A stretch of DNA of 64,000 nucleotides from Scenedesmus sp. PABB004 (taxonomy: Eukaryota), in NCBI GenBank assembly GCA_014905635.1, contig CM026547.1:1-64000 (forward strand). Direction: 5' to 3'. Position 1 is the stretch's first letter. Every line of letters begins with the position of its first letter. The notes below the pieces were generated by a model, which made no database searches, was not told the DNA's origin, and saw only the letters and a program-made list of their open reading frames with translations. This document shows positions 1-64,000 of the stretch, piece by piece. The position numbers were made by a program, and so were the translations under genes.

Positions 1-204
1 CCTAAACCCTAAACCCTAAACCCTAAACCCTAAACCCTAAACCCTAAACCCTAAACCCTAAACCCTAAACCCTAAACCCTAAACCCTAAACCCTAAACCC
101 TAAACCCTAAACCCTAAACCCTAAAACCTAACCCCCCCCTAACCCTGAACCCTAAACCCTAAACCCTAAACCCTAAACCCTAAAACCAAACCCTAAACCC
201 CCTA
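1..204. repeat. Telomeric tract (CCCTAAA)n, i.e. plant-type TTTAGGG, with degenerate proximal units
   Basis: Perfect CCCTAAA units from 1 to ~120, then variants (CCTAAAA, CCCTAA, CCCTGAA, CCAAA) mixed with perfect units to ~204; C-rich strand at the 5' end as expected for a chromosome left end. Confidence 0.98.
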
Positions 205-1102
205 GAGCCGCGCCCGCGGCGCCACCCTGCCTTCCTTCTCGGCACCGTCTCCGCCTCGGTTGCTGATGTTGTTTACACAAGAGCGGCCAACCACACGTCC
301 CGTGCAGCGCGTCGCACCAAGTTGCAGCATTCCAAGCCCGCGAGGCCCGATCGGGGGCCGACGCAATTATTGACCGAGCAGCATGCGTGAACGCCGTGGG
401 ACTGCGCGGCGCGGTGGGGTTCAACACGAGACGCAGCGTCGTCGACTGGCGCGAAAGGCAGGTGGAGTCATGCCGCACCGGCGGTGCGCAAAGGCGGTCG
501 GCGGTTGTGGAGGTGGCGTGGAGGTGGAGGTGGTGCGGGCGGCCTTGTGCGCGCCCCCCCGGCGCAGCACGGTGCGCTGCAGCGGCACGCACGCACGAGG
601 CGCGCCCCTCCGTGCAAGAGGCTCCCCCCTGCCAAGCGGCAACCGACCCGAGGTGCGCCCAATTATTCGCGACCGTCGCGGCAGGCCGCGCCAACGCACT
701 GCGCAGTTTATGGGTTCCCGGCCAGTGACCCCGCCGCCGATGGCCATCGGCGGGGCCCGGCACCCCGTCGCCCCCCCGACGCACCACGCAACGATGTTCT
801 CTGCCGCCACAGGCATGCCCAGCCCCTAGGCGCCCCAGCCAAGGCTCGCGGCGGCACAGCAACAACAGCACCAGCGCGCGCCGCCACGCGACCCGTGCCC
901 AAGCCAGAGAGCACCCGACCCGACCCCACCGCCGGCAACGTGTGTGTGGCGCGCATCGACCGGGTTCCTCAGCCCAACTCTGCTGAGTTTGCCAAGCACC
1001 AGATCCAGTTCCCCCCGCCCCCACACCCCGCCCGCACACCCATCCCGCACAGCCACGCAACCGGCAGCCCCTCGCATGCGCGCCCCACCCCCAAGGGCCA
1101 GC

Positions 1103-3104
1103 CTAAAACGCCCCGAGGCACGGCAGCAGGCGCCGGCGCAGGTTGGGCGCCCCGCGCCCGCCGCGCGCCGCCTCGGCGCCCGCCGCTTGGCTCGCCGCGC
1201 CCGCGCCGGCGCGCGGGCCCGCGCGTGCGCCCGCGGGCGCCCCGAGCGCGGGCAGCGGCTCCGACAGCGACGAGCAGTTGGCCCACGCCTCCGCGAGGCT
1301 GCCCACGGCGTGCGGCCTGCAGTGCTCGCCCGGGCCGGTCAGCGGGCAGCTCGCAGCGTCGCCGGCGCTGCGGCCCGCCGGGCTGCGCGGCGCGGCGGCC
1401 GGGGCGCCGCTCGCCGGGGCTGTGAGCAGCGCCGAGGCGTCCGCCGAGGCGCTGGAGATGCTGCGCGTGGCGTTCGGCAGCTCGCCCTGCGCCGCGTCGC
1501 CGCCGGATGACGGCGGCGGGGCGCCGGGCCAGCCGCCGACGGGCGGCGCGCCCTGCGCCGCCTGCGCCGCCCGCAGCTGCTGGTACTGCGCCATGCACAG
1601 CTCGTGCTGGCGGCGAAGAAAATCGGCGTAGCGCGCGTCCACCAGCGAGCCGCGCACGCCCACCGCTGCGCTCGCCGACGCGGAGCGTGCCAGCCCGCTC
1701 GGCGGGGCGGCCGGCGTGGCGCGGTCGACGCTGTGCGTGCGCGGCGGTAGGGTATCGGGCGCAAAGGTGACGCTGCGGCCGCTGCCCGCCTGCCGCGGCG
1801 GCGGCGGCGGCTGCTGCTGCTGCCGCTGCTGCTGCTGCTGCTGCTGCTGCTGCCGGGGCGCCTTGCGCCTGGCCGCGCTGACCGCGGCGCAGTGCGTGGC
1901 CGCGTCGAAAGCGCTGAAGCCGTGCAGCTGCACCTTCTCGCCTGCGGCGGCGGGCGTCGCGGGGCGTGCAGCCGGCCAGGCGAGGCCGCGCGTGGGGGGC
2001 TGCGGGCGGCGCGCTGTGGCGCGGCGCCGCCGCGCCCGCGGCTGCAGCGCGTCGGCCGCGGTCGGGCGCGCGCCGCGTTGCCCCGCAGCCCGTCAGGCGG
2101 GGGCAGAGGGCTGGGTGCTCACCGCTGTGGGGCGTCTTGCACTCAAAGATGACGTCAAAGTCCATGGTGTCGTCGTAGCCCAGCAGCGCGCGCACCTGGC
2201 GCTTGAACTCCTCCTTGCCCTCGGGCCCCGGCTTCACGCGCAGCTGCGCAGCAGCGGCGGCGGCGGGGGAGCGGGTGAGGCGCGCCGGGGCCGCCCGGGG
2301 CAGCTCGGCGTGCTGCGGCGCGGACCGGGCTGTCGCGGCGGCACGCGGCTGCGGCTGCAGGAGACAGGGCTGGCTGCGGGTAGGGGGCCTGGCAGCAGGC
2401 GGGGCCGGCCGGCCAGGCGCGCGCGCGCCGCACCTTGTGCACGCGGCCGCGCACGCTGACCGCCATGACCGGCGTCGTCGGCTGCAGCGCCTCGGGCGTG
2501 AGCGCGCGCTTCCAGTCGGGGTACTCGCCGTTGCAGAAGCGGCAGTAGCGCTCCTCGCTGTGGGCGCGCGGCGGCGGCGGCGGAGCGTGAGCGGCGCTCC
2601 CCGCGCGCGCGCGCTGGCAGCGGCAGCGGCGCGCGCGCCGCTGAAGCCGCGGCTGCCGTGCCGCTGCCTCCTGGCGCTGAGCCGGAGCTGCTGAGGCCCG
2701 GGGCGCGGGGCGTCGCAGTCCTTGCTGGCTTGCAGGGGCCGGGGCGGGGCGCTGAGGGCAGGAGCAGCACCTCTGCACCTGCCCCCGCCCCGCCGCGCGC
2801 TGGCCGGCCCATCGGCGGCCGGGATCGCGCTTCCCTCGACCCGCAGGCGGCGTCGCGGCGCCTGGCGCGCGCTGGGGCCGCCTGGCGGGTGCCAGCGCTT
2901 GCACGCGGCGACCAAAGCTCACCTTTTCCCGGCCTGCTGCAGCTGCCAGCGCGCCAGGCAGCTCGCGTGGCAGCGCCGAGGGCAGCCGCAGCTCGTGGAG
3001 AGCAGCGGGCGGTCGCCCTGCAGGCAAATCCAGCACTCTTCAATCTGTGAAGGCTCGCGCCCTGCCCCTGCCGCCTGCACGCTCGCCTCCGTGATGGCTT
3101 CCAT
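1103..3104 (-). CDS. RING-CH (RINGv, C4HC3) zinc-finger protein, putative E3 ligase, with poly-Q/low-complexity C-terminus
   Basis: Exons ~3104-2923, 2557-2434, 2243-2123, 1941-1103 with GT-AG junctions; joined motif CWIC...CGC...HASC LARW...CRFC is a RINGv pattern; (CAG)n at ~1811-1851. Confidence 0.8.
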
Positions 3105-3367
3105 CTCGGCGCTTAGAGTGGCGCGAGCGGCCGAGGGCGGGCGGCACCTGCCCAGCGATGGCGATTCGCGGCCTGCGCGCTGCCCTGCCGCCTGCGCGCT
3201 ACGCTTGGAGCCCGGCCGCGACTGCGCCCTCGTCGGCGGGCTGCAGGGCAGCGCACGGGCGGGGCGCTGGGCCTCGGCGCGGCCCAAGAAGCGGCGACCG
3301 AGTAAAACCGGACGACCCCGCCGCCCCCTTCGCTCGATGTCCCGTTCGTGCGTGCCCATCATCCACT

Positions 3368-3622
3368 TCACGATACGCCGCTGCGCGTCGCCCGGCCGCC
3401 GCGGCTCGCCGCGAGGTACCTGCGGCGCGAGCGGCGCGGCTCGCACGCTGCCGCAGACGGCTGCGTCTGCAGCACAGCACAGCACCCACCTGTCCCTGCT
3501 CCACGCCTGCTGCAGCGCCTGGTAGCGCGCCACCCTGTCCGTGGCGCGCACGCCCGGCGCCAGCACCGCGGGCCGGCCGCCCCGGCCCAGCCGCGCGCAG
3601 TACGCGGCCAGCGCGCGCCCGC

Positions 3623-3653
<31 letters not shown>

Positions 3654-4970
3654 GCCGCCGCCGCCCCCGCCGCCGCCGCCGCCGCGCCGGCGCCGCCGCT
3701 GTGGCTCGAGGCAGGCGACACGCGCGGAGCGGCCGCTGCGCTGGCTGCTGCGCTGGCGGCGGCCAGCCCCGCACGCGCGCCGCCCGCCGCAGCCCTGGGG
3801 GGCGCGGGCACGCGGCCCGCGGGGTGTGACGACGCCGCCGGCGCTCGGAACAGCGGGTCGGCAGTGCGTGGCGCGCTGCCAACGTCCAGGATGCTGCGCC
3901 TGGGCGCGGGAGGAGGCAGGGCGCGGGCTGAGCACGCGGGCCCCCGGCAGGCAGCAGCGCGCGCTGTGCCCGCCGCCGCCGCGCGCCCGGCCAGAGCGCA
4001 CGCCCGGCGCTGCCAGCGTGGCGCTGCGAGGCCGCCCACCTGGTGGTGTCGCGGCCAGCCGCGCCGCCGCCGCCGCCTGCGCCCACAGCCTCGCCGATGA
4101 TGGACTCGGGCGCGACGACCCACAGCGCCGCCGCTGCCGCGCCGCCCGACCAGGCGGGACTCCAGGGCGCCGCGCCGCCGCCGGGCCGCGCGGCGACGAG
4201 CGCAGCGCTCTCGCTGGCCGGCGACGCTGCCGCGCTGAGCGCGGCGGGCGGCCCGCCGCACAGCGCGGCGTCGTGGCGGGGGGACGGCACGCGCACGTGC
4301 AGGCCCACGGGGCGGTAGCTCGCCCGGAAGCCGTAGCGCGGTTGCGGAGACGCCCGGCCCCCGGCCGGCGACGCCGGCGCTGGCGGCGCTGGCGGCACGT
4401 AAACGACCTCCGCAGCCTCCAGCGCCGCATCGAGAGCGTCGTGCTGCCCCAGCACGCTGGGCGCGGCGCCGCCGTCGTCGCCGCGACGCTGCTGCATGGT
4501 GCTGCCGCGCACGTCGGCGTCGTCCAGCTCCGCGAGCCGCTGCGCCAGGCTGGGCCGCTCCGCGAGACGGGCCAAGAGCTTGCGGCAGCGCTGGTCGAGC
4601 GTGCCCCGCGGTGCCTGCGAGCCCTGCTGCTTGCTGCCCGGGGACTCGCGCTGGCCGGCCGGGCGCGACGGCGCCGCGTCGGCGTCGGCGGCCCCGGGCA
4701 GCTCTGCCGCGGCGTGCACCCCAGCGGGCGCGCAGCTTGCGGCCAGAGAACCACCTGCAGCATGCATAGTCGGCGGCGCCGCGGCGGCGGCCCGGCGCGG
4801 GAGCTGGGCGCGGCGTCCGGGGCGCGCCCGCGCCGCGGCGCTGCTGCGCGCGCACCAGCGTCGCTCGAGAGCCCGGCGACGAACGCGGCGATCACTTCGT
4901 CGCCGACGTCGTGTCCCAGCAGTCGCAGCTGCTCCTTTACAAGCCCAACGTCCACCCCGCCCTCCGCCAT
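3368..4970 (-). CDS. HYLS1: HYLS1-like centriole/ciliogenesis protein
   Basis: N-terminus VKEQLRLLGHDVGDEVIAAFV and C-terminal TDRVARYQALQQAWSRDR resemble the two conserved HYLS1 blocks; last exon spliced at ~3489/3419 ends at TGA 3368; internal exons uncertain. Confidence 0.6.
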
Positions 4971-5312
4971 CGCCCGGCGGCGCCGAACTCAGCGGCGGCG
5001 CGCAGCGGCGGCGCGCCCGCCGGCAGAGAGCTCGCGGTGCTTGTTTGCTCAGCTCGGAAGACTCTAGAGGGAAGCAGAGACTGAAGCGGGCACGGGCGGG
5101 GTGCAGGACGGGGCGGGAGCGGAGAGGGCGGCCGTCAAACCCAGGGCGATGGCGCCTTCACGCCGGTGTCGCGCGCGCGCACCCCTGCAGACACCACGCC
5201 GACTCAAACCTGCGACGTGATCTCCGGCTGCCCCAGCGCGCCCTGCCAGGTCCGGCTCGCCGCGGCCCGGGCGCGCAGCAGCAGCGACGCGCGGCGCGGC
5301 GCCGCCGCCGCG

Positions 5313-7168
5313 ATGAGCCTCTACGACCTGCAGCAGCGCACGGACGCCATTCTCAAGAAGTGAGGCGCTGCTGGGCGCCACGCCTCCGGCCCAGGGCGCA
5401 GCGCGCCAGCGCCGACGCGCGGCCAGGCAGCGCGCGCCGCCGCCGCACGCGCCCGGGCCGCGCCGCGCGGCTGGCGCCGTCGGCGGCGGCGGCGGTCTGG
5501 AGCATTGCCGGTTCGCCGGGGCATCCGTTTTGGCGGGCACCTCGCGATGGCTGCCACCGCCGCGCGGCCCGAGCGCCGCACGCCCGCGCTGCGGTTGGAG
5601 AACACGCGCCGCCGCCGCAGGTACGACAAGTATGACAAGACGATGGGCAAGCGGCGCGAGACCAAGGGCGACGACCCCTTCGTGGACGAGATGGACATGC
5701 TGGAGGGGCAGGTGGAGGACCTGAACCGGGTGAGCGCGGCGGCGCGCGGCGCGGTGCGCGGTGGCGTGCGCCCGGCGCGCCGCCGACGGCTGCCGGCCAC
5801 CGGCCGCCGCGTCGCGCGCGCGCCCTCGCGCGCAGCAAGCCGAGGAGGTGGCGGTGGAGAAGAACAGGGCCATCGTCGCGACGCGCAACGCCGAGATCAG
5901 GTGCCTGCCGCGCACGCCGTGCCGGCTGACGCGGCGCGCCAGCGCACGCGCCGCAGCGGGCTGCGCCGCGCACGAGCGCGCGTACCGCCGCCGGGGGGGC
6001 TCCGCTCGCAGGAAGGCGAAGCAGCTGCTGCTCACGGACGGCGTGCAGGCGCTGCAGAAGCTCAAGAAGAAGGGCAAGGGCGTGAACAAGCTGGTCATCG
6101 AGGAGCGAGAAAAGAAGGCGCGCTGACGCGCGCTGCTGCGCGCCGTGGCAGGCACAGCAGCAGCGGGCGCAGGGGCGGCGGGCCGGCCGGCAGGCCTCCG
6201 CCAGCGGTCGCTGAGACGGCGGCGCTCCCCCTGCGCCCCCATCCGCCCGCAGGTCCAGCAGCTCATTGAGAAGATCTTCGCAGTGCCGGACGGCATCGGC
6301 GGCAACAGGCGGCCCATAAAGGTGCACAGGCCGCGCAGCGCAGGCCGCCACCCTGGGCCGGCGGGCGGGAGCTCACACCCTCACCGCCCCGCCGACGCTC
6401 GCAGCCCGGCGTCGCGCTGCAGATGGCCAAGGGCGCCAGCATCACGCTGGGCCCGCTGGACCCGCAGCAGAACAGCCCGCTGCACTTCAAGCAGACCGAG
6501 GAGACGGCCAAGTTTGAGCAGGCGCGCGCTGGCCTGCCACCCCGCGCGCGCGCCGCGGCGCCGCGTGGGCGTGCCGCGCACCACGGGCGCGCCCCGCTCA
6601 CGCCGCGGCCGCCGCGGGCTGGGCGGCGCGCCGCTCGCAGGAGTGGCAGCACGCCAGGGTGCGGCAAGATGCGCAGCTGGAGCGCATCGAGCGCGGCGTG
6701 GGCACGCTGGGCGAGATGGCGCGGGGCATGCAGGAGGAGCTGGACAAGCAGACGCCGGTGATCGACGATATCGACAACCAGCTCAACAAGGTCACTGGCC
6801 AGCTGAAGACCAACAACGCCAAGCTCACCGGGCTTATCACGCAGGTGGGCGGCGCGGCGGCGCGGCGGCGCGGTGGCGCTGCCGCGCTGAGCGAGGCCGC
6901 GCGCTGGCAGCGGCTGCGCCCGCAGCTTCGCTCTCCGCGGCCAGCTCACAACTGCGAGAGGGGGGGGGGGGGGCTTGCAGCCGAGCCGCCACGCCGGGTG
7001 CACCGCCAGCGCTGCCGCGCGCACGCCGTCAGCCCCAGCGCCGCGAGCCGCCGCCGCCGTGCCCAGATGCGGTCGAAGCGCAACTTTTGCATCGACATCG
7101 TGCTCGTTTGCGTGCTGCTCGGCATCGGCGCCTACATCTTCACCGCTGCCACCAAGAAGAAGAGCTAG
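5313..7168 (+). CDS. SYP7: Qc-SNARE of the SYP7 (syntaxin-71-like) family
   Basis: MSLYDLQQRTDAILKKYDKYD...GDDPF N-terminus; SNARE motif QDAQLERIERGVGTLGEMARGMQEELDKQTPVIDDID; tail RSKRNFCIDIVLVCVLLGIGAYIF is a C-terminal membrane anchor; 8 exons, two GC donors. Confidence 0.92.
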
Positions 7169-7347
7169 CCCGCGCAGCGCTGAGGCTGGCGGCCAGACGC
7201 GCGCTGCGCGCGTCGCGCGCTGTTGGCCGGCGCCGGCGCCAGCGGCGGCACCGAAACGTTACAGGGCCGGACGGGCGCCGCCCGCGCGCCTCGTCGCCCG
7301 CCCGCCGGCCGGATGCGCGCCCGTGCGCGCCCGCGGGCACAGCCCGC

Positions 7348-8530
7348 TCACGTGTCGTAGTCGTCGTCGTAGTCATCCTCCGGCTTGGAGAAGTTGGCCA
7401 GCGCCTGGGCGCTCAGCATGCTCGGCAGCAGCGGGAGCGCGTCCGCCGGCGCCGCGCCCGTCAGCTGCTCCCCCGCACCGGCGGCGGCCTCGCCGACGGC
7501 CTGCTGCTTGTGCGCGGGCGAGTGCGGCGCCTGGCCGTCGGGGGCATGCCGCTTCGCGCCGGCTGCGGGCCGCCCAAACGAGCGCTGCGCCAGGAAGGGG
7601 TGCGCGCCCAGCCCGCCAAAGCCGCTGCCAAGCTTGCCGTGCGCCCCGTGCGCCATCGGGCTGCCGCCGGCGTCGTCCGCGGGCTTGACGGGCGGCGGCG
7701 CCGGCGGCGGCGGCGACGCGGCGCCGCCGCCGCTGCCGGCCGCTGCCGCCGCCCCGCTTGGCCCCGCCGCCGCGCCCGCCGCCGCCGGCGCTGCGGCGCC
7801 GTCCGCCGACGCGCGCTTGCCCTCTGCTGACGCGCGCGGCTTGGTCTCCGACCTGCGGCGGCAGCGGCCCGGCCGCGGCGGCAGGTGCGTCTCAGCCGCC
7901 TGCGCGCGCGGCCAGCGCCGCTGGTTGCAAACCGCGACGGCAGGATGCGGCGCCCCGCGCTGCCGCGCACCGCTGGCGCTTGGGCTTGGGCGCCTCGGGC
8001 TCGCCCTCCGCCGGCAGGTCGGGCGCCTTGGCCACCGTGTCGGCCAGGAAGTCCATGAGCTCGTCGCCGATCACGTAGGCCTTGCTGCGCGGCGGAGGCG
8101 GCGCCGGCGGCGGCGGCGGCGGGCGTATCGCGGCCGCCCGCGCGCCGCGCGGCGGGGCGGCGCCGCTGGCGCCGGCGCGCCGGCGTGCTCTCACAGGTGG
8201 CTGGTGGTGAGCGTCTTGGCCTTGCGGCCCGCCGCCACCTCGCTGGCGCTGGTGCACAGGCGCTGCAGGAAGAGCTCCATCGCGCGGGCTGCGCGTGGCG
8301 GCGCGGAGCAGCGCGGCGCGCCGCGCGGCGAGGGCCGTGAGCGACGCGGCGGCGCTCACGGCCGGCCGTGAGCGACGCGGCGGCCGCAGCGCGTGGGCCG
8401 TGCAGCGCCACGCCCCCGCCCGCCGCGCACCGATCATCACGGGCGTGGCCTGCGCGATCTTGCCGACGTCGTCGTCGGTCTGCATCATCTTCTTGATGCG
8501 CGCGGCGAGCGGGTGCGCCTTGCGCCCCAT
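7348..8530 (-). CDS. DRAP1: NC2-alpha / Dr1-associated corepressor (histone-fold)
   Basis: [38 protein letters not shown]...KTLTTSHL...LMDFLADTV; acidic end EDDYDDDYDT; minus-strand TGTAA at 7259-7263 downstream. Confidence 0.93.
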
Positions 8531-9293
8531 GGCTGCGCTGCCGGCGCCGCCGCGCCCGCCGCCGCCGCCGGTGCCTGTCGTGCGCGTGCGGGTCTTCCCG
8601 GGAGTCCTGCAGGGCGGGCCGCAGCTCGTGTCGGCGCGCGCGCGGCGTCGCAGCAGCGGCGACGAGCAGCGGCGGCGCATCGCGGCGCCCCCGCGAGCGC
8701 TGGCCCCGCCGCCGGCTCTGCGTGATGCTGCTGCGTGGGCACGCACGCAGGGGGGGCCTGCAGCGCGCCGCGCGCCTGAATGGCTGTGCTCGAGCGGTGT
8801 GCCCTCGGTGCTGCTTCTGCAGCGGCTCGCTGCAACGGAGGCAGATCGTCGGGTCAGGACACGACGGGCTGTGAGCCGGCGAGGAGGGGGAGAGACCTGC
8901 CAGGCTGCTGGCAGCGGCGGCGGCGCGGGGCTTTGCGCTTCGACAACAGCTGACAGGCGCCGCGGCAGACTCTCCCGGCCCGGCTCGAGGTGCGTTCCGC
9001 AATCGCGCAACGCCACCAGGCCCCCGCGGAGCCAGCAGTGCACGCGCCCGCGCGCGGCGCCAGCAGTACGTTTTCGCGCGCAGGCCGCTCGCCCAGGCCG
9101 CGCCGCGCGGTCACCGGCAGCTGCCACCTCGCTCAGAAACTCGAAGCGCCGCTCGATCGGCGCTCGCGCGCGTGCCAGCGCAGGCTGTGTGAGGCGCACG
9201 GCTGCTCGGCGGCGCGCGCTCAACAAGGCCCCCGCCGGGCGCCTCCACACGGCCCTGGCCTGCCCCACCGGGATCGAAGGGGCACCGCCAGCC

Positions 9294-12200
9294 ATGGCAC
9301 TCACCGTGGCGCAGCTGCTGCGCGCCATTGCGGCCGAGGACGGCGCCGCCGTGCGGCGCGCGCTGGACCTGCACCCCGCGCTCGTGCACGCGCAGTACCC
9401 GCGTGACGGCGCGACACCGCTGCACGCGGCGGCCGCGACGGGCAACATGGCGCTCCTCCGCGAGCTGCTGCACCTCGGCGCGAGCTGCCAGGCGGTGGAC
9501 GCGCGCGGCGAGGCCGCGCTGCACGCGGCGGCGCGCCACGGCCACGTCCCCCTGGTGCGCGAGCTGCTCGCCGACGCGGGCCGGCGCTCCTGCATGAAGC
9601 TGGCCAACGCCGACGGCGCGACGCCGCTGCACCTGGCCGTCGCGGCGCGGCACGTGGACGTCGTGCGCGCGCTGCTCAACGCCGGCGCGCGCGCCGACCT
9701 GCGCGACCGGGTGCGGCGCGCGGCGCGCGCGGGGCGCGGACAATGGCAGCCCCGCCCGCACGCACGCGCGCGCGCGCCCCGCCCACACCACGGCGCCCCG
9801 CGCGCACCCCGCGCCGCAGGCCGGCCGCACCGCGCGCGACCTGGTCGACCCCGCCGACGAGGAGCTCGCGGCCTCCCTGGCGCAGGGCCGCCAGCTCACG
9901 CCCGGCAGCGCCAGCCGCACCGCGCGCCGCATCATCAGCCCCGCCATGTCGCCCGCGGCGCGCGGCGGCGGCGCGCCTGCGCGCGCCGGCGCGCCAGTGC
10001 ACGAGGCGAGCGACCAGCCCACCGCGGCGGCGGCGGCCCCGCAGCGCGGCGAGGTGGCGGCTGGCGCGCCGGCCGACACGACGGGCGGCCCACCGCCGCC
10101 CGCCGCCGCTGCGCTGGACGGCGCGGCGGCCGGCGGCCACGACGCACGCGTCGCGCTCCCCGAGCACGACGACCACGACCACGACGGCACTGCTGTGCCC
10201 GGCGGGGCGCGCGCGTGGCACCACTACACGCCGCAGTGCTCGCTCGAGGCAGGCAGGGGCGCGCCGCCGGCGGCGGAGCCGCACGGCGCTGCAGCGCAGG
10301 CATGGCCGGGCAGCCAGGCGTGGCCGAGCGCCCACGCGCAGGCCGCGTCGGCCTCGGCGGTCGAGCGCCACCACCCCATGCCGGCGCCGCTTGCCAGCCA
10401 GATGGGCCCGCTGCACAGCGCCCGCGCCGCGGCGGGCTCGGCGGCGGGCGCCAGCGCTGCGGCGGGCAGGGCGGCCGAGGCCCACGCCGGCGGCAGCAGC
10501 TGCATCGTCAGCCCCGAGGCCAGCGCGGCCCTGCTGCACGCAGCGCCTGGGCCCCTGCACGGTGGCGTGGCAGGCTCGTACGAGCCCGGCCCGCTGTCCG
10601 CGGGCGTCGGCTACAGCATCAGGGTCGGCCGCCGCTCGCTCACCCAGCTCGCCCACCCGGGCAGCGGGGCGAGCACCCCGCGGCACCACCTGCAGCACCA
10701 GCCGCCCCCCGCGCCCCCAGCGCTGGCGGCGCTGGCGGCGGCCGTGTCGGCGACGGGGCGCGTGGGGCCCCTGCAGCAGCCGCTGCAGGCGCAGCTGAGC
10801 GCGCTGGCCGGCAAGGTGCAGCAGCTGGAGGCTTGGTTTGAGGCCCAGGTGCGGCGGTTGTGCGGCGCCGTGCCGGCGGGCCGGGGGTGCACGCGGCCGA
10901 GCGCTGACGCCGCCTGGTGACCGCAGGTTGAGCTCATTCCCGAGTGGCAGAGGGTACTGGGCGTGGTGCACGGCCTCAAGGCGTGAGTATGGGACAGGTC
11001 ACACTGCGGGGAGGGGGGGGGACACCTGTCCCGCCGCGGTGCACGCGGCGTGCGCTCACCCGTTGGGCCGCCCCGCAGGCATCTGGAGGAGGAGCAGCTC
11101 AAGGTGGACGGCCACGAGGAGCGGCTGGTGGGGCTGGGCCAGGCGCTGGAGAGCTTGGCCGACCAGGCGGAGCGTGTGGAGGCCGACGCGCTGGGCGCGG
11201 TGCCCCAGCATGAGACCCGCCTGGCCGAGGTGTGCAGGCGGCGCGAGGGGGTGGCCCACGCCGGCGCAGCCTGTGGGCCGGGACTCTAGATTGTGCCGCC
11301 AACGGCTCCACTGCCCATCGCCGCAGGTGGCTGAGCAGCAAGGCGCCGTCAGGGAGGCCCTGTCCGGCTGCAGCGACCAGATTGCGCAGCTGAAGGAGCA
11401 GGCTGCGCGCCAAGCGTCGGCGGAAGGTGCGGCGTGCCTGTGCATTGGTGCTGGCGCTTGCGTCGTGCGTGTGGCTGGCACCTGCCCGTCCTGCGCCAAC
11501 TCTGCCGTGCCCGACCTGCCCTGTCCGCAGCCGCGCGCCAGGCTGCGGACGAGGCAAAGCTTGCCTCGCTCGCTTCCGCGCTCAGCGCCGCCACGGCGCG
11601 TCTGGAGGCGATGGAGAGCAGCGTGGCCGACGGCGGCGCCCGCGACGCCCGCCTGGCCGCCCTGGAAGCGGGCGTGGCGGAGCTGCGCCAGACGCTCGCG
11701 GGCCTCGCGCCGCCGGCTGCGAGCAGCGACGCCGGGGGCGCGCACGCCGGCACCGCGCAGGATGTCGAGGAGCTGCGCGCGCGCGTGGCGGACCTGTCTG
11801 CGGCCATGGCCGTGGGCGGCGGCGCTGGCGGGCTGGAGGGCGTGCTGCTGCCGTTCATGGAGACCACGAGCAGCTGCCTGGCGGCGCACGAGGCGCAGCT
11901 GGACGCCATCCAGGTGCGCCGCAGCGCGCGCGGCGCGCCAGGGGGTTGCCCCCTGGCCGCTGACGCCGGCCCGCCGCCCGCCGCCGCCCCGCCCAGGCCG
12001 TCGCGCCCAAGCTGGAGAGCGTGGTCGCGCAGCGCGCCCAGATGTGTGAGCTCATGCAGCAGATGGCCGCTCTGCAGACCGCCTTCAACCTGCTCACTGG
12101 CAGCAAGGGCGGCCCCGGCGGCCAGGACGCCTGCGCCCGGTGCGCGCGCGCGGCCGCCGCCTCGGCGCCGCCGGCAGCCGCAGCGGCGCCCGGCGCTCGC

Positions 12201-13408
12201 GCGGGCGCAGCGGCGCCCCCTGATCTGCCACCGCCCCCGCGCAGGCCGGGCGGCGGCCCGCTCTCCTGCGGTCCGCTGGGCAGCCACAAGGCCGCGGCCG
12301 ACTCCCTCGCGCTCGCGACGAGCATGGTGAAGCTGCAGAGCCAGTTTGGCGCGCTCTCCGCGGCGGTGGAGCAGCTGCAGGCCGAGTGGGAGGCCGCGGC
12401 GGCGGGTGTCAAGGCCGACGCGGACGCCATCAGGTGCGCCGGCGGCGCCACGCCGGCGCCCGCGTGCCAGCTCCGCGCCCGCCGGCGCCGCTGCCGATCC
12501 CGCACGCGCCGCGCTGCCGGCGGCGCGCAGGGCGGACTGGGAGGCCGAGCGCGCGCGGCTGGCGGCGTGCGAGCGCGAGGCGGCGCGCCGCGCGGCCGAC
12601 CAGCAGAAGGAGCTGCGCGCGCGCGAGGAGCGGCTGGCGCACATCCGCGAGGCCGCGCTGGCCGAGGAGGCAGCGCGCCGCAGCCAGCTCGACAGCGAGG
12701 CCCGCGTTAGCGGCGCGCTGCAGGGCGTGCGCGGCGCCCAGGAGCAGCTGGAGGGCCGGCTCGGGGGGCTGAGCGACGGCTTGGAGGCGCTGCGCGAGCA
12801 GGTCGCTGCGCTGCAGGTGCGCCGCCGCCAGCCGCGTATTCGCGGCTGCGCCGCGTGCGGCGGCTCACGCGCCTGCGCCGCCCCGCGCTGCGCAGTGCGA
12901 GGTGGAGGCCTCGCTGCTGCCGCTGGCGCCTGAGGTCGCGCGCATCGCCGCGGCGCAGGAGGGCCTGCAGCGCGCCGCGCCGCCCAGCCCCGGCGCGCTG
13001 GCCCCGCCCGCAGAGCGTGCGGGCGCGCACGACGAGCCGTCCGCGGTCAGCCCCGACCCCAGCAACCCCTTCCTCGCGCCGCCGCTGCGCCGCAGCTCGG
13101 GGTCCATCGACTGCGCCGCCGCGGGCGCGGGGGGCTCGCCCGCGCCCGGCGCCCGCGCGCTGCAGGACCAGGATGCGCCGGCTGACGCCGCGCCCGCCGT
13201 GCTAGCGGCGCCCAAGCGGGCGGCCTGGTTTGCTCGCGGCGGCCACGCGCACCGCGACGTCGCCGGCGCGCGGGGCCGCGCCGCCGCCGACCAGCAGTCC
13301 GGGGCGGCGGCGGTGGCCGACGCAAAGCCTTCAAAGTTGCGCAAGCTCTTCGGCCTCGTCGGCGGCGGCAAGGCCGGCAAGGCCGGCGGGGTGGGCGGGC
13401 GCGTGTGA
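9294..13408 (+). CDS. Ankyrin-repeat protein with long coiled-coil C-terminal half
   Basis: Three TPLH-type ankyrin repeats (DGATPLHAAAATG, GEAALHAAARHGH, DGATPLHLAVAAR) in exon 1; later exons are heptad-rich (10800-13000); exon boundaries partly uncertain. Confidence 0.8.
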
Positions 13409-13678
13409 GGCGGGGGGGGGGGTGCGGGGGGGGTGGGGCCAGCACTGCATGGGGGGCATCGGCGGCGGCGCTGAGACGCGTCGGCCGTGCTGAGACGCGA
13501 CGGTTGCGGCAACCGCTGCGTCCGGCCGCCCGCCACGCGCGCCGCCGTGCTGCTTACGCTCCCACTCCCCCCAGCCCGCTCAGCACTCTCCCCAGCCTCA
13601 GCGCCCAGCCCGGTCTCGTCGCCCGCGCGCGCACCAGCACCACAGCTCGCCGCTCTCCGCCGCCAGCGGCTCGCCGCC

Positions 13679-14910
13679 ATGGCGTTCACCCTGCCCGACC
13701 TTCCCTACGCGCTGGACGCGCTGGAGCCGCACATGTCCAAGCAGACGCTCGAGTTCCACTGGGGTGAGCGCGCGGGCCGGCGGTGGGCGCGATGCGATCG
13801 CGCGGGCCGCTCCCCTGGCGCGACCGGGCCCCGCGAGGCCCGGGCGGCGCGGCACCGCGTCGGCGCCGTGATCCGCCCCCTCCGCGTCGCGGCGTGGCGG
13901 CGCGTGGCCGCCCGGCCGCGCCGGATTGCCCGGCGCGCGCGGCGCCGCTGCTGCTGCTGCTGTCGGCGGTCGCGCGCCGCCGCCGCGCTGTGCCGATGGC
14001 GCCGCTGCAAGCCCTCTGCAAGGCCAGCCGCTCACCGCTCCCCCACTCCCGCACAGGCAAGCACCACCGCGCGTACGTGGACAACATGAACAAGCAGCTC
14101 GCCGGCAGCAACCTCGCGGGCAAGGGCCTGGAGGAGATCATCAAGGCCAGCTGGAACGGCGGGTCGCCGGAGCCCGTGTTCAACAACGCCGCGCAGGTGT
14201 GGAACCACACCTTCTTCTGGGAGAGCATGAAGCCCAACGGCGGCGGCGCGCCCACGGGCAAGCTCGCCGACGCGATCAACGCCTCGTTCGGCAGCCTCGA
14301 CGAGTTCAAGACCCAGTTCAAGGCCGCGGGTGCGCCTACTGCGTGCGGGGCGCTGCGCGCGGGCCGCACCGCCGCCGGCACGCGGCTCACTGGCCGCCGC
14401 GGCGCGCAGGCGCCACGCAGTTTGGCTCCGGCTGGGCGTGGCTGGTGACGGACAAGGCGGGCAAGCTGACCATCGAGAAGACGCCCAACGCGGTCACGCC
14501 CATCGCGGAGGGCCGCACGCCCATCCTCACCATGGACGTCTGGTGCGCCGCGCGGGCGGGCGGGCAGCTGTGCGCGCGGGCGGGCCGCCGCCGCCGCCCG
14601 CGCAGCCCACGCCCCCCGCCCCCCCTGCCACGCCGTCCCCCTGCCACGCCGCCCCTGCCACCCCGCCCAGGGAGCACGCCTACTACCTGGACGTGCAGAA
14701 CAGGAGGTGCGGGGGCTCTCGCGCACGCGCACGCGCACGCGCACGCGCACGCGCACGCGCACGCGGCGCGCCGGCTGCCCGCCCGCGTGCGTGCGCCCAC
14801 GCGCGTGCGCTGCGCGTGGCGCCAGGCCCGACTACATGACCACCTTTGTGGACAAGCTCATCAACTGGGACGCCGTCGCCGCGCGACTGGAGGCGGCGAC
14901 GACCGCCTGA
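13679..14910 (+). CDS. FSD: Iron superoxide dismutase
   Basis: [50 protein letters not shown] (Fe-type AAQ), QFGSGWAWL and DVWEHAYY across 5 exons. Confidence 0.97.
14721..14765. repeat. (GCACGC)n hexamer microsatellite in the last Fe-SOD intron
   Basis: About seven tandem GCACGC units read directly. Confidence 0.9.
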
Positions 14911-15345
14911 CTGCCACGCACCACGCGCGGCGGCAGCCGGCTGTGACGCTCGCGCGTGGCGAGATGCGGCAGGGCGCGCGCGCGGGGCGCAGCGTGGGGG
15001 TCGACGCGCGGCTGGGTGTGCCCGGGCTGTGCAGCCTGGCCACTGCATCTGCATCGGTGCGTTGCGGCAACAGGGGTTGCGGTTGCAAGAGTTGAGTTTG
15101 AGCGAGCCCGCCGCCGGCCGCGAGCCAGCCAGCCAGCAGCCCCTCAGCCGCGACATGGCGGAGCTGGCAGCGGCCCGCACTCTAATACACGCCCGCCCGC
15201 CGCGCACCCGCGCGGGGGCCCGCGCTCCGGGCCCGATTGATACCGCGGTCAATGTCAAAAACAAACAACACCGCCCCTGATGGTACAGCCTCTCCCGCTT
15301 GTCTACACCGCGGCCGCACCGGCCTGCTGCGCCCCCGCCCAGCGC

Positions 15346-16934
15346 TCACAGCGCCGTCACGACCGCCGACGCGTAGCTGACGCTGCTGTCGCCCGGCGCA
15401 GTCGCCTTGCTGGACTGGTCGTAGCAGTTGAACTCGATGGAGAACCGCCGCGCGCTGGCCGACACCATCTGCGGCCACGCGCGCGCGCACACGCGTGTGG
15501 CCGCCCGGGCGCGCGGCGCTCCCGCGGGGTCGCCGCGCCGCGCCGCGCGCGCGTGGGGCGCACCTGCAGCAGCACCGCGATGGGGTGCCGCCCGCAGATG
15601 GTGTTGCGGTACGCGGCCAGGTAGGCGGTGAAGGCGGCGGGGTCGCCCCCCGCGATGGCCTCCATGCCGGCGCGGTCGAGCCACTCGATGTCGCCCCAGA
15701 TGGGGCCCCCCGACGCGCGCGTCCAGGTGTAGCGGAAGCGGCCGCCCCAGTGGCAAAAGTCGCTGCTCACGACAAACACGTTGCCCGGCGCGCCCAGGTA
15801 GGGCGCGAGCAGCCGGCCGTACGACGCCTCGCTGCAGGCCACGCGCACACGCACACGCGCACACCACGCGGCGGCGGCGGCGGACGCGGCGCGTTGGCCG
15901 CAGCCTCGGGAGCCCCGCGCGGTGCAGCGCGGCCCGGCGCGGCGCACCCCTCTGTGCTGAGCGCGCCGACCATGATGGGCACCAGCGTGAACGGCCGGCC
16001 CCTGCGCGCGGCGCGGCGGCCGGTGAGGCGGCGCGCGCGGCCGCGGCTGCAGGCGGCGCCGGCCGCGGGCGTGTGGCGCCCCGGGTGGCGCGGCTCACGC
16101 CATGATCTTGGCGATGTAGGGCGTGTGCAGCTCCAGGCTGTGCTCTGCCTGCGCGCGCGCGGGGCGCCACGCCGCGCTCGGCGGACGGCAGCCCGGAGCA
16201 CCGCGGCGGCGCCCGGCCTGCCCCGCCCCCTCCCCCTGCCCCGCCGCCTCCCCGCGCGCCTCGTCGGCGTCGAGGCTCATCGTCTCGAACGCGCCAGTCG
16301 CCCGCAGCTCCGCGTACACGCCCGCGTCGACCGCCAGCTTGCCTGCCGCGGCGCCGGGCGGCTGGAGCGGCGCCCGCGCGGGCGCCGCGCGCTGCCGCCT
16401 TCGCTGCCCGCCGCGCGCGCCCGCGCCCGCGCCGCGCACCGAGGGGCGTGCTGTACTCGGCCGCCGGCGACAGCATGCACTTGCGCGTCGCCAGGTAGTG
16501 CGAGGGGCCGAGCACAAACACGCGCAGCCTGCGCGCAGGGCGGGCGGGGGCGCGCCACCGTCGGCGGGCGCGCGCGACCGACCGGGGCGCCTCCGCGACG
16601 GCCGCGTCGCGGCGCAGCTCACACGCTGTCCGGCTTGATGTGCCTGTAGGCGTGGGCCATGACGTGGCCGCAGTAGGAGTAGCCGGCATGCCTGCGCGCG
16701 GCGGCGCCAGCGGTTGCGCGCCGCCCACCGCTTGCGGCGCAGCGGCCGCGCGGGGGCTGCAGCACTCGCGGTGCAGCGCCGCGTCACTCACGGTGCGATG
16801 ACGCCGGCCGCCCCAGGGCCGTCCGCGGGCCCGCCGGCCTTTGCCAGCCAGGCGTCGATCTGCTGCTCCAGCTTCGCCGGCTCGGCGGCGTACCAGGAGC
16901 TCGCGTGCGAGGGCGCACGCGACACCCGCGGCAT
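15346..16934 (-). CDS. MEMO1: MEMO1 / AmmeMemoRadiSam B family protein
   Basis: RAPSHASSWY, IAPHAGYSYCG, VFVLGPSH, EHSLELH, SSDFCHWG, NTICGRHPI and DSSVSYAS motifs in order. Confidence 0.96.
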
Positions 16935-17225
16935 GGTGCGCGCTCCCGCCGCACAGGAGCGCACTTGGAGCGCGGCAGGAGAGCGCGGCGCGCGCGGCAG
17001 CGGCGGCGGGGCGAGCAGCGCTGCCTCCGCCGCGCGGCCTGGGGCTGCGCGCGCTGTTTGATCGCCTCCCTCTGAGCGCTGGCGCCTGACGGGTGTGACA
17101 CCCAAACCCTAGGCCTGCACGCGCTGGCAGGAGTGTGCCGCAGCTGCGCGCGGCCAAGCAGTTGCACCGCCGGCACGACGCTCTCGCCAAAACCCCGGGC
17201 GCCCCGGGCGCTCGCGCGCCACGAA

Positions 17226-20200
17226 TCAGGGCATGTCAAAGTCGTCGTCGTCCTCGTCCATCGGCTGCGGCCCCGCCTTGACCGCGGCCGGCGCGGCGCC
17301 CGGCGGCGCCTGCGCGGGCGTGGGCGCGGTCGCCTCCGTGGCCGCCGAGCGCTGCGCCGCGCCAGCTGCCGCCGCCGCCGCCACCTGCTGCGCGGCGGCC
17401 GCCGCGGCCTGCTGGTGCTGCTGCTGCACGGCGGCGGCCGCGGCCTGCTGCTGCTGCTGCTGCTTCGCGCTCGCCGCGGCGGCGGCGGCGGCGGCGGCTT
17501 CTCGCTGCTGCTTGTGCGCCGCCTGCGCGGCCGCGCGCTTGGCCGCCGCCGCGGCCTGCTGCGCGGCGGCGGCCTCGGCCTTCTTGCGCTGCTCCGCCAC
17601 CGTCACGTGCTCGCTGGCCAGGGTCTTGATGCTCGCCTCGGCGGCGACGCGCTCGGCGTCGATGACGCCCGTCACGTTGGCGAGCAGGCGCTTCTTGGCC
17701 TCGACCTTGCGCTGCTGCGCGTCCACCAGGGCCACCATGAGCCGCTGGATCTCCCGCTCCTCCTGCTCCGCCAGCAGCTTGGCGCGCACCGCGGCGGCCG
17801 CCAGGCCCGCGCCCGTGGCCGCCAGCTGCAGCGCCCTGTCCAGCTTGCGCGCCGGGTCGGCGGACGCGCCGTTGCCCTCGCCGCCCTCGCCGCTGGGCTG
17901 CCGCTGCCGCTCCTGCTCCTGCTGGGCGCCCGGCCCCGCGGCGATGCGGCGCCCCGGCTGCAGGTCCTCCACGCCGCCGCCGCCGCCCTCCGCGAGCACC
18001 GCCAGGCCGCGCTGCGCGGCCGCGGCGGCCACGCGCGGCCCCATGAGCACCGCGAGCAGGCACACGGTGGAGAGCAGCGGGTTGGCCGCGTCCTCAAACG
18101 GCAGCACCACGCCCACCCCGCCGCACTCGGCGCTGCCGGCCCCGGGCTGGCCCGGCGCGCCCCAGTCGAGCAGGTCGCCCAGCAGCACGTCCTCCATGGG
18201 CAGCCGCGCAAAGTGGGTGAGGCACGCCGCCTCGCTGCGCGTGCCCACGTGCGCCGCGACGGCCGCCCAGTCGTCCTGGTGCTGCTCCACGCCCTCCAGC
18301 AGCCTGCGGGGCGGGGCGCGGAGCGGGGCGCGGGCGCGGGCGGGCAACGGGAGGGGTTGGGCGCTGCGCGGCGCGAGCGCCTCGCAAGGCCCGCGGGGCC
18401 GCCGCCCCGCGCGCCGTGCTGCCGCCGCCCCGCGCGCCGTGCTGCCGCCGCCCGCCCCGCGCGCCGCGCAGCCCGCCGCGGTGTGCCGCTCACAGCAGCG
18501 TCTCCTCTGGGCGCCAGCCGTCGGCGCTGGTCGCGCCCACGCTGCTGTCGACGCGCACGTAGTCCCGGCTGCTGCTGCCCGGCGGGAAGCGGCCCTCCGC
18601 GTACGCGGCGGGGCACAGCCGCACGTCCGGGTGCCGCGCGCAGCCATACCACCAGCCGCCCAGGCGCACCCAGGGCATGGCCGAGCACGTCAGCGGCCCC
18701 CGCTGCCGCCCGGCGGCGGTGGGCCCAGCTCGCCCGCACCGCGCCGGCCGTACGCGGGCATGGCCAGGCACCCCGGCGGCGCGCCACGCCCGTCGCCGCG
18801 CGGCGCGGACGCGACGCGGAAGTGCCCGCCCGACGCCGCTGCGGCGCTCGCCTCCAGGGCGCTGGGGTTCTGCGCGCGCGCGCGCGGCGGGCGCGACGGC
18901 CGCGGCGCTGGGCGCGCGGCGCGGCGCGGCGCACCCGGCTCGCGCTGGCCCGCGCGCCCGACCCCCGCCTCCCCCTCCCCGCGCGCCCGCCGCCGCACCC
19001 TGAAGTCGAAGAGGCAGGCGGTGCCGGGCGGCATGTCGCCGCTGACGCGCCCCGCGATGGGCAGGTGCGCCTGCCCCCGCGCGGCCGCGCCCGCCGCGAG
19101 GCCCGCGCCGCGCGGCGGCCGCCGCGGGTCGTGGTTGATGACGCCCCAGGCGACCAGAGCCTCATAGATGCGCATCAGGCCGTTCACCTCGCCCTCCAGC
19201 GCGGCGCGCACGTCGGCAAAGCGCAGCGCCCGCCCCGGCTGCGACGTGGCCATGACCACCATCGCGTCCCGCGCCGCCACGTACGACTGCGCCCGGCGCC
19301 GGCGCGCGCGGGGTGAGGGGGCGCGCAGGTGAGCAGGTGAGCAGGGCGCGCAGGTGAGCGGGGCGGGCAGCGCCGGCGGCGGCGGCGGCAGCGGCTGACG
19401 TGGGGGCGGCGCGCGCGGCGCGGCGCGCCTGCTCGTCCTTGCCCTCCCCGCCGCGGCCGTTGAAGTAGTCTGGCGCGTGCTGCCGCTCCAGCTCGTGCAC
19501 GGCGCCAAAGCGGAACCACGACGCGTACGCGGGCGCGACGTAGCCGCCGCCCCCGCCGGCGGCGCCGCGCGACGCGTCCTGCATGTCCGCGTCGCCGGCG
19601 GACTCGCCAGCAGCGCCTGCGGCTGGCGGGCCGTCGTCGCCCGGCGACGGCGGCCGGGCCTGGGCGGCTGCGCAGGGAGGTACGCCGCGAGGTGCACGTT
19701 GGTCTGACCCTGCACACACGCGGCAGCGCCAGCGCGGCGGTGCGGGTGTGAGGAGCCGCCCTGGCCCCTCCTCCCACCGTCGCCCGGCGCCCGCTGCTGC
19801 CCGCCCCCGCCCGCCTCGCCCCGGGCGCGGGCGCCACGCGCACGTGTGAGAGGTTCTCCACGCTGAGGCTCTTGGTGTCGCCCAGGCCCTTGTGCGGGGC
19901 CAGGAGCTTGCGCAGCACCGCGTTGGGGCCCAGCACCGCGAGCGGCTCAAACTCCACCTCGGGCGCGCCTGCGCGCGGAGCATGTGCGCGGGGCTGCGCT
20001 GCAGGCGGGCGCGCCGCCGCGCCCCCGCAGCACCAGCGCGCCGCTGCCGCCGCCCGCGCAAGCAAACCCGTGCCAGCCGCCCTGCGCCGGCGCCGCTGCG
20101 CACCGTCGGTCTTGGCCCTCTTGGCGGCGCCGCCCAGCAGCCCGCCACCGCGCTTGCCGCCCTGCGTGCGGGGAGCACGGCAGGGGGGCGGCGGCGGCGG

Positions 20201-21752
20201 CGGCGGCGCGCGCGCGCTGGGGCCCCGCCCGCCGCCCGTCCTGGGCGCGCCCGCGCCCCGGCCCCCGCGCCGCGCGCCCGCGGTCGCACCTCCCTGTCGG
20301 CCGCCTCCATCTCCGCGTCGGCGTCGCGCGTGGTGTAGTCGGCGGCGTTCATCCACTCGTTGAACTTCTCGCTGTCCACCACCCACCGCGGCGTGACCTT
20401 CCACACGCCCCGCGGCGGCGCCGCCTCCTTGACCACCTCCCGGCTCGCCACGCGCGACGCGGGGATCCACTCGTCGTAGCTGTCCGGCTGGTACCAGTAG
20501 TGCACGCGCACGTTGGACCCCCTGGCGCGGTCGACGCGCGGCGCGCACGCCGGGGGCGGGCGCTCAGCGCCCAGTGGCTGCAGCGCCCGGCGCGGCCGCC
20601 GCGCGCCCGCCGCGCCCCCCGCGCCGCACTTGGCCGCCACCACGGTCGTGTACTCCTGCCCGTCGTCGGGGTCGCCGCCGGGGCCAAACGGGTACACCAC
20701 ATGCGTCACGCCAGGCTCGTCTGCGCGGCGCCGGGCCGCGCGTCGCGCCGCGCACGCCGCGCGGGCGCCCGCCGCCGCCGCCAGGCGACGCCGGCAGCCC
20801 ACGCCGCGCGGCGGCCGTGCCGCGGCTCACCAGGCGACTCGGCGAGGGTGCCCTGCAGGCGGCGCACGTACTCGCGCAGCCGCTGCGTCTCGGGCCCCAG
20901 GCTGGGGTGCACGTGCACGCGCGGCACCGCCAGCAGCTTCCGCCGCTCCAGCTCGCGCCGCAGCGCGACCAGCACCTCCAGGCACTGGCGGCGGGGGCGC
21001 GGTCGTGGGCGCAGTCGTGGGCGCCGCCGCGACAGCCGCTGCAGCCGCAGCCGCCGCCGCCGCGGCCGCCGTCACCGCCCCCCCCCCCCCCCCGCCCCCC
21101 GAAACACACGCGCGCGCACACACCACCTCCCGCCACGCGCGCTGCACACCTCCTTGCGCTTGCCCGGGTTCTGCCAGTCGATGGCCTTGAGCCCGCGCGT
21201 GCGCTTGATTTCGTGCAGCTTCGCCGCGATCGCGTGCAGCCCGCCGTTGACGGCGGGGTCGGTGATGAGCTTGATGGGAAGCTTGGGGCACAGCCGCGGC
21301 GGCATCGCCTGCGGCGGGCGCGCCGGCAGAGGGCCCATCAGCAGCGGCAGCAGCGGCGGCGGCGCTCGACAACCGCGCTGCCTGGGTCGCCGCCGCCCAC
21401 GGGGTCCCCTGCTGGCGCGCCCCCCGCGTGCCCCGAGGCCCCACTCACGTCCCGGCCCAGCGCTGCCTCTTGGAAGTGCAGCAGCTGCACGAGCTGCACC
21501 ACCAGGCCCTTGGCATCGTACTTGGCGTCCGGCGCCTCGCTGGCCAGCACCGTGATGAGCGGTGCCAGGGAGCGGTAGTACTCCTCGTTCTGGGGCAGCG
21601 AGCCCGCGGTCAGCCCGCGCGCGCCGGCCAGGCGCCGGGGCCGCCCCATCGCATCAGCAGCAGGGCCGCTCGCGACGGCAGCCACCCAGCCGGCCCACCT
21701 GATAGTCCTTGGGGTGCACCTGGCCCCGGCGCGTCGGCTCAGGCAGCGCCAT
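17226..21752 (-). CDS. SWI3: SWI/SNF core subunit SWI3/SMARCC (N-terminal BRCT/chromo-like module, SWIRM, ZZ-like, SANT, coiled coil)
   Basis: SWIRM YVAPAYASWFRFGAVHELER...LMRIYEALVAWGVINH; SANT WRPEETLL.LLEGVEQHQDDWAAVAAHVGTRSEAACLTHFARLPMED; LPFEDAANPLLSTV; AAAVRAKLLAEQEEREIQRL; N-terminal VHYWYQPDSYDEW...WVVDSEKFNEWMN. Confidence 0.93.
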
Positions 21753-22095
21753 CGCGGCAGCGCGCAGCACCGCAGCAGCAGCACGTGCGGCGCGCCGCCG
21801 CTGCTCTCGCTCCCGGCCGGGCGCTGGCGGCGCGGCTGCCGCCGCGAGCGCTGTGAGCGCAGCTAGCCGCACAGGAGGGCGTTGGAGCGGCAGCGGTGGT
21901 GTCGCTTGTCGCGGCGGTTCAGCGAGCTGCGAACGGTGGCGACCAACGCCCGCGGCGTGCGGCGCCAGCTCCGGCCGGCCCGGGGGCTGGCTGCGCATCC
22001 TGCGGAGCGGCACGGGTTACCAGCGCCGCGCGGCGACCGGCCGGAACAACTGCTGCGGTATGCTTGCGAGCCAGCGCCCGACTTAGTGACGTCGA

Positions 22096-29216
<7,121 letters not shown>

Positions 29217-30087
29217 GCGCCGCGCCGTGCGCCGCCGGCGCGCGCCGCTGCCGCCGGCGGCGCTACTGCGGCGGCGTCATGCGCCTGCTGCGCCTCCTGC
29301 GGGCGGCGGAGCGCAGGGCCGCGGGGCAGCTGCTGAGAGGGGGCTGGGTCGCAGCGCCAACAGCAGCGGCGCTGCTGTCGCGCGGGCAGCGGCGCCGCCG
29401 GCGTGGGCGGCGGCGAGCCGCCTGGCGCCGCCGTCCTCCGAGGCAACAGCGCCGCAGCGCGCCCATGCGCGGCGCACCTGGCGCCGGCCAGGCGGGCGAG
29501 CGCGGGCGGGCAACAATCGAGAGAGCAGCAGCCTGCTCTCCCGCGCGCAATGCCGCCCGCTCCAAGCCCACGCCGCGGGCAGATGTCTGCCGCAATGCAC
29601 GCGACGCCCCGGAGCGGAGAGGAGCGAAGCCAGGAGCGGCAGGCGCGCGGCAGGTGAGTTTTGTTGCTGCCTGGCAGTGGCGGCGCGTGGAGCGATTGCC
29701 CAAGGCCTCGCGGCCGCGCGGAGACTGCGTGGACGCACTGAGCCTTCGCGACCGACGACCGGCGATGCCCCACGCGCTGCGCCGCTGGGTTCAGCGCAGC
29801 ACGTCACGCCGCGTCGCGCCGCCGCCGCGCGGGGGTGCTCGCGCCCCTATTACCACGCCGCCGCGGACGCCCCCATACCCCGGATTCTGTGCCGACGCCA
29901 GCGCGGTCATCCTGCGGGCGCTGCGCGCGCGGGGCGCCAGGCGGCCCCCAGCCGCGCCGACGGGCGGCCGACGCGGCGCCGCGCCTCGTTCAAGCCCTCC
30001 CTCCCTCCCTGCCGCGCGCAGCCAACGCATCTCTTCGCCTGCTGCCGCCGCCGCCGCCGCCGGCACAACCCAACAGGCCGGGGCGCC

Positions 30088-33000
30088 TCACGGCGCCTGC
30101 TGCTGCTGCTCCGGCTTGGCGCCGCTGGCGCCGCCGGCGCCGCCGCCGCCGCCGGCGCGCTCCGCCGACTCTGCGAGCCTGATGAGCTCCGCCAGCGGGA
30201 TGACCGCCTGGTCGGAGCCCTCGCGCTTGATCTCCAGCCTGGCAACACGCGGCGGCAGGGGCGGCGGCGGCGGCGCGCTCGGCGCGGGCACTCGGCGCGC
30301 GGCGCGCGCGCGCGTGGGGCGCGGCGGCGCGCGCGCGCTTTGTGCGCTGTGCGGTGCCGCGCCTGTCGAGCAGCGCGCGCAGGTCGTCGTCGTCGAGGTT
30401 TGCCTTGAGGAAGCGCAGCGCGTCGCTGAGCTCGCCCGCGCTGATGAGGCCGTCGTTGTCGAGGTCGATCACGTGCAGCGCCTCGCCTGCGTGGCAGGCA
30501 GCCCAGGGGGGGGGGGCGACGGGGGTGAGGAGGGTGAGGAGGCGTGGGCGAGGTGTGCGCCACCGCAGGCGGGGGAGGGCCGAGGCCTCCCAAGGGGCGG
30601 CGGCCGGCGCGCGGGCGGCGGGCGCGGGCGGCGGCGGTGTCGGCCCGCACCGATCGCCTCGTCGGCCTGGTCGAGCTCCTTCTCGAGGCGCGTGAGGATG
30701 CCCGCGATGTGCCCCTCCAGGCGCAGCGGCGCGCTCAGCTCGTCCGCGAGCGCGGCGGTCGTGTCCTCGGGCCGCACCGCGTGCAGGCTGCCGCCGGTGA
30801 AGGTCAGCGACGGGCTCGCCGTGCCGTGCGTGTCCTGCAGCGCGCTGATCTGGCTGCGCACCAGGTCCATGAACTTGGCCCGCTCCGTCGCCACGCCTGC
30901 GGGACAGACAGCAGCGGCGGCGCGCGGCGTGAGCGCTTGTGCGCGCGCTGGCCGGCCGCGCGCGCGCCGCCCCCGCCCGCGTCGCCCCCGCACCCGAGCT
31001 GGACGCGAGGACGGTGATGGCGTAGAGCAGCTGCTGCATGCGCCGCTCCCGCGCGTCGGTGAGGCGCGCGGCGCGCTGCTCCTCGCTGATGCCCTCCGCC
31101 GCGATGACGTCGCGCAGCGCGCTCGCGCTCGCCTCGCCCAGCACCGCGCTCGCGGCCGCCGTCGCGGCGGCGTGCTGCGCGGCGGCCGCGCCCGCCGCCG
31201 CGTCGGGGCGGGGCTCCGCCTCGAGCACGCGCTCCAGCCCGCCGCCGGCCACCGGCGCGGGGCCGCGGGCGCGTGGCCCGCGTGCGCGCCGGCCATGGAC
31301 GCGGGCTCCGCCGCGGCCGCCTCCACCTCGGCCGCCTGCGCCTCTGCCTGGATGAGCTTCTGCTCCTTCTGCATGAGGTGCAGCCGCTTCGCCAGCTCCT
31401 CAGCGCCTGCCGCGCCGCGCGCGGGGGGTGTGTGAGTGAGGAGGCGCCGCCGCGCGGGCGCGCGGGCGCGGCGCACGGGCATGTGCGGCACGCGGGCGCG
31501 CGGCGTGCGGCGCGCGGGTGGCGGCGCGCACTCGTGGTCGGCGCTGCGACCTCGAGGCCCACGTCCTTGATGACCTCCTCGGGCAGCGTGAGCAGCGTCT
31601 CCTTCACGCGCCCCAGCTCCTCCGCCGCGCCCGCCGCGCCCGCGGGCGCGGGCTTGGGCGCGCCGGTGGTGGTGAGCGTGAAGGCGCGGCTCAGCAGCAG
31701 CAGGCTGCTGGGCAGGCCGCGGTTGAGGGACAGGTCCAGCCAGTTCTGGGCGGGGGAGGGAGGGGGCGGGAGAGGGGAGGGGGAAGCGGGAGGTTGGCGC
31801 GCGCCAGCCGCCCGGCAGCGCGCTCAACAACAGGAGCACGCCGAGCTCGCGCAGCACGCAGCACTTGAGAGAGTGAGGGAGGGAAGGACGCAGACGTGCA
31901 CAGACGACAGAGGACGCCGACGCCCTGGCGGGTGGCCTTCAGGGGATGGTGTGTGTCTTGTCATGCGGTGTGTCAGGTCTATCAACTTTCGATTTGGTTC
32001 CGCAGCATCACCAGGCCGGCACGCAGGCACGCAGGCCACACCACGCAGGCACGCAGGCACGTCACACGCCCCCCCCCCCCCGCACCTGCATCTGGCGCCG
32101 CATGAAGGGCGCCGCGCCGTCGCCGTATGCGGCCTTCATGCCCCGCGTCTTGCACGCCGTGCGCAGCTCGTCGTCGGTCAGGCTCTCCAGGCCCTCCGCG
32201 CGGATGAGCAGGTCGTCCTGCACCGCGGCGCGCGCAGGGGCGGCGCGCGGCGGCGGCGGGGCGGGTGGTGAGGGCGGGCAGGCACGTGGCAGCGGCGGGG
32301 GCGGCGTCGCGCCCCGCACGGGCAGACGCGCGCGCCGCGCGTCGTGTGCGCCGCGCGCGCCGCGTGCGCGGCAGGCATGGCGCGCCTGCTTGAGGCCGTC
32401 GAGGTGGGAGCGCAGGCGGTTGCGCAGGAAGCCGTCGGTGCCAAACGGCGGGATGCCGAGCAGCTGGCACATCGACACGAGCTGCACGCGGTCGAGGTTG
32501 TCCAGCGTGAGCTCGTCGTTGAAGAGGCTCGCAAAGCGCACGAGCTCGTCGTTGGACACCTCCGCGCCCGCGCGCACCTGCGCGCCGCGCCGCGCCACGC
32601 CGCGCGCGCGCGCCGTCAGCGCTGCTGCTGCCCGGCCGCTGCCGCCGCCGCGCCGGCCCGCCGCGTCCGGTGCCGGCCCGCCGCTGCCGCCGCCGCGCCG
32701 GCCCGCCGCGTCCGGTGCAGGACCAGTGTCATGACAAAGCAGAAGCCACAGTGGCGACTTCAACTTCGTGATGACGCGGGTCCTGGACCCGACGCGGCGG
32801 GCCCCGGCGCCTGCCCGGCGGCGCGCGGGGGAGGGCGCGATGCCCCCCCCCCCCCCGCCCCCTCAGGCGGCGCCTCACCCGGTTGACAAAGGCGTACAGC
32901 TCCGCCGCGCTGGTCGACATCTCGCCCGTGCGCTTGCTCTTGATGTCCTTGGCCATCTCGGCCACCGTGTCCTGCGCGCGAGACGCCCCGACGGCACGTG

Positions 33001-34185
33001 AGGCGCCGCGCGCCGCGCCGCGTGCGGTGACGGGCAGCGCGCTGCAGCGCGTCGTGGCGCGTCGTGCGTGGCGCGTGCCTGCAGGAACTGCGCGACCTCC
33101 ATCTTGACCACGAGGCGCTTCTTGACCTCCTCCTCCTTCTTCAGCTTGTCCTGGAACGTGCTGGGCAGCATGTTGGGGAACAGCTTCAGCAGCAGCGGCA
33201 GCGCGAGCTCCAGGAACGGGATGAGCTGCGGCGCGCGGGCGGGCGGGCGGGTGCGCAGGGGGCGGGCGGCGGCGCGTCGGCGCGGCGCGGAGCGCACTGC
33301 CCGCCGCGGGGCGCCGCGGGGCGCCGCCGCGCGCACTGCCCGCCGCGGCGCGCGCGGTGCGTGTGTGCGCGCGTGGTGTCTCACGAGGATGATGATCATG
33401 GGCACGAGGCGGAACATGTCGGCGGTCGTGCGCGTGAGCTGCTTGCGCTCGCGCCGCGTGAGCGCGTTGCCGCGCATCGCCTTGAGCGCCAGCCCGCTCG
33501 CGACGCGCACGTCAAACGCCAGCAGCTTGAAGCCGACCTGCGTGCGCCCCGGCGCGCGGCGCGGGGCGGCGGCGCGGCGCGGTCGGCGGCGCGTCGCCGG
33601 CGCCGGCGCCGCCCGGCCTGCCGCCGCCGCGTCGCGGCGGGGCGCGCGCGCGCGCACCCAGTAGTGGTGCGCCTCGTCCTTGACCGTCTTCTTGACGCCG
33701 CGCCACCAGAGCGCCCAGTCGGCGCGCGACCAGCACGCGAGCGCCCAGAGCTTGCCCGGCACCGACGCGAAAAAGCCGAGCAGCGCGAGCACGCCCCGCC
33801 CGACCGCCGCGGCCGCGTCGCCGGCGCGCTGCGCGGTCGTGCGGTAGGAGGAGGGCAGGCTCATGCGCTGGTAGGAGCTACGCGCGCGCTCGTACTGCTC
33901 GATCGCGGCGTCGCAGTCCTGCGCGCCCGGCAGCGCGCCGCCGCCTGGCTCCTCGCGCCGCCGCTCGCCGCCCGCGAAGCCGCGTAGCGCCTCCAGGCGG
34001 TGCGGCGCGTACTGCGCCTCCCACCAGGCGTCCCGCCCACCGCGCCCGCCCCAGCCGGGCGGCCGGGCGGCGAGGTGCGCCAGCGCTGCTGCTCCCACGC
34101 GCAGCGCTGGCGCGTGGCCGCCCCCCGCCGCCGCGTGGGCGCGCAGCATCGCCAGTGTGACGCCTCCGGCGCGCCGCAGGCTCAT
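30088..34185 (-). CDS. LETM1: LETM1/Mdm38 mitochondrial inner-membrane protein with EF-hand
   Basis: KDEAHHYWVGFKLL, LTRRERKQLTRTTADMFRLVP, LKLFPNMLPSTF, FNDELTLDNL, ELRTACKTRGM, WLDLSLNRGLPSSLLLLSRAF; EF-hand IDLDNDGLISAGEL; Arg/Ala-rich presequence-like start. Confidence 0.96.
31934..32017 (-). ncRNA. Intronic box C/D snoRNA candidate with an 18S rRNA guide
   Basis: Minus strand: GGCCU/AGGCC terminal stem, box C GUGAUGC (32011-32005), D' CUGA (31976-31973), C'-like GCAUGA, D CUGA (31942-31939); guide AUCGAAAGUUGAUAG is antisense to conserved 18S CUAUCAACUUUCGAU; same sense as host LETM1 intron 31746-32085. Confidence 0.8.
32695..32810 (-). ncRNA. Long imperfect hairpin (pre-miRNA-like) in a LETM1 intron
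   Basis: Arms pair along ~50 nt around a loop at ~32749-32751, including a perfect 12-bp block 32701-32712/32791-32802; lies in intron 32578-32878. Strand assumed from the host gene. Confidence 0.5.
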
Positions 34186-34756
34186 TGCGCCCACCGGGCA
34201 GCGCGCGGGCGCTGGTGATGGGATGCGCCTCCCCGCGTTCAGCGCCGCACGCGGCCGCGCCCGCGCATCCAGCGGGCGCGAGATCGTGACGACGCCCGGA
34301 GAATGAGTCAGGCCAGAGATCTCGTTGCGTTGGCGGGCGGGAGGCGTGCAGAGCGCAGGCGTGCTGCTGCGAGCGGCCGCACACGCGCGCAGCGTCGCGC
34401 CTGTCGTGACCGGTTGTGTGGCCGGGGCCTGGGGAACAGCAGAGAGCCCTGCTGAGCCCCAGCTGTCACAAGCAAGCGCCGCGGCGGCGAGCGCGGCGCG
34501 ACGAGCACGGCACACCCCGTTGAGGCCGCGGCGTCAGGCATCCGCCGCCACTTTCTTCACTCGCCAGGGGCCAGGCGCCGGCTCGGCCAGGCAGCAGCAC
34601 GCGCCGGCTCGCCGCTGCCGCCGTGCGCGCCGCGTGGCGCGCCTGCCGCGGCCGCCGCGGCCGTCCGCCCCGGGCCCGCCACGCTCACCTGCACGGCGGG
34701 CGCTGCGCCGCCCGGGCCGGCGGCGCCGCGCGGGCGGGCGGTGCGCGAGCGTTCGA

Positions 34757-36691
34757 ATGGCAGCGGCGGACGCGGACGCGGCGCGCCCGGCGGCCGACGC
34801 GGGCGCGGAGGAGGCGCCGCCCGCCAAGCGGCCGCGCGGGCCGCTGGACCGCTTCCTGCGCCCCCGGCCGCGGCCGCAGCAGCAGCTCGTGCCGCAGGCG
34901 GCGCTCAGGTGGGCGGGGCAGGGTGGAGCGCGGCCGCGGCAGCCGCCGGCCGCCCGTGCCGACCGCGCCGCCCGCGCCGACCGCGCAGGTCGGCGCACCT
35001 GGCGCACCAGCTGCTGGCGGCGGAGCTGGGCTGGCCGGTGACGGGCTCGGGACGCGCCTGGCTCGCCGCCACGAGCGGGCGCGGCGCGGCGCAGCTGGCG
35101 CTGCCGCCGGTGCGGCAGCAGGCGCTGCTGAACCAGCGCCAGCCCGTGGCCTGCCTGGAGCTGCAGCGCGGCGGCGACGGCCTGGCGGCGGTGGGCTTTG
35201 CGGGCGGCACGCTGCACCTGCTGCGCCGCGCCGAGCTGGCGCGCGCCGCCGCGGCGGCGTGCGACCCGGGCGGCGGCGGCCTGGCGTGCGTCGCGGTTGC
35301 CGCGGCGGCGGTGTGGACGCTGGACCTGCAGGCCCGCCTGCTCAGCGCCGACTGGGCGCACGGCGGCGAGCTCGCGGAGCTGGCGACTGCGGGGCCGCGC
35401 GGCGTGCAGGTCCGGCGCTTCGTTGAGGTGCGGCGGCGCCGCGGGCTGCGCGCGCGCCGCCGCCCTCCCCCTCTTCCGCGCATGCGGCGTGATCTGGCGC
35501 CGCTTGCCCGGCAGGGCCGGCACCACGCGGCGGCGCTGGCGCTCAAGTCGGGGCGGCCCGCCGAGGGCGCGGCGTGCGTGCGCTACCTGCCGCGCGGCGC
35601 GGCCTACACGCTCGCCGCGGCGCGGCCGGGCGGCCTGGCGCTGTGGGACTGCCGCGCCGCGTCGCGCGCGGTCGCGGAGCTGCCCACCAGCGGCGCGCTC
35701 GCGCACCTCGCGCCACTGCCTGGCGGTGAGCTGCTGCTGGGAGGCTGTGGGGACGGGCAGGTCGCGCTGTATGACGTGCGCCGCCACGCCGGCAGCGCCA
35801 GCAGCGTGGTCAACTTTGGCGGCGGGCGCGACGCCGCAGCGCTGGTGGCGCGATACAACCTGCCCATGCGCGCGGCGGCCGCGGCCGGCGGCGCCGGGGC
35901 GGCGGCGCCGCTCTTTCCCTTCCTCTCCGCGCTGTGCGTCAGCCCGGGCGACGCCAACCTGGTCGCGTACGCGCGGCCGGACCTGCAGGTGTGGCCGGCC
36001 CCCGCTGCGGCCGCCGCGCAGGCGCCGTGCGGGTGGCTTGCCCCCCACACACACGCTCGCTTGCCGCCGCGGGCACGCAGGTGGGCGTGCTGGACCTGGC
36101 CCACAACCGCGTGGTCGCCCAGGCCTGCGTCGCGGAGGCGCTCGGCGGCGGCGACGCGGCAATGCTGGCCGGCTGCCAGCAGCGGGTGAGCCGCGGGGCA
36201 GGCGCGCGCGCGGGCTCCGCACGTGCGCGCCGCCGGCCGCGCCTTACGCGCCGCCGCCGGCGCCGGCTGCCCGCTGCGCTCGCGCCCAGGCGGCGGCGCG
36301 GTGCTGCTGGGACGGCATGGGCCGCGTGCTCTACACGCACGGCCTGCTGCGCCAGGGCCAGCCCGACGGCGCGGCGAGCCTCAGCCCGACGCTGGCGGCG
36401 GTGGACTTTGGGAGCTGCGTGGGGCAGGAGCAGCGGCGCGGCGGCGCCTGGCTGCGCCGGGACGACGCGGGCGGCGGCAGCGGCGCCGTCGAGGCCGCAG
36501 CGGACACCGCGCGTGAGCACGACCAGGGCGCGTGCGGCGGCGGTGCCGCTGCCGGCGGCGTGCTGAGCGCGGACAGGCAGGTCTGGCACCTCGCCATGCC
36601 GGCACACGCCGTGCCCACGGAGCTGGCTGTAGGGGCGGGCGGCGAGCTGCTGCTGGGCACGCTGCAGGGCGACCTGGTGTGTGTGCGCTGA
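34757..36691 (+). CDS. WD40/beta-propeller protein
   Basis: Blade-like segments VACLELQRGGDGLAAVGFAGGTLHLL, GGLALWDCR, GCGDGQVALYDVR, VGVLDL; GT-AG introns; N-terminal PAKRPR. Confidence 0.7.
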
Positions 36692-36708
36692 GCCGGGGTG
36701 ATGGCCGC

Positions 36709-36756
36709 CGAGCTGAGCTGAGCTGAGGTGAGCCGAGCTGAGCTGAGCTGAGCTGG
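36709..36756. repeat. (GAGCT)n pentamer microsatellite in 3' region
   Basis: About nine GAGCT units with two variants (GAGGT, GAGCC). Confidence 0.9.
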
Positions 36757-37165
36757 GCAGGCGGCGGGCAGTCGTCGCAGGGGTGCTGTTACAGAGCAGG
36801 CCGGCTCGCGCCTCCACACTCCGCCCGCCGGGCTCAGCCACGGCAGCTGCACCAGTGTATTAGGCCCTCCGCCCGCGGTCAGAGAGACCGGCGGGCACGG
36901 CAATAGTTATTTCTGCTGCTGCGCAGTGTTTGGCAGCGGCCAGCGCGCGCGGTGCGTCGCAGCTGTCTTATGTCCCTGCAGGGCAGGCAGATAGACTCAT
37001 CAGATAAGCAAAAGGATGCAAAAACGCAAAGTTGGATATTCGAAAGGAACTCAGCCCATGTTGACCGTCAGCAAAACCGTGGCAGCACACGCGGCGCGCT
37101 CAAGCCGTCGTGCGACTTGTGGTCAACCATCCTGCTGCCCGGCGGCCGCCGCGGGGGCGGGGCGC

Positions 37166-40066
37166 TTAGGACGCGAACCAGGTCCAGCTCTCGATCGTGT
37201 CGTCCACGGTCGAGTCGGCGAGCTTGCCGTCGGGGCTCACGAAGAACGAGCGGCCGCCGAGGAAGGACTCGCCGCCGCGCAGCGCAAAGTCGGGGCCGTT
37301 GGCGCCCGGGACCACGATGAAGCCCCAGCACGTCGCCTCGGCGAGGCAGGCCGCCTTGCAGGTGTCGATGCTGTTGCAGCGCGCCGTGTTCCACTCGATC
37401 GCGCCGCGGCCCGCCTCGACGAGCGCGGGGTTAGTGCTCGTGCCGATGAGGCCCGCGCGCGCGTCGGCCATGTAGTCGGTGATGTCGCAGGCGGCAAACA
37501 TGCCGCTGCCCATCGTCTTGGCGCCGACCTTGGTGCTCGCCGCCGCAAACTCGCTGGGCGGCACCTTGTACATCATCATTGCGGTGCTTGGCGACGACGC
37601 CATGGCCCACACGGGCGTGAGGCGCGCGTGCTTGCACGACAGGCTGCTGCCTGTCTGCACCATCTCGGCGATGCAGCACACGCCGGGCGGGCACGCCTCG
37701 ACGCAGAGCTTGACCGCGGCGTTGACCGACGCGGCGGCCGCGGTCGACACGGTCGTGTTGAGCATCGCAGCGGGCAAGCCCATGCGATCCCCCACCGGCT
37801 TGGGCACCTGAGCGAAGCGCGGCACGCACGCGTCGCGGCGCGTCTCGCCGCGCTTGTAGGTGAGGCCGTAGCTCGTGTAGCCGTCGCCGACGGGGTCGTT
37901 GAACGTGGTGGTCGGGCAGCTCATGCAGCTGTCGCTGGAGAGGCCCGTGTTGAAGCTGTTGAAGTCGCACAGCTCGCACGTGCTGCTGCCAGAGGCCTTG
38001 CCGAAGCCGGACGCGCACGAGTCGCAGGTCGTGGACCCGACGCCCATGGTGCTGTTGGCGTCGCCGCAGGGCAGGCAGAGCGCGCTGGCGCCGCCGGCAG
38101 AGTAGTAGCCCACGGGGCAGGGCTTGGCGCCGGTGTTGGTGGTGTTGCCACTCGGGTTCCAGGGGTCGGTCGAGTTGCCGTCATAGAGGCCGCTACCAGC
38201 CGGCACGATGCAGTCGGTGATCGAGTCCTGGAGCGTGCCGTTGCCGGGCTCGTAGAGCGTGGTGCGGCCCTCGGGGCAGGGCTCGCACGGCTGCATGCTC
38301 GCGGCGGCCGCCCAGAAGCCGTCGGGGCACTGGTTGGCGCCCTCGCTGGTGTAGCCGAAGCCGCCGGGGTTGAGGCAGGCGTCGAAACTGGTCGACGCGG
38401 CCGCGGAGTAGAGGTTCTTGGTGCAGGCCTTGCAGGGCGCGTTGATGAGGCCAAACGTGGTGTTGGCGACGCCGTAGGTGTTGGCCGGGCACGGCTTGAT
38501 GGCCTTGAACTTGGTGAAGTCGGCGGGGTCAAAGGTGATGCCCCAGCCGGCCTTGATGTCTGTGGGCGAGCGGGGCGGGCGCAGGGCAGGCGCGCGTGAG
38601 CGCCGGCGGCGTGCAGGCGGGCTGCGCGGCGCGCAGCAGGCGCGCGTGAGCAGGCAGGCAGGCAGGCAGGGCGCGCCAGCGCGGCCAGGCCACTCACAGC
38701 AAGAGGCGGAGGTGGCGGCGACCTTGCTGCCGGCGGCAGCGCTGGGGAGCTCGTCGGTCTCGGTCGCGTCGCTCAGGATGCCGGCGCCGCACGGGGTGCA
38801 CGCGTCCTTGCCGTCGCCGCTGGCGCTGACCACCTCCTTGAACGCCTTCCAGCCGGTGCGGTAGTAGCCCTCGGTGTCGGTGTTGGCGGGCGTGGTCGGG
38901 CACTTGGCCATGGTGCCGTTGGCGGCGCTGCCGCGCACGTAGTAGCCCGGGGGCACCACGCAGTCGTCGGCCGAGGTCGAACCGTTCTTGAGCGTGATGG
39001 CGTTGTAGGGGCAGGGCTTGCACGACCAGGTGCCGGCGGTGCCGTCGAAGAAGAAGCCGACGGGGCACGCCTCCACGGCCGTGGGCACAAAGGTGCTGCT
39101 GCTCGTCACGGGGACGGCCGAGCCGGTGGGCTCAGTGCCGGCGGTCGTGGTGGCGAGCTTGTAGCCGGGCATCAGCACTGCGCAGCGCGGGAGGGGCGGC
39201 AGGGCGGTCAGGCGGGGGCCGGCAGACGGCGCGGCGCGGCGCAGCCGCCGCACGCGGCGCGGCGCGGCGCGGCAGCAGTGGCGGCCGCGCGGCACCCACC
39301 GTTGCACTTGTCGATGCCGGTGGAGGCGATGCTCGCGGTGGTCCAGCCCTCGGGGCAGGACAGGCAGTTGATGGCGAGCTTGTTGTCGGTGCGCACAAAG
39401 TTGGAGCGGTAGAGGCCCTTGGGGCAGTCGCGGACGACGTTGAGCTCCCAGAACTTGCCGGGCGGCACCTGGCACACGTCGTTCTTGTTGTCGCGCGTGC
39501 CGTTATAGCCGGTGGGCGCCGCCAGGCCGGACTGGCACGGCAGGCAGGTCTTGAGGCGGTTCAGGTCGGGCGCGTACGTGTTGCCCGCGCACTGCTGGGC
39601 GGAGCCGCCGCGGCTCGTGGGGAGCACGTAGCCGGCCTGGGCGACTGCGGGAGGGAGGGGCGGGCAGCAGGCGCGCGGGCGGCGAGTCAGCAGCAGCGCC
39701 TTGCGCGCGCGCGCGTGCGCGCTGCAGCCCGCAAGCACAGCAGGCGCAGCAGGCGGTGCGGGGCGCGCAAGCAGGCGAGCGGCCACTCACTGCAGTCGGC
39801 GGCGCGGGTGGTCGACGCGGACTTGGTCGTGAGGCCGACGGTGCCGGCGGGGTTGCAGCTGTTCAGCGCGCCCGCGTCGTCGGTCGGCAGCCGCGCGTTC
39901 TTGTCGCCGCCGGGGCAGTAGGAGCCGGTGGGGCAGGGCGTGCACTGGCGGGTGTTGCCGGTGACGTTCTGGAAGGTGCCGGGCGGGCACACTGCAGGGC
40001 GGCGGCGGCGCATGTGAGCGCGCGGGTGAGCCGCGGGCCGGCCGCGCGCGCGGCGGCGGCGCGCAG

Positions 40067-40098
<32 letters not shown>

Positions 40099-40387
40099 CA
40101 CGCAGCACCAACCGCCGCCGCGGCGCAGGCGGGCGCCCAAGCTCACCGCACTGCACGATGGAGCGGCCGTCGCTGCCGCGGGCGGGCACGTAGCCCTTCA
40201 TGCAGCGCAGGCAGACGTAGGTCTCCTTGCTGTCCAGGATGCGGGTGGTGCAACGGCGGGCCGTGCACGCGGGGATCTGGGCCGGGCAGGAGACGCCGCT
40301 CTGGAGCAGCTGGCGCGCCGGCGCCGCCGAGGCCAGGGCCGCGAGGCCCAGCAGCAGGACGGCCAGGGTGGCCATGCGAGCTGCCAT
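37166..40387 (-). CDS. Secreted Cys-rich protein with ephrin-receptor-like/GCC2_GCC3 (CxxCPxG) repeats
   Basis: Signal peptide LAVLLLGLAALASA followed by RQLLQ; many C-x2-C-P-x-G repeats (CTPCPTGSYCPGG, CLSCPEG, CKPCPYN, CEPCPEG); exons 40387-40147, 39991-39791, 39644-39300, 39177-38698, 38559-37166. Confidence 0.88.
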
Positions 40388-40537
40388 CGCGTCGGTGCGC
40401 GGCTGCGCGGGACCGCGGCGCTACGGGGCTGGCTGGGCGAGGGCCGAGTGGGCTGCAGCTGGCTGGTGGCTTGCAGCGGCCACGGACGCGGGCGAGAGAG
40501 CGCGGCGACTAGCTGGGCCTGCAGGGCGGAGCGCGCT

Positions 40538-40543
40538 ATATAG
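40538..40543 (-). promoter_or_regulatory. Putative TATA box of the Cys-rich protein gene
   Basis: TATATA in an otherwise very GC-rich context, ~150 nt upstream of the ATG at 40387. Confidence 0.55.
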
Positions 40544-41159
40544 CCGGAGAGCGCCGGCACAGCGTCGGCGGCTTCGTGGCGGGCGGCCGGAGCTCGCACT
40601 GCCGAACGTGGGCGGACTCACGGCGACCTCTCGATTTTGTCAACGCGCGAGTTCTTGCGACACTATAAAATGTTTGTGTGAACGCGGCAAAGCTTCCGAG
40701 CACCCGAGCCGGGCGATTAGGTGCCGCAGCGCCGCGCGGTGTGTGTGTCACCCGCTCGGTGAGGTCACCGGCGCGCTGGCCTGTCCGCGTCCGAAACGGC
40801 CGGTTCCAAATATCACAGTGGCACCGGAAAGCGTCTCAGCGCAGCAGGCCGGGTTTTGGACCGCCCAGCGCGGAGCCGGCCGTCGTACCCCGCCATCTCG
40901 CCATGCCGACCGCTCGCCGACCGCGTCGTCGTCGGTGTTTGCCGCCGCGTAAATCGCGCCCCGGCCTAAGCTCCAGCCTGACCGCGCGGTCAGGTCTGCT
41001 GTGCCGCGCACGCGAGCCGGCGCCGTCGGCTGCGCCGCGGGTGTCGTGGCGCGGCGCAGCCCACTCGCGGCCGCAGCCCGACCCTCGAGCCTTACCAAGC
41101 TCGCTTGCCGCCTCTCCCGGCCGCCGAGCCCAACCGCCCTCCGGCCGCGCTGGTCCGGC

Positions 41160-42377
41160 TCACGCGCCGAAGCCATAGTCGTCCAGCCCGCCGCCCCCGG
41201 CCCCGCGCCCGCCCGCGCCCGCGCCCCGCCGCTGCCGCGCGCCGCCGCCGCTGGCGCCGGCGGCGCCGCCGCTGGCGCCCGCGGCGCCGGGCGTGCGCGC
41301 CCGCACGCGGGTCGTCATCGCATGGCTGGGCGTCGCGGGCGCACGCGCGGCCGGGCCCTTGCCGCCGCCACCGCCGCCGCCGGCGGCGCGGCCCGCGACC
41401 AGCAGCTGCGAGCCGCCCCGCTCCGCGGCGGCTCGCTCGCGCTGCGCGGCGATGCGCGCCAGCAGGGCGCCGTCCTGCAGCTGCCAGTCGTACATGCCTG
41501 CGCGGGGGCGGCAGGGGGGCAGCGGCTCTGCCGCGCGGCGGTTTGCCGTGCGGGCGGCGCGCGCTGCCGGTCCCCCGCGCTGCCGATCCCCCCCGCGCGC
41601 CACGCACCCGGCATCCAGAGCAGCGTGCAGGCGGAGTCAAACACCCAGAAGCTGAGGAGCCCCAGCAGCGCCGGCACGAGCCAGCCGCCCTCGCCGCCGT
41701 GCGCGTCCGCGTGGCGCGCCGCGAGCGCGAGGCCGCGCAGGAGCTGCCAGAGGCGGTGGGGCCAGAAGAGCAGGGGCAGCACGGGCGTCATGACGCTGCG
41801 GTTGAGCACGCGCGTCTCGAGCGCGATCTGGGGCAGGAAGACCGCCAGGTACGGCCCCAGCGTCGCGGCCGCCAGGCCCGCGCTGCCGCCGCCGCCGCCG
41901 CCGCCGCGGCCGAGCGCGAGCGCGGCGCACAGCGCGGCGCCGGGCGCGAGCAGGCTGAGCAGCAGCGCGAGGCCGAGGTACCCGGGCGCAAAGCCCCGCG
42001 GCGTGACCTGCCGCCCGTCGCGCTCGACCCAGGCGCCGGGGTACGGCGCGGGCGGGCCGTCGCCGAGCTGCGCCGCCCTGCGCAGGCGGCGGCGCGGCGC
42101 GCGTGCGCGGCGGGCGCGCGTGCGCAGCGCGGCGCAGGGAGCAGCGCGCGGGCGCGCCCGCCGCCGCGCGCGCAGCTGCCGCTCGCCTGCTCTCCGCGTA
42201 GCACTGGGCGATCCACAGGAACGCCAGGGCGCCCGCCACGAACAGGGCATCAGTGGCGAAGAACGCCGCCGCCGCGCGCCACGGGCACGCGAGCGACGCC
42301 GGGCTGGCCAGCAGCCACAGCGCGACGGGCGGCGCGAGCCCGAGCACCACCATCACGGCGCCCGCAGCGGGCCACAT
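41160..42377 (-). CDS. Multi-pass membrane protein of unknown function
   Basis: Several hydrophobic helices (VMVVLGLAPPVALWLLA; FFATDALFVAGALAFLWI; YLGLALLLSLL; LLGLLSFWVF) over 3 exons; ends LDDYGFGA*. Confidence 0.7.
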
Positions 42378-42740
42378 AGCGCGGGGCGCGCGGAGGCCCG
42401 AGCGGCACGCACGACAGCGGTGATGCTGCTGCCGAGCTAGCTCCGCGCGCTGCACGGCCTGCGGGGCGTGGTCACGGTGTCGGACTACTCGCGGACTGCC
42501 GTCGACACCGCTGAAGCAGCCAGCTGGGGCGGGGCGGCTTTTGACGGGCGCGTGCCGCTGCTGCCGCCCCGTCGCCGGTCGCAGAACCACCACCGGCACC
42601 GCTCCGTTGCCGGCACAGGCCCCAGGCCCACCCACCCACCAGTCACGGTCGCGCCCGGCGCCGCCGGCACGCCGCGCCGCGCCGCCCCACACGCCGCGCC
42701 GCCCGCCCCGCTGGCGCGGTCAGAGCCGCTCCGGCGGCGC

Positions 42741-43316
42741 TCAGAGCCGCTTCGCGCGCGCGCTCTGGAAGCACACGCAGCCGAGGGCGAAGACCATCCA
42801 GGCGAGGTAGATGCCGCCGACGATGAAGCAGCTGCGCGAGCCCTCCGCGACCTGCTCCGCCGTGGGCGCGTGGTGCGGCGGCTCCTTCTCGTACCACTCG
42901 CCGATGAATCTGCGCGGGGGCGCAGGGGCGCGCAGGGGCGCGTGGTGGGCGCGCGCGCGCGAGCACCCGCGCGTGTGCAGGAGTGCTCCTGCACACGGGA
43001 GCGTCAGCTGCCTCTCTGCTGGGGCGCCGCCGCACGCCCGGCTATCCACCCGCGCTGCCCCTCCCCCCTCCCCGCGCCCGGCTGCCCGCGCGCGCACTGG
43101 TAGTTGTTCTTGATCAGCACGCCCAGCAGGAACATGAAGGACGCGCCAAACAGCGACGTGCCGGCGCAGAACGTGCAGCCTGCGCGGCGGCGGCGCAGCG
43201 GGGCGGCGTGGGCCCGCTGCCTGTGCGCCCGCTGCCGCGCCCGCTGCCGCAGCGCTCGCCCTGCAGCTGGCCCGGCGGCGGCGGGGCTCGCGCGCCGCAC
43301 CGGCGACGCCGCACAT
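42741..43316 (-). CDS. RNASEK: RNase kappa-like / V-ATPase subunit f small two-TM protein
   Basis: Spliced ~88 aa: MCGVAGCTFCAGTSLFGASFMFLLGVLIKNNYQFIGEW...SCFIVGGIYLAWMVFALGC; Cys-rich start and two TM helices match the RNASEK layout. Confidence 0.7.
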   Translation of the reverse strand: MCGVAGAAREPRRRRASCRASAAAAGAAAGAQAAGPRRPAAPPPRRLHVLRRHVAVWRVLHVPAGRADQEQLPVRARAAGRGEGGGAARVDSRACGGAPAERQLTLPCAGALLHTRGCSRARAHHAPLRAPAPPRRFIGEWYEKEPPHHAPTAEQVAEGSRSCFIVGGIYLAWMVFALGCVCFQSARAKRL

Positions 43317-43749
43317 CGTGCCGCGCTGCTGCTGCTCTGCGCGCCGCGGCGCCGCGCGGCGGCGATCTGGGCGCGCGCGCCGCCGCTGATCAGGCGTGTG
43401 CGGGCGGACGGGCTGGCGGCAAGGCGGACTGCGCGGGGCGGGGGCCGGGCTGGCTGTGTGGGCGGCGTGGGGCCCGGGAAAGGAGAGCACGGCAGCAGCT
43501 GCGGCCCCGCTGCGGCCCGCTGCAGCCCTTGCGCGTGCGGCCGCGCGGTGAGCTGGGCCGTGGCGCGGAGGGCGGCGGGACGCGGTGTGGGGCGGCGGGG
43601 CGGCGCCTGCGCGCGACAGGAGCTCAAAAGAACAGCAGCTCAAAAGAACCCGCGCGCCAGCCGGACCGCGTGGGACGTCGCTTCCACGCTGTACGCCACA
43701 ATCGCGTCACTGCGTGCGCCCGACGCCCGCGCCGCGCCCCTGGGGCGCC

Positions 43750-46700
43750 ATGGAGGACGGCGTGCGCGGCCTGGCGGAGACCTTTGCGCGCAGCATCCAG
43801 CCCGACCGGGTGCGTGGTGGGCGTGCGTGGCTGGGCCGCCACGCGCGCCCGATCGGGGGCCGCGCGCTCACGCCGCTCGCAACCGCCCCAGGATGCCATC
43901 AAAGCTGCCGAGGAGGCGCTCAAGGCGCTCAGCGCGCAGCCGGGCTACGCCATCGCGGTGCTCAAGGTGCGGCCCCATCGCGGCGCGCCACGCCGGGGCG
44001 CAGGCGCGGGCGGGCGCCGAGCGACGCGCCGCGGCGGCGCGTGCGCAGGTGATTGCCGGCGGCGACGCCCTGGGCGCGGACGTGCGGCTGGCGGCGGGCG
44101 TGAACTTCAAGAACCTGGTCAAGTACCGATGGGTGCGCTCGCCCCCGGCGCGCCGCGGCGAGCGCCGCGCACGCGGGCCGCGCGTTCGGGCCGCGACGAG
44201 CGCGGCGCCGCCGCGCTGCCCGCGCGCGCGTGCGCAGGTGCCCACCGAGCTGGCGCAGGAGTCGGGCACGCAGGCCATACCGGACGCTGAGAAGGTGCGT
44301 GCGGCGCACGGCGGCGGCGCAGCAGCAGGCGGCAGGCGGCAGCAGCAGGGCAGCAGCGGCGCTGCCGAGACGGGCAGCTCCAGCGCGAGCGCGCCGCACG
44401 CAGCAGCGGCCGGCGCCGGGGCGCCGTGGAGCGGCGCACAGGGCAACGGCTGGGACCGCGCAGCGCGAGCCGGGCCTGCCGCCGTGCCCCTGTAACCGCC
44501 GCAACCGCCCCCGCGTCCGCGCCCGCAGGCCCAGATCAAGGGGCTGCTGCCGGGGCTGATGCTCAGCACGCCGCCGCTCATCCGCGCGCAGCTGAGCGAG
44601 GCGCTGTCCATCATCAGCGGCCACGACTTCCCCGCCGCCTGGCCGCAGCTGCTGCCGGAGCTGGTGGAGCGGCTGGGCGGTGAGCGCCGTGCGACGGCCC
44701 CGGGCGGCGCGGCGGCTGCGCGCCGCAGCGCGCCCGGGCGGCAGCAGAGCGCCGCGGCCGCCCCGGCCGGCCGCGCGGCGCGCAGGCGCGGGCGAGGACC
44801 TGGCGGTCGTGTGCGGCGTGGCGGCGACGGCCAACAGCATCTTCAAGCGCTACCGCAACCAGTTCAGCAGCAACGCGCTCGTCGCGGAGCTCGCGGTCAC
44901 GCAGGCGCGGCGGCGCCGCGGGGGGCGCGCCGCGGCGGCCCGGCCCAGCTGCGACGCGTGCACGCGCGCGGCCGACCCCGCCCCCTGCCCGCGGCGCGCC
45001 GCGCAGGACGCGTTTGCGCCGGTCGCGCTCGCGACGATGCAGCGCCTGGCGGGCATGCTGCCGGGCGTGGCGGCCTCGGGCGACCTGCCGCGCCTGCGCC
45101 AGCTGCTGGGCGGCGCGCGGCTGCTGACGCGCATCTTCTACAGCCTCAACTCGCCAGGCCTCACGCCGGTGCGGCGGCGCGCGCGCAGCGGCGGCGCGCG
45201 CGGCGGTGGCGGCGGCCGCGCGGCCGCGGCGGCGGCGGCAGCGGCCGTGCGGCCCACGCGCCCGCGCGCGCGCGCGCGCCATGTGCGCAGCTGATGGAGA
45301 GCCAGCTGGACGACTGGATGGCGGCGTTCCACACCTTCCTCACCTTCAGCCACCCGGGCCTCGACGCGGAGGACGCGGGTGGGCGGGCGGGCAGGGGCGC
45401 GACGCGCGGCGCAGCAGCGCCTGGGCGCGGCGGCTGCACGGCAGGGCGGCGCCCGGGCGGCGTAGCTTTGGCCCCGCCGCGCCGACGGCCGCCCGCGCTC
45501 GCCGCGCCGCCCCGCCGCGCGCCGCCGCCGCTGCCGGCGCCAGCGGGCGACCCCGACCGCGAGGGCGCGAGCGCGGGCGTGAAGGCAGCTGTGTGCGGCG
45601 TGGTGGACCTGTTCATGGCGCTGAACGAGGAGGAGTGCGCCAAGTACCTGCAGACCTTCGTCACAGACGTCTGGCACCTCCTCGTCGCGGTGCGGCGCGG
45701 CGCGACACACACACACACGCGCGCCGCGCACGCGCACGCGCGCGCCCGCGCGCCCGCGCGCCGCCGGGATCAGCGCCGCGCCCACGCCGCGTCCGCGCCG
45801 CGCACGCCCGCGGAAAGCAGGTGTCGCCGCGCGCGGGCGACGACCGGCTGGCCATGTCTGCCATCTCCTTCCTCACCACCGTCGCGCGCAGCGTGCACGC
45901 AAAGCTCTTTGCCGACCCGGGGGTGCTCAAGCAGATCTGCGAGTCCATCGTGCTCCCAAACCTGCGCGTGAGGCGTTGCTCGGGGATGGGGGTGGAGCAC
46001 GGGCGGCAGGGGGGCGCGCTTCCTCCCCGCGCGCCGCCGCCGCCGCCCCCCCCCCCCACACACACACACACCACCACCACACCCACCACCAGGTGCGGAG
46101 TGAGGACGAGGAGGTGTTTGAGGTCAACCCCGTGGAGTACATACGCCGCGACATCGAGGGCAGCGACAGCGACACGCGCCGCCGCGCCGCCGCCGACCTC
46201 GTGCGCGCGCTCACGACCGCGTTTGAGGCCGACGTGACGGCGCTCTTCACGGGCTACGTCGCCGCGCTGCTCGCGGTGCGCGGCGCAGGGGCTGGGCGGT
46301 CGGGGGTCCGGGGCGGCCGCGCCGGCGCCTGCGCGCCGGTGGCTGGCCCGCGGCAGCGCCCCCACGACACCCCCCCCCCTTCGCCCCGCCCCGCGCACGC
46401 GCGCCGCAGGAGCACGCGGCGGACCGCAGCGGGTGCGGGTGGCGGTCCAAGGACGCGGCCGTGTTCCTGGTCATGGCGGTCACGGTCAAGGGCAAGACGG
46501 GCGAGCGCGGCGCGACGACCACCAACGCCCTGGTCAACATCGGGGACTTCTTCGCACAGCAGGCGCGCCGCACGCGCGCGCGGGCGGCGCAGACGGGGGG
46601 AGCTGGCCTGGGCGCGCGAGCGGGGCGGCGGAGGGCGCGCAGCCCCCCTGCGGCCCGCGCAGCCCCCCTGCGGCCCGCGGGCGCGCGGCCCAGCAGCGCG

Positions 46701-48904
46701 CCGCCGCGCCGTGTGTGCGTCGCCGCCGTGTTCGCCGCAGGTGCTGCCCGAGCTGCAGGACCCTGACGTGAACGCGGTGCCCATCCTCAAGGCCGACGCG
46801 CTCAAGTTTGTGACAACCTTCCGCAGCCACCTCCCCGCGGCGACGCTGCTCGCCCTGCTCGGCCCCTGCACGGCGCTGCTGCGCAGCGAGGCGGTCGTGG
46901 TGCACAGCTACGCGGCGCACGCGATCGAGCGCTTCCTCGCGCTGCGCGAGGGCGGGCGCCCCAAGTGAGCGCCACGCGCCCCCGGACGCGCCGCGCGGTG
47001 CTGCGGCGGCGGGCGCGGGCGCGGCGGCGGGCGCGCGTCCGCCCGCGCCCTGCGCGCGCCCACAGCTGCCGCCGCACGGCGCTGCGCGGCGCAGGCTGGC
47101 CGTGTCGGACGTGCTGCCGGTCGCACAGCCGCTGCTGTCGGGCCTGTTTGGCGGCTTTGGGCACCCCGACAGCGGTGAGAATGAGTACCTCATGCGCGCG
47201 GTGGTGCGGCTCATCACCTTCCTGGGGCCACAGATGGCGCCCGTCGCGCCCATGTGCCTCAAGGTGGGCGGGTGTGTGTGTGTGTGTGGGGGGGGGGGGG
47301 TGGCGACAGGGCGGAGCGCGCGCGAGCGGGCACGGCAGCCCCGCCCCGCGGCGCCGCCCGCCCTCACGCGCCGCCCTCCCGCGCGCCGCCGCCGCGCCCC
47401 CTCCCTCCCGCGGTGCGGCCCAGGCGCTGGCGGACATGCTGGTTGAGGTGTGCAAGAACCCTCGCAGCCCGGGGTTCAACCACTACCTGTTTGAGGCGGT
47501 CGCGGGCCTCATCCGCGCGGGCGCGGCCGCCGACCCGGGCGCGCTGGCGTCGTACGAGGCGACGCTGTTCCCCGCCTTCGACATCGTGCTCTCCAACGAC
47601 GTCCAGGCACGGCCACGTGCACAGGGGGGGGGGGGGGCGGGACACGGCAGCGGTGGCGGCGGCCGGGGCCGGGTCCCTGACTCGCCCCTCACCCCTCTCC
47701 CTCACCCCCCCCCAGGAGTTCCACCCCTACGTCTTCCAGATCCTCGCGCAGCTCATCGAGCTCAGCAACCCGCCGCTCGCGCCGGTGCGCAGCGCGCAGC
47801 ACACAGCGCGCAGCGCCCGCCCCGCACGCGTTCCACCGCTGACGCTGACGCGCGCTCTGCGCGCCGCTGCTGCCGCTGCTCCCCAGGCCTACATGGCCAT
47901 CTTCCCGCCGCTGCTCACGCCCGTGTTCTGGGAGCGCCCCGGCAACGTCCCCGCGCTCACGCGCCTGCTGGCCGCGTACCTCGCCAAGGCGGGGCAGCAG
48001 GTCGCAGAGGGTGCGCGCACGCCGCGCCGCGCACCTGCGCACCGCCGCGCGCGCCTGTGCGCCGCCGGCGCAGCGCCGACGCCCCGCCGCCCGCCCGCCT
48101 GCTGTGCGCGCAGGCCACCTGACTGCCGTGCTGGGCGTGTGGCAGAAGCTCATCGCGAGCCGCGCGCACGACTGCTACGGCTTTGCGCTGCTCGGGGCCA
48201 TCCTGGACAGCCTGCCGCCGTCGGCGTACACCCAGTACCTGCCCACGGTGTGGCAGCTGCTCTTCACGCGGCTGCAGGGCTCCAAGACGCCCCGCTTCAC
48301 GCGCGGCTTCACGCTCCTGCTCGCGCGCGCGGTGTGCAAGCTCGGCGTCGACGGCGTGTCGCGCAGCATGGACGCGGTGCAGCCCGGCATCCTGGCCATG
48401 ATCCTGGGCCAGGTCTGGGTGCCCAGCCTGGCGGGCGTGGAGGGGGCGGAGGAGGGCAAGCTCGTCGCGGTCGCGGCGACCAAGCTGCTCACCGAGAGCG
48501 CCGAGCTCTACGCGCAGCAGCCGCTCTGGCAGGCGCTGCGCGGCGCGCTCGACGCCAAGCTCAAGGGTGCGCGGCGCGCAGGAGGCAGGGATGGGGGGGA
48601 CGGGGGGTGCTGCTGCGCGACGCGCGCGGGGCCCGCCGCCGCCGCGAGGCGCGCTCACGCCCCCGCTCTCACGCGCGCCCCTCGCGTGGCGCGGCGCGGC
48701 GCAGGCACGGACGCGGGCGGCGAGCAGGAGGACGCCGGCGACGACGGCCTGGACGAGCTCGGCGGCGGCTACAGCGCCGCGTACGCGCGGCTCGCCAACG
48801 CGAGCGTGCCGGAGCGGCCCGTGCTGACGGAGATCGCCGACCCCAAGCAGTTTGCGGAGAGCCGGCTAGCCAGCTTTATGACACGCATGGGCGCGACCGG
48901 CTGA
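43750..48904 (+). CDS. CSE1: Exportin-2 (CSE1/CAS) importin-alpha re-exporter
   Basis: [105 protein letters not shown]. Confidence 0.97.
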
Positions 48905-49037
48905 CTGACGCCGGCGCGGCCCGCTGTAGGTGCAGGCGCGGGCTCGGCGGCGGCGGGCGCTGCGCAGCTGCGCGCGCCCGCGCTGCGTAGGCTAGGGGCA
49001 GAGCGGCGCGAGGTTAACGCCACCGCGGCCGCCGCCG

Positions 49038-50543
49038 TCACCCTGCCACGGGCTTGCCGCCGCCGCCCGGCGCGGCGGCGCCGAGCAGCCGCCGCCGCTC
49101 GCCGCGCTCGCGGCGCGCCAGCATCTCCTCCGCGATCGCCGCCTCCGCCTCGGCGCCCAGCCCGCAGCCGCGCACCTCCAGGGCCAGCAGCCCGGCGTTG
49201 GCGCCCAGCGCGGCCAGCAGCTCGGGCGCGAGCTGCTCGCCGAGCGCGTTGGCGCTCACGTCCAGCGCGGTGAGGCTGCGGCAGGCGCGGAGCATGCTCG
49301 CCAGGCTCGCTGCGAGGCCGACGCCCGCGCCGTTGCCGCCGAGGTGCAGCCGCTCCAGCGGCGCCGACGCGCGGCCGGCCGGCGCCGCCGGCTGGCCCGG
49401 CAGCACGTGGCCGCCGCCGCCGCTGCCGCTCGCCGAGGCGCCACCGCCCGCGCCGCTGCTGCCGCTGGCAGTGCTGCCGCCCCCCGCGCTGCTGCCCGCG
49501 CCGCCCGCGCCGCCGGCGCCGCAGGTCGCGGGGGCGTCGCCGCCCGGCGGCGGGTGGCAGAGCGCGTCGCAGATCGCGGCCGCGCCGTCGTCGCCGAGGC
49601 GGTTGAGGCGCAGGCTGAGCGACGTGAGCGCGCGCGACGCGCCGAGGCCGCGCGCAAGCGCGCGGCCGCCGCCGGCGCGGAGCTGGTTGTCGGACAGGTC
49701 CAGGTCCGCGATGACGCTGCCAGGGCCGAGCAGCTGCGCCAGCGCGCGTGCGCCGCGGTCGCCAACGCGGTTGTGCGACAGGTCGAGGTCGGTGACGGTC
49801 GCGTTGTCGGCCAGGCCGCTCGCGAGCATGCGCGCGGCGTCGTCGTCGATGCCGTTGTTGGGCAGGGCCAGGCGCACGAGGCACTCCGCGCCCGCCAGCC
49901 CGCGCGCGAGGCCGCGCGCGTCGGCGAGGCTCATGCCCATGTCGCCGGGTGCGTAGTCCATGCCCAGCGCGCGCGGGCCAAACGCCACCGCCAGCGCGGC
50001 GGGGCGGCCGCGCAGGTCGTCGAGCAGCAGCTCCGCGTCGAGGTGCGACGGCAGCGATGCGAGGCGCAGGCCGTGCACGAAGCGGCGGCTCACGGCGATG
50101 AGCCGCCGCAGCGCCACCAGGTCGCCCGAGGCCGCGTCGTACCTGCGTGGCGCGCTTGGGTGGTCCACAGGGCAGGGGCGGGGGCGGCAGCGCGGCCAGC
50201 GCGCCCAGCGCGCCCAGCGCGCCCGAGCGCGGCGGCCAGCGCTGATCACTCACGCCTCGAGCGCCTCGGCGAGGTTGCGCTCCAGGAACAGCTGCTTCCA
50301 GCTGCCGCCGTGCTCGGCGACGACGCAGTTGCGCCAGCGCGCGAGCGCGCGCCGCCGCCAGTAGTCCTCGTCCGCGAACAGCGCGGCCGCGGTCTCGAGC
50401 TCCAGGTCGGTCGGCAGCGCGGCGGCGACGGCAGCGACGAGCCCCGGCCCCAGCGGGCCGAAGCCGGGGCGGTCCGGGAAGGCCGTGGCCACCTCCCTCA
50501 CGCACAGGTCGCGCAACAGGGGGACCATCGCGGGCGCCGCCAT
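49038..50543 (-). CDS. DRC5: Dynein regulatory complex subunit 5 (TCTE1/DRC5), LRR protein
   Basis: VPLLRDLC...LPTDLEL...DEDYWRR...HGGSWKQLFLERNL, LPSHLD, GMDY...GMSLAD, then RI-type LRRs (LDLSHNRVGDRGARALA; LSLRLNRLGDDG); one intron at ~50142-50253. Confidence 0.9.
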
Positions 50544-53500
50544 CTCAGCGGCGAGCGAAGCGCGCCGCTGCTGTCGGCGCGCCGCCCGGGCGGCGGCAGG
50601 CCGCGGGTCGCTGCCCGGGAGAGGCCAGACGTAGGTGAGGCGCCGGGAGATGCCGCTGGGAGGGCCTGCACCTCGCCGCGCGACGGTGCGGGCCGCTGCG
50701 GCAGGCGAGCGGCGCCGCTCGCCTGCGCGCCGGCGCGCGGGCAGCTCCGGGCGCGGCGAGGCGAGGGGGGCGTACGGGCGCGTCGGGAGCTGCTATAATC
50801 TAGCCAGGAGCACGATTCGCGAACGAGCGGGCGCGTGCCGGCAGACGCGGGGGTCAGGCGGACCGGCGCGCCAGCCGCGTGTTTGACCGCGATGCCGACG
50901 CCGCCCGTTTGCCGCACACCGTCAAAAGCTCGCCCCACCGTTGCCTGGGGGCGCCCTGATGCTGCCTCCAGCGCTCCGGGGGAGGCGCGCTGCAGCGGCG
51001 ACGCCGGCCGCGCCATCATGGCCGCCAGCGGCAGGCGGCCCACGCCCGGCGGCGGCGAGCGCGCCCCGTCGCTGCTTTCCTCCAGCCGCGCGACGCCAGA
51101 CGCCGGCTGTGGCGCGCTGCCCCCATCTGCCACGTCAATGCTGCCACCGGCGCCAGGCGTGCTGCCGGTGCCAACGCCGTCACCGCCACCACTGCTGCAG
51201 CCGCCGCTGCCGCCGTCGCCGCTGCCGTCGCTGCCGCCAGCTGCGCTGCTGCTGCGGGGCGTGAGCGCGCTGCTGCCGCGCGGCGTCGCCGCCATGCCCA
51301 CGAGGCGGCCGTGCGCGACGAAAAAGGCCAGCAATCGGCTGTACGCCGACCACGCCTCGCCCGGCGGCGCGCGCGCCTCGAGCAGGGCGTCCAGCTTCTG
51401 CACCAGGCCCAGCTGGCCCGAGACCTCCGACGCCAGCGCGGGCGTGCGCGTCGCCGCCGTGCGCAGCAGCTCCTGCACCGTGGGCTTGACGGAGCGCCAG
51501 CAGTCGGACAGCAGCCTGTCGGCGGCCGGGCGTGGCGGCGGCGGGTCCGAGGCTGCGGCGCGCAGCACTGCTAGCACTGCGCGCTCGCACGCTGCACACA
51601 GCACACAAGCCCGGCCCCACTGACCTGTGCTCGCTGAACGACGGCCGTGCGGGCATGGCCGGCTGCGGCCGCAGGTGCGCGCCGCAGCCCACGAGCCCCG
51701 CGTCCAGCAGCGCCGCCGCGCAACCGGCGGGGCTCACCGCGGCCGCGCCCGCGCCGCTCGCGCGCAGCGCGGCCGCAAACAGCGCCGCGCCGCGCTCCGG
51801 GTCGGCTGCGAGCGCGGACGCGGCGCTCGGCGCCAGCTGCAGCAGCACGGAATCGAAGTCGGCCGCAAGCGCCACGCCGCGGCCCCGGGCGTCAAACATG
51901 CGGAAGAGCGCCTCCAGCTGCGCGGCGTCGGCGGCGCGCTGCGCGGCCCACGCGGCCGCAAACACGCCCAGCGCGTCGTCCAGCGCCACGGGCGCGTCGT
52001 TCGCGCCGCCCGCGGCGGCGGCCATGGCCGCGGGCAGCTGCGCAACCGCCTCGCACGCCGGCGCGAGCGTGGGGTGCAGCACCGCCGCCGCGACTGCCGC
52101 GGCCGTGCGCGCGAGCACCTCGCTGCGGCCGTCAGCCTCGCCCGTGAGCGGGCCGCACTGCGCGTGCAGCTGCGCCAGAAAGTGCACGAGCGCGCCCACG
52201 CCCCCCGCTGGGAGCGCCGGCTCCAGCAGCCCCAGGCACCGGCCGAAGAGGCGCGCGCGCGGCGGCCGCCCGGGCCCGGCGCCCTTGCGCAGGGCCGCCA
52301 CCAGCGCGGAGCAGTGCGCCTCCACCGCGAGCGGGCCGCCCAGCCTGCGCGCGCGGGGGCGGCGGCGTGAGCGGGGGCCGCTGCGACACGCTGCGACGGC
52401 CACCGGCCGGCCGCGGCGGGGTGCGCGCGCGCCGTGTCATGAAAAAGCCATGCACGCAGCCCTCGAGATCGCGCCGCGCGTCGCCGGCGCGCCAAGCAGC
52501 CACCAGGGCGCGCCCCTTGGCGCTGGGGCCGTCGTCGCCGTCGTCGCCCGTCGCGGGCTCGGCGCCCGCCCGGCACGCGGCGTCCGCGTCGGCCGCGGCA
52601 TCGCAGCCAATTTTGTGCAGCAGCAGCTGGGACACCAGCGCCGCCAGGCCCTCCGGGCTGCTGACCAGCGCCAGGCCGGGGACGCTCACCGGCAGCGCGC
52701 ACGCTGCGGGCGCGGCCGGCGGCGCGGGCGGGTGAGCATGGCCGCCCGGCCCCAGTGCTGCACCCCACTGGCACCTCGCGCACCGGAAGCGCCAGGGGCG
52801 CAGTCGCCGGGCCCGCCCCTGTCGCACAGAGCGGAGCGTGCCGCGGCCCAGGCACCGCGCTCTTGATGGAGGTGCAGCCAGCGAGCTCCGCGCGGGCCGT
52901 CGGGGCCGCCGGCGCCGGCGTCGGCCAGGGACAGGCTGCCCCCGCCCCCGCTGCTGCAGCCTCTGCTGCCGCCGCCACTGCTGCTGCCTCCCGGCCGCGG
53001 GCTGGGCACGCTGCCTGCAAGGCTGCCGCGGTCGCTGAGAGGCCGCGACGGCAGCGCGGCGCCCTCGGCCGCGCTGAGCGCGTGCCGCGTGCCCTGCCGC
53101 AGCGCAGCAGCCTCCGCGGCCATCCACTCCAGCGCCGTCTCGAGCTGCGCGCAGCGCTCACGCAGCGCGGCCAGCGCCTCGCCCGCCGTCCTCGCTGCGG
53201 ACATCGCGCGCGCGCGGTCGGCTCCGCTGCGCTGCTCCGCCGCCGCGCGGTCCGCCGCGTGCTTGGCCTCCAGGGCCTTCAGCGTGGTGCTGACCGTCTG
53301 CGGGGCAGCAGCGGCCGCAGCACTGGCAATCGCCGCCGCACCGCACCCGAGGCGTCCGTGCCTCCAAGGCGCCCCCACCCTCGCGCACCTGCTTGGCGGC
53401 CTCCAGCTCCACGCCCAGCGCCGCGGCGCGCGCCTCGCACTCGCTGGCGCTGCGCCGCATGCGCTCGCGCTCTGCCTTCAGATTAGACACCTCGACCTGC

Positions 53501-56500
53501 CGTGCGCACGCCAGTCGGACCACCGCGGCCGCGCCGCGCAGCACAGTGTGCGCGGCAGCAACGCGTGGCACTCGGCGCCGCTGGGGAACCCACCTGCAGG
53601 AAGCTGACGACGGTGCCGCTGCGAGCCAGCTTGTCCTCGAGTGCCGCCTTGTCGCCGCGCAGCTCGCCAACGCACGAGTTCAGCTCCTCAATGCCCGCCT
53701 GCCGAAGGAGGGGGGTTCAGCAGCAGCAGGAGCGGGGGAGGTGAGCGCGTGGCGCGGACGCGGGTGCCGGCTGCCCCGCGCCGGTCGTCAGCAGGCCGGC
53801 GGCGCGGCGCGCACCTGCAGCGCGGCCATGCGTGCGCGCAGCGCGGCCTTGTCGGCCTGCGCCGCCTCAAACGCGCCCGCCTGCGCCGACAGCTGCGCCC
53901 GCAGCTCGACCTCCGCCGCCTCCGCCGCGGCCAGCTGCGCCAGGGCGGCGGCGTTGATGAGGTCGGACGCCTGACGCGCGGCGGCAGCGGCAGGGCGCAG
54001 GAGGGGCAGGATCAGCGAGTGAGCTTGGCCGTCTTGAGGCTTGTCTGTGCGCCGCGCGTGACGCGCTGCCTCCGGCCTCAGAGGCACGCGCAGCGCACAC
54101 CGCAGTACCTGCAGCGCCTGCGCCTCGAGCTGACGCTGCCGCTGCGCCAGGCGCGCGGTGTGCGCCTCGCGCAGCGCCGCCTCGGCGCCGCGCAGCCGCG
54201 CCGCCGCCGCTCCGCGGGCGGCCTCCGCCTCGTCACGCTGCGCGTGTAGGCCCTCCAGCTCCGCCGCCTTGGCGGCTGCCGCCGTGCGGATCGACTCCGC
54301 CTGCTCCGGGGTCACGTCGAGCCCCGCCAGCTTGAGCTGCGCGCGGCGGGGCGGGCGTCGTGGGCGGAGTGTGCTCCGAGCAGCCCCCGAGGCTGCAGCA
54401 CGAGGTGGGCCCGACCCCCGCCCCCCGCGGCGCGGCGCACCAGCAGCTGCTGGCGCTCCACCTCGAGGCCCTCGATGCTGCCGTCCAGCGCGAGGCACGC
54501 CTGGCCCGCCTCCAGCGTGGCCGACGACGCGGCCGCGTGGGCTTGGCGCGCGGTGGGCACGTCCACCAGCGACACGGGCGGCGACTGGCCCGGCCTCGCC
54601 GCGCCGGGCAGGCGCACGCCGCGCGCGCCCGCGCCGAGCTGGCGCAGCTCCGTCTCCATGCGGCGCACGCGACCCTCCAGGCCCTCCAGCTCCTTCTGCT
54701 TGCCCAGCAGCTGCAGGTGCAGGCGCTCCACCTCGGCCGCCGCGTCGCCGCACGCGCCCTTCCAGCGCCGCTTCTTGCCGCGCTGCGCAGGCGGTCGTGC
54801 GGTTCGAGTGCCGCCTGCAGCGTGCGCGCACGGGCGCGCTCTCTCGCGCGCGCCGCGCACGGCCCCACCTTGCGCTCCAGCAGCCGCGCCGTGCCAGCCA
54901 CGCGGTTGCGCTCCGCCGCCAGGTCGGCGGCCGTCAGGTGCAGCTTGCGGTCGGCCGCGCCCAGCTCGCCCGTGAGCCGCGCAATCTCCAGCTCCAGGCG
55001 CGCCTGCGGGCCGCGCGGGCGGTCTGGCTCACGCGGCCGGCGGCGCGGCGCGCGCGCCGGGACCACGCCGGGCCGCTGCGTCGTCCCACGGCGCGGGGCC
55101 GCGCCTTGGTCGCCTCGCCGCGGTCCAGCGCGTCGCGCTTCTCCCGCGCCAGCCGCTCGACCTCAACCGTCAGCGACCGCACCGCGAGCCGCGACTCGCC
55201 CAGCAGCTGCTCCGCCACCTGCGCCGCGGCAGGGGAGGGCGGGGGAGGCCGGCTGGGCGCCGCGCGCGCCGGCCGAGCACCACCCGCGCCACGCCGCACA
55301 CCCGCCGCCGCGCGAGTGCCGCATGCTGGCTGCGGCAGCGGCCGCGCGCGCCTGCGCGTCGTCGCGCAGCTGCTTCACGTCGCGTGCGCTCTTGTCCAGC
55401 TGGCTCTGAGTGACCTCAAGCTTGGTGGTGGTCTTGTGCAGGCGCGCGGTCAGGCTCTGCACGGCGTCGGCCTGGGCCTGCGCGGGTGCGCGACGCGTCA
55501 GCTGACGCGGCCATGCCGCGCTGCAGCGCGCGGCATGCCGCGGGTCACGCGCCGCGGACGCCCCCCACCCCTGCCCCCCTTGGCGCTGGCACGCGCCGTG
55601 TGTTGTCTGAGCAGGTCCTCGCTCTTGGCGTCTGCCAGCGTGACGCGCGCGCTGAGGGCGTGCGCCGTGCGCTGCGCATCGACCAGCGAGCCCTCCGCCA
55701 GCGCCAGCTCGCGGCCGAGGTGCTCCAGCCGGCCCGCCTGCTCCGCTACGGTAGCGTCCAGGTCGTGCAGCCGCGCGTCCTTGCCCTGCACGCTGCTGCC
55801 GAGGTGCGCAAAGCGCACGCGCTCGGCCGCCAGCGCGCCGCCCAGCACGCGCCGCGCGGTCTGCTGCGCCCACAGGCTGCGCAGCGCCACCGCAAAGCCC
55901 TTGCTGACCTCCGCCAGCAGGCGATGCTTACGCGCGTAACCCGCGCCGGCCGCTTCGAGCTGGCCCTGCAGCTTGGCCTCCCCCGCTGCCCTGGCCGCCA
56001 CGTCCTCCCTCAGCTGGCGCGCGTACTCCTCCAGCTGCGCGCACCTGCAAGGGGCGCGGCGCGGTTGGCAGGCGCTGAGTGGCTGCAGCCGCGCTGCTGC
56101 ACAGCACCCTCCCCCCATCACCCATCACACACACGCACCGCTTGTCGAGGTTGGCGGCCTTGGTGCGGCTGTGTGCAAGCTGGCCCTCCGCCTCGCCCTG
56201 GCTCAGCCGGCTCTGCGCCGCCGCCTCCTGCGCGGTCAGCAGGTCGCGCTCCAGCTCCGCGCCCGCCGCCTGCCGGGAGCGTGCGCACATGCGCAGCGCA
56301 GCGTCAGCGGGGCCGGGGGTGCAGCGGGGCCGGGGCACGCTGGCGCACACGCGCGCGCGCGCGCCGCCGGGTCACCTTGCTCGCGGCCAGCGCGGCCTCG
56401 AGCTTGGCCGCCGCGTGGGCCGCCTCCGCCGCCGTGCTGCGCGCCTCGTAGCCCTCCTCGCGCGCGGCGCGCAGCTCGTCGGCGAGGCGCAGCGCGTCGC

Positions 56501-56658
56501 TGCGCGCCGCCCGGTCGCTGTCCACGGCGCGGCGCCACGTGAAGTACATGCCCTGCAGCGCCGCTTCGAGGCCCTCCGCCAGTTGCTGCAGGTCGGACGC
56601 GCCGTCGGGCGGCGCTGCCAAGGGCTCGCCGCCTGCGGCGTGCTTCTCGGGGGTGCCG

Positions 56659-56701
<43 letters not shown>

Positions 56702-58340
56702 TGTGCAGGGGTGCCGCCGGCGGCGGCTGGACAGCAGGCTGGTGCTGCTGCCGGTGCTGCTGCAGCTGCTTCGCCAGGTCTGTGTCCAGCGCCAGCGCCG
56801 CGTCCACGCGGCCGCACACGTCTCGGGCCTGCCCCGCGGCGCGGCGAGCCGTCAGCGGTGCACGCGCGCGCGGCCGGCGGTGCGGCACGCGGCGCCCCGC
56901 CACCGCAGCCCGCTCACCGCGCGGCACTGCCCCAGCAGGGCGTCGTAGCGCGCCGCCAGCTCACCCGCCTGCTGCTGCAGCGCGTCGTGCTCTCCGCGCA
57001 GCGCCGCCAGCGCGGCCTGCGCGTCGGCGAGCTGCAGCGCCATCGCGGCGCGCGCCTGCAGCGCGTCGACGTAGCCCCGCACCGCGCTGGCGGACGCCGC
57101 CTGCTCTCGCGCGAGGCCCTCGCCCAGGCCCTCCACCTGGGCGGCGAGCCCGCGCCGCGCGGCGCTCGCCTCCGTCTCGGCCGCCGCCAGCCAGCCCAGG
57201 TCCTTGACCAGCGCGGCGTTGCTCGCCGTCGCGCACGCCAGCTGCGCGCGCGAGGCGAGGAGCTCGGTCATCGCGCCGCCCGCCGCCTCCACCAGGGCAA
57301 CGTACTCGCTCCGGAACGACGACTGCGCCCCGCCGGCGCCGCAGCGCGGAGCCAGCCGCGTGGGCCCGGGGCCCCCACCCGCGGGCGCTCCGTGCAGCCG
57401 CCGCGCCCGCCCCGTCCGGCCCAGCGGCGCGCCCTGAGCGCCGCCGAAATCTCGGCCCCCTGCGTGCGCGCGCGCGCGCGCGCGCCTGCATCGCGTGCTC
57501 TGCGAGCTGCAGGAACGCGCGCCGCACGCAGAAGAGCAGCTCCTGGCGGTGCTCGCTGCCGGCGAGCAGGCCCTGCGGCGCGGCCGCGGCGGCGGCGGCG
57601 GCGTCGGGGGCAGCCGCCAGGGCAGTGCCGACGCCACGCCTAGCCTGGTGCCGCGGGCCCCAGGGCGGCGCGTGCCTTGAGGCTGTCGAAGAAGCCCACG
57701 CTGTACACGTACAGGCTGCGGTGCAGCTGGTCCACCGCGCCGCCGCTCAGCCCCGCGGCGAGCAGCTGCCGCCGCGCGAGCCCCGCCGCCGCCGCGCCGC
57801 GCGCGCCGGCCGGCGCCGCTGCCGTCTGCTGCGCCGCACCGCGCGGCGGGCCCAGCGCGTCGTCGAGCCAGGCCTCCAGCGCGAGGCGGCCCCCCGCGCT
57901 GTGCTGCGTGGCGTGCGCCGCCTGCGCGCGGCACGTGGGCGCGGGCGCGTTAGCCGCGCGCCGCCGCTGCCCCGCGCAGCGCGAGGCCCCACGTGGCGCG
58001 CGCCCCCTCACCAGCTCCTGCTCGCGCAGGACCATGTCGAGCAGCAGCCCCGGGTCGCTGCTGCCGCCCGCCCCGGGCGCGCGGCCCAGCGCGTACGCCA
58101 CGAGCTCAGCCTTGCGCGCGCGGCGCAGCGGCGAGCACGGCGCATCGACGCCGCCGCCGGCTGCGGCCTCAGCGAGCTCTGCGCGTGGGCGCCGGGCTCC
58201 TCGGGTGAGCGCGCGTGCGCAAGCGCACGCAGCGCGGACGCAGCGGCCCCGCGTGCGCGTGCGCCGCACCGCCTGAGCGCCGCAGCGGCGGCAGCGACAG
58301 CCCGGCCTTGGGGCCGGGTGACTGAGGCCCATCCTCCTGC
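50498..58340 (-). CDS. Large multi-exon coiled-coil protein with C-terminal EF-hand-like region, function unknown
   Basis: Many spliced heptad-rich exons at 53100-57330; globular-looking blocks VDQLHRSLYVYSVGFFDSLK, CVHGFFMTRLG...ARLFGRCLGL and LEALFRMFDARGRG; start and stop both uncertain. Confidence 0.6.
50652..51219. repeat. Direct repeat copy 1 (~570 bp)
   Basis: Near-identical to 58632-59180 by direct reading. Confidence 0.95.
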
Positions 58341-58631
58341 GAGTGCGGCGCGGTGCCGCGAGCGCAGCGTCGGCAGCGGGCGCAGGTCCGCGGCGCTGCA
58401 GACGGCGCGTCGGCAGCTGGCGCCGCGCCTGTGATGCTGCTCCCGAAGCGCTCGCCAGGGCGCCAGGAGCTGGCATTGCTCCTGCTCAGCGTGGACGTGC
58501 GGCCGGTGGACCGCCGCTGCCCAGCGCGGCGGCCATCGCCGCGGCGAGCGCGCTGCTGCCGCGTCGGCCCACGCCGGCGGCAGGCCGCGGGGCGCTGCCC
58601 GGGTTCGGAAAGGCGCTGGTGCGGCGCCGGA

Positions 58632-59180
58632 GCCGCTGGGAGGGCCTGCACCTCGCCGCGCGACGGTGCGGGCCGCTGCGGCAGGCGAGTGGCGCGCGGG
58701 CAGCTCCGGGCGCGGCGAGGCGAGGGGGGCGTACGGGCGCGTCGGGAGCTGCTATAATCTAGCCAGGAGCACGATTCGCGAACGAGCGGGCGCGTGCCGG
58801 CAGACGCGGGGGTTCAGGCGGACCGGCGCGCCAGCCGCGTGTTTGACCGCGATGCCGACGCCGCCCGTTTGCCGCACACCGTCAAAAGCTCGCCCCACCG
58901 TTGCCTGGGGGCGCCCTGATGCTGCCTCCAGCGCTCCGGGGGGAGGCGCGCTGCAGCGGCGACGCCGGCCGCGCCATCATGGCCGCCAGCGGCAGGCGGC
59001 CCACGCCCGGCGGCGGCGAGCGCGCCCCGTCGCTGCTTTCCTCCAGCCGCGCGACGCCAGACGCCGGCTGTGGCGCGCTGCCCCCATCTGCCACGCCAAT
59101 GCTGCCACCGGCGCCAGGCGTGCTGCCGGTGCCAACGCCGTCACCGCCACCACTGCTGCAGCCGCCGCTGCCGCCGTCGC
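58632..59180. repeat. Direct repeat copy 2 (~550 bp)
   Basis: Matches 50652-51219 except a ~21-bp deletion, two 1-bp insertions and very few substitutions. Confidence 0.95.
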
Positions 59181-59206
59181 GTCAACCGCTCACACGCACC
59201 AGCGTT

Positions 59207-60330
59207 TCACATGCCGCTGCTCGGGGCGTCGGGGCGCAGCAAATCGGGCGCGAACTCGTGATCAGGCACGCCCGGCAGCGAACTGATGTCGGAGCGCCAG
59301 CGATACATCCACGCGGGGCGTTGGCGCGCCGCCGCGGCCGCAGCCGGGTGCTGACCCTCCGCTGCGCCGCGGCCTGCCAGGCGGCGCAGCCAGTCGAGCT
59401 GCCGCTCCCGTCGCTCCGCCCAGGCCCGCTCCAACTCCTGCTCCTGCTCCTGCCGCTCCTCCTGCTCCGGCTCCGGCTCGCGCCCTAGCTTTGCCCAGCG
59501 CTCGCCGTCGGCAGGGCCGCCTCCCGGCGGCGCGCCTGCCTGCTCTCCCAGGCGGCGCGCGTGCAGCGCGTCCAGCTTTGCCTCCCACGCCGCCAGCCCC
59601 CGCAGCGCCTGCTCGCCCCACAGAGAGCGGCGGTGCGCCTCGTCCTCAACCCGCCGCGCCGCTTCGCGGGCGAGCCGCCGCGCCGCGGCATCCAGGGGGT
59701 GCCCGCCGCCGCCGCCGCCGAGGGCACGCCGGCGCAGCAGGTCGCCGACGCGGGCGCGCCCGCCGCTGGCGGCGGCGCCACGCCCCGGCTGCGCGCGAGG
59801 CCCGCCCGTGCCCAGCATGACCCCGGCGCGCTGCCGCAGGACGGTCGCCGTGCCTAGCACAGCCGCTGTAATCGGCCAGGCGAGTGCGCCGCGGAGGGAG
59901 GGGGAGCTGGGCTGGCCTGCCGCAGCACGGCGCTCCGCGTACGGCGGCGCCGCTGCCGCTGCCGCCGTCCGTCTCAGGCCGCAGCGCCACAGCGAGAATG
60001 CAGACGTGCGAGTTCAGCAGCAGGGAGAGCGGGAAGCGCGCCCTCCGCGCGGCCGCGATGGAGGGGCGGACGAGCCCGCGGGTCGGGTGGCGCGCGAGCC
60101 CGCAGGCGTGGAACACGGCCGGCCAACTGCCACAGAGCTCGCCGTGCGGGCCATAAACGTCCCCTCTAGCCCCCTGACAGCGCGCGGGCCCTGGCGAGGC
60201 TCGTGCGACCGCCGCCGCCGCCGCCTGGGTGACGCACCTGGCCGCCGCTCGCCTCGCACGCTCGCGGCCGCTTTGGTGCTCAGGCAGGTTACCCGACGCA
60301 GCAACCGCTCCCTGATCTCACTCCACTCAC
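59207..60330 (-). CDS. Hypothetical protein, gene boundaries uncertain
   Basis: Protein-like frame 59865-59207 (RRVEDEAHRRSLWGEQALRGLAAWEAKL...WMYRWRSDISSLPGVPD) preceded by a plausible acceptor and upstream exons near 59940-60176 and 60239-60330. Confidence 0.4.
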
Positions 60331-60332
60331 GT

Positions 60333-61774
60333 CTAACACAGCCGCGGGCTCGCCGCTGCGAGGCGCTCGAGCTCCGGCCCCAGGTGCGCCGCGGCCCGCG
60401 CGTCGGCCTCCAGCCGCACCAGCGCCATCGGCGCGGCGCACCACTCGCCCCGGGCGGCGGCGGCGGTGGCGGCACCACCGCCGCCGCCGCGCGCGCCACA
60501 GCACGTGCAGCGCGCCGCGCAGCTGCCGCTGTGCGTCACAGCGAGGCTCGTGAGCTGCGTGAGCTCGCGCAGCCGCGCCACGTCAGCCGCGCAGTCGGCG
60601 CCGGCGCTGAGCGCGCGCAGGCCCGCGAGCTGCGGCAGCGCCGCGAGGCCGCAGCGCGCGGCCGCCGCCGCGGCCGCGGCCGCCTCGAGCAGCGCGGGGT
60701 GCGCGCCGTGCAGCGCGGTGAGCCCGGCGAGCGCCAGCAGCGGCGCGCCGAGCTCCGCGTCGGTGCGCAGCTCGCGCAGGCGCGGGCAGGCCGCCGCGAC
60801 GCTCGCGGCGACCCACTGTCGCGCGGCGCCGGCGCCGCCGGGCTCGTCGATCGCCTCCAGCTCCGCGCGCGCGAGGTCGAGCGGCAGGCCCCACAGCGCG
60901 AGGGACTCGAGGCCGTGCAGCGCCGGCAGGAGGGGCCCCGCGGCCTTGAGGCTGTAGGCGGGGGGCACCGGCTCGCCCGCGAGCCCCGCGACCGCGAGCG
61001 CGCGCAGGCGCGGCAGCGGCGGCAGGCGCGCGAGCACGCGCACGGGGCAGCGCCGCAGCGCGAGCGCGCGCAGGCGCGGCATCGCACCGAGCGCGCCCGC
61101 GAGCGCGTCGGGCGCCGGCCAGGCGTGCAGGCTGAGCGCGAGCCGCGTCACCCGCGCGCCCAGGCCGGCCGCCAGCAGCGGCGCCAGCAGCGCCGGCAGC
61201 GCCTCCGGCTCCGCGCGGGCGCCGCGCGGCGGGCCGCTGCCCCGCGTCGCGACGGCCAGGCCCTCCAGCGCCGGCAGGCGGTGCAGCACGCCGCACAGCA
61301 CCTCCAGCTGCGCCGCGCCGCGCTCCGCCAGGCCCGCCGCCGGCAGCGCCAGGCTCAGCTCCCACGCGCCGCCCGCGGCGCCGCCGCCCGGCGACGCGAG
61401 GAGGGCGCGCAGCGCGGCGCCGCCGTCCGTGCGGGCGCGCCGCTGCGTGTCTTCGGCATCGCCCAGGCGCAGCGCCAGGCGCGGCAGCCCCACCGCGGCC
61501 GCCCAGGCGCGGCAGGCGAGCCGCGCGGCCGCGGCGTCGCACGCGGCCAGGCGCGCGCCGACGGCCTGCGCGCGCGCAGCGGCGGATGCGGCGGATGCGG
61601 CGGCGGCGGTCGGCGCGCGCCCGGCCGCCGAGGCCGGCTGTCGCCTGGGGTGCTGCTGCGGCTTCCCGCAGCGGGGCCGCGTCCGCCGACGCCCGGCCGC
61701 GGCGGCGGCGCCCGATCCCCTCCGCCGCTGCCGCCCACCTGCAGCGCCGGCGCCGGCAGCTCCGCCCAGTGCAT
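60333..61774 (-). CDS. F-box/LRR-like protein
   Basis: Spliced N-terminus MHWAELPAPALQ|AVGARLAACDAAAARLACRAWAAAV is F-box-like; then LxxLxL repeats (LPALEGLAV, MPRLRALAL, CPRLRELR, LTQLTSLAV); 3' end uncertain. Confidence 0.7.
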
Positions 61775-62794
61775 GAGTCCCCGCGGCGCGGGCGCGGGCG
61801 ACCTCCCGGGCGGCCGCGCGCGCGGCGAGCGGGCGAGGGCGGGCGAGGGCGGGCGTGCGAGGCCCCGGCGTCGCGGCCTCCCTCCGCGGCCGGCGCGTAT
61901 CGGGTCGCGGCGGGCGGTCAGGGGCGCAGATGCGGGACTGGCAGCGCGGAGGGCCGTGCGGCAGGGCGTGCGGGCGCTAGGGAGGTGGCGGCAGCGGCGG
62001 CGCGTAGGAGGCCTCGACGCGCGCTCCTAGCATCATGAAACCGCCGCGCCCGTCGCGCGCCCGATCGAGGACGACGTTCGACAGCGCCTCCGAGGCCGCC
62101 TGGCGCCGGCGCTGCTGTGTCCGCCCCCCGCGGGCGGGGCGAGCGCGGGGTCGGTGACGTTGCCGCGGCGGCGGCAGCACTGGCGGCGCGCTTGCTGCCG
62201 GAGGCCAGACCGGGCGGCCAGGCCTCCCCACGCCTGGGCAACGGCCGCAGCCGGCTGCGCGCCGCGCGCTGCTGCCAGCCCGGGCGCCGCGCTCGGCAGC
62301 CGCCGCACACACAGCCGCCTGCTTCCCAGACGTCGCGCAGCTGCTCCCGCTGCTGCGCTGGGCCACGCCCGCTGCCCCCGATGCGCCTGCGAGCTGCGGC
62401 GGCGCACACCGCGCATGCGGCCGGCCGCGGCGGCGCTGCGCTGCCGCCGCTTACAGCGGGCGCGCCAGGCGCCGTGCGCGCGTCGGGAGCGCGCAACCGA
62501 TCTGGAGAGTGCGGGGGCGGGCTGCACGCGCCGCAACGACGATGCCCCGAAGGCGCTCGACGCTTCGACGCGCCCGCGGGTCTTCCCTCCGCGCGGCGCG
62601 CTGCGGCCGTGCTGCGCCGCCCGCCCTCCCACTCTCGCCCACGACGTCCCGCCGAACGCAGCCCCGCCCCGCCGCCCACGCGCCCTGCTCGCTCGCCGCC
62701 AAGAGCTCGGCAATCAGATTGCCCGCCCGCCCACCCAGAGCGCGCGCGAGGGCCGCTGCTGGTCGCTGAGGGTCGGGAGGCGCGCAGCGGCACC

Positions 62795-64000
62795 ATGTCG
62801 GTGGTCGGCTTCGATGTGAGCGCCCGGCGGGGGCCGCTGGGCGCGGGGGCGAGCTGTCCTGCAGCAGGGAGCAGCAACCACGCCCAACTGCAGCCCAGCA
62901 GCCCCGCCGGCGCGCGCGCGGCAGCGCCCTGGGCGGCGAGCCCGGCCAGCAGCGCCCGGCGGCGCCGGCGGCGCGCCCTCGCGCCCGGCAGCGCCGGCGG
63001 CGGCGCCGCAGCAGCGGCGGCCGCCGCCCCCAGGGCCCGCGCCGCGGGGCGGGCGCCGCGCCAGCGCGCGGGCGCTGCACCCGCAGCCGCTCCCGCCACG
63101 CCCACGCCCCCGCCGCCCCGCCCACGCCCACGCCCACGCCGCACGCGCCCCGCGCCCCGCGCGCCCGCGCGCCGGCAGGTCGGCAACGACTGCTCGTGCG
63201 TCGCGATCGCGCGCAAGCGCGGCATCGACGTGCTCATGAACAAGGAGAGCACGCGGGAGACGCCGGCGATGGTGTGCTTCGGCGACAAGATGCGCTTCCT
63301 CGGCACCGACGCGGCGGCCAAGGTCGGCATGAACCCGCGCGCGACGCCGCACCAGCTCAAGCGCCTGCTCGGCAAGCGCTGGGCAGACCCCGCGCTGCAG
63401 GCCGACGTCGCGCGGCTGCCGTTCAAGGTCGGGGAGGCCCCCGACGGCGGCGTGCTCGTGCACGTCACGTTTGGGGGCGAGCCCGCGTCGTTCACGCCGG
63501 AGCAGCTCGTCGCGATGGTGCTGACCGACCTCAAGAAGATTGCCGAGGCGGAGGCGGGCATCGCGGTCACCGACTGCGCGCTCAGCGTGCCCACCTTTTA
63601 CACGCAGGCCGAGCGCGCGGCGATGCTCGACGCCGCGGGCGTCGCGGGGCTCAACTGCCTGCGCCTCGTCAACGAGACGACCGCGACCGCGCTCGCGTAC
63701 GGCATCTTCAAGACCGACCTCCCTGAGACTGACCCCGTGCACGTGGGCTTCGTCGACGTCGGCCACGCGCACACGCAGGCGCGCGTTGGAGCGGCGGGGC
63801 GCCGGCGGCGGGCGCCGGCGGCGGAGCAGCGGCCGAGGCGGCAGCGGCGGGAGCGGCGGGAGCGGCAGTGGCGGTGGGAGTGGCGGGGGCGGCAGCAGCG
63901 GCGGCTGCTGCAGCGTCTCAAGCCCCGCGTGCGCGCGCGCCGCGCGCAGGTGTCGATCGTGTCGTTCCGCAAGGGCGGCCTGTCGGTGCGCTGCCACGCG
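62795..64000 (+). CDS. HSP110/SSE-type HSP70 family protein, 5' part (runs off the window)
   Basis: MSVVGFD|VGND...ARKRGIDVLMNKESTRETPAMVCFG, LRLVNETTATALAYGIFKTDLPE, FVDVGH; exons 62795-62815, 63179-63778, 63950 onward. Confidence 0.95.
   Translation, partial: MSVVGFDVSARRGPLGAGASCPAAGSSNHAQLQPSSPAGARAAAPWAASPASSARRRRRRALAPGSAGGGAAAAAAAAPRARAAGRAPRQRAGAAPAAAPATPTPPPPRPRPRPRRTRPAPRAPARRQVGNDCSCVAIARKRGIDVLMNKESTRETPAMVCFGDKMRFLGTDAAAKVGMNPRATPHQLKRLLGKRWADPALQADVARLPFKVGEAPDGGVLVHVTFGGEPASFTPEQLVAMVLTDLKKIAEAEAGIAVTDCALSVPTFYTQAERAAMLDAAGVAGLNCLRLVNETTATALAYGIFKTDLPETDPVHVGFVDVGHAHTQARVGAAGRRRRAPAAEQRPRRQRRERRERQWRWEWRGRQQRRLLQRLKPRVRARRAQVSIVSFRKGGLSVRCHA

Follow-up and report, generated by a model that had tools for sequence, protein, structure and literature searches.

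Why should an intron in a genome as GC-rich as this one contain a short segment so much richer in A and T, and does that segment encode an RNA with a function of its own? The window analyzed here, by which we mean the whole 64-kb stretch of DNA, has a mean G+C content of 0.780, against 0.548 (54.8%) for the 84 nucleotides at 31934..32017 on the minus strand. When 80-nt windows are ranked by G+C content, the 0.5th percentile falls at 55%, so that the element belongs to the lowest ~0.5%, in agreement with the AT-richer island described in the original prediction, which had read this island as an intronic box C/D snoRNA with an antisense guide to 18S rRNA. Our analysis indicates that 31934..32017 is likely a genuine, functional methylation-guide box C/D snoRNA, and that it is very probably a lineage-specific snoRNA of an ordinary kind.

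The string of letters initially proposed, a terminal stem enclosing C, D', C' and D boxes, is present to the letter: minus-strand positions 32017..31934 read GGCCU G GUGAUGC UGCGGAACCAA AUCGAAAGUUGAUAG AC CUGA CACACC GCAUGA CAAGACACACACCAUCCC CUGA AGGCC, which corresponds to a 5-bp stem, box C, a 28-nt spacer, box D', CACACC, box C', an 18-nt spacer, box D, and the closing half of the stem. The 5' half of the stem, GGCCU (32013..32017), is followed by one unpaired G and pairs with the 3' half, AGGCC (31934..31938), and this GGCCU/AGGCC pairing is recovered in the MFE fold of the element as well as in its centroid fold. Box D, CUGA (31939..31942), directly adjoins the 3' half of the stem. The putative box C, GUGAUGC (32005..32011), departs from the consensus RUGAUGA solely at its last base. 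Taken together, these letters can be read as a kink-turn, including the 5-bp stem, a 3-nt bulge G-G-U composed of the unpaired G and the G-U of box C, a GA/GA step in which the GA of box C lies opposite the GA of box D, a U/U pair, and a G-C pair. The final C of box C counts against this reading, since the second stem II pair would then be a C/C mismatch. In this sense, box C is indeed non-canonical, as had been pointed out, although the departure had been given too much weight: a published U24 snoRNA of Brassica rapa has the same variant, GTGATGC, in its entry in the accessible part of the PMC5122169 supplement.

The internal boxes are of unequal quality. Box D', CUGA (31973..31976), is perfect and is separated from the guide by two nucleotides, AC. 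The putative box C', GCAUGA (31961..31966), starts 6-8 nt after D' and is degenerate, and its assignment, made from the sequence, could also be placed in an alternative register as AUGAcaA; degenerate C' boxes are common among box C/D snoRNAs. The fold of the whole element shows no extra stability when compared with shuffled sequences (z = 0.00), which is usual for the box C/D class and thus constitutes neutral evidence. Collectively, the features of the class that we found in the candidate are the C and D boxes, a kink-turn terminal stem, a D'/C' pair, and an antisense element, the latter established on a proxy 18S rRNA.

The genomic context is that of an intronic snoRNA. The candidate lies within a 340-nt minus-strand intron (31746..32085) that has GT..AG borders and a 3' pyrimidine tract; 68 nt separate it from the 5' splice site and 188 nt from the 3' one. 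The intron sequences on either side of the element have 78% and 73% G+C, compared with 55% in the element. Stop-to-stop frames on both sides of the intron match the Pfam LETM1_RBD domain on the minus strand (E values of 4e-25 and 8.8e-22), and an EF-hand is encoded further downstream on the same strand, beyond the LETM1_RBD frames. The upstream exon segment (32086..32256, minus strand), which ends in ...FMRRQMQ and falls within the LETM1_RBD match, aligns at its 32086 end with residues 132-165 of yeast Mdm38 (3skq; E 4.7e-4), the LETM1 orthologue. The downstream exon segment (31653..31745, minus strand), starting with NWLDLSLNRGLP, has Mdm38 residues 178-200 as its sole PDB match, with an E value of 1 that is weak but collinear with the upstream exon, and the two flanking exons meet at about Mdm38 residues 177/178. 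The alignments of the flanking exons, together with the GT..AG intron and pyrimidine tract between them, place the predicted snoRNA inside an intron and in the sense orientation of its host. Judging from these matches, the host is a mitochondrial LETM1-like gene with the snoRNA on the same strand; the original prediction had likewise placed it in a LETM1 intron, on the host strand. The accompanying reservation, that LETM1 would be an atypical snoRNA host, was over-weighted, because, as the accessible text of PMC7671301 indicates, intronic snoRNAs of algae ordinarily occupy protein-coding hosts of many different kinds.

The most informative part of the element is the spacer upstream of box D'. 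As a proxy for the cytosolic rRNAs of this organism, we used 18S and LSU sequences from eukaryotic rDNA contaminating bacterial assemblies, at least 56 loci in total, eight of which were annotated with Rfam and three of which (L019, L027, and L012) include complete 18S genes of 1808 nt. Positions in the L019 gene can be equated with Arabidopsis numbering, since it has the right base at all ten of the ten Arabidopsis Nm positions that were checked. The putative D' guide (31979..31993, minus strand) occupies positions 3-17 upstream of D', and its 15 nucleotides pair perfectly with CUAUCAACUUUCGAU, positions 314-328 of the 18S rRNA in the proxy rDNA unit, which substantiates the 15-nt guide to a conserved 18S stretch, ending 2 nt before D', that had been described from the element itself. 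By the D+5 rule, the U at guide position 5 pairs with the A of CUAUC, or A316 of the proxy 18S in Arabidopsis numbering, the same adenosine, first in CUAUC, that had been named as the target. This residue corresponds to position 314 of the Rfam eukaryotic SSU model, an upper-case and therefore highly conserved base that is unpaired within a helix. The Rfam SSU consensus differs from plant-type 18S at a single position paired with the guide, where it has a g instead of A at 318, a difference that the guide U would still accommodate by forming a G-U pair. The predicted guide/18S duplex has an energy of -24.9 to -26.2 kcal/mol, which was matched by 1 of 100 shuffled spacers, and, if two guide nucleotides are allowed to bulge out, the pairing reaches 18 bp. 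We rejected an additional 6-nt pairing, ACCAUC/GAUGGU, which overlaps the primary site by 3 nt and is shorter than the 7-bp criterion given in the accessible text of PMC8053127.

Could this arrangement nevertheless be a chance resemblance in non-functional intron sequence, or the decaying relic of a dead snoRNA copy? The combination of boxes and stem is not rare by itself. A strict scan of both strands of the window for R-UGAUG-N followed by CUGA 45-160 nt downstream, with a flanking stem of at least 4 bp, returned four matches, but the three besides the candidate have 69-82% G+C, and the candidate is the only one of low G+C. Long antisense matches to rRNA are likewise frequent: the window contains 133 antisense matches of at least 12 nt to the proxy rRNAs, against a shuffle mean of 110, and five of at least 15 nt, against a shuffle mean of 2.9. 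However, the other four matches of at least 15 nt have 87-94% G+C (0.87-0.94), as chance predicts in a window of 78% G+C, and the snoRNA guide is the sole one with a G+C of 0.5 or less. Such a match, of at least 15 nt and with G+C <=0.5, was seen once in the window and in none of 100 dinucleotide-preserving shuffles, and it is in proper register with the internal CUGA that follows it. That an AT-rich 15-mer should lie 2 nt before an internal CUGA, in the only low-G+C box-plus-stem candidate, makes chance very unlikely. As for a dead copy, it would be expected to drift toward the 73-78% G+C of the flanking sequence, and we found neither an A-tail nor a target-site duplication as the mark of a retrocopy. 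Rather, a low-G+C island in a strongly GC-driven genome fits purifying selection.

The same scans yielded other candidates in the window. A box-plus-stem match at 42245..42363, with 79% G+C and a 13-bp pairing including three G-U pairs, was judged to be a chance occurrence. In a search for a second snoRNA in the 64-kb window we found none, and the matches from a relaxed guide scan were all either rich in G+C or lacking in boxes.

Homologue searches provide the remaining argument in favor of chance or decay. Rfam, which had been suggested as a check on the locus, returned no family match, so that the candidate receives no known-family assignment: the Rfam 15 covariance models gave no match at gathering score across the 64 kb, and, when E values up to 10 were admitted over the local 1 kb, no snoRNA family appeared, the sole match being to an unrelated riboswitch model (E 9.5). 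A scan of metagenome contigs for the pattern box C-guide-D' found four loci, none of which we accepted as a homologue. Two of them (L003 and L004) are nearly the same sequence and resemble coding regions. Another, L002, has boxes just 25 nt apart. The last, L001 (44% G+C), has C, D', and D-like boxes with a terminal stem that by eye comprises only 3 bp; its 18-bp pairing includes four G-U pairs and is in register for U317, the nucleotide next to A316. We regard L001 and L002, which are located on unrelated contigs of 42-44% G+C, as weak look-alikes. Likewise, the guide was not found in the accessible parts of the Ostreococcus snoRNA supplement of PMC7671301 or of the Arabidopsis snoRNA supplement of PMC8053127, nor was the guide 8-mer CGAAAGTT found in the accessible part of the PMC5122169 supplement, which includes 100 CD_CrCD entries. 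Weighing the lack of an Rfam match and of a homologue in the metagenome scan against the composition, register, and integrity of the element, we consider that a chance resemblance or decaying relic is an unlikely explanation for this locus.

A different question is whether a genuine C/D snoRNP encoded here would have its main role elsewhere than in methylation of A316, either as a chaperone that assists folding of the 5' domain of 18S rRNA or through a D guide acting on a non-ribosomal RNA. In support of such a role, the pairing, which reaches 18 bp when the 2-nt guide bulge is allowed, exceeds the ~10-14 bp typical of methylation guides, and the adenosine concerned is unmethylated in Arabidopsis. 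To our knowledge, neither yeast nor human 18S rRNA carries an Nm at the A316 equivalent. The Arabidopsis RiboMeth-seq data in the accessible part of PMC8053127 give A316 scores of 0.055, 0.069, and 0.187, relative to a threshold of 0.8, which classifies the residue as unmethylated; the field of previously assigned guides is empty for A316, and no Nm is reported there between G246 and G392 of Arabidopsis 18S. In line with these values, the site had not been recognized when it was first predicted, and, since the Arabidopsis equivalent is unmethylated, methylation at the A316-equivalent position would have no precedent. A literature search for an Nm map of green algal cytosolic rRNA found none among the accessible sources, and maps of rRNA modification in green algae are still largely predictions.

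The second spacer could also be taken to favor a target outside the ribosome. The D spacer, CAAGACACACACCAUCCC (31943..31960, minus strand), showed no contiguous pairing of at least 9 bp, with G-U pairs allowed and starts at positions 1-4, to the proxy mature 18S, 5.8S, and LSU rRNAs, and its two 9-mer pairings in the proxy rDNA are both within the intergenic spacer. The strongest duplex that it forms with 18S rRNA, at positions 1266-1282 (-18.2 kcal/mol), was equalled by 29 of 100 shuffled spacers. The description of this guide as an orphan therefore holds for the proxy mature rRNAs. On the other hand, the spacer is a (CA)-rich sequence of low complexity that pairs within the window only with (GT)n tracts, and many single-guide methylation snoRNAs carry one idle spacer. 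We conclude that the D spacer is probably either an orphan guide or simply a spacer, with no rRNA target. Given in addition that the D+5 register is exact and the D' box perfect, a snoRNP devoted mainly to functions other than A316 methylation appears quite improbable.

The insertion of a short rDNA fragment in antisense orientation into the intron, which would account for a 15-mer identical to antisense 18S, is scarcely credible, because the identity ends after 15 nt on both sides (the flanks ...AC-CUGA and ACCAA-... differ from antisense 18S) and neither the boxes nor the stem around the 15-mer are rDNA.

The preferred reading, that of a methylation-guide snoRNA, suggests the following sequence of events. 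By the standard intronic pathway, the snoRNA would be released from the spliced and debranched intron, and exonucleases would trim the RNA to its 5-bp terminal stem, at which the C/D kink-turn would be shielded by the core proteins, namely a Snu13/15.5K homologue, Nop56, Nop58, and fibrillarin. The D' spacer would then pair with the 18S rRNA over 15 bp, and fibrillarin would methylate the 2'-OH of the A316 equivalent, the A of CUAUC, whose partner is the guide nucleotide at position 5 before D'. The architecture, the sense placement in the intron, and the statistically rare 15-nt antisense match in proper register are seen in the sequence itself; expression of the RNA, its assembly into an RNP, and the actual methylation of its target are inferred.

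It is tempting to go further and to hypothesize that the snoRNA specifies a 2'-O-methyladenosine peculiar to this lineage, situated in an internal loop within the 5' domain of 18S rRNA, with a possible chaperone role and a D guide acting on a non-ribosomal RNA, although we regard this extended proposal as rather doubtful. On our reading, a very GC-rich genome of the green lineage gains an unannotated snoRNA gene together with a single predicted site of rRNA methylation, and the known workings of C/D snoRNAs are left unchanged. In practical terms, where a genome is this rich in G+C, a low-G+C island within an intron is a useful pointer to small structured RNAs under selection.

The candidate can be compared with box C/D snoRNAs from other members of the green lineage. 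The CrCD families of Chlamydomonas reinhardtii box C/D snoRNAs are reportedly those of Chen et al. 2008. Features shared with the Ostreococcus tauri C/D snoRNAs of groups B and C, as presented in the accessible text of PMC7671301, include a single-copy organization and, for some of them, an intronic location, together with predicted rRNA targets and, in those groups, no homologue outside a narrow algal lineage; lineage-specific snoRNAs of this sort are described there as numerous in Ostreococcus. The Ostreococcus tauri snoRNAs are backed by transcriptome and northern data, whereas the candidate is a prediction from sequence. With the Arabidopsis C/D snoRNAs of PMC8053127, the candidate has the D+5 rule in common: in the accessible part of that work, guides are mostly of 10-14 bp, to which the 15-bp guide comes close, and a duplex is accepted with a start as late as position 4, while that of the candidate starts at position 3. 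There are parallels, too, with Chlamydomonas reinhardtii, another GC-rich green alga, whose protein-coding genes likewise carry snoRNAs in their introns in the sense orientation. According to the accessible text of PMC7671301, Chlamydomonas snoRNAs are mostly organized in multi-copy intronic clusters, in contrast to the single copy that we found in the window. The CrCD snoRNAs in the accessible part of the PMC5122169 supplement, which measure 85-111 nt compared with 84 nt for the candidate, resemble it in having a 5-bp terminal stem immediately next to C and D and in the order and spacing of their boxes. The layout is nearly the same as that of CrCD06-1, an 85-nt RNA whose D', C', and D boxes are at 40, 56, and 77, the corresponding positions in the 84-nt candidate being 42, 52-54, and 76.

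The next-upstream intron of the LETM1-like gene that hosts the predicted snoRNA contains a hairpin with almost perfect pairing over about 55 bp (32690..32815), the loop-proximal portion of which forms a 59% G+C island. On the host strand this hairpin has a minimum free energy of -93.5 kcal/mol (z = -8.44), and none of 200 shuffled sequences was equally stable; on the opposite strand the value is -86.2 kcal/mol (z = -8.45). We also found that its outer arm is tandemly duplicated at 32645..32735, as a unit of about 45 nt with one directly adjoining repeat. The hairpin contains neither C/D nor H/ACA boxes, and no second copy is present within the 64-kb window. One possible reading of the element is an intronic hairpin resembling a pre-miRNA; another is a palindromic insertion.

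Beyond this locus, a C/D-like element lies at about 2960..3080 of L001, a metagenome contig (44% G+C), on the minus strand of the locus. Its guide pairs with the same 18S segment as that of the predicted snoRNA in the window, in a register shifted by one base, so that the predicted target is U317. Given a terminal stem of only 3 bp, as read by eye from the sequence, we regard this element as no more than a C/D-like candidate.

A 21-nt eukaryotic 18S motif was matched in at least 56 contigs (L005-L060) filed as bacterial or archaeal genome assemblies, and eukaryotic 18S/5.8S/LSU rDNA was confirmed in the eight of these that were annotated with Rfam, which points to contamination of the assemblies holding these contigs with eukaryotic DNA. 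Against a proxy LSU rRNA from such contaminant rDNA, a 119-nt, 79% G+C stretch of the window (42245..42363, minus strand) shows a 13-bp pairing, including three G-U pairs, directly upstream of a CTGA. This stretch also carries GTGATGG and a 5-bp flanking stem; its resemblance to a snoRNA is probably a chance likeness within coding sequence.

Three other low-G+C islands (41-55%), apparently intergenic, are located at 15220..15331, 36937..37119 and 40588..40736. One of them contains TATAAAA, none has a match in the Rfam scan of the 64-kb window, and all three look like promoter or UTR regions.

Finally, because a (CCCTAAA)n array of TTTAGGG-type telomere repeats occupies positions 1 to about 200, the start of the window is, on its sequence, the end of a chromosome. 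Telomere repeats of this type are consistent with an organism of the plant and green-algal lineage.
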